This document shows, piece by piece, positions 1 through 64,000 of a stretch of 64,000 nt of DNA (positions are counted from its first letter, which is position 1; every line of letters begins with the position of its first letter). Below the pieces are notes generated by a model that saw only the letters and a list, made by a program, of their open reading frames with translations, had not been told where the DNA came from and did not search any database. The stretch lies in NCBI GenBank assembly GCA_963823335.1, contig CAWGLD010000001.1, forward strand, positions 1,408,001 to 1,472,000, read 5' to 3'. The position numbers and the translations under genes are program-made. This DNA is from an uncultured delta proteobacterium (GTDB taxonomy: Bacteria > Desulfobacterota > Desulfobacteria > Desulfobacterales > B30-G6).

Positions 1-830
1 TTATCGCCAAGGTATGTTAAATACTCCTGTTGCGCTGCTTGATATTGTTCTTTGTAAAGAAACGCATCTGCTTCACACTTGGGTGGGGGCTTCTTATCAA
101 AAGATGGCTTTATCAGCAAAAAATAGACACCTGTTGACAGGAGGAGGAGAACGATCGCGGTAAAGAATAATTTTATTCGTCTATCGGAAGATTGTATTCT
201 TTGATCTCCTGAGACATTCTCTGAAGCTGAATGTGTTTCCCCTCGAGCCGCCGGAGTTTTTACAGGAAGTAATTTGTTTATTGCTTCATCCACCGTTAAA
301 ACCGATATAAGCTCTATTCCTTTTTGTAAGGTGAGAGCCTTTTTATCCGGTTCAATCTCTTCTTCATTCGCGGCCGGATAGAAAAATTTGTCCCCCTGTT
401 GCAGGCAATCAATAGCGGCATCAAGCTTTTTGTTGATGCCATTAACCCTTCTGACCTTACACCCTGTTTCATCGATCGTGCCGGTTGCAGCAATCGAGCA
501 TGTAAGGGATTGCCCCGTTTTGGCTCGATAAATCTCCTGGGCGAATTTCAAAGAAAAACCAAGACCCGCACTCGCCCCCAAAACTTTTGTGTTTACATCT
601 GTATCGTCAAACCGGCACCGAAGATAATAGTCCTCTCTTTCGCCAATATAGTTCAATCTTCTGAGACTCTGGTAAGCACAATGGATCCCCTCGTCAGCAG
701 AATTGCGAATTTGGGCATCTGATAGACTGGCGGGGAAGTCGATTTTAATGCGACACCCGGGATCGGAATCGTAGAATGAGTAAACTAACCGATTGGACGT
801 CCCATCATCAAAGAGTGCATAGATATCCAT
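1..830 (-). CDS. Membrane-anchored protein with N-terminal Lon-type (S16) protease domain, one TM helix and a TPR-like extracytoplasmic part; 3' end runs off the window
   Basis: Not in the ORF track because it has no stop in the window. Hand translation from ATG 830 (MDIYALFDDG...) stays open to position 3. It contains VLGASAGLGF...SIAATGTIDETGCKVRRVNGINKKLDAA...FFYPAANEEEI, matching Lon_C motifs [42 protein letters not shown] of the Lon at 16125-18560, then hydrophobic LFFTAIVLLLLSTGVYFLLI and ADAFLYKEQYQAAQQEYLTYL. Confidence 0.85.
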   Translation of the reverse strand, partial: MDIYALFDDGTSNRLVYSFYDSDPGCRIKIDFPASLSDAQIRNSADEGIHCAYQSLRRLNYIGEREDYYLRCRFDDTDVNTKVLGASAGLGFSLKFAQEIYRAKTGQSLTCSIAATGTIDETGCKVRRVNGINKKLDAAIDCLQQGDKFFYPAANEEEIEPDKKALTLQKGIELISVLTVDEAINKLLPVKTPAARGETHSASENVSGDQRIQSSDRRIKLFFTAIVLLLLSTGVYFLLIKPSFDKKPPPKCEADAFLYKEQYQAAQQEYLTYLGD

Positions 831-835
831 AGGTT

Positions 836-1378
836 CTATCTGTCGCCTGGTCGGACTGTTAAACATTTAAGGTTAACTGCATCCAGATTCTCTATCTCCT
901 GAGAAGCTTTACCATGGAAGATGATACCTTCAAGACAGATAAGGCCCTGCCCATCCAGTAATTGGACGGACTTTCCTTCCAATGTCTTTTGGTAGCCTTT
1001 TCCCACCTCTAACACCACAAGACCCTTATCTGTTTCATGAATATTCCGTCTTATCGTAACCGAATATTTACCTCCCTCAAGTCGAAACTTCTTTGGCCAC
1101 TCTGTTTCTGAGGTAGCTGCCTTGGGCAGCGCAAAATCCCAGGCTTCGGCGTCTTTCCGGCACTCGATTAAATCTTTGATTTCCTGAAGACATGCGGGAC
1201 ACCTTGTCAGGTGGTTCAAGTGCGAGTCTTCCAATTCGATGCCCTGGGGTTGGATCAGCAGCTCATACAGCTCAGCAGAAGGTATATGTTTACCTGCATC
1301 TCCATTCAAACCATAGGCTTGCCATGTTTCTAAAGCTTCTTTAAGGGTAATTCGTTTATTCATATTTGTGTCTTTCAT
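836..1378 (-). CDS. Putative soluble zinc-binding anti-sigma factor (ZAS / zf-HC2)
   Basis: H-x24-HLTRCPAC fits the (H/C)x23-26-HxxxCxxC ZAS motif; lies directly downstream of a sigma factor; no TM segment. Confidence 0.75.
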   Translation of the reverse strand: MKDTNMNKRITLKEALETWQAYGLNGDAGKHIPSAELYELLIQPQGIELEDSHLNHLTRCPACLQEIKDLIECRKDAEAWDFALPKAATSETEWPKKFRLEGGKYSVTIRRNIHETDKGLVVLEVGKGYQKTLEGKSVQLLDGQGLICLEGIIFHGKASQEIENLDAVNLKCLTVRPGDR

Positions 1379-1412
1379 TACAAGTTTAATTACAATGTAC
1401 CATTTAATCTGT

Positions 1413-2177
1413 TTAATCTGAAAAAATTTCTATAATGTCCGTTACACACCATCCTTTGCCTTCAAGGCAGTACTTCATCTTTCCCCTGGCTTTTATTTCG
1501 AGTCTGTGGACCTTATTAATGTCTATGGTAAGAATCTGAGCTGTCTTTTTAAGCGTTAACTCTCCTAAAGATCTTAATGACAAAACGGCTCTTTCATAAT
1601 GCTTAAGGGCATTTTTTAAACATTCATCCACGTCCTTCCAAAGTTCCCTTTTTGCTATTTCCGTTTGGGGGTCAGGGTTTTCAAAAGCGGGAAGCTCCTG
1701 TGTAAAATTCAATGGCCTCTTTTCGCCGGGTGGATATTTTGCCTCGAGGGAAAAACCAATTTTTTTAAGTCCCTGCAGTCTTCGCAATTCATTTTCCGAG
1801 ACATCCAAAGCCTCTGACAATTCAAAAGTCGAAGGTTTCCTATTTAAAGATTGAATTAACAATTTTTCAGCCTGATCTAACGCTTTTACAGCTGCCCTGT
1901 TTTTTTGGGTCAAGGGATCTTGTTTTCGTAGATAATCTTTAATAGCCCCATCAATGTAGAGACTGGAAAAGGTAGAAAAGGAAACACCTCTTCTGGGATC
2001 ATATTTGTTAGCCGCTTTTACCAAACCGATAAACCCTTCTTGAATAAGATCATTCAAATCGATTTTATTCCTGGCCGCTTCTGGAAAGTTATTATATAAT
2101 TTCTTGGCCTTATAGACAGCCAGTCCGTAGTAATCATCCAAATCAATGATTTGTGAAGAGGTCATGTGTCTTTTCAT
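1413..2177 (-). CDS. RNA polymerase sigma-70 family factor, FliA/WhiG-like (group 3)
   Basis: Region 2 DLIQEGFIGLVKAANKYDPRRGVSFSTF, region 3 LNRKPSTFELSEALDVS, region 4 HTH LTLKKTAQIL. Confidence 0.9.
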   Translation of the reverse strand: MKRHMTSSQIIDLDDYYGLAVYKAKKLYNNFPEAARNKIDLNDLIQEGFIGLVKAANKYDPRRGVSFSTFSSLYIDGAIKDYLRKQDPLTQKNRAAVKALDQAEKLLIQSLNRKPSTFELSEALDVSENELRRLQGLKKIGFSLEAKYPPGEKRPLNFTQELPAFENPDPQTEIAKRELWKDVDECLKNALKHYERAVLSLRSLGELTLKKTAQILTIDINKVHRLEIKARGKMKYCLEGKGWCVTDIIEIFSD

Positions 2178-2738
2178 CCTACATATTGATGTTATCGAAC
2201 GGATTCAAAAAATTTATCAGTTTTCATAAAAAAATACTTGAAAGAGTTTTTTTGATGCCTTCCCATGGATTTTCTTGTTTAAATAAATCGTGTTCTTTTC
2301 AGACTATTGGTATTGGGTCTTTTTGCGCTGCTACATGTCAGCTGAACGGGAATGCCTGGATAAGAAGAAGGTGTATTTCCAATGTTAGGGGAGCAACACA
2401 ATTATTACCTTATCATGCTTTATGCGTGCAACAACAGTCATTAAGGTACAGATAGTGTCTATTGTGTAGTTAAGATGTAACCTATTGTCAATATTAAAAT
2501 AAATTAGAAATGCCGCCAAAGACCCTCGTTATGTTCCCAAGATTCACGTTGTTACCGGCCCCTTAATTCAGATAGCCGCTATTAGGAAATAGTCCCATCT
2601 TATCGTTTATATTTAAGGCGGCAGTGAAAAAACAAGAAACTGGTTCGATAACCATACCTGAAGAAACGCATTGCCTGAAAGTTCATCCTGACAAATTTTC
2701 TGAAAAATTAAGGCACAGTTGATCGAGGAAAAATTTAG

Positions 2739-3618
2739 ATGAACAGCTTATTAGACGAAACTGCCATCAGAAAGAAGCTGCGATTAGATGCGCTTCAACA
2801 TCCCATGACGATTCTTCCCGCAGCTTTCTGCATTTTGTGGATCATCTATTGGGTGTTGTTAGAAGATATTATTGGCGGAGCTGGATACATCCTCATAATC
2901 ATTTTATCTTCAGCAGTGGTTGCTGCAGGCTCCTTCCTCTGGCTCTACTTTCATTCAATATGAAGATGCATATGCAAAAAGAATTAGCGAAATTGCTTAT
3001 CTCCAGGATCAGATTCAAACAGAGAAAAATGATGCAGATATTAAGCACTTGATCGTGGCTGTTCGTACCGGATTCAAAAATACGAATACAACAGATGGCC
3101 TCAATGCATTGACCGATTTGGTTCACGAATATCAAAAGATTCTCCAGGTTGTCGAATATAAGAAAGAAATCGATCCACTGGCACTCATTCATATTCCAGC
3201 CCTGGTAGAAGAGACATTCTTGCAAGGATTGAGTGTTCTCTCAGACGTCTTAGAGCTATCAAAAATTATACATAAACCTGACATAGATAATCTTGAAAAG
3301 AAATTAAAAGCCACTGAGAACGAAATCAAGTCATCGCGCCAGCATAAAGCTAAATCGGCACTTCTTAGAATTAAAATGGCCAGGGCCGACTCATATAAAG
3401 AAAGGTTGGATATGATAAATCAGCAGGTGTTGCGACATGACACCTTGCTTTACCAATGCACGAGTTGTGAAGCATCACTACATAAAACCCGTGTCGAGTT
3501 GACCGCACTTAAAACAGAGAATTCGGATACGAGCATAAATGAAGTAACCGAAACGCTTCGGCTGACTATCAAACAGGCACAGGAAATTCAGGAAGAGCTC
3601 AAGAGGCTTAGCCTCTGA
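2739..3618 (+). pseudogene. Two-TM plus coiled-coil membrane protein split by a 1-nt insertion (true frameshift or sequencing error); first gene of the SBP-VWA/TelA operon
   Basis: ORFs 2739-2963 (two TM helices) and 2920-3618 (coiled coil) join into one ~292-aa protein (...LWLYFIQYEDAYAK...) if one T of TTT at 2949-2951 is removed. Confidence 0.7.
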
Positions 3619-3675
3619 CATGAGCCTCGTATTCTTTAAACAGGGGAATATATCAATCATGAAAGGAGGTGTACC

Positions 3676-5517
3676 GTGAAACGACTTACCAGAGCGATCA
3701 TTTTGGTACTTATTTTTGCGACGATTGGAGGGATTCTATTTCGTTTCCTCTGGCCTGGCGGGGAGCGCCTTACTATTGTTCACTGGACTACCGGTCACCT
3801 GATGCGAACCGGTTTGTTGCCGGAAATGGCTGCCGAGTTCAACCGAACTGTCCACAGAACACGTTCCGGTAAACGGATAGAGATCAAGGTTATCTACTAC
3901 GGTTCATCGGAGCAGGCAGAAGACCTGCTCTCTCGGGTAACTCGCGGCGTGCCTGTCGACCGAAACCGTCCAAATCCAACGATCGTCACACCGTCGGCAG
4001 CTCACTGGCTTGTGCCGGTCAATCATGCGGCTGGCCGCACCATCGTAGACCTCAAAACCGCTAAAAGCATCGCGCGGGCATTTATTGGCATCGTAACTTA
4101 TCAGGAAATGGCGGAATGCCTGGGATGGCCAGATAAAAAGATCGGTTATGCTGATATCGTAGCTCTGCGAAACGATCCACTCGGCTGGGCCGGTTATCCC
4201 TGTGCCAAGGCCGAATGGGGGCAACGCCCGCTCGTTGCCTACACCGATCCCATTACTTCAAGCACAGGTCGCAGCGTTTTGTTTACCCTGTACGCCATCG
4301 CCGCTGGAAAAGCTCCAGATCAACTGACCGTTTCCGATGTCAGAGATCCTAAGGTGGTTGACTACGTCAAACAATTCCAGAAACTGGTAGATCACTATAT
4401 GATCGGCACGACAGTATTGAATACAAAGATTCATCAGGGCCCTCGTTTTGGCCACTTCTTTCTCATGCCCGAGGACAACCTTATCCACCTGTATGAGGGG
4501 ACCGAACGCGCCTTCATCAATGGCGTAAAAGTGAGTGCTCCGCCCATCGAACAGCCGATGGTCATGATGTACCCGAAAGAGGGATCTATGGCGCGGAACA
4601 ATTGCGCCGGTATCGTTCAGGCATCCTGGGTGACTGAGGATCACGGGGAAGCAGCACATAAATGGGTTGACTTCCTCCGCGAAGATGACCAGCAGCGTGC
4701 CTTTATGAAGGCAGGTTTTCGGCCAGCGACGAATCTTCCCCTTTCGAGAACCATTAGCGGAAAATATGGATTGGATCCGACCCAACCGACCATTGAGTTC
4801 AATCCTGCGCTGATTGACCCTAAAGTTGCAGCTGCGATTGATGACGCCTGGGAAGACGTAAAAAGGCCTGCCATCGTAACATTCGCCATGGATACATCTG
4901 CTTCCATGCAAGGAGATAAGCTTACGCAAGCAAAAGATGGCATGATCCGGGCCCTGGACAGCATGGCAAAGAATAACCAAATAGGTTTCATTTGCTTCGA
5001 TTCGGAAGTTACCACTCGTATCCCAGTAGGTCAGCTTCAGAGGAACCGTTTCACGATTGCAAATACCTTAAAGGGGTTGCAGGCGCAAGGCGGAACGGCA
5101 CTCTACGACGCGATTAAAACGGCGGTCGAGATAACAGATGGAGCGCCCGGAGATGAAAATGCCATTCGTGCCGTGGTCGTCCTGACGGATGGTCAGGCAA
5201 ATCGAGGTGCGACTGCGTTACACGACCTCATACAGCTGATGTCTAATAGCGAGATCCCTATCCAGGAATTCAGAGGCTTTCAAGAGGATCAAACAGCTAT
5301 AGATGAACAGGGAAGACCCGTTAACAGGAAAAAAATTATCGGTACGACTTTGAGCATGGAAACCAACCACTCGGTCCAGATCTTCTTCATCGGGATCGGT
5401 GAAGATGCAGACATGGAGGTTGGCCGAATGCTGGCTGAGGCAACAGGTGCAGAATTCCAGGGAACGACCCAAAAGGATTTGGCTGGAGTACTCGAAGAAT
5501 TCAGTAAATATTTTTAA
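3676..5517 (+). CDS. Membrane-anchored extracellular solute-binding domain plus VWA domain protein
   Basis: N-terminal TM anchor, SBP-like motifs (DPITSSTG, GFRP), MIDAS DTSAS...T...TDG; RBS AAGGAGG before GTG. Confidence 0.85.
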   Translation: MKRLTRAIILVLIFATIGGILFRFLWPGGERLTIVHWTTGHLMRTGLLPEMAAEFNRTVHRTRSGKRIEIKVIYYGSSEQAEDLLSRVTRGVPVDRNRPNPTIVTPSAAHWLVPVNHAAGRTIVDLKTAKSIARAFIGIVTYQEMAECLGWPDKKIGYADIVALRNDPLGWAGYPCAKAEWGQRPLVAYTDPITSSTGRSVLFTLYAIAAGKAPDQLTVSDVRDPKVVDYVKQFQKLVDHYMIGTTVLNTKIHQGPRFGHFFLMPEDNLIHLYEGTERAFINGVKVSAPPIEQPMVMMYPKEGSMARNNCAGIVQASWVTEDHGEAAHKWVDFLREDDQQRAFMKAGFRPATNLPLSRTISGKYGLDPTQPTIEFNPALIDPKVAAAIDDAWEDVKRPAIVTFAMDTSASMQGDKLTQAKDGMIRALDSMAKNNQIGFICFDSEVTTRIPVGQLQRNRFTIANTLKGLQAQGGTALYDAIKTAVEITDGAPGDENAIRAVVVLTDGQANRGATALHDLIQLMSNSEIPIQEFRGFQEDQTAIDEQGRPVNRKKIIGTTLSMETNHSVQIFFIGIGEDADMEVGRMLAEATGAEFQGTTQKDLAGVLEEFSKYF

Positions 5518-5590
5518 GAAAAGTAAGAAAACAGCATTGTTCCAAAAGGAGTTGTCGATAAGAAAATATCATAAATAGGAGGCAAGTAGC

Positions 5591-6760
5591 ATGGTTGCAA
5601 AAAAACAACACAACCGAAAAACATTGGATTCACTTTCTGTTTTGCCGGCTTTTGATGATCTATATGATGCAGATGGAAAGCCTCAGTCGGGATCCCAGAG
5701 ATTTGTCAAGGACATGGTGAAAGAACTCGAAGATGAATCAAAAGTGCTTGTCGCGCAATTGCGAGAAGCGAGCGGCAGCCACGAGCTTAAACTGATCGAC
5801 AGAATTGTTAGTATTGGTCTTAAAGCACAGAGAACTGCCGGGGCTGATTTGGATCTTTTACGGACGCGTATTCGGGATATGCTTACACAGGGGAAAACAT
5901 CCGATAAACTTTCAAACGAGCTTATTGGATTACGTATGGCGCTCAACGCGATAAATCCGCATGAGCTAATTAGAAATAATTTTGCTTCCAAATTGCTGAG
6001 CAAGTTTCCTTTCTTCAAGGTGTTGGATCCCGGTATAAAGGCGCTTAAAAAGATGGCAATCCGGTATGAATCGGTGTCCAATCAGGTTTGGATAATTGAA
6101 AAAAAGCTGCGTGAAGGACGGCTGATGCTTACCAGGGATAATCTTGAATTGAGAAAGCTTTATGAACAGATTGAAGAAAAACAGTCGCCTGTACAGAAAA
6201 ATGCATACCTTGGTGAATGTATTGTACAGCAACTGAGGGATGTTATCGAGCACACACAAGATCCGATGAAAAGGAACAGGCTGCAGAATGCCATGCATGA
6301 CGTGTCCATGAGGGTTCAAGACTTACGCACAATGGAGGAAATTTTTCTCCAATTTTTTGTCAGTATCGATTTGACCCGACAAAACAACTCAAGATTGGGC
6401 CAGGCTGTGGAACGAACACTAACACTTGCTACCAATCTCGTGGCAGTCGGCCTCGCAATCCAAACCGCTCTTTTCCGGCAAAAAAGAGTCATAGATGCCA
6501 CCCAGAAGACGCGGGAGTTTTTAGGAAATTTAATTGTCGCAAATGCCGCAACGATTAAACAGCATACCACCGATATTGGCGATGTTTACAATCAACCGGC
6601 AATAGCAGTTGAAAAAGTTACCAAAGCACATAGCGAAATTGTCGAAGCCCTGGAAATTGCAATTCAGCTTAAGCAGAAAGGCATCGATAATGCCCAAGAA
6701 AACATTGGGAAACTAACAAAAATGTCATCCGAACTTCAGAAGAGGATTGGCGTGCGGTGA
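5591..6760 (+). CDS. Toxic anion resistance protein, TelA family
   Basis: Long helical protein with TelA-like segments (RYESVSNQV, LTRDNLELRKLY, QNNSRLGQAVERT, NAATIKQHT); typical SBP-VWA context. Confidence 0.8.
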   Translation: MVAKKQHNRKTLDSLSVLPAFDDLYDADGKPQSGSQRFVKDMVKELEDESKVLVAQLREASGSHELKLIDRIVSIGLKAQRTAGADLDLLRTRIRDMLTQGKTSDKLSNELIGLRMALNAINPHELIRNNFASKLLSKFPFFKVLDPGIKALKKMAIRYESVSNQVWIIEKKLREGRLMLTRDNLELRKLYEQIEEKQSPVQKNAYLGECIVQQLRDVIEHTQDPMKRNRLQNAMHDVSMRVQDLRTMEEIFLQFFVSIDLTRQNNSRLGQAVERTLTLATNLVAVGLAIQTALFRQKRVIDATQKTREFLGNLIVANAATIKQHTTDIGDVYNQPAIAVEKVTKAHSEIVEALEIAIQLKQKGIDNAQENIGKLTKMSSELQKRIGVR

Positions 6761-6845
6761 AAAAACAGACAAACGGTTCGATAACAATAAATGAAAAGGA
6801 GAATGGAATAATCATGAGAACAGTATTGCAGGGAAAGGAGAGAAA

Positions 6846-7166
6846 ATGGTCCACAATGTCAACTCTGCCGGTATGATTATGGCCATGCATCTGGTGGCAA
6901 GTTTTCTGCTGCAGGCGTTCGCAGCCCTTTATGGCCTCATTGCAACCAAGGAATTGATGGGAGGTATGGTGGGTTTTTTCGCAGGGGGTTTGATAATGAG
7001 AGGTCTTTTCCGGAATTTGATCCCTACGAAATGTCCAAATCCAGCTTGCGGCGCCTTTACGGCTTACCAAAGCGGCTCCCAGCCGCTCACGTATGTATGC
7101 AGAACGTGCGGTCATGAGCATGTCACCACCATTTCTGAAGGAGGCAGTGAAAATTTTCACTTCTAG
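6846..7166 (+). CDS. Small membrane protein with C-terminal zinc ribbon
   Basis: Two hydrophobic segments then CPNPAC...CRTC; RBS AAGGAG. Confidence 0.6.
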   Translation: MVHNVNSAGMIMAMHLVASFLLQAFAALYGLIATKELMGGMVGFFAGGLIMRGLFRNLIPTKCPNPACGAFTAYQSGSQPLTYVCRTCGHEHVTTISEGGSENFHF

Positions 7167-7630
7167 ATTTGGCTCATCTATATTTGTCGGCGTATTGCTT
7201 ATAACAATTTCAGCCATAGCTCTTTGTTCAGACCTTCCAACCAATCATTAATGGCAGGAATTTCTAATTTAAATATTGCCTGAAAGACTGCCTGCTGCGG
7301 AGGCAGGTGGTCGCTTGGGCATCAAAATAGCAACTATCTGAAATACTGGCCAATATATTATTATGCCAATAAATTCTATCGAAACAGTAAAAATTCATTT
7401 TTAATATTTCCAGTAGGTTAGAGAAGGAGAAAAATTGTCGAAAAGGAGAGAGGGGTACCTATTGGGTGCCCACCGGCATTATGGCATGGAAAATAGCATT
7501 CATCATAAAACTATCTGAAATAAATCCTTTTAGCGTTATTTCCTCAATTTTTTCTGTTAAAAAAATTATTGTCAATGAGTCAATTATAGTCTATTATCGA
7601 CTCAAAATCTGAGCTGATAAAAGGAGCGAA

Positions 7631-8776
7631 ATGACTCAAACAATACAATACATTTGGCAGCAGCCGTCATGGCCGGAATTTTGTTGGGACAATGCAGCCC
7701 TTCTCAAGCAAATAGGTATTTGTCGATTCCAGCAGGGTTCTTTGTTGACTCAAATGAAGGATTTGGGGTTCGATGTCAGCCAGCAGGCCAGAGCCGAAGT
7801 GTTGATCGAAGAAGCCCTCAAAACGTCCGAAATTGAAGGCGAACACCTGGATCCCAAGGCCGTTCGATCTTCAGTGGCCCAACGTCTTGGTTTGCCGACA
7901 GCCGGTATGGCCTCGATAAAAAATCAGCAGGCCGACGGGGTCGTTCAAATTTTGCTGGATGCTACGCAGGACTTTAAACAGACGCTGACTCCTGAACGGC
8001 TGTTCGGTTGGCATGCAGCTCTATTTCCCACTGGTTATTCAGGAATGCATAAGATTAAAGTTGCATCCTGGCGCGATGATCGCAATGGGCCGATGAAGGT
8101 TGTATCGGGTCCTATTGGACGGGAACAAACCCATTATGAAGCGCCACCTGCAGAGCGTTTAGCAAACGAAATGAACCGCTTTTTCTGCTGGTGGGAGGAA
8201 AGTCGTAAAGAAATGGACGGCCTCCTTCGGGCCGGCATGGCTCATCTGTGGTTTGTGGCGGTGCATCCTTTTGAGGATGGTAACGGACGAGTTGCCCGGG
8301 CGTTGACAGAGATGGCCCTGGCTCAGGATGAAAATCTGTCGACACGATATTATAGCCTCTCTTCACAGGTCATGGCAGAAAGAGAGGACTATTATAAGAT
8401 TCTCGACCGTACCAACAAGGGAGAAGGGGATATAACCGATTGGATGAAATGGTTTCTGGAATGCATGTCCAGAGCTATCCTAAGCTCAAACAGACGCCTG
8501 TCCAATGTGATGTTAAAGGCCAGGTTCTGGAGGTATTACGCGCAGACCAAGCTAAAAGAACGTCAGAGCAAAGTCATCAATCGCTTACTCGATGCTGGCC
8601 CCGGCGGTTTTGAGGGGGGTCTGACAAATCGAAAATATGCCGGCATGACCCATGTCAGCAGGGCAACGGCTCAAAGAGAATTGGCAGACCTTGTTCAAAA
8701 GGGCATTCTTCGTCCCAATCCAGGTGGTGGTAGGAGTACAAGCTATGACCTTTGTTGGGATGAGTTTTCAGATTGA
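7631..8776 (+). CDS. Fic family protein (DUF4172-type N-terminus, Fic domain, C-terminal wHTH)
   Basis: Intact Fic motif HPFEDGNGRVAR; YIWQ..WP.F N-terminus; TSEIEGE; C-terminal SRATAQRELADLV and GGGRSTSY. Confidence 0.92.
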   Translation: MTQTIQYIWQQPSWPEFCWDNAALLKQIGICRFQQGSLLTQMKDLGFDVSQQARAEVLIEEALKTSEIEGEHLDPKAVRSSVAQRLGLPTAGMASIKNQQADGVVQILLDATQDFKQTLTPERLFGWHAALFPTGYSGMHKIKVASWRDDRNGPMKVVSGPIGREQTHYEAPPAERLANEMNRFFCWWEESRKEMDGLLRAGMAHLWFVAVHPFEDGNGRVARALTEMALAQDENLSTRYYSLSSQVMAEREDYYKILDRTNKGEGDITDWMKWFLECMSRAILSSNRRLSNVMLKARFWRYYAQTKLKERQSKVINRLLDAGPGGFEGGLTNRKYAGMTHVSRATAQRELADLVQKGILRPNPGGGRSTSYDLCWDEFSD

Positions 8777-8809
8777 GCCGGCACAACAATAGTATCATTT
8801 GAAAATGTT

Positions 8810-8907
8810 ACCTCACATTGCCTTGGACCGTTTAATAGCAATCCGCGCCTTTCTAACATCAGCTGTTTAATGACCGCCTTCTGCCATCTTGGGTAAGGTT
8901 CTATCAT
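8810..8907 (-). pseudogene. N-terminal remnant of an AAA_14/DUF4143 ATPase
   Basis: From ATG 8907: MIEPYPRWQKAVIKQLMLERRGLLLNGPRQC, then similarity breaks where the Walker A GKT is expected. Confidence 0.6.
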
Positions 8908-8924
8908 TTCGGAATTTTCTGTCT

Positions 8925-9000
8925 CCGCGATATGATGATTATTTGTATCGCTATTTTTATATTTTAAATACCGCGATTATACAATTTTTATTGCCGCGAT
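8925..9000. repeat. Four phased heptamers with 23-bp period
   Basis: CCGCGAT at 8925, TCGCTAT at 8948, CCGCGAT at 8971 and CCGCGAT at 8994, in AT-rich spacers. Confidence 0.75.
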
Positions 9001-9140
9001 TTTAGCATTTTTTCTAAGATCAGCCAATAGTGGCATTATATCTTAAAAATTGTTTTAGGGGATCGATAGGGCCGTAGGAAAGATAATATGCAAATGTTAG
9101 GGGAATATTGCCTATAATATCAATAAGAACAAGGAATCTT

Positions 9141-10985
9141 TTATTTCAAATGCTCTTCCGTATATAAGGTTAGCTCGATCATCCGCTCAAGAAGTTCATC
9201 CACCTGCATTCCCGGAAAATTGTGACGAACTAACTCTTTGCAAAATAGGCTGCTAATATAACGGAGCTTTCGTCGTTTCTGCTTTCCAGCATAGACAAAG
9301 TCCCTATGACCGTTATTTACAATAATAACGTTTTTGTCCACATCGAATCGTGAGCGCCACATTTCACCCGCTGCACGACGATAGGTATACCCTGGCAGTC
9401 CTTTATTTTTCTTTCCGGATTTTGATGATTGGTCCAAAAGTGAATCGGTGATGGTTATCAGGGCTTCATCGGTGCACGTGGTATCAGACTGATGAACTGT
9501 GACTTTTAACGTGGTCAGGCAGGGTTCCGCGGGGGCAACAAAGATGACCGATTCATTGCTGTTCTCAATAAGTTGGCCTTCTCCTTCCACTACCTCCCAT
9601 AGATATTTCAGATTTTCCAAAACGATCCTTCGAGACCGGTCTCTGCAAACGACCCTATATTTTTTGCGATTGTCAACCGAAACAACACTTGATTTTGGAG
9701 AAATCAGCGTACTGAACAGAGGACCGGCATATTCAAAAAATTGTTTTTTGGTGCTGTCATTGTCACCCGGTTCAAGTACATCTTCAGAATTTTTATTTCC
9801 ACGGTTGTTATCTTCTCGGGGGTCTCCAGATATTGGCCCACTGGTAAAAAGATTTCCCGGCATTTTTTGAGGCTTTCCCGCATGAATGTCAAACCAGTCG
9901 TATTCCTCTTGTGGCAACCGTAAAAACGCTTCTTTGAGAGCACGCTGTACCCTGCGTAAAATTCGGCGACTTGATCTCTCCTCTTCGGCTTTACGCTGGT
10001 CTTCGATAATCTGCTGCAGATGACTTTCGACGGATTCCATCGCACGGTAAAAAGCATCAAAACGGTCATCGCGTAATACTCCCTGACGTGTCCCCGGAGT
10101 GAGATTTAAAAACGGCGCATCCACAATGCCTTGCAGGTACCCAGCCGTCCAAGGCTCTTTTTGAATGTGTTCGAGTTCAGTAATTGACGGTAGTACCCGC
10201 GTACCGCGACGATACAACCCAATACGGTTTGAGGAGCCCGGATCGCTGAGGTAAAGCTCCAGATAGATATCACCGTACACCGTCTCGGCCGGCTTCAAAT
10301 TATGGAGCAGTCGTCCGCTAAATTGACGTGGGACAACGATAAGTTCCTTTCTACCTGTATGATCAACAATCTTTACCGTCACTTCAGTTGATTTTATGCG
10401 ATCACGAAGTTCGGATGCGAGATACCGCTGAATCTTTTCACCGGTCAAAGACCGCAATCCAGGAAGTAGCGGATAGATCGTCAGGTCTGTTCCCTTAGAG
10501 GGGAGCAATACCCGTTTTTTTGTGACGGTAAAATTAGGTGAGTCTTTAGCCATCATCATTTCGTAGGTTTTTCCATCAGCACCACAACTGGTCATTCTTA
10601 GGTTCTGGCCGACCGTCCAAAAACTTAGAAGACCTATGCCGAATTCTCCCTGAATTCCTGCCGCTCTTTCCGACTTGAACTGTCTCTTGATAGAATCACA
10701 AATATGGGTTGCCACACGCCGGAAATCGGGAAGCCCTTGTGCATTTCTTGGAATTCCCTCCCCATCGTCACTGACCTTGATATAGAATTCACCCTTTTTT
10801 TTCCCTCTTACAATGACGATCTGTTTTGCGCCTGCGTCAATGCTGTTTTCCACAAATTCGGCCACAGCTTTCAGAGGGTTGGCTTGAGATTTGGCGATGA
10901 TGCTGATGGCATTCCAATGATCGGCGATGCGCAACTTTCCAGTACGGATACCTTTTTTTATCTTTTTACGTACGGATTTTGACAT
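9141..10985 (-). CDS. MORC/HATPase_c_3-like GHKL ATPase with Ig-like C-terminal region
   Basis: GHKL motifs EFVENSIDA, DDGEG, GEFGIG, GT; start placed at ATG 10985 after GGAG (track start 10997). Confidence 0.8.
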   Translation of the reverse strand: MSKSVRKKIKKGIRTGKLRIADHWNAISIIAKSQANPLKAVAEFVENSIDAGAKQIVIVRGKKKGEFYIKVSDDGEGIPRNAQGLPDFRRVATHICDSIKRQFKSERAAGIQGEFGIGLLSFWTVGQNLRMTSCGADGKTYEMMMAKDSPNFTVTKKRVLLPSKGTDLTIYPLLPGLRSLTGEKIQRYLASELRDRIKSTEVTVKIVDHTGRKELIVVPRQFSGRLLHNLKPAETVYGDIYLELYLSDPGSSNRIGLYRRGTRVLPSITELEHIQKEPWTAGYLQGIVDAPFLNLTPGTRQGVLRDDRFDAFYRAMESVESHLQQIIEDQRKAEEERSSRRILRRVQRALKEAFLRLPQEEYDWFDIHAGKPQKMPGNLFTSGPISGDPREDNNRGNKNSEDVLEPGDNDSTKKQFFEYAGPLFSTLISPKSSVVSVDNRKKYRVVCRDRSRRIVLENLKYLWEVVEGEGQLIENSNESVIFVAPAEPCLTTLKVTVHQSDTTCTDEALITITDSLLDQSSKSGKKNKGLPGYTYRRAAGEMWRSRFDVDKNVIIVNNGHRDFVYAGKQKRRKLRYISSLFCKELVRHNFPGMQVDELLERMIELTLYTEEHLK

Positions 10986-11160
10986 TGTTGACTCCATTTA
11001 GCCAATGGTTCGGCTTAAGTTGAAGAAGAAAATCATCAACTGGACAACAAAGAATTCCATCAACCATCAGTTTCTCTGTTCCTCGATATAACAATATCGC
11101 ACTCGCTTCTGGGTAATCGAGCTGAAACGTTTTGAGTGATCTAAGGCTTTTAGCCAAGGC
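10966..11160 (-). pseudogene. C-terminal remnant of an AAA_14/DUF4143 ATPase
   Basis: LRSLKTFQLDYPEASAILLYRGTEKLMVDGILCCPVDDFL resembles the C-terminus of these proteins; N-terminal part absent. Confidence 0.6.
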
Positions 11161-11260
11161 GAAGTTCGAAACATTTGGTTGTATGTCATAATTTAGCCCG
11201 GCTTCGCATGAATGCTTCACCGTGGCAGTCTTCGGTCTTCACTACGTTTCGAACGAAGAC

Positions 11261-11337
11261 TGGTCGGGGCGGTAGGATTTGAACCTACGACTTCCTGCTC
11301 CCAAAGCAGGCGCGCTGCCAGGCTGCGCCACGCCCCG
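11261..11337 (-). tRNA. tRNA-Pro(TGG)
   Basis: CGGGGCG acceptor stem, anticodon arm CCTGC-TTTGGGA-GCAGG, GGTTCAAATCC T-loop, encoded CCA. Confidence 0.97.
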
Positions 11338-11419
11338 ACGTATTTGTCGAAACCGCTATTTGGTAGGTTGGGCGAAAATAGGGTTTGCTAATTAACACGC
11401 TTTTACCTGCTACGCAAGG

Positions 11420-12211
11420 CTATAAACGGCCTTCGTTTGAAAAAAAGTCGTCAATGGCGTCGCAGATGGCGTGGGCCATCGTCGACAGGCTCGTTTCGGC
11501 GCCAAGTGCCTTTGCATCCAGGGGGTTGGTGATGTAACCGATCTCGATCAGGACAGCAGGCATATCGGCCCCGGACAACACCATCAACGGTGCTCCGCTG
11601 GTGGTCAATTTGAGGTTTTTGTCTGTCCGGGTCAAGCGCTTTCGGATCAGTTCGGTGAGGTATCGGCTTTTTTTTACCAGTTCAGGCCGGTCCTGTTCCC
11701 AGGGTTTAATGGTACGTGACGGTTCCACTGGGATGGAAGCCCGTGGATCGAAAGCCGTAGCCTTGCCGGAGGGACCGCTGTAGTAAAAAAGGGACATTCC
11801 TCTTGGAAAGCTGCGAAGACTACCGCCGGTATGCAGACTGACAAAAAGGTCGGCCTTAAGATGATTGGCCAGGGCCGGTCTTTCGAACAGATCGATCTGG
11901 TAATCATCTTTTCGTGTGAGTACCACCTTATATGTCTTTTTCAGGCGTTCGGTCATCAGACCGGCCAATGCCATGGTGACCTGCTTTTCGGTCATGTTTT
12001 CATAGCCACGGGCTCCCATGTCGTTCCCGCCATGGCCTGGGTCCAGGACAATGATGCCGGCATGGCGGCCCTCTGAGGATGCTTTTTCAGCTTGAACAGG
12101 CGTCACGCTTAGCAGGACACCCAAAAACAGCGACGCAATGATCCGAGACAGGGATGGGTGCAATTGTTCAATGTTTTTGAAATATACTGACATAACAGGT
12201 ATTTTCGCCAA
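11420..12211 (-). CDS. N-acetylmuramoyl-L-alanine amidase (Amidase_3)
   Basis: LDPGHGG, EK, SLH and LIEIGY zinc/catalytic motifs; signal-like N-terminus; exact start uncertain. Confidence 0.9.
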   Translation of the reverse strand: MAKIPVMSVYFKNIEQLHPSLSRIIASLFLGVLLSVTPVQAEKASSEGRHAGIIVLDPGHGGNDMGARGYENMTEKQVTMALAGLMTERLKKTYKVVLTRKDDYQIDLFERPALANHLKADLFVSLHTGGSLRSFPRGMSLFYYSGPSGKATAFDPRASIPVEPSRTIKPWEQDRPELVKKSRYLTELIRKRLTRTDKNLKLTTSGAPLMVLSGADMPAVLIEIGYITNPLDAKALGAETSLSTMAHAICDAIDDFFSNEGRL

Positions 12212-12217
12212 TTTTTC

Positions 12218-12246
12218 TTGACACTCACAGGGTTTGATATTATTTT
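12218..12246 (+). promoter_or_regulatory. Candidate sigma70 promoter upstream of tRNA-Leu/tig
   Basis: TTGACA (12218-12223), 17-nt spacer, TATTTT. Confidence 0.45.
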
Positions 12247-12462
12247 GACCGGATGTGTGTCTGCTTCAAATGTAAGTGGTTCCCACTACTTATTGAAGCG
12301 GATATTCCACTCGCGGGGTAGCGCGTGGCGCTTTTGGAGCGATGCTATAACGAGTCATAAAAGCATCTAATGGTTTTATTTTGGCTGTTTTTGATGGGAA
12401 TGTCAAGATGCACCACATGGATGGAAATGATTGGTAATTAGATAGGTTTTCACCTTACGAAT

Positions 12463-12549
12463 GCGAGAGTGGCGGAATTGGTAGACGCACTGGACTTAGG
12501 ATCCAGCTCTGGCGACAGAGTGGGAGTTCAAGTCTCCCCTCTCGCACCA
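12463..12549 (+). tRNA. tRNA-Leu(TAG)
   Basis: GCGAGAG stem, CTGGA-CTTAGGA-TCCAG anticodon arm, long variable arm, CCA. Confidence 0.97.
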
Positions 12550-12683
12550 ACCAGCGATTAATTTTAAGTGCCTGGCGATTTATTGCCGTCAGGCACTTAG
12601 TATATTGAGTGCCTGACTCAACGTGGACCAAACGGAAAAGATGAAGATTTTTTTTAGGACTAAATTTATGCGAAAGGAATACC

Positions 12684-14021
12684 ATGAAAGTTAGCGTAGA
12701 AGATATCAGCAGTGTCAAGAAGGTGTTACACATTGAAATTCCACAGAACACAGTTGTTTCAGAGCTCGACAGCGCCTATCGGGACGTAAAAAAGAATGCC
12801 AAGATCAAAGGATTCCGTCAGGGTAAGGCTCCTCGGTCCGTGCTGGAGAGGCTCTATAAAAAGGATGTTCAAGCAGATGTCTCTTCCAAGCTGATTCAGA
12901 CCTCTTTTACGGAAGCGCTCAAGGAAACGGATCTGAAAATAATCAGCAGCCCGAAAATAGAACCTCCTGAACTGGATGCCACCAGTTCTTACGCGTACGA
13001 TGCCACCGTGGACGTCAAGCCTGAGTTGGAAGATCTTGACATCAAGGGTCTGGCGCTGAAGCGGACCAACTACAAGGTTGGAAAAGAAGAACTGGACACC
13101 CAGCTTGGCATGCTGCAGAAAAATATGGCCAAGAAGGTCAAGATCGAAGAGGATCGGCCGGTTCAAGCAAACGATTTTGTGGTCATCGATTACGAGGGAT
13201 TTAAAAATGGCAAGCCATATGACGAGACCAGCAAAACAGAAAACTTTACCTTGAAAATCGGCGATGCTCAGATCGCAAAGGAATTCGATGATGGTCTCAT
13301 AGGTAAAAAAGCCGGTGATACTGTCGACTTTGATGTAACGTTTGCGGAAGATTACCACAATGAGAAGCTAAAAAAGCTCACCATCCAGTTTCATGTGGCA
13401 CTGAAGGAGATCCGCAAGGAAGTCTTGCCGGAACTGGATGATGATTTCGCAAAAAGCCTGGGTCAATTTGAAACTTTAGAAAATTTGAAAAATGTGATAA
13501 AAGAGAACCTGACCCAGGGGTATGAAAAACGCATCGAACAGGAACTCAACGAGCAGATATTCAAGAATATTATCGAAAAAATCGATTTTGAGCTCCCTGA
13601 ATCCATGATCGAGTATGAGCTTGAAAACATCGTCGCCGATACGGAAAGAAGACTTGCCTATCAGAACAGCTCAATGGAAGACGTGGGGTTAAGCAGAGAG
13701 ATGCTTCAGGAGCAATATCGAGAAACTGCCGAACAGCAGGTACGTCGCCAGATTATACTGGGAAAGGTCATCGAGCAGGAAAAGCTTGAACTAAGTGATG
13801 AAGAACTAGCGGCAGGCTACACAGAGATGGCCCAAAACTTTAACCAGCCTGTGGATCAGATAAAGAGCTTCTACGATCAGAACAAAGACCGTCTGGACTT
13901 TTTTAAGCATGCCTTGCTTGAAAAAAAGGCAATTAAGCTTATTATTAATAATGGTGACATCGAAGAAGTGGAACCCGAAAAAATTGTGGCCACCGCAGAT
14001 AAAGATCCGGATCCGCAATAG
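12684..14021 (+). CDS. tig: Trigger factor
   Basis: GFRQGKAP ribosome-binding motif, FKBP domain, tig-clpP-clpX-lon synteny. Confidence 0.97.
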   Translation: MKVSVEDISSVKKVLHIEIPQNTVVSELDSAYRDVKKNAKIKGFRQGKAPRSVLERLYKKDVQADVSSKLIQTSFTEALKETDLKIISSPKIEPPELDATSSYAYDATVDVKPELEDLDIKGLALKRTNYKVGKEELDTQLGMLQKNMAKKVKIEEDRPVQANDFVVIDYEGFKNGKPYDETSKTENFTLKIGDAQIAKEFDDGLIGKKAGDTVDFDVTFAEDYHNEKLKKLTIQFHVALKEIRKEVLPELDDDFAKSLGQFETLENLKNVIKENLTQGYEKRIEQELNEQIFKNIIEKIDFELPESMIEYELENIVADTERRLAYQNSSMEDVGLSREMLQEQYRETAEQQVRRQIILGKVIEQEKLELSDEELAAGYTEMAQNFNQPVDQIKSFYDQNKDRLDFFKHALLEKKAIKLIINNGDIEEVEPEKIVATADKDPDPQ

Positions 14022-14086
14022 CGAGTGCCTTCCCCGTGCCTTGCCGCGGGATTAGCGAGCGAATCTGAATCAGACAGATTTCTTTA
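14021..14086. repeat. Interspersed palindromic repeat, copy 1
   Basis: Shares GCGAG.GC.TTCCCCGT...TGC.GCGGGATTAGCGAGCGAATCT.AAT..GACAGA with 41099-41188. Confidence 0.8.
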
Positions 14087-14209
14087 CGGTCGCTGCAAAG
14101 CATTGCCTCACGGCGGAACATTATTTGCAGCCTGTTGCGAGGTTCTTCAATTCAAAGAACCTGTCAGGGAATGACAGGCTCGCATTTCATAAGATTAAGG
14201 AGATATATT

Positions 14210-14827
14210 GTGCCAGTAATTCCAATGGTTATCGACCAAAGCAGCAGAGGTGAGAGAGCTTATGATATTTACTCCCGGCTGCTTAAAGACAGGATCGTGT
14301 TTCTCGGTACGGGGATGAATGATGAGGTGGCCAACCTCTTGATTGCTCAATTTCTGTTTCTGGAATCCGAAGATCCTGACAAGGATATCAATTTCTACAT
14401 TAATTCACCAGGTGGTATCGTGACGTCTGGTCTGGCTGTCTATGACACCATGCAGTATATCAAGCCTGATGTTACCACGGTCTGCATCGGGCAAGCCGCC
14501 AGCATGGGTGCTCTTTTGCTCACGGCTGGTGCCAAGGGAAAACGCTATTCACTTCCCAACTCGCGGATCATGATTCATCAGCCCATGGGAGGGTTTCAAG
14601 GACAGGCATCGGATATTGAAATTCAGGCCAAGGAGATCCTGCGCATGAAAGAGACCCTCAACGACATCCTGAAGCACCACACGGGGAAAAATTTGAAGCA
14701 GATTCAGAAGGATACAGATCGGGATTATTTTATGAGCGGATCCGAAGCAAAGGCGTACGGCATCATCGACCACGTGATCAGAAACCGGGATGATCTCGAC
14801 AAAATTGTAGAGGTGGAGGCCAAATAA
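14210..14827 (+). CDS. clpP: ATP-dependent Clp protease proteolytic subunit
   Basis: [31 protein letters not shown] start at 14210 after AAGGAG. Confidence 0.97.
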
Positions 14828-16068
14828 TGGCAATCAAAGAAGAAGGTAACGACAACCTGTTCTGTTCTTTTTGCGGGAAGAATCAAAAAGAAGTCACCAA
14901 GCTGATAGCCGGCCCGGCTGTCTATATCTGTGATGAGTGTATCCAACTCTGCAGTGAGATTATCGAGGAGGAGACGAAAAAAGATATCAGCGGTGCGCAG
15001 AATCTCTTGGTGCCGAAAGAGATAAAGGCCATGTTGGATGAGTATGTTATCGAGCAGACTTCAGCCAAAAAGGTCCTTGCGGTAGCTGTTTACAATCATT
15101 ACAAACGCCTGGAGGCGCAGAGTAATGGTGATGTTGAGATCAGCAAGAGCAATATCCTGCTCATCGGCCCCACGGGATGCGGCAAAACCTTGCTTGCACA
15201 GACACTGGCAAGATTTTTAAAGGTGCCGTTCACGATTGCAGACGCCACCAGTCTGACAGAGGCCGGATATGTTGGCGAAGATGTTGAAAACATCATCCTG
15301 TCCCTGCTTCAAAATGCTGATTACGACGTGGAAAAGGCCAAACGGGGTATTGTCTATATCGATGAGATCGACAAGATTGCCAGCAAGTCCGACAATCCGT
15401 CCATCACGCGCGATGTTTCAGGCGAAGGTGTTCAGCAGGCGCTTTTAAAGATTATCGAGGGAACCACTGCGAGTGTTCCACCCAAAGGTGGCCGGAAGCA
15501 TCCCCAGCAGGATTTTGTCAAGGTAGATACCTCGAACATCCTTTTTATCTGCGGTGGCACGTTCACCGGACTCGAGCAGATAGTTCAACGGCGTCAGGGC
15601 AGTAAGTCTCTGGGTTTTGGGGCTAAAATCGTCAAAAAAGAAGATAAAAAGATCGGGGATATCCTGCGCATGGTCCAGCCCGAAGATCTTATTAAATTCG
15701 GTCTTATTCCCGAATTTCTGGGACGCTTGCCGGTGATTGCCACGTTGGACGAACTGAACGAGGACTCACTGATTCGCATATTGACGGAACCAAAGAATGC
15801 ACTGGTCAAACAGTTTCAGCACATGTTTGAGATAGAAGGTGTCAACCTGAGGTTTACAGACAGCGCGCTTTCTGCTGTTGCAACGGAAGCGTTGAAGAGA
15901 AAATCGGGTGCAAGAGGGTTGCGGGCGATCATGGAATCCAGCATGCTTGACATCATGTATACGCTGCCCTCCATCGAAAATGTCAAAGAATGTGTGATCG
16001 GGGAAGATGTCGTTCTGAACAATGAAGATCCCATTCTGCTGTACGAACAGACCAAAAAACAGGCCTAA
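14827..16068 (+). CDS. clpX: ATP-dependent Clp protease ATP-binding subunit
   Basis: C4 zinc finger [27 protein letters not shown] loop. Confidence 0.98.
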
Positions 16069-16124
16069 CGTCATAAAATTGTGTAACAATTGTATGACCT
16101 AAATTAAGTCATAGAGAGAGAATC

Positions 16125-18560
16125 ATGGTTAACATGCCCAAAATTTTTAAAAGTGAAGAGAGTGTCTCAGACGGGCATCTGCTTCCATTGCTGCCCCTGA
16201 GGGATATCGTTATTTTTCCCTATATGGTGGCCCCCCTGTTTGTGGGTCGCGAAAAATCCGTCAGCGCCCTTGCCACGGCAATGGGCAGCGACAAGCGGGT
16301 CTTTCTTGCCACCCAAAAAAAAGCAAGTATCGACAGCCCCAGCGAAAAAGATATCGGTAAGATAGGTGTTATCGGCAATGTCATGCAGCTGCTTCGGCTT
16401 CCTGACGGTACGGTCAAGGCTCTGGTGGAGGGAAAACAGCGGGCACGTATCACGCGTTTTATAAAGAACGAAGAATTTTTCCAGGTCGAGGTCGAAGAAC
16501 TCAAAGAACCAGTTGAGTCCAGCACCGAAATCATGGCACTGGAAAGAGCACTACTCGAAAATTTTGAAGAGTATGCCAAGAACAACAAGAGTATTTCAAA
16601 GGAACTGACAAGCAGCATTTCCGCCATCTCGGATCCGTCACAGCTGGCGGATACGATCGCCGCCCACTTTTCTTTTAAAATCGAAGACAAGCAAAAGTTA
16701 TTGAATACCCTGTCCCTGGTGGAAAGACTTTCGCTCATGATGACGCTGACCAAAGTGGAGACAGAGGTCTTAAGAATGGATCAGCGTATCAAGGGCCGCG
16801 TCAAGACTCAGATGGAAAAGACCCAGAAAAACTATTATCTGAACGAGCAGATGCGTGCCATACGAAAAGAGATGGGAGCGGAAGAGGACCCCGGCAATGA
16901 GTTGAAGGATCTTGAGAAGCGGATCAAGAGAACACGAATGTCCAAGGAGGCCACGGGCAAGGTCTGGCAGGAATTTCGAAAACTCAAGATGATGACACCC
17001 ATGTCGGCTGAGGCCACGGTGGTTAGAAACTACATCGATTGGCTCATAAGCCTTCCATGGTTTAGCCGGAGCAGGGTAAACAACGATATTGATCGGGCGG
17101 AAGTCATTCTCAACGAGGATCATTACGGTCTGGGAAAACCCAAAGAACGCATTCTTGAATATCTGGCGGTTCAAAGCCTGATGAAAAAGATCCGCGGGCC
17201 CATCCTTTGCTTTGTGGGTCCGCCGGGTGTCGGCAAGACATCCCTGGCAAAATCGGTTGCAAGGGCAACCGGTCGAAAATTTGTGCGCCTTTCCCTGGGC
17301 GGGGTCCGTGACGAAGCTGAGATTCGAGGACATCGCCGGACCTATATCGGAGCCATGCCGGGGAAAATTATCCAGTCTCTCAAAAAAATTGGTGCCAATA
17401 ATCCGGTTTTCTGCCTGGATGAAGTCGATAAAATGAGTATGGATTTTAGAGGGGACCCCTCGTCTGCCCTGCTGGAGGTGTTGGATCCGGAGCAGAACTT
17501 CAGCTTCAATGATCACTATCTGGATGTCGATTATGATCTCACGGATATTCTTTTTATCACCACGGCCAACACGCTGCCGGATATCCCTCTGCCCCTGCAG
17601 GATCGGATGGAGATAATTCGACTGCCTGGTTATACAGAGTACGAAAAATACCATATCGGCAACGATTTTCTGGTAACGAAGCAGATAAAAATGAACGGTC
17701 TTGAAGGAAAGAAGGTTCAGTTTGCCAAAAACGCTTTGTCGACGATCATACAGCGCTACACACGTGAGGCCGGTGTTCGTAATCTGGAGCGTGAGATTGC
17801 CTCCATCTGCCGGAAGGTTGCCCGGGAGATCCTCAAAAAGAAAACAGACAAGCCCTATCGGATTACCGGTAAGACCGTGCAGAAACTGCTGGGACCGCCT
17901 CCCTTCAAACACAGCCAGATAGAAGAAAAAGATCAGGTCGGTCTTGTAAATGGCCTGGCGTGGACACAGGTCGGAGGCGAGCTGCTGGCAGTGGAGACGC
18001 TGATGATGCCGGGAAAAGGTAAGCAGATCATTACCGGCAAACTTGGGGATGTCATGAAGGAGTCTGCCCAGGCGGCCATCAGCTATGTCCGCTCACGGTC
18101 AAAACAGTTGATGATCGACCAGGAATTCTATAAAAATTTCGATATCCATATCCATATTCCGGAAGGTGCAATTCCCAAGGACGGACCCTCGGCTGGTATT
18201 ACCATGTGTACCGCCATCGTGTCGACCCTGACCAAACGACCGGTTTACAGGGATCTTGCCATGACCGGCGAGATCACCTTGCGCGGACGCGTACTTGCTA
18301 TCGGCGGCTTGAAAGAAAAGATACTGGCGGCTCACCGGGCGGGCATCAAGAAGATCCTGATTCCCATCGAGAATAAAAAGGATCTGAGGGATATCCCCAG
18401 GACCATATCCAAACAGCTCGAGATCGTCCCCGTGGAACACATGGATGAGGTTTTGACCCATGCGTTGATTCTAAAGGAAGGGGAAACCACTTTTCAGCGT
18501 AGCGACATGATGTTCGATCTGTCAGCGCAGGCACCTGAAGAGAGGGCCTCCTTGATTTGA
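16125..18560 (+). CDS. lon: Lon protease (LonA)
   Basis: LPLRD N-domain, [24 protein letters not shown]. Confidence 0.98.
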
Positions 18561-18700
18561 ACCGAGAGGTTCAATAGTTTAAAATATTAAGTGATACTGT
18601 CAGTTTTTATTAAAAACCCTGTTACGATTTTATTTGACTTTTATTATTTTTGCTGGTAGCAGTACGGTTCTTTAAAGAGCTAACCAGGGTAAAAAACTGT

Positions 18701-18776
18701 GGGCGGGTAGCTCAGTTGGGAGAGCATCGGCCTTACAAGCCGAGGGTCACAGGTTCAAGCCCTGTTCCGCCTACCA
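18701..18776 (+). tRNA. tRNA-Val(TAC)
   Basis: TCGGC-CTTACAA-GCCGA anticodon arm, GGTTCAAG T-loop, CCA. Confidence 0.96.
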
Positions 18777-18874
18777 AGAATGGCTTTTGGCCATTCACAG
18801 GTAGCTGGTGGCTCGTAGCCGGTAGCAGCTACAGGCTAACTGCTATTAGCTAAAAGTAAAAACGAAGTTTTTCC

Positions 18875-18952
18875 GGGGGTGTAGTTCAGTTTGGTTAGAA
18901 CGCCGGCCTGTCACGCCGGAGGTCGCGAGTTCGAGTCTCGTCGCTCCCGCCA
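18875..18952 (+). tRNA. tRNA-Asp(GTC)
   Basis: CCGGC-CTGTCAC-GCCGG anticodon arm, GTTCGAG T-loop, GCCA end. Confidence 0.96.
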
Positions 18953-19000
18953 TAATAAAAACAGGCACTTAGATATAATTCTGAGTGCCTGTTTTATTAT
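18952..19000. terminator. Long inverted repeat, probable bidirectional terminator after tRNA-Asp
   Basis: ATAATAAAAACAGGCACTTAG...CTGAGTGCCTGTTTTATTAT. Confidence 0.7.
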
Positions 19001-19026
19001 CCACTGAGTGAAAAACTGAGTTAAAT

Positions 19027-19420
19027 TTATAAAAAGTTTTTAAGATTGCTCTCCTCTAATAGCTTCAGAACTTCCTGCGTACTGGTATAATTCCCTTCAA
19101 CATATATTTCAGTTGTAGTTTGTCTTCTATGTCTCAAGACCTGTTGAACTTTCTTAATGGGGATCTTTTGCAGGTCATTTAAATATTTTGCAACGGTATG
19201 TCTAATGTCGTGATATCCAATTGGTTCAACGTCGGCGGTTCGGCACAGCGTCTTTAGAGTTTTTCTGCGTTCAACATACCGCATACCATAATATTTACTT
19301 TTCGGGTTCATGTGGCAAAAAACATAAGGGCTCGATGGATGCCGATTTTTCCATTGCCACATAAGCAGCTTATATAAATCATCGTTCATCCATAAATTTT
19401 CGTAGACCATTTGTGGGTAC
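19027..19420 (-). pseudogene. C-terminal fragment of a tyrosine recombinase/integrase
   Basis: HDIRH and LRHRRQTTTEIY catalytic motifs; N-terminal half missing; points toward the tRNA-Asp 3' end. Confidence 0.85.
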
Positions 19421-20522
19421 AACTGCTTCACATATCGCTCGGCGCTACCGAAGACAATCTGACATTCTATCCGGAATGCTGATGGTTGGCATGGGATTGA
19501 TGTTACTGGTAAAAGCCGCTGGAATCTTGACATAGGTTTAGCGATTCGTTTTGATGGAAGATGCTTGAGGGATTCAACACTTAGCCTGCACCACCTGGGC
19601 GAGGTTTTTTCAGAGCGTCTCATCTGCCCAAACCATCATCAGCATCACCACACAGCTTCTCCATTTTGGACTATAATCTTGGCTCTTTCGTAAAGGTCAA
19701 TCGGGCTGGTATCACTTTTTGCGGCAATATCCTTAGAACAGGCACGTATTGATATTGAAGAACCGTTGAGGATTCATGCTTAACAGAATACTGAATTGAA
19801 TCTTATTGATGTTTTTTCATGCAAAGGTTGGAGCTACAGTGCTGATGCGCTCAAAGGGCAGGAAAAAGATATAATACCAAGGTGAGTTCAACTGGGGAAG
19901 CTTCATGTTTAATATTGGCGATTTTTCCAATTATGCTGCTATAGTAAATATCATTTCAAAGCTTTAATGTTTGGACATACCCAAAAACGAAAGATTTCAT
20001 CATTCTCGGCGACCCCTCCTAATTAAAGCTTATGTAACAAAGTATATCTGTCCATGTCATATCAATCAATTGGCAAAATTCAGAGAATCTTCAGTTCGCG
20101 GTAAAAACTACATTTAGATGACTTGATATGTTAAGGGCAATTCTGGCTCAAAGAGATTTGCCCTTTTTGCTTTTGGGTAAGAAAGTTGATGTTTGTATAG
20201 AAGGTCAGTTTTGTGGTATTTATGTATATGTCTGAGTATCGCAAGTTCTTAGAGGCTCAGGAAACCGTGAATATTCTCCATTAAATCATTACGCGACTGG
20301 TTTATCAGATATACTTATAGCCCGGAATGTAATCATCACCCACCCAAGATTTCACGTGGCCACAATATATAGTAGTTCTTCGAATTAGATCTCGATCCGA
20401 ATATTGGTATGCAGAATTATTAAGTGAAGGCATAGTCCCCGGACTGACCTTCAAGTTGCCTCTCTGTCGGATCGGTTGCTTCCACACAGAAATACCAACT
20501 ATCGCTGCCAGCCATAATGTCC

Positions 20523-21971
20523 TCAGACTACTAATTCGACAATTGCCTGTTTGTCTTCGTCGAAATACTCAATCCGGGTTTCATAGCTCACCAAATCGAT
20601 CCGAAGGGTGGCCCGTTGGACACCATGGGCCCAGGTCAGTTTGAGATGGTCGTCGGGGGCATCTTCGATGGTCAACTGGCCCTCAAAAGCCCGACAGGAA
20701 TTTCTGAATTCCATTAGCTTTAGTAAACGTCGTACCACCGGTTTTTGAATTTCGATAGCAATTTCGTCCAGAGCATAGTTGTGGCGGTTGATGTCGCGAC
20801 CGTTTTTGGTCTGTTGAACCAGCTCAATGTCGTTTTCACCGGCCAGCAAGCCCACGTAGTAGACTTGGGGAATACCAGGCGTGAAAAACTGGATGGCCCG
20901 TGCAGCGATATAGGAATCGTTGTTGCACGCCAGCGCCGAATAATAGGTGCAGTTCACTTGGTAAACGTCCAGATTCTGGTATTCAGGACCGGAAAATACC
21001 TTACGGAGATTGGCGCCCTTTTCATCAAGGCCATCCAGAGTCCGCTGGATTTCTTCCTCTGTCATCAGGTCTTTCACATCCACCACACCGATGCCGTCAT
21101 GGGTGTCCAGAGTGGTAATCTGTTTGCGAGGGCAGATTGTCAGCCATTGTTTCAGCACCCTGCTGGTGTGATGGTACAGAGTGTTCAAGACCAGCATGGG
21201 TAACGAGAAATCATACGTCCAATATCCGTTGGCTGAGATCTTCTGATGATAGCTGTAGTGTTCGTGAACCTCTGGCAGAATTTCAACCCCAAAGGGTGAG
21301 ACATAATTCTGAAGCCACTGCAGCAGTTGCCAAACTTCAGGCTCCAGAAAAAAACAATTGGTGCCGATTTTCAGTGTCGAATAGGCAAAGGCATCCATAC
21401 GGATCATTTTGGCCGGGGTCCGCGACAGCTGGATCAGGTAGCGCCGCATCACTTCGTGGGTTTTGGATGAATCCCAGTCCAGATCGATCTGTTCATAGTC
21501 AAACGTGCACCAGACCTTCTCCTTGGAGCCATCGGCGCGCTGGATAATGGTATACGGTGGCCGGGGTTTACGGGTGTATACCTTGGCCAATTCCATTTCA
21601 CTGATTTCACCAGTCGGGCTGAGTTTGTTGAAGCTCAGGAACATGTCGGCAAACTCGGAGTCCGGTCCCTTTTCGAAGTAGTCCTGAAAATAGACGGATT
21701 GTCTGGAAATATGGTTTACCATGAAATCGATGATCAGGTCGAATTCCCTTCCGATCAGGTCGATATCCCTCCAGGTGCCGAATGCCGGGTCCACTTCATC
21801 ATAGGTCAACGGGGCAAATCCGCGGTCCGCGGAAGAGGGGTAGAACGGCAGCAGGTGGACGCCGCCGACGGCCAGACTGAGGTAACGGCGCAGCACGTAA
21901 TGCAGTTCGACGAGGTCGGCCCCCAGGCTGTCCGGATAGACAATCAGCTGCACTTTGTTTTTAAGTGTCAT
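20523..21971 (-). CDS. gtfA: Sucrose phosphorylase (GH13_18)
   Basis: GGVHLLPFYPSSADRGFAP, RMDAFAY nucleophile, PEVHEH acid/base, THDGIG, loop NLDVYQVN. Confidence 0.85.
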   Translation of the reverse strand: MTLKNKVQLIVYPDSLGADLVELHYVLRRYLSLAVGGVHLLPFYPSSADRGFAPLTYDEVDPAFGTWRDIDLIGREFDLIIDFMVNHISRQSVYFQDYFEKGPDSEFADMFLSFNKLSPTGEISEMELAKVYTRKPRPPYTIIQRADGSKEKVWCTFDYEQIDLDWDSSKTHEVMRRYLIQLSRTPAKMIRMDAFAYSTLKIGTNCFFLEPEVWQLLQWLQNYVSPFGVEILPEVHEHYSYHQKISANGYWTYDFSLPMLVLNTLYHHTSRVLKQWLTICPRKQITTLDTHDGIGVVDVKDLMTEEEIQRTLDGLDEKGANLRKVFSGPEYQNLDVYQVNCTYYSALACNNDSYIAARAIQFFTPGIPQVYYVGLLAGENDIELVQQTKNGRDINRHNYALDEIAIEIQKPVVRRLLKLMEFRNSCRAFEGQLTIEDAPDDHLKLTWAHGVQRATLRIDLVSYETRIEYFDEDKQAIVELVV

Positions 21972-21974
21972 CCT

Positions 21975-24170
21975 TTAATCTCCACGCGCCTCATCGATGA
22001 AGCGGTAATGGTGCATTCCTTCAATGATTCCACCGGCGCACTCGCTGTCTGCGAAATAGACATTTCGGCTACCTTTTAAATCCGCCAGTTCATGGCTGTA
22101 GTTGGCCACTACCACGGCGCGGGGTTCCCCGCGAAGCATCTCCTCATCGTTTCCAGAATCCCCGCATACCAGAAAATTTTTCAATGGAATTTCCCATTTG
22201 TAGCTCAGGTAGCGAATGGCTTTTCCCTTGGACGCCCGGTAAGGTAGGATATCCAGGTAGCGATCGTGGGAGTAGATCAGGTTGTATCGACACCGGTTAA
22301 GCGTCAGATGGTCGTGGATGGTGGACAGGCGGTCTTTGGCCGGGTCCATGTAATAGCTGATCTTGAAACGACGCTGGGTTTTCTCTTCCTGATATTCCAG
22401 AAAATCGAAATCTTTGAGCAGCTCAACGATTTTATCCCGATTCCATCGGCTGGCAATGTGTCTGGCCCATTCCGGGCTGGGCTTGCTGCTCTTGCCATAA
22501 AAAAGGGCGCTGCCCACCGAGCAAATGATTACATCCGGGTAGGGGATATGGTGTTTTTTCAGGATTGATCTGGCCGAATCGGCAGTTCTTCCGGTGGCCA
22601 CTCCGAATCCCATGTGAGCCCGGTTTTGATTCAGCAGTTGCACCAGCTTTTCAAGCTGCGTGTTGTCGGTGCCGATCAGCGTATTATCGATATCGGTGAT
22701 CATGAAATGGTTGAGATTTATCAGCTGCCGGCCGATGGAATTTGACGACTTGGCGGTGGCGAGATTGGAGCGTTGATTGGCGGCGGTCAGCTTGCGGATA
22801 GCGCTGGTATATTCAAGGGTATGGCTTTGCCAGGTGTAGTGCTTGCGCACATTCATGATCCCGTTTTTCGAATAGCGTTCCCACAAATCCTTATTGGCGA
22901 TAATTTTACGTAGTGCGGATGATATCTGCTTCATACTGGCGACATTCACCAGGATACCGTTTTTGCAGTTGTGGATGATGTCATTGGGGCCACCGTCATC
23001 GGTGACCACGATGGGCAGTCCGGTGGCGGACGCTTCCAGAAGGGTCAGGCCAAACGGCTCCGTCAGGGCCGGGTTAATGAACACCCCTCTTCGCTCAGCG
23101 GCAATCCGATACAGGGCGGGTACTTCATATTCGAAATCGTGTTTTTTAGGAATGGCCATCTTGCCGTAAAGGTCGTATTTGTCCATGGCCAGGAGCATTT
23201 CTGTCAGAACTTCGCGCTCGTTGTCCGCCATGGCATCAATATCCTTGCGTAAACCGGCGAAAACGGCCAGATTGGCCATACTTTGCAATTCGGGATCTTC
23301 ACCATAGGCCCGCACCAGCCCGGAAATATTTTTGCGCTTATCCGGGCGGCTCAGGGCCAAGATCAACGGTTTCTCCGGGTTCATGAAAAAACGGTTTAAT
23401 TCCTTGAGCATGGAGGCCTGGGCATATCGGGCATTTTCGGACCGTTCCGCATCGTCGAGCATATCATGATAAAACGGATAAAACGTGTCGATGTCGATGC
23501 CGGGTGGGACAACTCGATACTCAGGGACATCTTTGTTGTGGTAAAGGCCGTACTGTTCCACGATTTCATGCTGGGTACTGGTAATCACCAAGTTCGCTCG
23601 GGCCATGATCTGCTCTTCAGCATCGATACGATGGTCGATTTTGAATTTCTTGATGATTTCCGCCTCGCTCATCCCCTGTTCTAGGAGTCTGGCCATTTTG
23701 GCACGACCGAGGGAGTGGCCGGTATATACGAAAGGCAGTCCGAACATTTTGGCCAGTTGCATGGCCACATAACCGGCATCGGGATAATGGCCGTGTACAA
23801 TGTCCGGCATGGAATGGTTGCGCTTGATGAACTTGATCGTCTTGTCCACATACTCTTCGAGATGGGGCCAGAGCAGCTCTTTGCGCATATATTTGCGTCC
23901 CCCGCATTGAATGCGGACGATGCGAAACTTGTCGTTGATCACCTCGATGGGTTCGCTGTAATCTGAAGATACGCGCTTGTCGACAATCAGGCGGGTGAAT
24001 AGATCCACGCGACCGATATCCTCCCGGGCACTGAGGCTCGTCCCTAGCTCCATGACATACTTGACCTGTCCTCCGGTGTCCGCATCTCTTCCCATCTCCT
24101 GGTTTTTCGATCGAATCAGTCCGTGAAGACTGAATAGCTGGACATATGGCCACTTAGCGACCATTGGCAT
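21975..24170 (-). CDS. sps: Sucrose-phosphate synthase (GT4) fused to HAD-IIB sucrose-phosphate phosphatase
   Basis: HGLIR...GRDADTGGQVKYV, HSLG, RPDKRKN, EPFGLTLLEA; C-terminal DIDNT, ATGR, GDSGND. Confidence 0.92.
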   Translation of the reverse strand: MPMVAKWPYVQLFSLHGLIRSKNQEMGRDADTGGQVKYVMELGTSLSAREDIGRVDLFTRLIVDKRVSSDYSEPIEVINDKFRIVRIQCGGRKYMRKELLWPHLEEYVDKTIKFIKRNHSMPDIVHGHYPDAGYVAMQLAKMFGLPFVYTGHSLGRAKMARLLEQGMSEAEIIKKFKIDHRIDAEEQIMARANLVITSTQHEIVEQYGLYHNKDVPEYRVVPPGIDIDTFYPFYHDMLDDAERSENARYAQASMLKELNRFFMNPEKPLILALSRPDKRKNISGLVRAYGEDPELQSMANLAVFAGLRKDIDAMADNEREVLTEMLLAMDKYDLYGKMAIPKKHDFEYEVPALYRIAAERRGVFINPALTEPFGLTLLEASATGLPIVVTDDGGPNDIIHNCKNGILVNVASMKQISSALRKIIANKDLWERYSKNGIMNVRKHYTWQSHTLEYTSAIRKLTAANQRSNLATAKSSNSIGRQLINLNHFMITDIDNTLIGTDNTQLEKLVQLLNQNRAHMGFGVATGRTADSARSILKKHHIPYPDVIICSVGSALFYGKSSKPSPEWARHIASRWNRDKIVELLKDFDFLEYQEEKTQRRFKISYYMDPAKDRLSTIHDHLTLNRCRYNLIYSHDRYLDILPYRASKGKAIRYLSYKWEIPLKNFLVCGDSGNDEEMLRGEPRAVVVANYSHELADLKGSRNVYFADSECAGGIIEGMHHYRFIDEARGD

Positions 24171-25059
24171 CTCCTCTCATCAGCAGTTGAAAATCATCGT
24201 AAAAATTTTCGTTATCAGGCACGGCACCGGCAATACCGCATATTCGTGCAGCGAAACGAGATGCCTGACGGATGGTCTCTTTCCAGGGAAGCTTTCGCAA
24301 GCGGCCAGCAGCCAAAATTGCGGCATATCCGTCGCCGGCACCGACCGTATCGACAATAGGTGGTCCTGCAACGGCAGGACTGCTGATTTGGCCATCGCGG
24401 TTGTAAAACGTGCTGCCCCGGCTGCCTCGGGTGAGCGCCACGGCGCTGATCCTGAACGTTTCCATCAGCCAAGGCGTGACGTCACCTTTGTCAGCCGGGC
24501 CATCAAACGCGTGTTGAATAATTGTAAGTTCTGCTTCGTTGACTTTAAGCAGGTCTGCGTGATGAAGTGATCCGGCCACGGCCTTGATGTTGACGTGGGG
24601 CGGCCGCATATTAATGTCACAAAAGCATATGGCGCTGTTGGTGTTACGGGAAAGAAAACGACGCACCTGACTGCAACCGGGATCGGTTCGCTGCAACAGG
24701 GTGCCGAAATAGATCATCTCTGCACCACCCGCATCCAACACGCCAGCATCGTTGAGGTCAAGGTGGTCGTAGGCCACATTCTTGTATATATCAAAATGCG
24801 GAATGCCTTGCTCATCCAGATTCACTTTGACCGTTCCCGTGGGATGTCGGTAGTCAACCTGGACATCGGCTTCGTTAAAGTCGTTTTTTATCAGCAGGTC
24901 AATAATGCGTCTTCCGTGCCGATCATTCCCCACGCGGGTGAAGAACCGCACCGGAAATCCCAGCTTTTTTAGGTGAAATGCAAAATTGAACGGCGCACCG
25001 CCGATCCGTTGGTAATCCTGAAAAATGTCGATGAGAATCTCACCGATAACAACGATCAA
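24154..25059 (-). CDS. PfkB family carbohydrate kinase, probable fructokinase
   Basis: GGAPFNFA, DINMRP, KVNEAE, DTVGAGDGY; overlaps the sps start. Confidence 0.88.
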   Translation of the reverse strand: MIVVIGEILIDIFQDYQRIGGAPFNFAFHLKKLGFPVRFFTRVGNDRHGRRIIDLLIKNDFNEADVQVDYRHPTGTVKVNLDEQGIPHFDIYKNVAYDHLDLNDAGVLDAGGAEMIYFGTLLQRTDPGCSQVRRFLSRNTNSAICFCDINMRPPHVNIKAVAGSLHHADLLKVNEAELTIIQHAFDGPADKGDVTPWLMETFRISAVALTRGSRGSTFYNRDGQISSPAVAGPPIVDTVGAGDGYAAILAAGRLRKLPWKETIRQASRFAARICGIAGAVPDNENFYDDFQLLMRGDANGR

Positions 25060-26289
25060 GTGATCCTCCTTGAATTTGATTATATGAGTAACGAAACAGC
25101 CAATGAGCTTCGAAATAGTTGAGAAGATCCCCCGTGGATCAAGCGACAGGTAATCGTGCGAGTCGATCTATAACTTTTTACAATACCTTATTACTCAAAT
25201 TTTTGCAAATTAGGGGATGGGAGGGATATGGGACGATGCGATCAGCGCCCTTGATCGCATGATTACGATCAGGCCGATGGCCTATAGAAAAGATAACGGA
25301 TTCCGGGAGGCATATTTACGCAGTAAACCAGACAATCGGACTAAGATCTGAACGAAAGACGGCCGACTTAATAATAACAGTTTCATGATGATTGGTATCG
25401 GAGCAACTTTGAAACCTCGTTATCGGCAGCAGAATACTGGTAAAAGACGATAACGGGACTCTAATCATAGTGAAAGTAAGGCATCCGATATCAAATATTT
25501 CGAATACTGTATTTTAGTTTTGCTTATCTATATCAAGTCACACGAATTGAAAAACCGATACTTACGGTTATGTACAAAACGCCCAGATAAAAAAAACCGA
25601 CCACAACATCTGGAGGGGCACTTTTGGAAATGAGTTGACTTACAATTTGCAATCACAGGAATTAATCGGGCACAGATTCCTTGGATGTGTCCAAATCATT
25701 ACCAGCCAGCCTCTATTACCGATACCATCATAGTATTGGCAATGACATGATTCATTAATACAGTGGCTTCTTCATGGTAACAATCACCTGCTATTTGAAA
25801 ACAGCTATGTGATAATTACAAAACAAATATCCTAAAATTGGCTGTTGCCAAAAATCGGTGATTACATCACCTCCGAGGTTCCACCTCGATTGAAGTTTTT
25901 GTAACACAGCTCAAATTAGACATGGTATTAGATCGTTGACATAAGCAGGATGAAGTCAGTCCTGCGAGCAAAGGGCCCATTTGTACTGCATTCATTTGTT
26001 AATCAAAATATCAAGGAAAGTAAGGAAAAATATAGATTTAATTGCGACTATGCGGATCATCCCTTGTCCCCAGTTTTTACCTTTTTTAGGGGCATGTATC
26101 TTCATTAAAAAATCAAGTAACCAATTTCAAATTCCCAACTTAAGATTTTGCCAGGCAGCCAGATATTTCCCATTAAACGGACCCAGCACAACAAAAAGTA
26201 AAGATGCTCGGAACCAGCAACACTTTGGTGGTATTCATTTCTTGCCACGCATATTGCCCCCGTATTAAATACCAAAATATATAGGATTG

Positions 26290-26610
26290 CTATAAAGTGT
26301 TCAAGATGCTCAAAAAAGAAGGTAAAATTACCGACATTGTCATCGAAAACATGATGAACTGGCGCCACAGTGGATTCAGGGTGTATTGTGGTGGGGCCAT
26401 CTGGCCGCGTAATGAAGCGGGGCTTGAAAATCTGGCACGCTACATTATTCGTGATTCCTTTTCGCAAGAACGCATGATCTCTGTCGTGCCCAAGGATTCA
26501 CACGATGGCAAAGACAAAGTGACCGATGCGCCGAAGGATGGAAATAGGTCTAAAACGTTTGATGCTCTGGATTGGCTGGCGCAACTGGTCACTCATATCC
26601 CGAACCGGCC
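26290..26610 (+). mobile_element. Internal fragment of an IS91-family (Y2) transposase
   Basis: NWRHSGFRV...GLENLARYIIR.SFSQERM...FDALDWLAQLVTHIP; truncated at both ends. Confidence 0.8.
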
Positions 26611-26719
26611 ACCATGTTTCTGTTGGGAGCCGGTCTTGTGGGCCTCGCCGGCATAAGCCCCAAAAAATAATTCATAGAGGGGTTGAACCCTTTAGAAATC
26701 ACTTCCCGATTGGGCCACC

Positions 26720-26728
26720 TTATCCACA
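26720..26728 (+). promoter_or_regulatory. Consensus DnaA box upstream of parE
   Basis: Exact TTATCCACA. Confidence 0.45.
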
Positions 26729-26849
26729 AAACCACTCTAAACAAAAAATTCAATACCCATCACCAACCACAATATACAGTATTGATTTTTTAACCCATAT
26801 CCATCATAAAGGGATCAACCGAAAAGAACCGTTATCTGGAGGCATTCCA

Positions 26850-28775
26850 ATCAAATCCGATCAACTATTCAACGACAACGGGACCGATAAACGAGACTAC
26901 AACGCCGCGTCCCTGGAAGTGCTCAAAGGCCTGGACCCGGTCAGGCGGCGGCCGGGCATGTACACAGACACCCAGCGGCCCAACCACCTGGCCCAGGAGG
27001 TGATCGACAACGGGGTGGACGAAGCCATCGCAGGCCACGCCACCCGCATTGACGTGATTCTGAATACGGACGGGTCCTTGAGCGCGGCCGACGACGGTCG
27101 CGGTATGCCCACGGACATCCACCCGGAAGAGGGCATCACCGGTGTGGAGGTGATCCTTCTCAAGCTGCACGCCGGTGCCAAATTTTCCAACAAGGACTAC
27201 CAGTTTTCCGGCGGTCTCCATGGTGTGGGTGTGTCTGTGGTCAATGCCCTGTCATCGCGCCTGGAAGTGGAAATCAAGCGCGACGGCAAAAAACATTTTA
27301 TCCGGTTTGCCGACGGGAGGAAACAGCAGGAGTTGGAGGTCACCGGCACTGTCGGCCAGCGCAACACCGGCACCTTCATCCACTTCTGGCCCAATCCTGA
27401 CTATTTCGATACGGTCCGTTTCTCCGCACGGAAACTGCGACACACACTGCGGGCAAAAGCGGTGCTTTGTCCGGGCCTCACTGTCACTTTTTCCGATGAA
27501 AATACCGGCGAGAAAGCACATTGGTATTATGAAGACGGGTTGAAAGAGTATCTTGCCGGTGGTCTTGAAGGCTGTGAGTTGATTCCTGACGAGCCCTTTA
27601 TGGGCCGGCTTGACGGCGACGGCGAAGCCGTTTCATGGGCGGTGGTTTGGCAGCCCGAAGGCGGGGAAGCCATCACCGAAAGCTACGTCAACCTGATCCC
27701 CACACCCCAGGGCGGCACCCATGTCAATGGTTTCCGATCCGGGCTGTTGGCGGCCATTCGTGAATTCTGCGAATTTCGCAAATTGATCCCCAGGGGCATC
27801 AAGCTGGCGCCGGACGATATCTGGGACCGCTGCTCCTATGTTTTGTCGGCCAAGATGACCGATCCCCAGTTCTCCGGCCAGACTAAGGAGCGCCTGGGGT
27901 CACGTCAGTGTGCCTCCTTTGTCAACGGTGTGGTCAAGGATGCATTCAGTCTGTGGCTGAACCACCATACCGAAACCGGTGAACGCCTGGCGGAGATGGC
28001 CATCGAGAGTGCCCGCAACCGCCTCAGAGCCGGCAAAAAAATCATCCGAAAAAAAGTCACTGCAGGACCTGCCCTGCCCGGTAAACTGGCCGACTGTGTC
28101 AGCCAGGATCCGATGCAGAGTGAGCTGTTTCTCGTGGAGGGTGACTCTGCCGGCGGATCGGCCAAGCAGGCCAGGGATCGCCAGATCCAGGCGGTCATGC
28201 CGCTGCGGGGAAAAATCCTCAACACCTGGGAGGTGGATTCGACACAGATATTGGGATCCAAAGAGGTTCACGACATTGCCGTGGCCATCGGTGTGGACCC
28301 GGGGTCGCAGCATCTAAACAGTCTTCGCTACGGGAAGGTCTGCATCCTCGCCGATGCGGATTCCGACGGATTGCACATCGCCACCCTGCTCTGCGCGCTC
28401 TTTCTTCAGCACTTCACACCGCTTGTAAAAGCCGGCCATGTATTTGTGGCCATGCCCCCGCTCTACCGAATCGATATGGCAAAAACAGTTCATTACGCCC
28501 TGGATGAAGCGGAAAAGGGCGCCATCATCCGTCGCATGGAGATCAAAAACCCCAAGGGCAAAATCAACGTCCAGCGATTCAAGGGACTGGGGGAAATGAA
28601 CCCGATGCAGTTGCGGGAGACCACAATGGCCCCGGACACCCGCCGCCTGGTTCAACTGACCGTGGAGGAGGACGAGGCGGCATTTTCCATGCTGGACATG
28701 CTTCTGGCAAAAAAACGGGCATCCGACCGCCGCCAGTGGATCGAGGATAGTGGTGATCAGGCAGAGGTGGATTGA
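26850..28775 (+). CDS. parE: DNA topoisomerase IV subunit B
   Basis: YNAASLEVLKGLDPVRRRPGMYTDT, EGDSAGGSAKQARDR, PLRGKILNTWE, DADSDG, QRFKGLGEM; start placed at ATC 26850 after GGAGG (the track ATG at 26526 lies in the IS remnant). Confidence 0.93.
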   Translation: MKSDQLFNDNGTDKRDYNAASLEVLKGLDPVRRRPGMYTDTQRPNHLAQEVIDNGVDEAIAGHATRIDVILNTDGSLSAADDGRGMPTDIHPEEGITGVEVILLKLHAGAKFSNKDYQFSGGLHGVGVSVVNALSSRLEVEIKRDGKKHFIRFADGRKQQELEVTGTVGQRNTGTFIHFWPNPDYFDTVRFSARKLRHTLRAKAVLCPGLTVTFSDENTGEKAHWYYEDGLKEYLAGGLEGCELIPDEPFMGRLDGDGEAVSWAVVWQPEGGEAITESYVNLIPTPQGGTHVNGFRSGLLAAIREFCEFRKLIPRGIKLAPDDIWDRCSYVLSAKMTDPQFSGQTKERLGSRQCASFVNGVVKDAFSLWLNHHTETGERLAEMAIESARNRLRAGKKIIRKKVTAGPALPGKLADCVSQDPMQSELFLVEGDSAGGSAKQARDRQIQAVMPLRGKILNTWEVDSTQILGSKEVHDIAVAIGVDPGSQHLNSLRYGKVCILADADSDGLHIATLLCALFLQHFTPLVKAGHVFVAMPPLYRIDMAKTVHYALDEAEKGAIIRRMEIKNPKGKINVQRFKGLGEMNPMQLRETTMAPDTRRLVQLTVEEDEAAFSMLDMLLAKKRASDRRQWIEDSGDQAEVD

Positions 28776-28907
28776 GGAAATTGGGGAGGAATGAAAATGA
28801 ATAGCAATTCAATGTCCTCCTCGTACCCTAACGCCCTTAATGTCCCAATGCCAAATAAAACGTAACTTCTCAATAACTGATGGGAGATGATACTATGGAA
28901 GAGCCAA

Positions 28908-28935
28908 CTGGATTCCCGCCTTCGAGGGAATCCAG
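28908..28935. repeat. Palindrome of dRS3/REP type between parE and parC
   Basis: CTGGATTCCC-GCCTTCGA-GGGAATCCAG (ATTCCC-N8-GGGAAT). Confidence 0.75.
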
Positions 28936-29001
28936 ACCATCATCCTGACTTTTTGAGAAACTACCAATAAAACAACCCAACATTCTGAAAGAACAGTAAA
29001 T

Positions 29002-31296
29002 ATGACCAAATCAACCCCCCTGCGAATAGAGGGAACCGAACGCATGCCCCTGCAGCAGTTTTCCCAGCAGGCCTATCTCGACTATGCCATGTACGTTATC
29101 ATGGACCGCGCCCTTCCCCACATCGGCGACGGGCTCAAGCCGGTCCAGCGGCGCATCGTCTACGCCATGAGCGAGCTGGGCCTCAAAGCGACCTCCAAGC
29201 ACAAAAAGTCGGCCCGCACCATAGGTGATGTGCTCGGTAAGTTCCACCCCCATGGGGACACGGCCTGCTACGAGGCCATGGTGCTCATGGCCCAGCCCTT
29301 CTCTTACCGCTACCCCCTGGTCGACGGCCAGGGAAACTGGGGGGCCCCCGACGACCCCAAGTCCTTTGCCGCCATGCGCTATACCGAAGCGAGGCTCTCC
29401 GCCTATGCAGAGGTGCTGCTCGCCGAAACCGCCTTGGGAACGGTGGAGTGGATACCCAATTTTGACGGCACGCTCAAGGAACCCAGGGTGCTGCCGGCCC
29501 GGCTTCCCAACATCCTGCTCAACGGCACCACCGGCATTGCAGTGGGCATGGCCACGGATATTCCGCCTCACAACATCAATGAGGTGGTCGACGCCTGTAT
29601 TCATCTAATCGACGAACCCGGGGCCGGCATTGAAGCGCTGTGCAACCACATCCAGGGACCGGATTACCCTTCGGGCGCAGAGATCATCACGCCGAAATCG
29701 GAAATTCTGGATCTCTATCGGAGTGGCAAAGGTGGACTCCGCATGCGAGCCACTTTTGAGCTGGAAAACGGCGATATCGTCATCAATGCCCTGCCTCATC
29801 AGGTATCTCCGGCCAAGGTGCTTGAACAGATCGCCGCCCAGATGAACAAGAAAAAACTGCCCATGGTGGCGGACCTCCGGGATGAATCGGACCACGAAGA
29901 CCCCATCCGTCTCGTTATCGTCCCACGCTCCAACCGGGTTGACAAGGATGCTCTGATGGCACACCTGTTCGCCACCACGGAGCTTGAAAAAACCTTTCGG
30001 GTCAACCTGAACGTCATCGGCCTGGATCGAAAGCCCTGTGTGAAAGGGCTGGTTGAAATACTCACCGAGTGGATCACATTCAGAACGATAACAGTCAAAA
30101 ATCGGTTGGAATACAGACTTAAAAAAGTTAAGGATCGCCTCCATATTCTGGACGGCCTGCTGGTGGCCTATCTGAATCTCCACGAGGTTATCCGCATCAT
30201 TCGAACAGAGGACAAACCCAAACCGGTGCTCGTGGAACGCTTTAACCTCTCCGATGTCCAGGCCGAGGCAATTTTGCAGTTACGCCTTAGACACCTGGCA
30301 AAATTGGAGGAGATGAAAATCCGATCCGAGCAGCAGGAATTGGACGAAGAGCGGCAGGCTCTGGAGAAAACGCTGGGTTCGCCCGCCCGACTAAAAACCC
30401 TGATAAAAAAAGAGCTTCGGGCAGATGCCAAGGCCTATGGCGACGACCGCCGCACCGCAATCGTTCAGCGCGAAGAAGCCCAGGCCATCTCCGAAGAGCA
30501 GTTGGCACCGGTTGAACCGGTGACCGTAATCCTGTCGGCAAACGGCTGGGTGCGCGCCGCCAAGGGCCACGAGATCGATCCCAGTGAAGCCAACTATCGG
30601 CCTGGCGACCATTATCTGGATGCCGCTCGAGGCAAAAGCAATCAACCGGTGGTTTTTCTGGACACCACCGGACGGTCGTACAGCCTGTCGGCCCATACGC
30701 TGCCGTCGGCCCGGGGATACGGCGAGCCCCTTACCGGCCGTTTTGTCCTGCCGCCCGGCGCCACCTTCACCACCGTGATCATGGCACCGGCCAATCAAGG
30801 TCTGCTGCTGGCCAGTGATGCCGGATACGGGTTCATCACCCGTTTTGAAGATCTGGTGACACGCAACACCAAGGGAAAAGCCATTCTTTCGCTGCCCAAA
30901 GGGGCCCTGCCGCTGACACCGATCCTGATGGAAAACATCTCGGACCATCTGCTGGCAGCCGTTACCAACGAGGGACGCATGCTGGTCTTTCCCCTGGACA
31001 AGCTTCCGGCCATTGCCAAGGGGAAGGGCAACAAAATCATCCAGATCCCATCCAAGCGGGCCAGGGAACGCACGGAACTAATGGTCCATTTATGCCTGGT
31101 ATCACAAGAAAGCACACTGACCATTTTTGCCGGTAAGCGTTTTTTTAAGCTGACCTACGGCAACCTCACACAATTTATCGGTGAGCGCGGCCGCCGTGGA
31201 AAAAAGCTGCCCCGCGGATTCCAGAATGTGGACCGCCTGGAGAGCGAAGCACCCGTTCAGGCTCCACTGTCGCAGGCGCCCACAGGAGGTGAGTAA
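29002..31296 (+). CDS. parC: DNA topoisomerase IV subunit A
   Basis: [44 protein letters not shown] catalytic Tyr; short C-terminal domain without GyrA box. Confidence 0.96.
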
Positions 31297-31305
31297 GGAA
31301 CACGA

Positions 31306-31475
31306 ATGGTCTCTTCGAGCGTTTTCTTTCTTTTTGCATTCCTGCCCGTATAGTGCCGTCAGCTTGACCGATTTCTGGCGGCGGTGGCACATCTCCCTGA
31401 GCCGCTGGTTCTGTGACTACCTGTACATCCCGCGGGGTGCAACCGCAGAGGGGATGCGCGCACCTACCTTATTCA
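31306..31475 (+). pseudogene. Internally deleted MBOAT O-acyltransferase (AlgI/DltB-like)
   Basis: ATG 31306 [14 protein letters not shown] joined out of frame to [37 protein letters not shown]. Confidence 0.85.
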
Positions 31476-31938
31476 TCAAACCATAAAAACATTAAGCCGG
31501 GAACACGATGAGTGGCCCTTTGTAAAGTGTCTTTTTGATGGGTTTTTACACAATGGTATAAAAGAGAAGAAAAAATCAGTTTACAATGCTTTCCAGTACA
31601 TGCTCAAATGTAACCCAAACATTGAAGGCATACCGATACAAGCTGATCGACCATTATTGAAAGAGAATCCACAGATCAAATATGGCAGGGGTCTTAAAAA
31701 AGGGACTGTGTATATTGATTAGAAATTTTACGGGATGCTACAACAACACAGGCATCGTTTCTAACTCTCTTGACATCTCCATCAATCACAGTTTTCAAAT
31801 TGTTTCCCCTGATCACAAGATGTAGGGATTGAATAATTTCTAGGTGTGGTAGCCACGAACCATGATACTGTATTTCACCAAACTGGTCATGTTTTCTATG
31901 CATCCATAATTTTGTTTGACTGTTTAAGAGGCTAAAGA

Positions 31939-32862
31939 ATGCAAAAACAGCCACTTTCTGAAGAAATAAAGAGTCTTGGTGAATCATTAGGCATTGACGC
32001 TATCGGATTCGCAAATGCATCTGAATTTTCGAAATATTTATTAAAACAGCATCAAAGGCGAGACCCGAAACTGGCATTGCCAGGTGCAAGATCAATAATA
32101 GTAGCTGGCATCTATATTGGCGGTATAACGATGCCTGAATGGGACAACCCCTGGTATGGCCGAACAAGCAGGTTGTATCTTTCGGAGTATTTTCTTGATG
32201 TGGTGAAACCACTTGAGCCAATTTCCGATTTCCTAAAGACGAAAGGGTATCAATCCATAGTTTGTGATGGTTCAATGGAAGGCGGTTCCATTATTCCTTT
32301 GAAACTTGCGGCAATACGAGCAGGCATAGGGTGGCAAGGCAAGCATTCCCTGCTTATATCAAAGAAGTTTGGGACGTTTTTAGCGCTTGGGGGAATTATA
32401 ACTGATGCCGCTTTAGATCATAACGCCATTGAAGAGCCGGACAGATGTCGCAATTGTGATAAATGTCAAACAGCCTGTCCCATGGCGGCCCTCGATCAAT
32501 CCTATGTTTTGAATGTCAAAAAGTGTATGTCGTATCAATTACAGGTTGATGGACTGTCCGAAGAAGCTCAAGCAGCAATGGAGAATAGAGTGGGTGATTG
32601 TGAGATATGCCAGGATGCCTGCCCTTGGAACGGAAAGCACGTTAAATCTCCCTTATTTACAAAGATGACCGATCATTTTCATGAGAAAATTGTGGAATGG
32701 GGAGATTCTTTCTACTTGCCGAATTTAAGAAAATTGTCCGAAAATGGATATAAGGATATGTTCGATCACCTTAACACGGGCATTTCCTACGATCTTTTTC
32801 ATCGGAATGTTTTAATCGCAATGGAGAAAGCGGAAAAAATTACAGGAAAGACAAACAAATAG
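31939..32862 (+). CDS. Epoxyqueuosine reductase (QueG)-like cobalamin/4Fe-4S protein
   Basis: AGIGWQGKHSL, CRNCDKCQTACP, CEICQDACPWN. Confidence 0.8.
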   Translation: MQKQPLSEEIKSLGESLGIDAIGFANASEFSKYLLKQHQRRDPKLALPGARSIIVAGIYIGGITMPEWDNPWYGRTSRLYLSEYFLDVVKPLEPISDFLKTKGYQSIVCDGSMEGGSIIPLKLAAIRAGIGWQGKHSLLISKKFGTFLALGGIITDAALDHNAIEEPDRCRNCDKCQTACPMAALDQSYVLNVKKCMSYQLQVDGLSEEAQAAMENRVGDCEICQDACPWNGKHVKSPLFTKMTDHFHEKIVEWGDSFYLPNLRKLSENGYKDMFDHLNTGISYDLFHRNVLIAMEKAEKITGKTNK

Positions 32863-32877
32863 AAAATACGGATACAC

Positions 32878-33285
32878 ATGGAATTAGAACTAAGTTTGGA
32901 AGACGATATTGCAACTGACGAGGTAATTGCGCTCTATAAAGCCAATGGTTGGTCATCAGCAGAAAAGCCTGAGAAATTAATATCGGCACTAAATAATTCT
33001 GATGCATTGGTTACAGCCAGAATTTCAGGAAAGCTTGTTGGGATTGGAAATGCAATTTCTGATGGCAGCTTGGTTGTCTACTACCCACATATGCTTGTGC
33101 ATCCAACCTATAAGGGTAAAGGCATTGGACGGACCATGATGAAGCTTTTACAACAGAAATATGCGTCATTTCACCAGCAAATGTTAACCGCTGATGTCGA
33201 TGCTGTTGGATTCTACAAATCTTTAGGTTTTGATCGAGCTGGAAAAACAGTGTTCATGTGGATCTATGACGGAGATGAGCATTGA
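32878..33285 (+). CDS. GNAT family N-acetyltransferase
   Basis: LVHPTYKGKGIGR acetyl-CoA motif, FYKSLGF. Confidence 0.9.
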   Translation: MELELSLEDDIATDEVIALYKANGWSSAEKPEKLISALNNSDALVTARISGKLVGIGNAISDGSLVVYYPHMLVHPTYKGKGIGRTMMKLLQQKYASFHQQMLTADVDAVGFYKSLGFDRAGKTVFMWIYDGDEH

Positions 33286-33397
33286 TACCATATATGGTGG
33301 GGTCTACTATCAAGAAAATTCTTTGATTACTGGCATGAGTTATCAGCGACCCTTCTAAGGGGCTATTCATCTCTAAATCCATTCCATAGGAGCGTTC

Positions 33398-33556
33398 ATG
33401 CATTTGATAATGTTTAATATGGATGGCATTTTGCTTAAATCCAATACTCTGGATGTAGATTGTTTTTATAGTGCCTTCCACAGTGTCATGAGCCTCGAGG
33501 CATCGAAGGAAACTGGACGATTGGGGGAGATCGCAAACCCCAAACCCAGATTGTAG
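33398..33556 (+). pseudogene. N-terminal remnant of a HAD-family hydrolase
   Basis: AGGAG RBS, then MHLIMFNMDGILLKSNTLDVDCF (decayed FDxDGTL motif I) and an early stop. Confidence 0.55.
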
Positions 33557-33723
33557 CAGTCGAAGAGCCTGGCGGGATCGTTCCCCTTGGCCTGGATCGA
33601 TTGTTTGACAGGTGTATCGAATAAGTGATGGAAATCGATTTAGAATGTGAACCCTTGTGGCGAAAGAGTGTCCGTCGGAAAACACAGTTAGCCTGACCCC
33701 ATATCCAGATATTGTGATGCAAT

Positions 33724-35019
33724 ATGCCAGAAAATCATAATCTCAGATCAGTTTACTTAACATCGCGATCCCCGGCTGATTTTTACGGCTGGTGGATTGT
33801 TGTTGCCGGATCGATCGTATTGTTTGTGTCTTCGGGGATTGGATTCTACGGTCATGGCGTCATCCTGGACCCGTTACGGGGCATTCATGGCTGGTCAAAG
33901 GGAACTATTTCTTCGGCCATCACCCTTTTCTTTTTTTCCAACGGTATAATCGGTCTCATCATTGGACGCTGGATGGACCGTTACGGTCCAAAATGGTTCC
34001 TTGTCTGTGGGTCGGTCGTTTTCGGAATAAGCCTGTGGGCCCTGAACTGGATTGTCTCGGTTCCTCAGCTTTTTTTCACATACCTGATGATGTCGGTCGG
34101 TTTCTGTGCTACGTCACTCGTACCGGTCAACACCCTGATCACCAACTGGTTTATTCGTAAACGTGGATTGGCCATGAGTATTGCCAATACCGGTCTCAGT
34201 GTCGGTGGCGTCATTCTGGTACCTTTGGCCAGCTATCTTATCATTCATAAAGGGTTGCAGATTGCCCTACCTGTACTGGGGTGTATTTACAGCCTGGTCA
34301 TTATTCCCGTGGCTTTATTCTTCATAAAGCAAAAGCCGTCAGACATGGGTCAGTACCCAGACGGGGTAGCTCCTTACAGTACGATTCAGCGCGGCGGGGT
34401 AAAGATTGCCGCCGACCAGATGCAGGTGTGGACCCGTAGGCAGGCTATGAAAACCATGGCCTTCTGGTCCATCGCGCTTGCCTTCATGCTCGCTCTTGGA
34501 GGGCAGATTGCCTATTTGATTCACCAGGTTTCATTTCTCGGTCAGTACCTGGGCCCACAGAAAGCTGCCATGGCGGTCAGCATAACTGCTGCTGCCAGTA
34601 TTACGGGCCGTCTAATGCTGGGAACGTTTGTGGATCGCTGCGACAAGCGTTATGTGGCCATGGGCTGCTTTTTTATACAGGGCCTGGCCGTTCTATTGCT
34701 TGCCCATTTTACTCATGTTGCGCTGCTTTATCTGTGTACCTTTGCCTTCGGGCTGACCATGGGGTCCATCATCATGCTGCAATCTTTGATCATCGGCGAG
34801 TGTTTCGGGATTCCTTCTTTTGCAACGGTTTCCGGCGCAATAGGATTGTTTTCCATGCCAGGTGCGGCTTTTGGCCCGCTGATTGCGGGTGTAATATTCG
34901 ACGCGGTTCTAAGCTACCAGACGGCCTTTAATCTCTTTGCATATGCCAGCTTTGTGGCCATGGTGGTTATTTTTTTTGCCAGACCGGTCGGTGTGGATGG
35001 GAAAAAGACAACTAGCTGA
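33724..35019 (+). CDS. MFS transporter (OFA/MCT-like)
   Basis: About 12 hydrophobic segments, FYGWWIV, GRWMDRYGPK motif A, WFIRKRGLA. Confidence 0.92.
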   Translation: MPENHNLRSVYLTSRSPADFYGWWIVVAGSIVLFVSSGIGFYGHGVILDPLRGIHGWSKGTISSAITLFFFSNGIIGLIIGRWMDRYGPKWFLVCGSVVFGISLWALNWIVSVPQLFFTYLMMSVGFCATSLVPVNTLITNWFIRKRGLAMSIANTGLSVGGVILVPLASYLIIHKGLQIALPVLGCIYSLVIIPVALFFIKQKPSDMGQYPDGVAPYSTIQRGGVKIAADQMQVWTRRQAMKTMAFWSIALAFMLALGGQIAYLIHQVSFLGQYLGPQKAAMAVSITAAASITGRLMLGTFVDRCDKRYVAMGCFFIQGLAVLLLAHFTHVALLYLCTFAFGLTMGSIIMLQSLIIGECFGIPSFATVSGAIGLFSMPGAAFGPLIAGVIFDAVLSYQTAFNLFAYASFVAMVVIFFARPVGVDGKKTTS

Positions 35020-36199
35020 AATCGCCAATCTGCATCATGCGATTTTCCACAAGACGCTCATTCATATAGGTGGCATCTGCACCGATTTCCCGTGCCAGGT
35101 GCTTCATCTGATCGACACTGATGATGTTCTCTTCCGAAAAGAGGTAGATGAGCGCCTTTTCAGCAATACAGCTCACCTTCAGGGCATTCATCATGATTCG
35201 CTCCGGGTTTTTGACCTGGATATACTTTTGTATGAAATGCTTGTAGAGCGCCGAGTGTTCGATATGGTTTTTCAATAGATCGAGCTCATTTTTCAATGGA
35301 CTTAGATCTCCTCCGTAGGCTTTTTCTCCGAGCGGTTTCAAGACCATAAAGGCATATTCTTTTCCGGGTAGATAGTGATGATGGTCGCAACGGGTGGAAT
35401 AGTTGGGTGTTTTGGGATCTTCACTGTGTTTATCACCGCCCACGATGATGAGAGGATCGAAATAGAGGGCCGGGCATTCAATACCGTCCACCGCGTAGTA
35501 GCGGTAGGTATAATAGGAATCGGTGATACAGTCCGGATGCTCGCAATACGCGGTGAGGGGGATCACGTCGGTGGATTCCTCCATGATGAGTCTTGCCGTT
35601 CGGTTGAAGATGTCTTTGCGGAAGTTGAGAATGAGCATGGGGAATATGAAATTTAGCAGATCCTGTTTGGCCCGGCGGGCGATAACATAGGCGATGCGTT
35701 CGTCAAAGAACTCCACCTCGTCCACGATCCATGTCCCAACGGTCAGGTTGTTTTCAAATACCTTTTCGAGTCCAAAGGAATCCGAGATGCTGGCAATATT
35801 GTTTCCCAGTTCGACATGTCCCCCCCGGTAGGCGATGGATTTGGTGGGACTGTCCCCGAAGCGTTTGTCGTCAATTTTTGAACGCACGTAAAAGACATTA
35901 CGCAGATCGACCTGACCGCTGGTGGTGAGCATTCTCACCCGGGCGGATTTCTGCATCGCCACTTGAGAGTCGCGATATATCCGGGCAGAGTACTCGGTCT
36001 TGCCGGATCCCATGGGACCGATGATCAGTGTCCGGCGATCGGGTTGGGTAAAGTCGAAGTGATTGATGGCATGATGGATCTGAAGATCAGGAAAACCCAA
36101 GCTTTTTAAAAAGTGGCGTGTCTGAACAGAATTTTCGGTGAGTGCCAATATATTCTCCTTTAAGACCCTTATTAGCCTTCGGCGGTCATTAGTAGTCAT
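35012..36199 (-). CDS. tdk: Thymidine kinase, long form
   Basis: IGPMGSGKT, DEVEF, CEHPDC...RCDHHH zinc/lasso region, extended C-terminus; nucleoside-cluster context. Confidence 0.75.
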   Translation of the reverse strand: MTTNDRRRLIRVLKENILALTENSVQTRHFLKSLGFPDLQIHHAINHFDFTQPDRRTLIIGPMGSGKTEYSARIYRDSQVAMQKSARVRMLTTSGQVDLRNVFYVRSKIDDKRFGDSPTKSIAYRGGHVELGNNIASISDSFGLEKVFENNLTVGTWIVDEVEFFDERIAYVIARRAKQDLLNFIFPMLILNFRKDIFNRTARLIMEESTDVIPLTAYCEHPDCITDSYYTYRYYAVDGIECPALYFDPLIIVGGDKHSEDPKTPNYSTRCDHHHYLPGKEYAFMVLKPLGEKAYGGDLSPLKNELDLLKNHIEHSALYKHFIQKYIQVKNPERIMMNALKVSCIAEKALIYLFSEENIISVDQMKHLAREIGADATYMNERLVENRMMQIGDFS

Positions 36200-36248
36200 T
36201 TGTCCTATCGGACGACATTAGCGCTTTGCGCGTCATTTATTGTTGTTG

Positions 36249-36881
36249 TCAACCACTAAAACCGGTCGCTATGTTTTCGGCCAGGGCTTCATAAAACCTT
36301 CCCACATGAATTCCATCCACCAGTGCGTGATGGACCTGCACGCTTACCGGTATGGTCTTGTTGGATCCCTGGCTATCCAGCTTTCCCCATGATATTCTTG
36401 GAATACAGTCATCCGGTCCGCCATGAGGGTTGGTCAAGGCCGTGAAATTCATCCAGGGCAGACAGCTTAAAAAAATCCATTCATCTGAGGTGTCGATGTG
36501 TTCCTGCAGCCTATTCTGCTGTTTGGCTTTTTCCAGGGCGTCCACACAACTTGCGTTGAATGCCTTCCACTCCGGTACATATTCGATACCGCAAAAAGCG
36601 AACCGGTCATCGTTGAGGGGCACCGTGACGGAGGCGTTGACCACATGGTGTTCGACAACGGTATCTTTACGGAATCGCAACCGTAGTTCCGGGACAGCAT
36701 TGGCGGCAGTCATGATACAGTAGAGAAAGGCATTGAAAAAGGAAAGGCCCTCTTTTTCTCTCTGCTTTACCAGCGCCGCTACATGCACACTTGCGGTGAT
36801 ACTGAAATGAGGTGCCGGAAGTTGTTTAAAAAAATCAAACTGGCTCTTTCTGGGCCAGGTTGCCATATCAATGATGTTCAT
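36249..36881 (-). CDS. CatA-like (chloramphenicol acetyltransferase family) O-acetyltransferase
   Basis: W.RK..F.FF N-terminus, SCLPW, HHALVDG catalytic motif; start ATG probably 36881. Confidence 0.85.
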   Translation of the reverse strand: MNIIDMATWPRKSQFDFFKQLPAPHFSITASVHVAALVKQREKEGLSFFNAFLYCIMTAANAVPELRLRFRKDTVVEHHVVNASVTVPLNDDRFAFCGIEYVPEWKAFNASCVDALEKAKQQNRLQEHIDTSDEWIFLSCLPWMNFTALTNPHGGPDDCIPRISWGKLDSQGSNKTIPVSVQVHHALVDGIHVGRFYEALAENIATGFSG

Positions 36882-37005
36882 GATACTGTTTGCTCCCTTG
36901 ACAGCTTTCCATGCTGTATGCTTTACATTTAAAATTCAAAGCCCTTGGTATGTCAACAGTTATCCTCCCGGGGTGAGTGCTTCAGAAGCACAAAAAAGGA
37001 TACCC

Positions 37006-37878
37006 ATGAACGAGCAGATTCGAATCGGTATTATCGGCGGCAGCGGTCTTTATGACATGGACGCGCTTTCCAGCGTCACCACGGTGTCGGTTGCGACACC
37101 TTTCGGACATCCGTCGGACGACTTTGTGATCGGCACGCTTCAAGGTGTGCGGGTCGCTTTTTTGCCCAGACACGGCCGGGGTCACCGGCACACGCCGTCG
37201 GAGGTCAATTTTAGGGCAAACATTTACGGATTTAAACAACTGGGTGTCTCACACATCATATCCGTCACAGCCGTGGGCAGCCTGAAAGAAGATATTCAGC
37301 CCCTCGACATGGTTATCCCCGACCAATTTTATGATCGCACCAGGAATCGCAAGAGCACCTTTTTTGGCGATGGACTGGCCGTCCATATTGCCTTTGCACA
37401 ACCCATATGCCCTGAACTTGCGACATTGCTTTATGAGACAGCCGTTGAAACAGGTGTCAAAACGCACAACGGCGGGACGCTCATATGTATCGAGGGGCCG
37501 GCCTTTTCTACCCGGGCGGAGTCGAATACGTATCGTCGGTGGGGAATGGACATCATCGGTATGACAAGCCTCCAGGAAGCAAAGCTGTCACGGGAGGCTG
37601 AAATCTGTTATGCGGCCTTGGCGCTGGTTACCGACTATGACTGCTGGCATGCGGATGCGTCCGGAGTGACGGTGGAAACAGTGCTACTGAACCTGAACAA
37701 AAACATTTCCCACGCCAAGAGGATACTGCAAAAGATCGTGCCGAAGATTCCGAAAACGAGGGACTGCCTTTGTGCCACGGCACTGGAAAATGCCATCATG
37801 ACGGATGTGCGTGACATTCCAGCAGAAACACGCAAGAAACTTGGTATTCTTGTAAATAAATACCTCCCACGGTCCTGA
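37006..37878 (+). CDS. mtnP: S-methyl-5'-thioadenosine phosphorylase
   Basis: IGGSG, LPRHGRGH, EGPAFSTRAES, GMT, TDYD; ATG 37006 after AAGGA. Confidence 0.92.
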   Translation: MNEQIRIGIIGGSGLYDMDALSSVTTVSVATPFGHPSDDFVIGTLQGVRVAFLPRHGRGHRHTPSEVNFRANIYGFKQLGVSHIISVTAVGSLKEDIQPLDMVIPDQFYDRTRNRKSTFFGDGLAVHIAFAQPICPELATLLYETAVETGVKTHNGGTLICIEGPAFSTRAESNTYRRWGMDIIGMTSLQEAKLSREAEICYAALALVTDYDCWHADASGVTVETVLLNLNKNISHAKRILQKIVPKIPKTRDCLCATALENAIMTDVRDIPAETRKKLGILVNKYLPRS

Positions 37879-37952
37879 CTGAGGGAGGTATCTATGCCGA
37901 TTGCAAAAGAAAGCGACATCGTCGCATTCGATAAAACAGTTTTACGATTTTA

Positions 37953-38798
37953 TCAGGGTTGATAATCCCAGCGCCGGAGATGGTCTTTTCTCATCTTGTC
38001 TTTCTCTGCCGGGCTCGCCCCCCAGTTGCCATTGTAAACGGCACCTTCCCAGTCGCCATACATGGGGTTCGGAATCAGGATAAACTTTTTGCCCCATGCT
38101 TCCTTGATCTTGTCCACCTCAGCAGAACGGGCATCAACCGGTTTCTTGCTGAAAACGTTTAGGAAGTCATTCAAGTTGTCACCCATGAGAAGAGCAATCT
38201 CATAATCCTTTTCCACCATATCCCTGCGGGGCTGTTTGTCGCTGGTATCGGTCCTGAACAGAAGATGCTGCTTGTCGATATAGGGGTATCCAAGGGCATC
38301 GAGTTTCTTGCTGGCATGTTCGTAATATTGCATTTTAATATTGGTGATGTAAAATACTTCAACGCCTTTTGATTTGGCGTAATTTAAAAAATCATGGGCG
38401 CCGGGATAAGCCGTGGCTTGGCCGGCTTCTTGCCACGGGCCCCAGGTTTTTGATGAATAACCAAAGTCATTCCCGATAAGAAACGCCTCATAGGCCGAGT
38501 TGTCAATCAGGGTTTCATCCACGTCAACACTGATAGCTATTTTTTTGGATCCGGAATACGAAGCCAGAAAAGCATCAAGATTCATCTTGGCCAGGTTAAA
38601 TGCCTGATAACACAATGCCTTGAATTCAGCGGAGGTCTGAACCCAGAGCGTCGCCATGACGAGCTGTTCGTTCAGGTCTTTTGTTGTGTAATGACTATCT
38701 GCGAAGCCGTTGTTTGTAAGTGGCCCTCCGATAGCGAGCATACCGGCTGCAACGAAAATGACAAAAAGTACACCAAGTTGTTTTTTAATTTTTTTCAT
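37953..38798 (-). CDS. Class C acid phosphatase / 5'-nucleotidase e(P4) family, secreted
   Basis: DVDET, GDNLNDF, PNPMYGDWE; signal peptide without lipobox Cys; ATG 38798 after GGAGG. Confidence 0.88.
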   Translation of the reverse strand: MKKIKKQLGVLFVIFVAAGMLAIGGPLTNNGFADSHYTTKDLNEQLVMATLWVQTSAEFKALCYQAFNLAKMNLDAFLASYSGSKKIAISVDVDETLIDNSAYEAFLIGNDFGYSSKTWGPWQEAGQATAYPGAHDFLNYAKSKGVEVFYITNIKMQYYEHASKKLDALGYPYIDKQHLLFRTDTSDKQPRRDMVEKDYEIALLMGDNLNDFLNVFSKKPVDARSAEVDKIKEAWGKKFILIPNPMYGDWEGAVYNGNWGASPAEKDKMRKDHLRRWDYQP

Positions 38799-39082
38799 AG
38801 GTTCGCCTCCTTTTTGGGTAATAATAGTGATATAAATTGTATTTCCGTTGGATATCAAGCTAATTTTCTTATTTGCAATTCTTTTTTATGAGCGACAACG
38901 TCGCGTCTTATATAGGGGTTGTCAGAAAAACGTTCCGATTGAGGACCTTTTTTCTGCTACAACCCCTTATGCCGCCATCCTATTTTCGGAACATTATTAT
39001 GACAAGCGGTATAAAAGCGTGAAACGTTTTTATTGAGGATCCTCTTGACCGACATGGTCGATTAAAATTACACTACATGCAA

Positions 39083-40264
39083 ATGATTAACAGAATCATA
39101 CTTATTATTTTGGACAGCCTTGGCGTGGGTTCACTTCCCGATGCAGCCGTATTCGGCGATGCGGGGGCTGCTACGTTGCCGCACATCTACGCGCATCAAA
39201 ACAGGCTGGAAATCCCCCATTTATGTTCCCTGGGTCTGGGAGAAATCGTTTCCATCGGCTGCGGTCCCGGTACTGTTTCAGGCGCCTATGGCAAGATGGC
39301 GGAGCAATCGTCCAACAAGGACACCACTTCCGGGCACTGGGAGATTGCCGGTCTGGTTTCAAGAGAAGCCTTTCCGACCTATCCGGATGGATTTCCCTTG
39401 GATGTCATCCACACTTTCGAAGAAAAGATCGGGGTAAAAACCCTTGGAAATTATCCAAGATCCGGCACATTGATCCTGGAAGAATTGGGGCAACGCCACC
39501 TTGATACGGGTTTCCCGATCGTGTACACATCGGCCGATTCCGTATTCCAGATCGCTGCCCATGAGACGATTACCTCGTCGGAAACCCTCTATGGCTATTG
39601 CCGGATCGCCAGAAATATTTTGAAGGGTCCGCATTCCGTCGCAAGGGTGATTGCAAGACCTTTCAAGGGAAGACCGGGACAGTTTGAAAGAAAAAACAGC
39701 CAGCGAAAGGATTATTCCATTGAACCCCCTGCAAAAACGCTTCTGGATATCTTGCACAGCGCGGGGTTTCTGACGGTCGGCATCGGCAAAATCGGCGATA
39801 TTTTCGGCCACAGGGGACTTACGGAAGAGATCCACACCAATAACAACCTGCATGGCCTAGAGATGACCTGCGAAGCCATGCAGCGCCATGGAGATGGCAA
39901 AGGACTGATTTTCACCAATTTGGTGGACTTCGACATGCTCTACGGACACAGACGGGACGCAGAGGGCTATGCCATGGCGCTCCAACAGTTTGACGAAAAC
40001 CTGCCCCGAATCATCAACAGCATGTCGAGCAAGGATATTCTGATAATTACCGCCGACCACGGCTGCGACCCCACTTACACGCATCATACCGATCATACCC
40101 GGGAGTATGTACCCCTGCTGGTATACGGTGAAGCAGTCAAACAGGGGGTCGCCCTCGGTATTCGGGATACGTTTGCCGATTGCGGCCAGACCATCGCCGA
40201 TCTTCTGGGAGCGGGCAAGCTCCTTAACGGAAAGAGTTTCAAAGATGACATCGTATGCGAATGA
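39083..40264 (+). CDS. deoB: Phosphopentomutase
   Basis: LDSLGVG, KDTTSGHWE, YTSADSVFQIAAH, NLVDFDMLYGHR, TADHG; start 39077 or 39083. Confidence 0.96.
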   Translation: MINRIILIILDSLGVGSLPDAAVFGDAGAATLPHIYAHQNRLEIPHLCSLGLGEIVSIGCGPGTVSGAYGKMAEQSSNKDTTSGHWEIAGLVSREAFPTYPDGFPLDVIHTFEEKIGVKTLGNYPRSGTLILEELGQRHLDTGFPIVYTSADSVFQIAAHETITSSETLYGYCRIARNILKGPHSVARVIARPFKGRPGQFERKNSQRKDYSIEPPAKTLLDILHSAGFLTVGIGKIGDIFGHRGLTEEIHTNNNLHGLEMTCEAMQRHGDGKGLIFTNLVDFDMLYGHRRDAEGYAMALQQFDENLPRIINSMSSKDILIITADHGCDPTYTHHTDHTREYVPLLVYGEAVKQGVALGIRDTFADCGQTIADLLGAGKLLNGKSFKDDIVCE

Positions 40265-41072
40265 ACAGGTTATGGAGGCGGTTAGCTTTCTGAGACAGCG
40301 TCTTTCTGTGGCTCCGGCAGTCGGGATTGTCATGGGCAGCGGGCTGGGCGGACTTGTGGAAGAAATGGAGCGTCCCACCCGTATCCGGTATACAGACATA
40401 CCCCATTTCCCCGTATCTTCGGTAAAGGGGCATGCGGGTGAAGTCGTTGTGGGTTGTCTTTCAGGCAGGCATCTTTTCGCCCTTTCCGGAAGGGTCCATT
40501 GTTACGAAGGGCACCCGCTGGAAACCGTTGTGCTTCCGATAAAAGTCATGGCCTCTTTCGGCGTCAGGTATGTTATTTTGACCAATGCCGCCGGCGGTAT
40601 CAATCATAATTTTTCGCCCGGTGATATCATTGTCATCACCGACCATATGGATCTAATGTGGAACATTCCTCTGAAATCGTCCCTGGGATTGCAGCGTTCC
40701 AAAGAAATATACGATTCCACATGTAGAAAGAAGGCCGCTTGTGCTGCCGTGGAAGTTGGTGTAACACTCAAGACGGGTGTTTATGCTGCACTATCAGGCC
40801 CGTCCTATGAAACACCCGCAGAAATAAGGGCCCTGAGGATCATGGGCGCAGACATGGTGGGCATGTCAACCGTTCCGGAGGCGACTGAAGCGTGTCGATT
40901 GGGCATGAAGGTGCTGGGGTTTTCATTTATAACGAACCAGGCAGCTGGATTGAGCCAAACACCCCTATCGCATCAAGAGGTCATTGAAACCTCGCTACGC
41001 CATTTAGGGACCGTTAAAAAATTTATTAAACAGGTCATTAAAAACCTGGACCCGGCAACCACGGGCACCTGA
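40245..41072 (+). CDS. punA: Purine nucleoside phosphorylase (trimeric type)
   Basis: GSGLG, GRVHCYEG, TNAAGG, GPSYETPAE, VGMSTVPE, TNQAAG. Confidence 0.92.
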   Translation: MTSYANEQVMEAVSFLRQRLSVAPAVGIVMGSGLGGLVEEMERPTRIRYTDIPHFPVSSVKGHAGEVVVGCLSGRHLFALSGRVHCYEGHPLETVVLPIKVMASFGVRYVILTNAAGGINHNFSPGDIIVITDHMDLMWNIPLKSSLGLQRSKEIYDSTCRKKAACAAVEVGVTLKTGVYAALSGPSYETPAEIRALRIMGADMVGMSTVPEATEACRLGMKVLGFSFITNQAAGLSQTPLSHQEVIETSLRHLGTVKKFIKQVIKNLDPATTGT

Positions 41073-41098
41073 AATCGTTCAAGCCCTGAACCGAAAAA

Positions 41099-41188
41099 GC
41101 GAGCGCATTCCCCGTAGGTTCTGCCGTTCGGCAGTGCTTCGCATGCTGCGGGATTAGCGAGCGAATCTAAATTCGACAGAACTCCTTA
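41099..41188. repeat. Interspersed palindromic repeat, copy 2
   Basis: Same element as 14021-14086 with a ~25-nt internal insertion. Confidence 0.8.
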
Positions 41189-41217
41189 TCGCGCGATAAC
41201 AACAGGTTATTAGTATC

Positions 41218-42549
41218 ATGAACACCTACGAACTCATTAAAAAGAAACGGGACGGCCGATCACTATCGACAGAGGAGATCGGATATCTGATCAACGGCTA
41301 TACCAACGGCCATATCCCGGACTATCAGATGGCTGCCTTTTTGATGTCGGTCTATTTCAAGGGCATGAACGCTCGTGAATGCAGGGACTTGACCATGAAA
41401 ATGGTTGACTCCGGAGTGTCTGTGGATTTGTCTCCCATCAAAGGCTTTAAAGTCGACAAGCATTCCACGGGAGGTGTGGGGGACAAGACAACCCTTGTGC
41501 TGGCACCTCTGGTGGCTTCCTGTGGCGGTATTGTGGCCAAAATGTCCGGCAGGGAACTGGGCCATACGGGTGGTACTGTTGACAAACTCGAATCGATTCC
41601 CGGGATGCGGACAGATTTTACCCAGGATCAGTTTATCGATATTACCAACCGGGTCCATGTGAGCATCATTGCCCAAACCGAGACACTGGCGCCGGCGGAC
41701 AAGCGGATCTATGCCTTGAGAAACGTCACGGCTACCGTGGACGCCATTCCGCTGATAGCCAGTTCGATCATGAGCAAGAAACTGGCTGCCGGTGCAGACG
41801 GTATCGTTCTCGACGTCAAGACGGGTGCCGGAGCGTTTACACCCCTTTATGCAGACGCCGTGAAGCTGGCAAAAACCATGGTCGGTATCGGCGAAGGTTT
41901 GGGCAAGAAGATCACCGCTTTTATCACAGGAATGGCGCAACCGTTGGGATATGCCGTCGGAAACGCCTTGGAAGTCAAAGAAGCCATCGATACGCTCAAT
42001 GGATCGGGGCCGCCCGACTTGACGGAACTGGTGCTGACATTGGGCAGTGAAATGCTTATGCTGTCCGGAATAGGTCAATCCCATTCGGAAGCAAAAGCGA
42101 TGTTGAAAGCACAACTTGCCAATAAAAAAGGGGCCCGGAAATTAAAGGCCTTTATAGAAGCCCAGGGGGGTGACCCGGGGGTGGTCGAGAACACCGGTCT
42201 GCTGCCCCGGTCCAGAACAATCCTCCCGTTGGAATCGGATAGCACGGGCGTCATTCAGGGGATCGACGCGCTTGAAATAGGGATGGCCGCTAAGCTACTT
42301 GGCGCCGGCAGGCAGACCAAGGAGGACGCCATCGACCTGTCCATCGGTGTGGTCTTGTGCAAAAAAGTCGGCGATTCCGTCCAGAAAGGTGAACCCCTGG
42401 CAAGGCTTCACTCGGACGGAGACGCTGCCAAAATCGATCCTGCCGTTAAACGGTTGTTTAGGGCCTACACCATCGGTCCTGAAGCTATCATCCCGCCGAG
42501 GCTTGTTCTGGCAAGGATTTCCGGCGATACCGTCAAAGAGGTGAATTGA
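41218..42549 (+). CDS. pdp: Pyrimidine-nucleoside phosphorylase
   Basis: DKHSTGGVGDK, KMSGR.LGHTGGT, SSIMSKK, PLG.AVGN. Confidence 0.95.
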   Translation: MNTYELIKKKRDGRSLSTEEIGYLINGYTNGHIPDYQMAAFLMSVYFKGMNARECRDLTMKMVDSGVSVDLSPIKGFKVDKHSTGGVGDKTTLVLAPLVASCGGIVAKMSGRELGHTGGTVDKLESIPGMRTDFTQDQFIDITNRVHVSIIAQTETLAPADKRIYALRNVTATVDAIPLIASSIMSKKLAAGADGIVLDVKTGAGAFTPLYADAVKLAKTMVGIGEGLGKKITAFITGMAQPLGYAVGNALEVKEAIDTLNGSGPPDLTELVLTLGSEMLMLSGIGQSHSEAKAMLKAQLANKKGARKLKAFIEAQGGDPGVVENTGLLPRSRTILPLESDSTGVIQGIDALEIGMAAKLLGAGRQTKEDAIDLSIGVVLCKKVGDSVQKGEPLARLHSDGDAAKIDPAVKRLFRAYTIGPEAIIPPRLVLARISGDTVKEVN

Positions 42550-43496
42550 TGAGGGCAACCCGCACAGATCGATTCGAATCGGTCTTGAGCACATTCCCGA
42601 AGTCTGTCCAGCCACTTCTGCGATACCTGCCACAGCAGGGGGGCCAACTTTCTCCAGAAGCGTGTAACACCCTCATGGACCTGCTGGATCTGTCCGTGGA
42701 AGAGTTGATGATGCGTCTCCTGCCGTTGGCAAAAGTTTTTACCCTGGCATCGGTGTCCAATTTTCATGTGGGTGCGGTTGCACTGGCAAAAGAAAATTCT
42801 GCTGATGGACCAAAGCATCTCTACCTGGGGGCCAATATGGAATTCGAGCACCTGGCCCTGAACATGTCGATTCATGCAGAACAAGCGGTGGTCGTAAATG
42901 CCTGGCATCACGGAGCGCGTCGTATCAAAGCCATTGCCACCTCCGAGCTTCCCTGCGGACATTGTCGCCAGTTCCTACAGGAGCTTGGCGGCAGCACCGA
43001 TCTGATGGTTCTGAAGCCTGTTGGGCAAGGGAATGACTATCACGCAAAGCAGTTATCGGAAATCCTTCCCACAGCTTTTTCCCCAACGGATCTGGGCAAC
43101 AGCCAGGGCTTTATGGCAGCCCCCGAAACAATCCGACATCTCGGGCTGGTACACCCGTCGGACGATCCGTTGATTCAGGCGGCACTATCGGCTGCCGTGG
43201 CATCCTATGCCCCATATACCGGGAACCTTGCCGGCTGTGCGCTAAAGACCTCGCAAGGGGAAATTGTAAACGGGCGCTATGTGGAATCCGTCGCCTACAA
43301 CCCGAGCATATCACCGCTCCATTCGACACTATTGCGGCTGAATCTGATGACGCTTGAGGACAAGTATGCCATCGAGCGCATTGTTCTGGTGGAAAGACCT
43401 ACACGTATCCGCCAGAAAGATCTTGTGGAAATGCTGATCAGATCGTGGATGCAAGAGGCCGAACTCGAGTATTATATTGTCCAAGAGGAGGAATGA
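42549..43496 (+). CDS. cdd: Cytidine deaminase, long homodimeric type
   Basis: GANMEF, HAEQ, PCGHCRQF, second domain SYAPYT...ESVAYNPS; TGATG overlap with pdp. Confidence 0.93.
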   Translation: MRATRTDRFESVLSTFPKSVQPLLRYLPQQGGQLSPEACNTLMDLLDLSVEELMMRLLPLAKVFTLASVSNFHVGAVALAKENSADGPKHLYLGANMEFEHLALNMSIHAEQAVVVNAWHHGARRIKAIATSELPCGHCRQFLQELGGSTDLMVLKPVGQGNDYHAKQLSEILPTAFSPTDLGNSQGFMAAPETIRHLGLVHPSDDPLIQAALSAAVASYAPYTGNLAGCALKTSQGEIVNGRYVESVAYNPSISPLHSTLLRLNLMTLEDKYAIERIVLVERPTRIRQKDLVEMLIRSWMQEAELEYYIVQEEE

Positions 43497-43498
43497 GC

Positions 43499-44197
43499 AT
43501 GAAAGACCAATTGGCAAATGCCACCATCACATTAGAAACCATGGCAAAGGCAATCGATCATACCGCACTGAAACCGGATGCACTGCAAACCGAGCTGGAT
43601 ATTCTCGCTGAAGAAGCCATGACACATGGCTTTGGTGCCGTGTGTGTCAATTCGTGTCATGTCAAACGGGTTTCCGACATGCTGAAAGATAGCGGTGTTC
43701 ACGTATGCTCTGTCGTTGGGTTTCCCCTGGGGGCCATGCACACAACGGCCAAGGTATGCGAAGCGGAAACAGCGATAGAGGACGGGGCTGTGGAACTCGA
43801 TATGGTCTTGAACATAGGCGCTCTCAGATCCGGGGATTTTAAAACTGCACAAGCAGATATTCAGGCGGTGCGTGAAGTCACCGGCCCCGACATAATTCTC
43901 AAAGTGATCATCGAAGCCTGTCTGTTGACGGAAAAGGAGATAATGCTGGCCTGTAAAATAGCCATGTCGGCCAATGCGAACTTTGTCAAAACCAGCACCG
44001 GTTTTTCTAGCGGGGGTGCAACCATTTCAGATGTCAGGCTGATGAAGCAAACCGTTGGCGACACTATGCAGGTCAAGGCCAGCGGCGGTATCAGGGACTG
44101 GGATACCGCAGCAGCCATGCTTAGGGCCGGTGCCAGCCGCATCGGCACCAGTTCCGGTGTGACGATTCTTCAAAACGCACCTGAAAAGCAGCGATGA
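43499..44197 (+). CDS. deoC: Deoxyribose-phosphate aldolase
   Basis: IDHTALKP, VVGFPLGA, FVKTSTGF, VKASGGIR, RIGTSS. Confidence 0.96.
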   Translation: MKDQLANATITLETMAKAIDHTALKPDALQTELDILAEEAMTHGFGAVCVNSCHVKRVSDMLKDSGVHVCSVVGFPLGAMHTTAKVCEAETAIEDGAVELDMVLNIGALRSGDFKTAQADIQAVREVTGPDIILKVIIEACLLTEKEIMLACKIAMSANANFVKTSTGFSSGGATISDVRLMKQTVGDTMQVKASGGIRDWDTAAAMLRAGASRIGTSSGVTILQNAPEKQR

Positions 44198-44364
44198 AAC
44201 GCCTGTACAAGGGACGATAATATGCTTGCAATAAACCTCCCGAGCAATTAATATCGCTCTGCAAAGGCTGCAAAGACATTTCTTTTTTGCTGACGTATCC
44301 TTTCTGGTATCTATCGGACTATGTTTTTCGTTCTATTCATAATTCAGAACAATGAGGAGGACCT

Positions 44365-45372
44365 ATGAAAAGATTCAGATTCATCCACCTGATGTTGGTC
44401 GCGATCGCATTATTGATCTGTTTCGGCACCCCGGCAATGGGTGCAAAACTAAGAATCGCCATGGTCACCGATGTGGGGGGTGTCAACGATCAGTCATTCA
44501 ACCAGTCGGCCTGGGAGGGACTCCAGCGATTGGAGAAAGACTTCGGTATCAACGTGGCATACAAGGAATCCAAGCAGGACGCGGATTATGCCCCTAATAT
44601 GGAAACCCTGACCGATGCCGGGTTCGATCTGATCTGGGGAATCGGTTTTCTGATGGGCGACGCCATCAAGACCACGGCACAAATCAATCCAGACCAGAAG
44701 TATGCCATCATTGATTTTGCCTATGGTCCTGAAACCCCCAAAAATGTGTCCGGTGTGGTATTCCAGGAAGAGCAACCCTCCTTTCTGGTGGGCTATATCG
44801 CCGGCAAAATGACGAAAACCAACAAAATCGGTTTTGTGGGTGGCATCAAGTTTCCCCTCATCGAAAGATTCGAATATGGCTATATGGCCGGGGCCAGGAT
44901 GGCCAATCCCAAGTGTGAAGTCCTGTCCCAGTACGCGGAATCTTTTACCGATGCTGCCAAGGGCAAAGCCATTACCAACAATATGTATCAAAAGGGTGCC
45001 GACATTGTTTTCCACGCCTCCGGCGGTGTCGGTGACGGCGTCATCGAAGCGGCCAAGGAAAAGGGCAAATGGGCCATCGGTGTGGACAAGGATCAAAACT
45101 TTCTGGCACCGGACAATGTGCTTACCTCGGCCATGAAACGGGTGGACAATGCCATATACGATGTGGGCCACAAGTTGAAAGAAGGTCAATGGAACGGTGG
45201 CGAAACCGTGGTTTACAATCTTTCCAACGACGGTGTCGGCATCGCTCCGACGTCTAAAAAACATGTTCCGGCCAATATTCTGGCCGAGGTGGATCAATTG
45301 GTCGCCAGGATCAAAAAGGGAGATTTCAAGGTACCCTCCACCAAGGCCGAATTCGATGCATTCAAGTTCTAA
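44365..45372 (+). CDS. BMP family nucleoside ABC transporter substrate-binding protein
   Basis: DVGGVNDQSFNQ, AIGVDKDQ, SAMKRVD; signal peptide. Confidence 0.92.
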   Translation: MKRFRFIHLMLVAIALLICFGTPAMGAKLRIAMVTDVGGVNDQSFNQSAWEGLQRLEKDFGINVAYKESKQDADYAPNMETLTDAGFDLIWGIGFLMGDAIKTTAQINPDQKYAIIDFAYGPETPKNVSGVVFQEEQPSFLVGYIAGKMTKTNKIGFVGGIKFPLIERFEYGYMAGARMANPKCEVLSQYAESFTDAAKGKAITNNMYQKGADIVFHASGGVGDGVIEAAKEKGKWAIGVDKDQNFLAPDNVLTSAMKRVDNAIYDVGHKLKEGQWNGGETVVYNLSNDGVGIAPTSKKHVPANILAEVDQLVARIKKGDFKVPSTKAEFDAFKF

Positions 45373-45483
45373 CCCGACTGGATAACGTCCTTGGCCACTT
45401 GTCTGATGTCGTTCCCCGGTTGTGCTTTGCATGGGCTCTGACCAAGCGCGCAGGGTTTAGAAAGATCATGGAAAACGAGCAAG

Positions 45484-45509
45484 CCGGCCCTTTTGAACAA
45501 CAGGGCCGG
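45484..45509 (+). terminator. Stem-loop after the SBP gene (mRNA stabiliser or partial terminator)
   Basis: CCGGCCCT...AGGGCCGG inverted repeat with no U tract. Confidence 0.4.
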
Positions 45510-45590
45510 TGACGCTTCCAATATCATCCCCACAAACGGACCCCGCCGGCGTCAACGCCTTGTACTGGAACGAAAACCCGCAAAGGAGAC

Positions 45591-47129
45591 ATGCATGTGA
45601 CGACCATCGATTTTTCCCAAAAAGTCGTTGAGATGATCGATGTAGTAAAAAAATTTGGTGATTTTGTCGCCAACGACCGGATCAGTTTAACGGTACACAA
45701 AGGCGAAGTGCATTCGCTCTTGGGGGAAAACGGAGCCGGCAAGACGACCCTGGTGAACTGTCTTTACGGTCTCTACCGTCCTACCCAGGGCAGGATTTGC
45801 ATCAAGGGGCAAGAGGTCGAAATCAGCGATCCCAATGTGGCTATCCAGCACGGTATCGGCATGGTTCATCAGCACTTCATGCTGGTGGATACCTTTACGG
45901 TTACCCAGAACATCATTCTGGGGAGAGAAACCACCAAAATGATGGGGATTCTCGATATAGCCGCTGCCGAGAAAAAAGTGTCCGAGATTTCCGAACGCTA
46001 CGGATTGGCCATCAACCCCCGGGACAGGATTCAAGACATCTCCGTCGGCAGCCAGCAACGGGTGGAGATTCTAAAGGCTCTCTACAGGGGCGCTGAAATT
46101 CTGATTCTGGACGAGCCCACCGCCGTTCTGACCCCCCAGGAGATCCAGGAGCTGGTGACGATTATCCGCAACCTCACCCAAGAGGGCAAGTCCATCATCA
46201 TCATCACCCATAAACTCCACGAGATCAAACAGATGGCCGACTATTGCACCGTTATCCGACGAGGTAAATTTGTCGATACCGTTGAGGTGGATAAGATCAC
46301 AGAACAGGAGCTGGCCTCCATGATGGTGGGTCGTGAAGTTTCCTTTATGGTGCAGAAAAAGGTTCAGCAAAAAGGGGCGCAGATTCTTGCCATCCAGGAT
46401 CTGGTGGTAAAGGACAACCGGGGTATTGCGGCTGTTAACGGGCTCAGTCTGTCGTTGTACAAAGGGGAAATTCTCGGTATTGCCGGGGTGGACGGCAATG
46501 GTCAATCCGAGCTTGTGGAGGCGCTGACCGGGCTGCGCAGGGTTGCCGGGGGAACCATCACCCTGCATGGCAAGGAGATCACCGGATCGAATCCCAAGGA
46601 AGTGATCAACCGCTGTAACATACGTACCATCCACGAAGACCGGCAGAAAAGAGGCCTGGTCATGGAGTTCGATGTGGCCGAAAATCTCATTCTGGAAACT
46701 TACCACGACAGCCCCTTTTCCAATCACGGGATGTTGAACCATGAGAAAATATATGCCTGGGCCGATCACTGCACCGAGGCGTATGATATCCGCCCCGCGA
46801 ATCCTTATCTGGCGGCCAAATCCCTGTCCGGAGGGAACCAGCAAAAGGTGATCATTGCAAGGGAGGTGAGCAACGACCCCGAAGTCCTGATTGCTTCCCA
46901 GCCCACGCGGGGTCTGGACGTGGGAGCCATCGAGTATGTCCACACGGCATTGGTGAATCAGCGGGACAGGGGTAAGGCGGTACTGCTGATATCCTTCGAT
47001 TTGGACGAGATCATGAATGTGTCTGATCGCATTGCCGTCATTTTCGAGGGTAAAATTGTGGGAATTGCCGATGCGATCGGTGTCGATGAGAACGAAATAG
47101 GCCTCATGATGGCAGGGGGCAGCCCATGA
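45591..47129 (+). CDS. Nucleoside ABC transporter ATP-binding protein (two ABC domains)
   Basis: GENGAGKT, MVHQHF, LSGGNQQK, PTRGLDVG. Confidence 0.94.
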   Translation: MHVTTIDFSQKVVEMIDVVKKFGDFVANDRISLTVHKGEVHSLLGENGAGKTTLVNCLYGLYRPTQGRICIKGQEVEISDPNVAIQHGIGMVHQHFMLVDTFTVTQNIILGRETTKMMGILDIAAAEKKVSEISERYGLAINPRDRIQDISVGSQQRVEILKALYRGAEILILDEPTAVLTPQEIQELVTIIRNLTQEGKSIIIITHKLHEIKQMADYCTVIRRGKFVDTVEVDKITEQELASMMVGREVSFMVQKKVQQKGAQILAIQDLVVKDNRGIAAVNGLSLSLYKGEILGIAGVDGNGQSELVEALTGLRRVAGGTITLHGKEITGSNPKEVINRCNIRTIHEDRQKRGLVMEFDVAENLILETYHDSPFSNHGMLNHEKIYAWADHCTEAYDIRPANPYLAAKSLSGGNQQKVIIAREVSNDPEVLIASQPTRGLDVGAIEYVHTALVNQRDRGKAVLLISFDLDEIMNVSDRIAVIFEGKIVGIADAIGVDENEIGLMMAGGSP

Positions 47130-48253
47130 AATTGAGTGCGGGGCTTATAAGAAACAGATTTTTGAACGGTTCCCTGGGACTGACCCTGATTTCGATCTTG
47201 CTGGGATTTCTGTTGGGGGCCATCGTTCTGCTGGTGGCCGGTTTCAACCCTCTGGAAGCGTACTGGGTTATCCTCAAGGGGATCTTTTCACGCTCCAAAT
47301 ACATGTCCTACGTGATCATCTACGCCACACCCTTGATCATTACGGGGTTGTCCGTGGCCTTTGCCCTGCGTACCGGTCTGTTCAATATCGGTGCCGAGGG
47401 ACAATATATCGTGGGTGCCATTGTGGCTGCCGCCGCAGGCTATTTTTTCAAGCTGCCCCTGGTCCTGCATGTGACCGTGGCTGTGGGGCTGGCGATGATC
47501 GCGGCTGCAATCTGGGGCGGACTGGCTGGTTACATCAAGGCCCGTTTCGGGGTTCACGAGGTGATCTCCACCATCATGCTGAACTGGATCGCCCTCTACC
47601 TTTCCAATTTTGTGATTACCCTGCAAGCTTTCGGCAGTCAGGGGACCGGTAAATCCTATGCCATTCAGTCCACCGCCAGGATCAATCTGTTGAGTGACTG
47701 GAAGCTCTCAGAGGCCGGTTTCGAGTTTATGCGCAGCCATAGGGTACTGGGAGATATCCTCAAGACCCCCATCAATCTGGGTATCATCTTTGCCATCCTG
47801 CTGGCCGTTCTGGTGTGGTACATACTCAACAAGACCACCCTGGGCTATGAACTGCGGGCCGTCGGTTTCAATCCCCATGCGGCTGAAGCCGGGGGCATCA
47901 ATGTAAAGAAAAGCATGGTGATCTCCATGCTGATCTCGGGCGCACTCGCCGGAGCGGCGGGGGCCTTTCAGGTGCTGGGGGTCAGCCATCGCATCGCAAA
48001 ACTGGCTGCCATGGAGGGCTATGGGTTCGACGGCATCGCTGTCTCGCTGATCGGCAACAACACCGGGGCGGGCAGTGTTCTTGCAGGCCTTTTATTCGGT
48101 GCCCTGAAGTACGGAGGGTCAAAGATCCAGGACGTCATGCAGGCACCCACCGAGGTGATCAACATCATGATCGGAACCATTATTCTATTTGTGGCCATGC
48201 CGAAATTGATACGGCTGATCCTGACTATTTTAGAGAGACGGGCGAAGAACTGA
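47126..48253 (+). CDS. Nucleoside ABC transporter permease
   Basis: GLFNIGAEGQ, EVISTIMLN, GYELRAVG, GFDGIAV. Confidence 0.92.
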   Translation: MKLSAGLIRNRFLNGSLGLTLISILLGFLLGAIVLLVAGFNPLEAYWVILKGIFSRSKYMSYVIIYATPLIITGLSVAFALRTGLFNIGAEGQYIVGAIVAAAAGYFFKLPLVLHVTVAVGLAMIAAAIWGGLAGYIKARFGVHEVISTIMLNWIALYLSNFVITLQAFGSQGTGKSYAIQSTARINLLSDWKLSEAGFEFMRSHRVLGDILKTPINLGIIFAILLAVLVWYILNKTTLGYELRAVGFNPHAAEAGGINVKKSMVISMLISGALAGAAGAFQVLGVSHRIAKLAAMEGYGFDGIAVSLIGNNTGAGSVLAGLLFGALKYGGSKIQDVMQAPTEVINIMIGTIILFVAMPKLIRLILTILERRAKN

Positions 48254-49206
48254 TGGAAGCAATCATAAAAGACATGGGATTTATTATCGGGACGACGCTG
48301 ATGTACTCGACCCCCTTGATGTTCACCTCCCTGGGAGGTGTCATTACCGAGCGCAGCGGTGTGGTCAACATCGGTCTGGAAGGCATGATGTTCTTCGGTG
48401 CCTTTGTGGGCGCCACCGTGGCTTATTTTTCCCACAGTCCCTGGCTGGGTTTTGTTTGTGCCGGGCTGGGCGGAGCGTTGCTGGGCTTGATCCATGCCAT
48501 CGCCTGCGTTTCCTTTGCTGCCGAGCAGATTGTTTCCGGAATTGCCATCAACTTTCTGGGGCCCGGTTTTGCCCTTTTCCTGAGCCGCCTGTTTTTTGAC
48601 GGGGCTACCCAGACTCTTACGATACCTGAAAAAATTCCTTTGCCTTTAAGCTTTTTGTTTGGAGAGGGAAAACTATTCAAATCCGCCGGCTTCATGGATC
48701 TCATGTTCAACCGCTTCGCCACCGTTTACCTGGCTTTTATCCTCGTAGCCGTGGTCTGGTTTGTGCTTTACAAGACCAAGATCGGTATGCGTGTCCAGGC
48801 CGTGGGGGAGCATCCCGAGGCAGCCGATACGCTAGGTATCAGTGTTTACCGTATCCGCTATGGCGCCGTCATGGTTTCCGGTTTTTTGGCCGGTCTGGGC
48901 GGGGCTGCCATGAGTATTGCAGTGGTCTCCCGTTTCAGCAATACCTTGATATCCGGGCACGGCTTTATCGCCCTGGCAGCCATGATTTTCGGCAAGTGGA
49001 AACCCCAGGGCGCCATGCTGGCCTGCCTGCTTTTTGGCGCTGCCAAAGGCGTGGAGATCTATCTGGGTGCCAGGGGGTTCCCGGTGCCTTCCAGCCTGCT
49101 GGCCATGCTGCCCTATATTCTGACCATCATCGTGCTGGTGGGTGTCGTGGGAAAGACCACGCCTCCGGCAGCCATTGGAAAAATTTTCGATAAAAGCGGC
49201 AAGTGA
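48253..49206 (+). CDS. Nucleoside ABC transporter permease
   Basis: ERSGVVNIGLEG, GEHPEAADTLG, GFIALAAMIFGKW. Confidence 0.92.
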   Translation: MEAIIKDMGFIIGTTLMYSTPLMFTSLGGVITERSGVVNIGLEGMMFFGAFVGATVAYFSHSPWLGFVCAGLGGALLGLIHAIACVSFAAEQIVSGIAINFLGPGFALFLSRLFFDGATQTLTIPEKIPLPLSFLFGEGKLFKSAGFMDLMFNRFATVYLAFILVAVVWFVLYKTKIGMRVQAVGEHPEAADTLGISVYRIRYGAVMVSGFLAGLGGAAMSIAVVSRFSNTLISGHGFIALAAMIFGKWKPQGAMLACLLFGAAKGVEIYLGARGFPVPSSLLAMLPYILTIIVLVGVVGKTTPPAAIGKIFDKSGK

Positions 49207-49420
49207 AGAGACTTCTCTCCCGGCCTGAAATATCCCCATGACGATGACGACAAATGAAATAGCGGATTGATCTTTATGGTTTTAATTCGTATACTACCTT
49301 AAGGTGTAAGGTCGACAATTCCTCGTTGTTTTAGGGGCGAAATGGAGAGCCCGCTTGGGGGTCTGCGCGGCTCTTCAATTATTTTTTTCAATCGAGAACA
49401 GCTGTAAAAGGAGAAAATTA

Positions 49421-50218
49421 ATGCTTATTGTTGGAGAACTCATTAATGCCAGCCGCAAAGCCATTGCAACGGCTATCGAAACACAGGATGGTGATGCCAT
49501 CAAAAAGGTTGCCCAGGATGAATTCGAGGCGGGTGCCCACTACATCGATGTAAACGCAGGTGTCTTTGTGGGCCGGGAGCCCGAGTATCTGACCTGGCTG
49601 GTGAAAACCGTCCAGTCTGCCGTCGAAGCACCCTGTTGTATCGACAGCCCCGATCCGAAGGCCATCGAAGCGGCCCTCTCGGTACACAAGGGAACACCCA
49701 TGATCAACTCCATTTCCCTGGAAAAAGAGCGTTACAACAGCCTGCTGCCCATTGTAGCCAACACGGACATGAAAGTTGTGGCGCTCTGCATGAGCGACGA
49801 GGGCATGCCCGAGACAGCCGATGACCGCATGGCTATTGCCGACAAGCTGGTCAACGGGCTTTTGCAAAAGAATGTTTCCATCGAGAATATTTATGTGGAT
49901 CCCCTGGTGCAACCGGTTGCCACGAACGAGACCTTCGGGGTTGAATTTCTGGAAACCATTGAAAGACTCACGCAAACTTTCAAGGGAATCCACACGGTTT
50001 GCGGGTTGTCCAACATCTCTTTTGGTCTGCCGAACCGGTCTTTTTTAAACCAGACCTTTATGAGCATGGCCATTGCCAAAGGGCTTGACGGCGCGATCAT
50101 CAATCCATTGGACAAAAAGATGATGGCCAACATCATTGCTGCCACTGCCCTGGCAGGTCAGGATGATTATTGCATGAATTATCTAAAGGCGTACCGGGCA
50201 AACCGTTTCGAGTTCTGA
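49421..50218 (+). CDS. Methyltetrahydrofolate:corrinoid methyltransferase (AcsE/pterin-binding family)
   Basis: IVGELIN, IDVN, IDS, MINS, VDPL, GLSNISFG; ATG 49421 after AAGGAG. Confidence 0.9.
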   Translation: MLIVGELINASRKAIATAIETQDGDAIKKVAQDEFEAGAHYIDVNAGVFVGREPEYLTWLVKTVQSAVEAPCCIDSPDPKAIEAALSVHKGTPMINSISLEKERYNSLLPIVANTDMKVVALCMSDEGMPETADDRMAIADKLVNGLLQKNVSIENIYVDPLVQPVATNETFGVEFLETIERLTQTFKGIHTVCGLSNISFGLPNRSFLNQTFMSMAIAKGLDGAIINPLDKKMMANIIAATALAGQDDYCMNYLKAYRANRFEF

Positions 50219-50278
50219 TATCTCGGCGGATTGATATCGGCACGGATAACATGGAATTATCTATTATGGAGGGAAGAC

Positions 50279-51544
50279 ATGACGGAGCTCACAACCAATC
50301 AAGAACTGCAGACAATGCGCAGTGAGGTTATTTCCAACGGATACGCCAGTGGTACGGGCTGTTATATAGCCTCTGCCAGAGGGGCTTTGATCCAGGATGT
50401 GGAAGGCAAGGAGTATATCGACTTTGCAGGCGGGATTGCCGTGATGAACATCGGTCACAGCCATCCCAAGGTGGTGGCGGCCATCAAGGCCCAGGCGGAA
50501 AAATTCACCCATACCTGTTTCATGGTGACCCCGTATGCATCCCCGGTCCGCCTGGCCAAAAGGCTGTGCGAAATTACCCCGGGAGACTTTGCAAAGAAGG
50601 TCCTCTTTATCAACAGTGGGGCCGAGGCTGTGGAGAATGCCGTCAAGATCGCCCGTTACTATACCAAACGACCGGCGATCATCGTATTTGAAAACGGTTA
50701 CCACGGCCGAACACTGCTGACCATGACCATGACCAGTAAGGTCAAACCCTACAAACTGGGTTTTGGTCCCTTTGCCCCGGAGGTGTACCGCATGCCTTTC
50801 GGGGATGTTGTCGGTCCGGAGAAGCTTGAGGATTTTTTTATCAAGCACGTCAACCCCGAGGCGGTCGCAGCGGTGGTGGCGGAACCGGTTCAGGGAGAAG
50901 GCGGGTTCATCGCTCCCCCGGACGGATATTTCCAGAAACTGGTGGAGATCTGCCGGAAAAACGGTATTCTGTTCATCAGCGACGAGATCCAGACCGGTAT
51001 GGGCCGTACGGGCAAGATGTTTGCCATCGAGCACTGGGGCGTAGAACCGGACCTGATTACCGTGGCCAAGAGCTTGGCAGCCGGCATGCCCTTGAGCGCG
51101 GTTGTGGGCCGCCAGGAGATCATGGATTCCATACACCCGGGTGGGCTTGGCGGCACCTATGGTGCCAACCCCCTGGCCTGTGAAGCGGCCTTGGCCGTGC
51201 TGGACGTGTTCGAAGAAGAAAAAATGCTCGATAAATCGGTGGCCTTGGGCGAAAAACTGTTGGCCCGTTTTAAGACCTGGCAGCAGCAGTACGACATCAT
51301 TGGCGAAATCCGGGGCTTGGGCGCCATGCTGGGATTAGAACTGGTAAAGGGTCCAGAGTGTTCTCCTGCCGCAGAAGAGGCCAAAGCTCTGGCAGCGGCC
51401 TGTTTTGAAAACGGGTTGAGCATACTGGTCTGCGGTAGTTACGGAAACATCATTCGTGTATTGGCTCCTTTTGTCATTACCGATGAACAGTTGAATAAAG
51501 GTCTCGATATCATGGAAGCGTGTATCAAAAAGATCAGTGCGTAA
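50279..51544 (+). CDS. gabT: Class III omega-aminotransferase (4-aminobutyrate/5-aminovalerate type)
   Basis: DFAGGIAV, SGAEAVENAVKIAR, EPVQGEGG, DEIQTG, AKS PLP lysine, GGTY. Confidence 0.88.
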   Translation: MTELTTNQELQTMRSEVISNGYASGTGCYIASARGALIQDVEGKEYIDFAGGIAVMNIGHSHPKVVAAIKAQAEKFTHTCFMVTPYASPVRLAKRLCEITPGDFAKKVLFINSGAEAVENAVKIARYYTKRPAIIVFENGYHGRTLLTMTMTSKVKPYKLGFGPFAPEVYRMPFGDVVGPEKLEDFFIKHVNPEAVAAVVAEPVQGEGGFIAPPDGYFQKLVEICRKNGILFISDEIQTGMGRTGKMFAIEHWGVEPDLITVAKSLAAGMPLSAVVGRQEIMDSIHPGGLGGTYGANPLACEAALAVLDVFEEEKMLDKSVALGEKLLARFKTWQQQYDIIGEIRGLGAMLGLELVKGPECSPAAEEAKALAAACFENGLSILVCGSYGNIIRVLAPFVITDEQLNKGLDIMEACIKKISA

Positions 51545-51567
51545 TCTTTAAGTAGGGGAAAATACCA

Positions 51568-53349
51568 ATGCTGGGTATATATAATCGCATTTTAAAGGTG
51601 GATTTGACCAACAAAGCTTTTAAAATAGAGGACAACGGCATTCCATTATCCATTTATGAAACTTTTCTGGGAGGCAAGGGATTGGGTACCTACCTTCTCT
51701 ACAAGTATAACCCGCCGGGTGTTGATCCCCTTTCTCCGGACAATCACATTGTTTTTGCCACAGGTCCTGTAACAGGGAGTCGTATCTGGGGAAGCTGCCG
51801 GTATGGCGTCTTCACCAAGTCACCCCAGACCATGCTTTACTCGGAGTCCTATTCAGGCGGCAAGGCACCCGAAGCCCTGGACAGTGCCGGGTACGATGCC
51901 ATCGTCATTTCCGGTAAAAGCGCGGCCCCGATCGTGTTGTCTGTTCACCCGGAGGGTGTGACCTTCCATGATGCCGGCGATATCTGGGGAAAAGACACCT
52001 ATGACACCGAAGACATCCTGCTGGAGCGCTTCCGGCTGACCAACGAGACCTATGGGAAACCCGGGGCGGTGGTGATCGGGCCGGCTTCGGAGAATCTGGT
52101 CAAATTCGGGGTGATTGAAAACGATTACTGGCGCTCGGCGGGCCGTACGGGTGTGGGTACGGTATTGGGGGCCAAGCATCTTAAAGGGATTGTGTTTCAG
52201 GGAGATTGCCAGCGCCCTCTGGCGGATCCGGATGCGGTGAGCGTGTTCTCCCGTGAGCTTGCCATGGATAACAAGGAGAGTCCGGGGGTCAAGGCCTATA
52301 AAAGCATGGGCACCCCCATGATGGTCAAGCTGCTCAACAATGCCAAGGCATTTCCCACCCGGTACTGGTCTGCAGGTACGTGCGAGCACTGGGAGAAGAT
52401 CAGCGCCGATGCCCTGCACAATCAATGCGAGGTCAAACCCAGGGCTTGTCTTAAATGTTTCATGGCCTGTGGCAGGATGAGTCGTGTTCTGCAGGGACGC
52501 CATTCCGGATTGCGTCTAGAAGGACCGGAGTATGAAACCATTTATGCCTTTGGCGGGTTGTGCATGGTGGACAGCATCGAGGAGATCATCTATCTCAACG
52601 ATATCTGTGACCGCCTGGGGATGGACACTATTACCGCCGGCAATCTCTGTGCCTTTGCCATGGAAGCCGGGAAACGGGGCCGGATTGACCCGGCCATCGA
52701 TTACGGCGATGTGGACGCCATTGCTGATCTGTTAAAGAAAATTGCCTACCGGCAAGGGGTCGGCGACATTCTGGCCGACGGTATTCGACATGCCGCCAAA
52801 ATGTGGGACCTTGAAGAGATTGCCGTACATTCCAAAGGGTTGGAACCGGCCGGTTATGATCCCCGTGTTCTCAAAGGCATGGGTCTGGCCTATGCCACAT
52901 CGGACCGGGGCGCCTGTCACCTGCGTAGCACTTTTTACAAACCGGAACTGTCCGGTATGATTGCACCGGAAAAGATCCAGGGTAAAGCCAAAGTATTTGT
53001 CGACTTTGAAGATCGGCTGACGCTGTTTGATGCGCTGGTCTTCTGCAGATTTTATCGGGACATGTACGCGTGGGAACAGCTGGAGAAAGTTGTTCGCATG
53101 GTCACCGGTATCGATGTAGACAAGCCCGGGCTTCAGCAGATGGCTGCCGGCATATCCACGCTGGTGCGTCGCTTTAACATCAGAGAGGGCATGCGGCCCG
53201 AAGACGACGCTCTTTCTGCAGGGTTGTTCCGGAAATTACATGGGGCCGATAATCAACTCACCAAGGACGAGCTTGACTACATGCTCAAAGACTATTACCA
53301 GCTTCGGGGGTGGGATGAAAGAGGGATACCGTTTCTGGAATGCGAATAG
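51568..53349 (+). CDS. Aldehyde:ferredoxin oxidoreductase (W-dependent AOR family)
   Basis: GGKGLG, TKSP, C..C...C, GPEYET, GMDTI, RGACH. Confidence 0.92.
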   Translation: MLGIYNRILKVDLTNKAFKIEDNGIPLSIYETFLGGKGLGTYLLYKYNPPGVDPLSPDNHIVFATGPVTGSRIWGSCRYGVFTKSPQTMLYSESYSGGKAPEALDSAGYDAIVISGKSAAPIVLSVHPEGVTFHDAGDIWGKDTYDTEDILLERFRLTNETYGKPGAVVIGPASENLVKFGVIENDYWRSAGRTGVGTVLGAKHLKGIVFQGDCQRPLADPDAVSVFSRELAMDNKESPGVKAYKSMGTPMMVKLLNNAKAFPTRYWSAGTCEHWEKISADALHNQCEVKPRACLKCFMACGRMSRVLQGRHSGLRLEGPEYETIYAFGGLCMVDSIEEIIYLNDICDRLGMDTITAGNLCAFAMEAGKRGRIDPAIDYGDVDAIADLLKKIAYRQGVGDILADGIRHAAKMWDLEEIAVHSKGLEPAGYDPRVLKGMGLAYATSDRGACHLRSTFYKPELSGMIAPEKIQGKAKVFVDFEDRLTLFDALVFCRFYRDMYAWEQLEKVVRMVTGIDVDKPGLQQMAAGISTLVRRFNIREGMRPEDDALSAGLFRKLHGADNQLTKDELDYMLKDYYQLRGWDERGIPFLECE

Positions 53350-53407
53350 TGAGCGCTCATGTACAGCCGGGAACCCGGTAAACCACCATATAAAGACCTA
53401 TTGATTG

Positions 53408-54487
53408 ATGACTTTATCGACCCTACATCTCAAAAACATGTTGTCCGACGTTCAACTAGGCCGCAAATTGAGTGCGGCCGATACGGTTCATTTATTGAGC
53501 CTGGAGTATGAAGATACCCTGGAGATGGTGTTTGAGGCCGCTCGGAACCTTCGTAAAACAAATTTTGGCCGTAAGATATTTACCTACGGCTTTGCCTATA
53601 CCAGCACATTCTGTCGTAACGACTGCATCTTCTGCTATTTCCGTCACTCCAACAAGCAGCCGCAGCGGTATCGAAAAGAGGTCCGGGATGTTCTGGAAAT
53701 TGCCAGGTACATGTCCAGGGAAGGGGTCAATCTCATGGATTTGACCATGGGAGAGGATCCACGGTTTCAGGATTCTAAAAACGGGGCCATGGATGCCCTG
53801 GTTCAACTGGTCAAAGACATCAAGGCCGTGACAGAGTTGCCTGTTATGGTATCCCCTGGTGTTGTTCCGGATGAAACCCTGGCCATGTTGGCTGCCGCCG
53901 GTGTCACCTGGTACGCCTGCTACCAGGAGACCCATAATCCGGAACTGTTTAAAACCTTAAGAATCGGGCAATGCTTTGAAGAGCGTCTGGAGAAAAAGCG
54001 GGTGGCCAAAAAACTGGGACTGCTGATTGAAGATGGGATTTTAGCCGGTGTGGGTGAGTCGTCGTCGGACATCGCGCATTCCATCCAGGTGATGCGCACC
54101 CTTGATGTGGATCAGGTTCGGGTCATGAAGTTTGTGCCACAGCCCGGAACACCCATGGCAGCGCATGCTGGGGAAACGTCACTGCGTGAGTGTCTTGTCA
54201 TCGCCGTCTTGCGCTTGTCTTTTCCTGATCGCTTGATTCCGGCATCTCTGGATGTGGATGGTCTGGCGGGATTGAAGATGCGTTTGAATGCCGGTGCCAA
54301 TGTCATTACTTCCCTGGTGCCCCCGGATTTTGGCCTTTCGGGTGTGGCGAACAGTGACCTGGATATTGAAAATGCCAATCGGACCATGGCCGGGATACGC
54401 CCCGTACTGGAGGATTGCCATCTTAGCGCTGCCAAAAACATAGACTATCTATCATGGGTACGGGCACGTCAAGATGCCTTTTTGTAG
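53408..54487 (+). CDS. pylB: Methylornithine synthase, radical SAM enzyme of pyrrolysine biosynthesis
   Basis: FTYGF.Y.STFCRNDCIFC, DLTMGEDP, WYACYQETHN, QVRVM.FVPQPGTP, LIPASLDVDGLAGL, AGANVITS; start uncertain (53405, 53408 or 53438). Confidence 0.88.
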   Translation: MTLSTLHLKNMLSDVQLGRKLSAADTVHLLSLEYEDTLEMVFEAARNLRKTNFGRKIFTYGFAYTSTFCRNDCIFCYFRHSNKQPQRYRKEVRDVLEIARYMSREGVNLMDLTMGEDPRFQDSKNGAMDALVQLVKDIKAVTELPVMVSPGVVPDETLAMLAAAGVTWYACYQETHNPELFKTLRIGQCFEERLEKKRVAKKLGLLIEDGILAGVGESSSDIAHSIQVMRTLDVDQVRVMKFVPQPGTPMAAHAGETSLRECLVIAVLRLSFPDRLIPASLDVDGLAGLKMRLNAGANVITSLVPPDFGLSGVANSDLDIENANRTMAGIRPVLEDCHLSAAKNIDYLSWVRARQDAFL

Positions 54488-54579
54488 GTAATTGTCCGCT
54501 GAGGGAAACCCAAAAACAGGTTGTGTTTTTTCGGTTATATGACGTATATATCGAGTTTGTTACAAATTAGGATGATGGA

Positions 54580-55296
54580 ATGCTCAAAGCGATCAATGTG
54601 ACAAAAAAATTTGGTGAACTCAAGGCGGTGAATGACCTCAGCTTTGAAGTTCAGGAAGGACAGATCTTTGGTATTGCCGGGCCCAACGGTGCTGGAAAAT
54701 CAACGGTTTACAACCTCATTACCGGTTTTTACCCTTATGAGGGTACCATCGAATTTATGGGCCGCAACATAGCCGGCCTGCCGCCCTATCGTATCGCCAA
54801 AGCCGGTATTGCCCGTACGTTCCAGATCCCGCAGGTTTTTCCCAGTCTGACCGTGCAGAAAAGCATTTCTGTGGGCAGCCGTTTCGGTGCACGCGGCGGT
54901 CTCGATGCGGCCCATGTAGACGAGGTGATTCGTTTTGTGGAACTTGAAGAGGAGCGTTTACAAAACACCGGTCTTTTAAACCTCCTTTCCAAAAAGAAAC
55001 TGATGATCGGGGCCGCCCTGGCTACGAAGCCCAGAATTCTCATGCTGGACGAACCCATGGGGGGATGCAATGCCAATGAAATAAGAAGCCTGATGGATCT
55101 GATCAAGCGTATCAACCAGGAACTGGGTGTTACGATCATTATTATAGAGCATTTTATGAAGGTCTTGACTGAACTGACCGAAAAACTGCTGATCATCGAA
55201 TCCGGGACAGAGATCTGCTGCGACACACCCCAAAAAGCAGTCGACAATCCAAGGGTGATCGAGTGTTATCTAGGGGATTCATATGCTAAATGTTAA
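54580..55296 (+). CDS. HAAT (Liv-type) ABC transporter ATP-binding protein, LivG-like
   Basis: GPNGAGKS, GIARTFQ, LDEP, IIEH, YLG. Confidence 0.9.
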   Translation: MLKAINVTKKFGELKAVNDLSFEVQEGQIFGIAGPNGAGKSTVYNLITGFYPYEGTIEFMGRNIAGLPPYRIAKAGIARTFQIPQVFPSLTVQKSISVGSRFGARGGLDAAHVDEVIRFVELEEERLQNTGLLNLLSKKKLMIGAALATKPRILMLDEPMGGCNANEIRSLMDLIKRINQELGVTIIIIEHFMKVLTELTEKLLIIESGTEICCDTPQKAVDNPRVIECYLGDSYAKC

Positions 55297-55987
55297 AAAA
55301 TTGAATGCCTATTATGGCCAGTCGCATGTTCTGAAAGATGTCTCTATTGCGGTCGAACAGGGTCAGGTAGTGGTCATTTTGGGGCCCAATGGACATGGCA
55401 AGAGTACCCTCTTGAAATCCATCTGCGGCCTGGTGAACAAGGCCAACGGCCGTGTCATCTACAAAGGGCACGACATCATGGGCCAGGCAACCGAAAAGAT
55501 CGTCAACACGGGCCTGATCTATATCGCTGAAAATCGAGAGCTGTTTCCCCATATGACCGTTTTGGAAAATCTCAAACTGGGTGCCTATTCCAAGAATGCC
55601 CGATCCCGGGAAAAGAAAAATCTGGAACGGGTATTCGATCTATTCCCGCGATTGGTGGAACGTCAGAAGCAATCTGCTTCGACCATGAGCGGCGGCGAAG
55701 CTCGCATGCTGGCAGTGGCGCGGGGATTGATGTCCAACGCTGATTTTTTGTGCATCGATGAGCCCTCCTTGGGACTTCAGCCCAGTTTGCGTCACGAAAT
55801 TTTTTCCACCATCAAGCGGATCAACGAGCAAGGCAAGACGGTTCTTCTGGTGGAACAGAATATTCCTCAGATAACTGAACTGGCTGATAGAATTTATGTC
55901 ATGGAGGAAGGGCGGATTTCCTTTGAGGGGAGCAAGGACGAAGCAATGGGGAATAAGGATTTAAAGGAAATTTTTTTAGGAATGTAG
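55283..55987 (+). CDS. HAAT ABC transporter ATP-binding protein, LivF-like
   Basis: GPNGHGKS, LFPRL, MSGGE, DEPSLGL, LVEQN. Confidence 0.9.
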   Translation: MLNVKKLNAYYGQSHVLKDVSIAVEQGQVVVILGPNGHGKSTLLKSICGLVNKANGRVIYKGHDIMGQATEKIVNTGLIYIAENRELFPHMTVLENLKLGAYSKNARSREKKNLERVFDLFPRLVERQKQSASTMSGGEARMLAVARGLMSNADFLCIDEPSLGLQPSLRHEIFSTIKRINEQGKTVLLVEQNIPQITELADRIYVMEEGRISFEGSKDEAMGNKDLKEIFLGM

Positions 55988-56221
55988 CAAATTTTGATCA
56001 TCTCTAATGCGTTGATCAAAATATAGGGTACAAGGGTCCGAGGGTGATACAAGGGTTATAGGGTGGCTAACAGCTAACAACGGACAGTGGCATCCAAACT
56101 TCTAAGCATCCTATCTTCCCGGCATACAAGGGGGTCGACGGTACCAGGGTACGAGGGTGGTGGTTTGACACTTATAATCTGTGTAGCAACTGACTAAGCT
56201 TGGCATAGAAGGTGACAAAGC

Positions 56222-57124
56222 ATGTTTAGCGAAGACACCATTTTATTGTTTTATGAAATTACGGACGTCATTATCGCCGGCTTGTCCACCGGTTCCGTAT
56301 ACGCCCTGATGGCCGTGGGCATGACCTTGGTCTATGGTGTGACCAAGGCGTTCAATTTCGCCTATGGAGATTTTTTCAATATGGGCGGCTATTTTGCGTG
56401 GATATTGATCTTTGGCATCGGTCTTCAATTCGGCGGATATCTGACAGTTCTGCTCATTGTGATGCCGCTCATGTTTGTTGTAGGATACGGACTTGAAAAA
56501 CTCATGATTGCACCCTTGAGGAAGCGGGATGATTGGGAAAACAAGGTCATGATGCTGACTCTGGGTCTGGCGCTCTTTCTGACCAGCCTATATTCGGTGA
56601 TCTTCGGTGTGCGTATGAAATCGTTGCCCCCCATCCTAGAAGGGACGATAGAGGTAGGCCAACTGGTGTTTGCCCACCAGGACATTTTGATTTTCTTCAT
56701 GTCATTGGGCGGCATCCTGGTTTTTGGGTGGATGCTTAACAACACCCGCCTCGGCTTGGCTGTACAAGCTGTAGCCCAGAACCCTATGGGGGCCAAAATC
56801 GTGGGGATTCCACAGGAGCGTATTTTTGCTGCCACCTTTGCCATTTCAACCGTCATGGTGGGATTTGGCGGAATCCTATTGAGTCAGAAGTGGTTCATCA
56901 ATCCCAATTCAGGCGGCACGATCATGATCAAGGCCTGGGTAGTAACCGCATTCGGCGGAATGGGTTCTATCCGCGGAGGTCTTTATGCTGCTTTCATCAT
57001 TGGCATGCTGGAAGCCTTTGTGGGTTGGATATTCGGTATGAGCTACGGCATTATTGCGCTTTTTATTCTTTTGTTGGCGACCCTGGCGTTGAGGCCTCAA
57101 GGTTTAATGGGAAAAGGCGACTAA
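56222..57124 (+). CDS. HAAT ABC transporter permease, LivH-like
   Basis: YALMAVGMTLVYG...NFAYG, GGMGS, RPQGL. Confidence 0.9.
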   Translation: MFSEDTILLFYEITDVIIAGLSTGSVYALMAVGMTLVYGVTKAFNFAYGDFFNMGGYFAWILIFGIGLQFGGYLTVLLIVMPLMFVVGYGLEKLMIAPLRKRDDWENKVMMLTLGLALFLTSLYSVIFGVRMKSLPPILEGTIEVGQLVFAHQDILIFFMSLGGILVFGWMLNNTRLGLAVQAVAQNPMGAKIVGIPQERIFAATFAISTVMVGFGGILLSQKWFINPNSGGTIMIKAWVVTAFGGMGSIRGGLYAAFIIGMLEAFVGWIFGMSYGIIALFILLLATLALRPQGLMGKGD

Positions 57125-57127
57125 ACG

Positions 57128-58087
57128 ATGCGTATGAAACATATGGCAATCATCATCGGTGTTTCCTATGGAATTATGGCTATCCTGCCTATTATTGTAG
57201 GGGATATCCCCTTTATCATGAATATTTTGATCATGTGCCTCATCTGGGCTGTGGTGGCCTCCTGCTGGGATGTCATGATGGGGTTTGCAGGTATTTTCTC
57301 ATTCGGTCAGGTGGCTTTTTTTGTCATAGGTGCCTATTGCTCCGGTATTCTATCCATTGACCATCATGTGACACCGGTATTGTCCATTCTGATGGCCGGT
57401 CTGTTTACAGCAGGTGTGGGCGTTCTTGTGGGGTTGCCCTGTCTGAAACTGGCTGGGCCCTATGTAGCCCTGGTGACCTTTGGTGTGCACATGGCTTTGC
57501 AGCCCACATTAAGGGGTGAGATCGGCATTGCCCTGGGGTCCGGTGGCTCGGTGGGTCTTCTGACCATCCCTCCCATCAGTATATTCGGCTATACGTTCAG
57601 TTCAGCCAATATTGTCCCGACTTTTTACCTGACGCTTCTGGTATCCCTTGTCTGCGCACTGATTATTATGTTTGCCATTAAATCTTACTGGGGCGTTGCC
57701 TTTCTGGCCCTTAAAGATTCTCAGGATTTTGCCATGAGCCTGGGTGTCAGTGCATTTAAATATAAGTTGATGGTCTTTGCCCTGACCTCTTTTTTAACCG
57801 GTATCATTGGAGCATTTTACGGTCATTTTTACGGAGTGCTTTCTTTTCGCATGCTGGATCTGGATCTTTTCAGCATCTTGATGGTCATGATGCTGGTGGG
57901 CGGCTTGGGACATTTTCCCGGCGCTATCCTGGGTGCATTCCTGGTCGTCGCAGGCAGCGAACTCATGGCGCCTCTGGGCGCATACCGGGCTGTGGCCATG
58001 GGTGCTTTGGTGGTCATTCTGGTGTTGGCCCTACCAAACGGTGTTATGGGCCTTTTTTTAAGGCGTTCGGCAAATAGAATCGTATGA
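57128..58087 (+). CDS. HAAT ABC transporter permease, LivM-like
   Basis: GFAGIFSFGQVAFF.IGAY, L.GPYVALVT, VGGLG, PNG. Confidence 0.9.
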   Translation: MRMKHMAIIIGVSYGIMAILPIIVGDIPFIMNILIMCLIWAVVASCWDVMMGFAGIFSFGQVAFFVIGAYCSGILSIDHHVTPVLSILMAGLFTAGVGVLVGLPCLKLAGPYVALVTFGVHMALQPTLRGEIGIALGSGGSVGLLTIPPISIFGYTFSSANIVPTFYLTLLVSLVCALIIMFAIKSYWGVAFLALKDSQDFAMSLGVSAFKYKLMVFALTSFLTGIIGAFYGHFYGVLSFRMLDLDLFSILMVMMLVGGLGHFPGAILGAFLVVAGSELMAPLGAYRAVAMGALVVILVLALPNGVMGLFLRRSANRIV

Positions 58088-58159
58088 TAATTTTATGAAA
58101 CCCGACGCTGTCGCTATAATTTGGATCTAACTTTAATTTCAACAAAAGGGAGGTAATGT

Positions 58160-59380
58160 ATGAAAAGAATCAGTCTGTTAACCTTGGTTATGGCGGTGAG
58201 TCTGTTTTGCGCCCCCGCAGTCATGGCGGCCGATACCATTCCGGTGGGTGTGCCGATTCCCATGACCGGCTGGGCTGCCGGCTCAGGATCAGATTATTTC
58301 AAGGGTATCAACATGGCTATTGATGAGATTAATGAATCGGGTGGCCTTCTGGGTAAACAACTTGAAATCATCCGTTTCGATTCCAAGGGGTTTGAGCCCG
58401 AAGTGGTCATGCAGGCCGCAGATTATCTCTGTGGCCAGAAGAATGTGGCATCCGTGCATGCCGGTTGGGCCGGCTGGGGCCAAGACGTTCGTGCTTACGG
58501 AAAATATGACGCTCCATTTTTTGCTGATGACGGCTCCCAGGCGGCGGTGGATATCTTCAGAGAAGATCCTGAGAAGTATTATAATATCTACCAGACAACC
58601 GATGTGGGTGTCGAGCAGGCAAAAAGCATGTTTCGTGCCCTGATGGCGCTTCCTTACAAATACCCCAATAAAAAGGTTGTGATTATCAATACCGACGATT
58701 CATGGGGTCTTGAAGTAGGTGACACGCTGAATAAAAGCTTTGAGGATAACGGCTGGAAAGTGGCCAAACGTGAGACCGTACCTTACGGCACCAATGAGTG
58801 GGGAGTCATTCTTTCGCAGATTCGCAGGATCAAGCCGGCTCTCATCCATATTGAAATCCCCAGTGGTCAGGAAAATATCACGTTTATCCAACAATTTCTG
58901 AAGAACCCTTCCGACGCCATTATCAGTCTTGGCTGGGGTGTTACACCGCGTGAAGTGGTGGACACCCTGGGTACGCAGGCCGACGGTATTGTGGGCGAAA
59001 TGCCCAGCGGGCTACCCGGACCCAAGGCGCCCAATGCAGCCGGACAAGCCTGGGTTGATAAGTTCGTCAGCATCAACAAGCATCAGGTCCCGGCCGGTGC
59101 CTGGATTGCCTACACGGCTGTGAAGGCATGGGCCAATGCGGTGACCAAGGTGGGGGATGCCTATGATTTCAAAGCCGTGAATGCTTATATCAAACAAAAC
59201 GGTTATGTTGGTGAGTTAGGCCAGATCACCTGGGACAAAGATAATGTCCTGCGTGCCCAAGCAGGAGCACCGGTGGTACACTACCAGGTGCAAGGCGGTG
59301 AGCTGCAGCCGATTTTCACCGATCCACCCCTGACACCGTATCCGGGCACGACATTTCAAAAACCACGCTGGATTAAATAA
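58160..59380 (+). CDS. HAAT ABC transporter substrate-binding protein
   Basis: Signal peptide, IPVG...PMTG, AIDEINESGGLLGK. Confidence 0.88.
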   Translation: MKRISLLTLVMAVSLFCAPAVMAADTIPVGVPIPMTGWAAGSGSDYFKGINMAIDEINESGGLLGKQLEIIRFDSKGFEPEVVMQAADYLCGQKNVASVHAGWAGWGQDVRAYGKYDAPFFADDGSQAAVDIFREDPEKYYNIYQTTDVGVEQAKSMFRALMALPYKYPNKKVVIINTDDSWGLEVGDTLNKSFEDNGWKVAKRETVPYGTNEWGVILSQIRRIKPALIHIEIPSGQENITFIQQFLKNPSDAIISLGWGVTPREVVDTLGTQADGIVGEMPSGLPGPKAPNAAGQAWVDKFVSINKHQVPAGAWIAYTAVKAWANAVTKVGDAYDFKAVNAYIKQNGYVGELGQITWDKDNVLRAQAGAPVVHYQVQGGELQPIFTDPPLTPYPGTTFQKPRWIK

Positions 59381-59412
59381 CGGCAGCAAACATTTCTACA
59401 TATATTTGTTAC

Positions 59413-59454
59413 CTGGTCAGTCCGGACATTTTGTGAAACGTCCGGGCTGACCAG
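59413..59454 (+). terminator. Strong stem-loop at the end of the transporter operon
   Basis: CTGGTCAGTCCGGAC...GTCCGGGCTGACCAG. Confidence 0.6.
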
Positions 59455-59589
59455 TACGCCTCTCGAAATGTCTGATAATGAAAATCTTTAAGTAATAATT
59501 GTAAAGTACTCTGTTGGATTCATACCAGCTAAATCTTGCTTGAAATTGGATGAGAAAACCATCGGTGGCAAGAGATAACGCGGGAAAGC

Positions 59590-60879
59590 ATGGCCCATAC
59601 CGTTGAACAATCTGCCTACCGGCGCTTGACCGAGCGCCTGAACCGTTTTCCCCAGGGTGCGCCTCCCTCCAAGCTCCTTACAAAAATTTTGATGGTGTTG
59701 TTCAAGGAAAAGGACGCAGAACGGGTTTCTCTGCTTCCCATCAGACCTTTTACGGTGCGCCGGGCTGCCCGCATCTGGCAAGTGCCCAACAGCGCGTCAC
59801 GCAAAATTTTGGATGGCCTTGCACAAAAAGCCCTGCTGGTGGATTTTGAGGTTGCGGGAGAAATGCACTACGTCCTCCCGCCGCCCATGGCAGGTTTTTT
59901 CGAGTTCTCCATGATGCGTATTCGTGATGACATCGATCAGAAACTACTGGGGGAGCTTTTTTTCGAGTATCTCAATGTCGAAGAGGATTTTGTAAGGGAG
60001 CTTTTTACCCGGGGAGAAACGCAGCTGGGAAGAACCTTTGTGCACGAACCTGTACTGTCGGCGGAGAACGCCTTGCATGTCCTCGACTATGAAAGGGCCA
60101 GCAGCGTGATAAAGACCGCTTCCCACAGGGGTATCAGCATGTGTTACTGCCGACACAAGATGATGCACAAGGGGAGGGCCTGTGAGGCACCCATGAACAT
60201 CTGTATGACCTTCAACACGACAGCCGAATCCCTGACCCGGCACGGTCATGCACGGGCGGTGGATATTTCTGAAGGGTTGGATCTGCTGGCCCAGGCTCAC
60301 GAATCCAATCTGGTGCAGTTTGGCGAAAATGTACGCCAGGGTGTCAACTTTATATGCAACTGCTGTGGCTGCTGCTGCGAGGCCATGATCGCAGCGCGTC
60401 GATTTGCTGTCATGCAGCCTATTCATACCACCAATTTTTTGCCGGTTGTTCAAGAGAATACCTGTGACGGCTGTGGCAAATGTGTGGCTCTTTGTCCGGT
60501 GGAGGCCATGACCCTGGTATCTGCCAATCATCCGCACAAACCGAAGAAAAAGATCGCCAGAATCGACGAAGACCGCTGTCTTGGTTGCGGCGTGTGCGTG
60601 AGAGCCTGTACGAGATGTAATTCGATCTCCATGATTTCCCGGCGGCAGCGGATCCTTACACCGTTGAACGGTACCCATAGGGCTGTGGTGATGGCTCTGG
60701 AGCGGGGCAAGCTTCAACATCTGATCTTCGATAACCGGGTTCTCTGGCACCACCGTGCTTTGGCCGCTGTTTTGGGCGCAATCCTTCGTTTGCCGCCTGT
60801 CGACCGGGTGCTGGCCACCCAACAGGTGAAATCGCGCTACCTGGAGGCCCTGGTGGAGCGTTTTGAACGCGGGAAATGA
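59590..60879 (+). CDS. 4Fe-4S dicluster domain protein
   Basis: CYCRH, ICNCCGCCC, CDGCGKCVALCP, CLGCGVCVRAC. Confidence 0.85.
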   Translation: MAHTVEQSAYRRLTERLNRFPQGAPPSKLLTKILMVLFKEKDAERVSLLPIRPFTVRRAARIWQVPNSASRKILDGLAQKALLVDFEVAGEMHYVLPPPMAGFFEFSMMRIRDDIDQKLLGELFFEYLNVEEDFVRELFTRGETQLGRTFVHEPVLSAENALHVLDYERASSVIKTASHRGISMCYCRHKMMHKGRACEAPMNICMTFNTTAESLTRHGHARAVDISEGLDLLAQAHESNLVQFGENVRQGVNFICNCCGCCCEAMIAARRFAVMQPIHTTNFLPVVQENTCDGCGKCVALCPVEAMTLVSANHPHKPKKKIARIDEDRCLGCGVCVRACTRCNSISMISRRQRILTPLNGTHRAVVMALERGKLQHLIFDNRVLWHHRALAAVLGAILRLPPVDRVLATQQVKSRYLEALVERFERGK

Positions 60880-61288
60880 TGCCGTGATGCTTACTTTTCG
60901 CAGAGAAATTCCAAGGACGTGGTTTTGGATGCGAAGCACTGAACCAGATCCGTACGCTGGCAAGGTCATGGAATTGTCGCGCCATCAGGGTTGCTGTCAT
61001 GGAAAACAACATGCCTGCCCTCATGTTTTGGGAGAAAGAGGGCTTTGGCCGGTTGTACCGGAAAACCTTAAAGGGATGTATCGGTGACGTTATTGTAATG
61101 GAAAGCCTTCTCCACCTTCCCACCAATTAGGGACGGGTATTCATATATTACTCTCAAGGGCCAGAGTGGCATTCCACCAAGCCCTTGCCGCTGTCAGCGA
61201 CTCTCGGCCCCTTGTATCTTGACCGGCCGGTGCAATATCTGCATAACTGTGTTTAGGGTCACAGAACATTGCAACCCGGTGTGGCCGA

Positions 61289-62626
61289 TCATCTGTCCAT
61301 TTTCTTGAATGTGGTTGCAGGGAAAAAGCAGTAGGGACATTCCTTGGGCGGTTTTTTCCCATGGTGGATGTGGCCGCATATGCGGCAGCGCCACGCGGGC
61401 TTTCCGCTGCCCTTTTTGCCCGGCTCCAGGGGATTTCTATCTCTGAATACCGGCAGGTCTTCCAGCGCGGGCATGATGGGTTGATAGGCGTACATGGCAT
61501 GAGCGGAAACGATCATGCGCTGAATTTCGCTGGTCCCTTCATATATTCTCAGCAGGCGGATGTCCCGGAAGAGTTTTTCCAGGGGAAACATTTTCGTATA
61601 ACCATAACCACCGAGTATCTGCAATGCTTCGTTGACGACTTCCAGGGCTGTTTCGGTCGCGAAGAACTTGGCGATGGAGGCGTTTATGGTTGGGTCCAGG
61701 CCCTGATCCGCTTCCCAGGCCGCCTTCCAAACCAGCAAACGTGCTGTTTCAACTTTCTGGTACATCTCGGCAATTTTAAACTGAACGGCCTGAAAATCAC
61801 CGATCTTGGACCCAAACGCCGTGCGTTTTTTTGCGTAATCGATGGCAAACTCCATGGCGCTTCGAGCACCTCCCACACCAAAAGCCCCCACAACCGGGCG
61901 TGTCCTGGAAAAGGTTTTCATGGCGAGTTTAAAGCCTTCTCCGGGCGGAGCCATAACATTTTCTTTGGGTACCCTGACATTTTTCAACCTGAGACCAGCG
62001 GTATTTGAACAACGCTGTCCAAGCTTGGGAATTGCCTTGCCAATGGACACGCCTTTCCAGGATTTTTCCACCAGAAAGGCCCCGATGCCCTCATGACCGG
62101 ATTTCGGGTCTTCGGTGGCAAATACGGAAAAATAATCGGCCACCCCCCCGTTGGTAATCCAGTATTTGGTTCCGTTCAACAGGTAGTCATTCCCCTCTCT
62201 TTCAGCTTTACAGCGCATACCGGCAACGTCGGATCCCATGACAGGTTCCGAAGTGGCAAAACAGATCAGTTTGAACTCCTTTATAAGTCTGGGAAGATAT
62301 TTATTTTTCAGCGCTTCGTTGGCACAAAGAATAAGGGGTTCCGCACCCAGTGAATTATCGAAAAGCGAGGTGGCAAGACCTGGGCAGGCAGCCGCAATCT
62401 CCTCGGTCATGATAGCGCCTTCGAGGATTCCATATTCATTGCCCCCGTATTTTTTGGGTATGTCGTTGTTCATCAGACCTTCATCATGGGCCTTTCTTAG
62501 CACAGACAGGGGAATTTCATCTTTCTCATCGTGATACCATGCCACGGGTAGAATCTCTCTCAACGCGAATTCACGTGCTTTCTGTTGAATGTCGAGTTGC
62601 TTTTTTGACAAATTGAAATTTAACAT
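61289..62626 (-). CDS. Acyl-CoA dehydrogenase with C-terminal rubredoxin-like domain
   Basis: FATSEP..GSD, NGTKYWITNG, GGYGY, IYEGTSEIQ; C-terminal WRCRICG...CPYC. Confidence 0.9.
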   Translation of the reverse strand: MLNFNLSKKQLDIQQKAREFALREILPVAWYHDEKDEIPLSVLRKAHDEGLMNNDIPKKYGGNEYGILEGAIMTEEIAAACPGLATSLFDNSLGAEPLILCANEALKNKYLPRLIKEFKLICFATSEPVMGSDVAGMRCKAEREGNDYLLNGTKYWITNGGVADYFSVFATEDPKSGHEGIGAFLVEKSWKGVSIGKAIPKLGQRCSNTAGLRLKNVRVPKENVMAPPGEGFKLAMKTFSRTRPVVGAFGVGGARSAMEFAIDYAKKRTAFGSKIGDFQAVQFKIAEMYQKVETARLLVWKAAWEADQGLDPTINASIAKFFATETALEVVNEALQILGGYGYTKMFPLEKLFRDIRLLRIYEGTSEIQRMIVSAHAMYAYQPIMPALEDLPVFRDRNPLEPGKKGSGKPAWRCRICGHIHHGKKPPKECPYCFFPATTFKKMDR

Positions 62627-62644
62627 GGGGCCTCCTGCTTGGGG

Positions 62645-63811
62645 TCAATTTGATTTCTTTTCCGGGATATCCTCGGCATTAATAAATGCCATCAGTTCTT
62701 TGGCCTGTCTGTTAGCATCCTTTTCACCCAGTTTAATCAGACGGGCCAGATAGGTCGGATCAAACATGACCATGCTCAACCAATCTGGACTCGATGTTTC
62801 ATGGGTGCCGAGACCCCGGAAAAGATGCCGAAACATGTAAGGCAGTTGTGGTTCCAATTCACCCGCTAATTTTCCCAGATCCTCTGATGGTCGCATGACA
62901 AATTGATGGACCACGCGCCTGTCATGGTGTTGCTCTTTTGGGATCTGAAAGAGCAGTTGATTGGTACGCCTGAGTGTTCGAACATCTTGATCCAGCACAT
63001 CTAAGAAAATAGAATTCATTAATGTGCCTGCTATTTGGGCGGGTGGTGGATATCCGGCGCACACAGGTTTTTTTGCGTCTTTTATTGATTTTCGATGATG
63101 CGTCGAGACGGCAAGGATTTGGGTTGCGCCCAGATATATCGCCGGCGAGAGCGGTGCCGATTGTCGTATACCGCCGTCACCATACCATTCGTTCCCGACG
63201 CGTACGGCTGGAAAAAGCAGTGGTAGAGAGGCTGATGACATAATGTGATCAATGCTAATGTCAGTAGCTTCACTTCGTCGCCAGGGTCGTTCCCACAGAC
63301 GAATATCCTTACCCATGACCCATGTCACGGCCTGACCGGTAGTATAGTTGGTACCTGTGATGGCAACAGCTTTAAGTTTGCCCTGATTCAAATTTTTACC
63401 AATACCGGCAATTACATTCCCTTGAGGTAAAAGCGCTTGTTGCAGAAGCTCTCGAAGTGGTCTTGAATTCAACAGACTTATGGCGGAAGATTCTTTGGTC
63501 ATGCCTCCTGAAATAAGACGGAACCCCCATCTGAAAACATTTCGTACAAGTTCCCAGGTGTCCACACAAAAAATCCGATCTACGGACAGGTTCAGCCAAA
63601 GCTCTGACAGTTCTCGCACCGCTTCAGCGAAAGTACCTTCATGATTTGCCAGAAATGCAGCATTAATGGCTCCAGCGGAAACACCGGTGATAATGGGGGG
63701 ATGGAGATCAGGAAAATGTTGGGCAAGACATTTCAAAAAACCGACTTGATATGCGGCTCTCGCTCCACCACCACTTAAAACGAGTGCCAAGCTATTTTTA
63801 TCGCCGGTCAT
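62645..63811 (-). CDS. Patatin-like phospholipase
   Basis: GGGARAAY, GVSAG, DGG; ATG 63811 after AGAGGA. Confidence 0.9.
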   Translation of the reverse strand: MTGDKNSLALVLSGGGARAAYQVGFLKCLAQHFPDLHPPIITGVSAGAINAAFLANHEGTFAEAVRELSELWLNLSVDRIFCVDTWELVRNVFRWGFRLISGGMTKESSAISLLNSRPLRELLQQALLPQGNVIAGIGKNLNQGKLKAVAITGTNYTTGQAVTWVMGKDIRLWERPWRRSEATDISIDHIMSSASLPLLFPAVRVGNEWYGDGGIRQSAPLSPAIYLGATQILAVSTHHRKSIKDAKKPVCAGYPPPAQIAGTLMNSIFLDVLDQDVRTLRRTNQLLFQIPKEQHHDRRVVHQFVMRPSEDLGKLAGELEPQLPYMFRHLFRGLGTHETSSPDWLSMVMFDPTYLARLIKLGEKDANRQAKELMAFINAEDIPEKKSN

Positions 63812-64000
63812 AATATGTGTCCTCTTTGAAGATTGAACCACAACAGCGGGCACATTCATTTTTGGTGAGGAGACTAGCTCACCGGATACGTGCTGCAGGG
63901 TTCTTTTATATGAACGGTGTGTTAGATTTTGACCTTGCTAATTGTTTATGATAGTTGAGATTGATTATAGTGGCAAGCAGATTTTATTCTTAATAGAGGA

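Follow-up and report, generated by a model that had tools for sequence, protein, structure and literature searches.

The question raised by this locus is whether three adjacent genes form a switch in which a Lon-type protease sets a sigma factor free by cutting its anti-sigma partner. All three lie on the minus strand of a 64,000-nucleotide stretch of DNA (the window): a sigma gene at positions 1413-2177 (ORF of 254 aa), a middle gene for an anti-sigma-like protein at 836-1378 (ORF of 180 aa), and the 5′ part of a third gene at 1-830, which encodes residues 1-276 of 733 and is open at the left end of the window. The close packing described in an earlier reading made from the letters of the window (the sequence-only reading) was found again, with gaps of 34 nt (1379-1412) between the sigma and middle genes and 5 nt (831-835) between the middle and third genes, the latter given a start at the ATG at 828-830. 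This start was used by all N-terminally complete homologues (alignment A1); an alternative upstream ATG at 866 would make the third gene overlap the middle gene. The third gene overran the window by 1.37 kb, its remainder lying to the left at genome coordinates C1:1406629-1408000, and the entire gene (C1:1406629-1408830) encodes 733 aa from the homologue-supported start. Leftward extension, from which a full receptor with a TPR-like region had been expected, recovered the complete gene and revealed a 480-aa NTPase instead. The host of the cassette is a relative of marine-sediment sulfate reducers.

The direct neighbours of the cassette were metabolic genes or genes without assigned function, and the flanking genes had no similarity to the flanks of distant cassettes or of locus L004. 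A downstream Ppx/GppA gene with a signal peptide was considered as a further member and left out because it was missing downstream in L004. Short contigs from four RNA libraries (three studies) covered parts of all three genes with 95-100% likeness. They left the operon partly uncovered and bridged none of the gene junctions, and RNA-library contigs can contain DNA; they weakly support expression of the three genes.

The N-terminal part of the third protein (residues 1-193; 252-830, minus strand) was a Lon-type (S16) proteolytic domain that was not preceded by an AAA+ module. AlphaFold2 modelled these residues with a pLDDT of 96.0 and a pTM of 0.92, and the best structural matches of the model were Lon proteolytic domains throughout, confirming the Lon_C-like fold of the sequence-only reading. 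In VIA-align, the domain matched the LONP1 protease domain (Z 20.2, rmsd 2.2 Å, 172 aligned of 193 residues) and E. coli Lon 1rr9 (Z 20.0, rmsd 2.4 Å, 176 aligned), and Foldseek returned 188 matches at E<=0.001 with Lon on top (1rr9: probability 1.00, TM 0.72). The family profile reached A. fulgidus LonB among PDB sequences (1.7e-11), and MtaLonC was matched both in structure (Z 16.1) and by profile (8e-7). In curated collections, the third protein missed every family threshold of Pfam, NCBIfam and PADLOC: Pfam Lon_C gave no match even at E<=10, and the best NCBIfam match, SepM (E 6.3e-4), was far under its cut-off. Lon_C matched 9 of 98 relatives (E<=0.001). Other matches to the Lon-like profile in the same genome were its two canonical Lons only.

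The codons of the putative catalytic dyad had been placed correctly, with Ser87 in GASAG encoded by AGT at 570-572 and Lys135 by AAG at 426-428 (minus strand), as had their spacing of 48 residues versus 43 between Ser698 and Lys741 in the window's own housekeeping Lon, an 820-aa protein encoded at 16098-18557. Both residues were at least 90% conserved in 98 relatives and invariant in 59 of 59 distant relatives (alignment A3), which argues for catalysis. In the model, Ser87 is located just before helix 89-105 and Lys135 within helix 132-142, a placement that agrees with Lon. We conclude that the third protein carries a Lon-type Ser-Lys protease domain with a putative catalytic dyad.

Behind this domain, a single hydrophobic helix was found at residues 221-240 (111-170, minus strand), with a mean hydropathy of 2.45 over 19 residues; it was the sole such segment in the protein, in agreement with the one transmembrane helix claimed before. 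A bias of K+R towards the N-terminal flank of the helix was observed in 74 of 86 distant relatives that carry the Lon-like domain, the helix and another C-terminal domain, and in 7 of 8 when relatives with helix and NTPase alone were counted. Judged from residue composition, this bias would place the protease inside and the NTPase outside the cytoplasm. The anti-sigma-like protein and the sigma factor are both soluble, and the protease should therefore be inside. The only cysteines common to close and distant homologues were two, C264 just behind the helix and C704 near the C-terminus.

The module that follows the helix was a 480-aa P-loop NTPase resembling the STAND type. The window contains 36 post-helix residues, forming the linker and the first helix of the C-terminal module (1-110, minus strand), and the Walker A, Walker B, GRGE.F and HNRP motifs lie outside it. 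In an alignment of 20 sequences, the D/DE of Walker B (D249, D252, E253), the GRGE.F motif (with G282-R283-G284-E285), R and H were invariant, and G127, G129 and K130 of Walker A were at least 90% conserved. The features used to recognise STAND proteins, Walker A, a Walker B of the form D..DE and a sensor arginine, were thus all present. In the model of the C-terminal part (pLDDT 87.1), the membrane helix was free and led into a low-confidence linker. Its best structural match was NLRC4 (Z 12.7, 279 aligned, model residues 84-521), followed by archaeal ATPases (Z 12.0 and 11.6), plant NLRs and Avs proteins, with Avs3 and Avs5 at Z 8.8-9.1; the value for NLRC4 is moderate, and ORC/Cdc6-type AAA+ proteins also reached 9-10. 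Foldseek with the 521-residue C-terminal model gave weak AAA+ matches only (TM <=0.27), and the wide VIA search was more informative. Atlas look-alikes of the module were NACHT, NPHP3_N and nSTAND clusters; behind the helix, Pfam returned P-loop matches only, and no curated STAND family threshold was reached. No C-terminal repeat sensor of the TPR, WD40 or LRR type was found, the protein ending after a small beta-rich region. The module was present in 1 of 401 sampled genomes, with no second copy in the 400 others of the phylum. A match in an Armatimonadota MAG from the contig search was rejected as a P-loop look-alike rather than a relative.

These results changed part of the sequence-only reading. 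Its TPR-like region was wrong, since the whole gene shows the NTPase at that place, and its statement that there is no AAA+ module applies to the side N-terminal to the protease, a P-loop NTPase following the helix. The idea of a transmembrane signalling protease fits the family design and the charge bias, with the correction that the sensor here is a STAND-like NTPase; because of that sensor, the labels "extracytoplasmic signal" and "ATP-independent" are unproven for this copy.

The middle protein consisted of an N-terminal zinc-motif domain, a linker and a C-terminal beta domain. No Pfam, NCBIfam or PADLOC family matched it above threshold, its profile found no relative among PDB sequences, and the Atlas offered no more than a 0.88 lead. 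Nineteen homologues were collected, the query included, and W19, H31, L37, H56, L57, C60, C63, A87, G103, Y105 and G151 were invariant in 17 aligned sequences. The putative zinc ligands H31, H56, C60 and C63 (H-x24-H-x3-C-x2-C; codons within 1190-1288, minus strand) were retained even in four relatives of 21-23% identity (alignment A4). We take H31 with H56-x3-C60-x2-C63 to be the pattern of zinc anti-sigma (ZAS) domains. Pfam zf-HC2 was significant in 0 of 17 members of the family, with one match at E 0.052, and it is the motif that suggests a zinc anti-sigma factor. No membrane helix was detected (maximum 19-aa hydropathy 1.02). Solubility and a zinc anti-sigma motif, both part of the sequence-only reading, were thus supported.

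Between the two domains lies the motif L84-P-K-A87-A88-T-S90 (1109-1129, minus strand), which reads LPKAA(T/A)S in the close family and LEAAA(T/S)(T/S)S in the distant family and is preceded by an insertion of variable length. According to the CalpL report (bioRxiv 10.1101/2024.05.08.593097), filaments of CalpL cleave CalpT in trans; the C-terminus that this exposes ends in LAA, and CalpS cannot be freed without it. Because of this precedent, we infer by analogy that the Ala-Ala pair, with its invariant A87, is the candidate cleavage site. The beta domain that follows (approximately residues 93-175; 854-1102, minus strand) was the predicted docking domain in the complex model described below.

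The sigma factor contained regions 2, 3 and 4 and was a group-3-like member of the sigma-70 family. Pfam Sigma70_r2 (5.7e-15) and r4 (8e-6) matched, and region 3 narrowly missed its cut-off of 25.3 with 24.1 bits (3.8e-5). The designation "FliA-like" was approximately right, although it is not a true FliA, since NCBIfam FliA_WhiG (TIGR02479) scored 121.8 bits, below the cut-off of 189.6. By inspection by eye, no sigma-28-type promoter was seen 5′ of the sigma gene, and the protein had no hydrophobic helix (maximum 19-aa hydropathy 0.56). A zinc anti-sigma domain alongside a sigma factor with region 3 is an unusual pairing.

The pairing of protease and anti-sigma proposed by the sequence-only reading was supported in silico. 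The complex model of the Lon-like domain and the anti-sigma-like protein scored 0.73 (0.74, 0.73 and 0.72 in the three runs), whereas the best of three controls scored 0.00. For comparison, 58 of the 80 solved complexes scored that high, as did 2 of the 110 mismatched pairs; these counts are only roughly valid because our own alignments were used. The runs showed 100% contact agreement, and the pLDDT of the partner was at least 68. The beta domain of the anti-sigma-like protein is thus predicted to dock on the protease, and the interface on the beta domain comprised residues 94-95, 110-114, 119-120, 122, 151-152, 154, 158-159 and 161. Ser87 and Lys135 were not among the listed contacts of this heterodimer model, and cleavage in trans is therefore an assumption.

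The profile of the Lon-like family had 447 matches, and most of those listed consisted of a Lon-like domain followed by one membrane helix. The commonest design added a variable C-terminal domain to these two elements, with DUF4384 as the commonest partner domain among the 98 relatives. In 5 of the 98 relatives, the Lon-like domain was fused directly to nSTAND1. Four relatives lacked a helix around residue 210 and had a Walker A motif at about residue 250; they probably belong to the five nSTAND1 fusions. WD40 families matched 2-3 of the 98.

The gene order sigma, anti-sigma-like, protease was conserved in both of the two close metagenome loci that have upstream sequence. Among 400 other genomes sampled from the phylum (Thermodesulfobacteriota), six contained a match to the N-terminal domain; an anti-sigma-like gene was located directly upstream in five of the six, and a sigma gene was present in 3 of 3 of those five loci whose contig extends far enough. 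The remaining genome, G143, had neither partner gene. Distant cassettes had the same gene order though their proteases carry other C-terminal domains, and identities between cassettes were 29% for sigma (over 209 aa in the comparison with distant cassette L038), 21-23% for the anti-sigma-like protein and 34% over 79 aa for the protease domain. Conservation of the triad, a check named by the sequence-only reading, thus extends to close and distant genomes across deep divergence.

No literature match was obtained for the combination of STAND, Lon, sigma and anti-sigma, and for a transmembrane Lon-like protease with sigma and anti-sigma, a review of Bacillus proteases was the only match. Searches for Lon_C with anti-sigma gave irrelevant matches only. 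"Lon protease domain" was absent from the STAND papers matched, and the main texts of a 2021 eLife and a 2026 Nature survey of STAND proteins do not mention Lon; their supplements may list such architectures.

On balance, and with moderate confidence, we favour reading the cassette as a sigma-factor switch that works by proteolysis, of the CalpL-CalpT-CalpS kind, in which the Lon-like protease is tethered to the membrane and a STAND/NLR-like NTPase is the regulatory module. The observations behind it are a Lon fold, an invariant Ser-Lys dyad, the pattern of zinc ligands, a conserved gene unit and a supported docking model. The N-terminal domain of the soluble zinc-motif protein would hold sigma, while its C-terminal beta domain, according to the in silico prediction, stays bound to the Lon-like domain at the N-terminal beta-sheet of the latter. 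STAND proteins oligomerise. Upon a signal, the NTPase may bind or exchange nucleotide and oligomerise, bringing Lon-like domains side by side. A neighbouring Ser87-Lys135 site would then cut the flexible linker at A87-A88, by analogy with CalpT. The sigma-bound fragment ending in Ala-Ala would be removed by housekeeping proteases, and the freed sigma could bind RNA polymerase.

One objection to this switch concerns topology: a single helix lies between protease and NTPase, and the charge bias points to an NTPase beyond the cytoplasm, a place poor in ATP. The unusual pairing of a zinc anti-sigma domain with a region-3 sigma also speaks against it. A possible but doubtful variant accepts the external location: the STAND/NLR-like module would perceive nucleotides outside the cell, or a danger signal of that sort, and its oligomerisation would be relayed via the helix to cytoplasmic Lon-like domains that cut the anti-sigma. 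It is suggested by the solubility of the partners, the K+R bias and the two shared cysteines. We know of no extracytoplasmic NLR-like domain that has been described.

Rather unlikely, in our estimate, is an anti-phage or conflict system in which a cytoplasmic STAND-like module senses an invader protein. The helix would then be a membrane tether or a membrane-damaging effector instead of a spanning segment, and the protease would cut either the anti-sigma, for defence transcription, or many cell proteins, for abortive infection. The patchy spread points this way, with the NTPase module in 1 of 401 genomes and the N-terminal domain in 6 of 400 others, as do the nSTAND1 fusions (5/98) and WD40 matches (2-3/98) among relatives. 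DUF4384, a domain described as often protease-fused, is also found within the C-terminal part of Csx30, and both characterised protease/anti-sigma/sigma cascades are CRISPR-linked defences. However, PADLOC gave no system-level match, no Cas10 was found above cut-off in the 93.87% complete genome, and no defence genes adjoin the cassette; moreover, the module lacks a C-terminal repeat sensor, and so strongly hydrophobic a helix should insert into the membrane.

Oxidation-responsive zinc anti-sigma factors exist, and the invariant H/C ligand pattern would also suit a redox or zinc sensor, a thiol-based anti-sigma, next to which the Lon-like protein would serve, without cutting it, only as a scaffold or as a partner under the same regulation. 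We consider this improbable: the invariance of the dyad across the 59 sequences argues for catalysis, the conserved docking domain and Ala-Ala linker would be left unexplained, and the two genes stay paired also in loci whose protease has a different C-terminal domain. A pathway of the classical envelope-stress type, whose site-1 and site-2 proteases cut a membrane-spanning anti-sigma (RseA, DegS, RseP), is scarcely credible. It shares the logic of anti-sigma proteolysis, and the Ala-Ala C-terminus recalls the VAA end of cleaved RseA, but the anatomy of the cassette contradicts it: the anti-sigma-like protein has no membrane helix, and the protease is a Lon-type S16 enzyme instead of an S1 or M50 protease.

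The favoured proteolytic switch can be compared with known systems at several points. STAND/NLR receptors (NACHT, Avs, nSTAND) resemble the third protein in having an effector N-terminal to an NTPase module, which in the third protein may likewise consist of nucleotide-binding, helical and winged-helix parts, but they carry a C-terminal repeat sensor that the third protein lacks, and no membrane helix separates their effector from the NTPase. Among proteases, canonical LonA and LonB have an AAA+ unfoldase directly N-terminal, whereas the protease domain of the third protein starts at residue 1. MtaLonC and SepM/YlbL, Lon-like proteases that lack a working ATPase or have a membrane anchor, share with it an S16 Ser-Lys domain outside the canonical LonA arrangement; LonC retains a degenerate AAA-like module before the protease, which the third protein does not have. 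SepM and YlbL have a PDZ domain and face outward. To our knowledge, none of MtaLonC, SepM and YlbL is paired with a sigma and an anti-sigma factor.

The sigma-E pathway (RseA/DegS/RseP/ClpXP) likewise transmits a signal to sigma by cutting an anti-sigma, and cytoplasmic proteases are drawn to the newly exposed C-terminus that ends in Ala-Ala. RseA spans the membrane and is cut by two unrelated proteases in turn. The cassette has a soluble anti-sigma-like protein instead, and its membrane protein is the protease. In type III-E systems, the protease (TPR-CHAT/Csx29) cuts the linker of the sigma-binding protein Csx30, a fragment is freed with sigma, and some Csx30 C-terminal domains are DUF4384, the commonest partner in the Lon-like family. 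Unlike the cassette, these systems lack a component in the membrane, and their RNA-guided protease is of a caspase-like kind.

The closest counterpart is CalpL-CalpT-CalpS, a type III CRISPR SAVED-Lon protease, an anti-sigma and an ECF-like sigma encoded, like the cassette, by three adjacent genes. Like it, the type III-E cascade of protease, Csx30 and sigma has been characterised, and both are soluble and CRISPR-linked; against the earlier remark that no characterised system of this architecture was known, they follow the same logic. CalpL, too, is of the Lon type and lacks an AAA+ unfoldase of its own. Its fused sensor oligomerises and the protease becomes active, the C-terminal part of CalpT binds the protease, and a cut in a flexible region leaves an Ala-Ala end before sigma is released; in the cassette, such activation would correspond to NTPase oligomerisation, the binding to the docking model, and the conserved Ala-Ala linker fits the cut. 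CalpL chains were absent from the Foldseek, VIA and profile match lists of the Lon domain, and a PDB search with the N-terminal-domain profile gave no CalpL match at E<=1, though the two may still be similar. The SAVED sensor of CalpL is replaced in the third protein by P-loop, STAND/AAA+ matches, that is, by a STAND-like NTPase behind a membrane helix, and in contrast to the link of CalpL with type III CRISPR-Cas, no Csm1/Cmr2 was found above cut-off in the cassette's genome. CalpT has been described as a MazF homologue, whereas the anti-sigma of the cassette has a zinc-motif domain, and the sigma factor of the cassette has region 3, CalpS being ECF-like.

The cassette thus looks like an undescribed relative of the CalpL/CalpT/CalpS switch. 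It belongs to a wider uncharacterised family in which an unfoldase-less Lon-type protease is wired to many different sensor domains and, at least in the sampled Thermodesulfobacteriota, also to its own sigma and anti-sigma pair. With its NLR-like NTPase behind a membrane helix, this copy would be a bacterial NLR that is tethered to the membrane and acts on transcription or, alternatively, would hold an NLR-like domain on the extracellular side. Protease/anti-sigma/sigma cascades have so far been characterised solely as soluble CRISPR add-ons; if the mechanism holds, the cassette would provide a one-protein route from signal to cut to transcription and carry the CalpL principle beyond CRISPR.

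The window corresponds to G000:C1:1408001-1472000 of the source genome. The cassette lies on the minus strand at the left end of the window and consists of a sigma gene (1413–2177, 254 aa), a middle gene for an anti-sigma-like protein (836–1378, 180 aa), and a third gene for a membrane Lon-like protease (P0001), which runs past the window edge. The stop and start codons agreed with the gaps of 34 and 5 nt given by the sequence-only reading, the latter gap presuming that the third gene starts at the ATG at 828–830. In all N-terminally complete aligned homologues, the start corresponded to the methionine at 830 and not to the ATG at 866 upstream. Extension of the contig leftwards, a step suggested by the same reading, showed that the third ORF goes on for 1.37 kb past the window, and the encoded protein has 733 aa from the homologues' start or 745 aa from the upstream ATG.

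The N-terminal domain of the third protein had no Pfam match, and its best matches in the curated libraries, SepM S16 (E = 6.3e-4) and LonB (6.7e-3), were both far below the cut-offs. Among solved structures, the family profile of 11 close sequences detected A. fulgidus LonB at 1.4e-5, and with a 59-sequence profile it scored 1.7e-11, ahead of another 23 entries for Lon or Lon-like proteins, MtaLonC (8e-7) among them. The AlphaFold2 model of residues 1–193 had a pLDDT of 96.0 and a pTM of 0.92, and Foldseek returned 188 matches with E ≤ 0.001, with Lon proteolytic domains on top and a TM of 0.72 to E. coli 1rr9. In VIA-align, the human LONP1 protease domain and E. coli Lon gave Z of 20.2 and 20.0, rmsd of 2.2 and 2.4 Å, and 172 and 176 aligned residues, respectively, and lower scores were obtained for BrxL (Z 16.9), MtaLonC (16.1), and RadA (16.0). 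The Lon_C-like domain claimed from the sequence is borne out, and the third protein begins with a protease domain of the Lon type. Its Ser87 (AGT, 570–572) and Lys135 (AAG, 426–428) were located at the codons originally assigned to them; none of 59 sequences deviated at either position, and across 98 both were at least 90% conserved, and a second serine six residues past Ser87 was unconserved in the wider family. The serine was displaced by four positions in the HMM alignment to LonB, and a four-residue longer helix accounts for both this shift and the Ser-Lys spacing, which was 48 residues versus 43 in the housekeeping Lon of the window, as previously counted. The genome encodes two canonical Lons of 820 and 811 aa (window 16098–18557, plus strand, and G000:C4:140254-140628), and beyond these two, the Lon-like profile matched nothing else in the genome apart from the cassette.

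The middle protein was not named by any curated family library, its profile found no relative among PDB sequences, and it contained no membrane helix. In 17 sequences, four of them at 21–23% identity, W19, H31, L37, H56, L57, C60, C63, A87, G103, Y105, and G151 were invariant. These include H31-x24-H56-x3-C60-x2-C63, the arrangement of ligands known from zinc-binding anti-sigma domains. As weak leads, zf-HC2 matched one of the 17 members (E = 0.052) and 15% of the members of an Atlas cluster found at 0.88. A linker of variable length joins the zinc-motif domain to a beta-rich C-terminal domain. At its end stands a conserved Ala-Ala, which reads LPKAA-TS in members of the close family and LEAAA-TTS in those of the distant family.

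When the Lon-like domain and the middle protein were modeled together with their own alignments (59 and 17 sequences, respectively), the complex, which the sequence-only reading had proposed to model, scored 0.73 (runs 0.74, 0.73, and 0.72), and the best of three controls scored 0.00. Of 80 solved complexes, 58 attained this mark, as did 2 of 110 mismatched pairs; this calibration is only rough because our own alignments were used. The runs showed 100% contact agreement and a partner pLDDT of at least 68. On the protease, the interface consisted of residues 18–23, 31–34, 37, 69, and 71 in the first beta-sheet; on the middle protein, it consisted of residues 94–95, 110–114, 119–122, and 151–161 in the C-terminal beta domain, located just past the Ala-Ala linker. 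The contacts did not include Ser87 or Lys135. The in silico results support binding of the middle protein to the Lon-like domain.

L003 and L005, the two close metagenome loci that include the upstream region, kept the order of sigma, anti-sigma-like, and protease genes; a third locus (L004) lacked the 5′ part, and its downstream genes were unrelated. We searched 401 genomes sampled from the phylum with the 59-sequence profile. Matches with E ≤ 1e-10 were found in 32 genomes, mostly DUF4384-only or canonical Lon matches, and six genomes besides the source genome had N-terminal-domain matches. The ORF directly upstream matched the middle-protein profile in five of the six (G123, G089, G273, G215, and G281, clipped by the contig start in the last), and the next ORF matched the sigma profile in G123, G089, and G273, the contig ending before it in G215 and G281. 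Neither gene was present at the Lon-like match of the sixth genome, G143. Identities to the window proteins in the distant cassettes were 29% for sigma, 21–23% for the middle protein, and 34% over 79 aa for the Lon-like domain, and the C-terminal regions of their proteases consisted of a Pro/Ser/Thr-rich linker with an unknown domain, or DUF4384. Retention of the unit at such low identity means that the three genes are functionally linked. A neighborhood survey had also been envisaged in the sequence-only reading; the three-gene module is real and conserved. In G281, an anti-sigma-like fragment (L041:2-385, plus strand; E = 4.8e-14) precedes a protease composed of Lon-like domain, helix, and DUF4384, so that the pairing spans more than one type of C-terminal domain. 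Three of the distant cassettes have, transcribed divergently from sigma, a conserved series of four genes (L038:7712-11003, L039:1-3328, and L040:4572-8001); the products are secreted or lipoprotein-like and of no known family, and the series is a candidate regulon. Nothing alike was found in the window.

The close family comprised 11 proteins including P0001, with 62–77% identity, among 5.8 billion clusters, and an exhaustive profile search gave 447, 184, and 45 proteins with E ≤ 0.001, 1e-10, and 1e-30, respectively. Most of the 150 matches listed covered the N-terminal domain only, with a single hydrophobic segment at about residues 200–240. A domain scan of 98 of 159 proteins (those with an N-terminal-domain match, mostly longer than 300 aa, leaving out fragments and NTPase-only matches) detected DUF4384 in 51, Lon_C in 9, PD40 in 6, nSTAND1 in 5, and WD40 families in 2–3. 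P0125, P0128, P0130, and P0147 had the Lon-like domain and a Walker A motif at about residue 250, without the helix at about residue 210; given the nSTAND1 and WD40 matches, these four are probably among the nSTAND1 members and probably soluble Lon-like/STAND fusions. Eight of the matches listed (P0013, P0061, P0063, P0077, P0081, P0106, P0121, and P0156) had an N-terminal hydrophobic helix and the divergent STAND-like NTPase that P0001 also carries, without the Lon-like domain; at sub-threshold level, AAA_16 matched four of them, NPHP3_N all five with any match, and ATPase_2 and NACHT one or two each. Given this variety of fusions, the Lon-like domain is a mobile output module, in most cases joined to a membrane helix and in some to a soluble STAND protein.

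The TPR-like receptor expected after the helix was absent from the whole gene, and its place was taken by a P-loop domain carrying both Walker motifs (A and B). Its Pfam matches were all sub-threshold (AAA_24, NPHP3_N, nSTAND5, nSTAND3, and NACHT). The model of residues 225–745 had a pLDDT of 87.1; in it, the hydrophobic segment forms an isolated helix, and the linker after it has low confidence. The Foldseek matches were weak and limited to AAA+ proteins. A wide VIA search gave NLRC4 (Z 12.7, rmsd 4.0 Å, 279 aligned over model residues 84–521) and the archaeal ATPases PAB2304 (Z 12.0) and SSO1545 (Z 11.6), with plant NLRs, NLRP3, Avs3, and Avs5 further down and ORC/Cdc6 at Z 9–10; Atlas look-alikes fell in clusters of NACHT, NPHP3_N, nSTAND4, and nSTAND3. 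Among 20 sequences, the Walker B, GRGE.F, and H..RP motifs were invariant and the Walker A residues at least 90% conserved. We read this region, which contained no repeat sensor, as a STAND-like module that is short and divergent; of the 401 sampled genomes, one had it, the source genome.

A single helix stands between protease and NTPase. Given the solubility of sigma and of the middle protein, the protease is expected in the cytoplasm, and the NTPase would then lie outside the cell if the helix spans the membrane. For 86 distant relatives, we counted K and R in the 15 residues flanking the helix on each side; these relatives were picked from P0014–P0159 (at least 300 aa, a hydrophobic window of 1.9 or more at residues 170–360, NTPase-only proteins excluded). 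The mean was 4.05 on the N-terminal and 1.79 on the C-terminal side; the N side exceeded the C side in 74 relatives, equaled it in 9, and fell below it in 3. Among nine members of the close family, the N side was higher in five, equal in two, and lower in two. It was also higher in seven of the eight NTPase-only homologues, for which an NTPase outside the cell is predicted from their positively charged N-terminal tails. Only two cysteine columns, C264 (past the helix) and C704 of P0001, were common to members of the close family and the NTPase-only proteins among the distant homologues; were the module outside the cell, a disulfide could link them. We know of no precedent for a P-loop NTPase outside the cell; alternatively, the helix may be a tether that does not span the membrane, with protease and NTPase both cytoplasmic.

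On one side of the cassette are the genes of a Ppx/GppA-family phosphatase and of an Fe-alcohol dehydrogenase; on the other are those of an unknown protein of 232 aa and of a fusion of SBP_bac_8 (periplasmic solute-binding) with von Willebrand A (3676–5517, plus strand, 613 aa). None of these neighbors was common to the relatives' loci. The phosphatase gene (L001:7469-8497, window −2531 to −1503, minus strand; Pfam 2.6e-27) lies 131 nt downstream of the third gene, and its product is probably exported, judging from a signal-peptide-like N-terminal segment. It is curious that a probably exported Ppx/GppA phosphatase adjoins the gene of a possibly extracytoplasmic nucleotide-binding module; no Ppx/GppA-type gene was found downstream in the relative L004. 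The DNA was present in metagenomes of 12 studies from marine sediment, salt marsh, and estuary. Four RNA libraries from three studies, which may contain DNA, yielded short contigs on parts of all three genes with 95–100% likeness, none bridging a gene junction.

Our literature searches turned up neither a Lon-like membrane protease accompanied by an anti-sigma and a sigma nor a STAND protein with a Lon-type effector; supplements may list such architectures. The comparison system is the CRISPR-linked cascade of Lon-type protease CalpL, anti-sigma CalpT, and sigma CalpS. No Cas10 above the cut-off was found in the source genome (93.87% complete), and no PADLOC system was found. According to the preprint on CalpL/CalpT/CalpS (bioRxiv 10.1101/2024.05.08.593097), CalpT bound on one subunit of the CalpL filament is cut by the next, and the cut exposes an LAA end, likened by the authors to the VAA end of RseA, that is required for CalpS release. 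The present cassette resembles this system in the Lon-type domain without an unfoldase in the third protein, the predicted docking of the C-terminal domain of the anti-sigma-like protein on the protease, the flexible linker with a conserved Ala-Ala in the middle protein, a fused module from a class working by oligomerizing, and the sigma. From this one-to-one mapping, we propose that a signal would cause oligomerization, that the middle protein would be cut in trans after A87-A88, and that removal of its sigma-bound fragment would set sigma free. The cassette belongs with protease-gated anti-sigma/sigma pairs, already known as a kind, and its sensor, a membrane helix with an NLR-like module, is unusual and rare.
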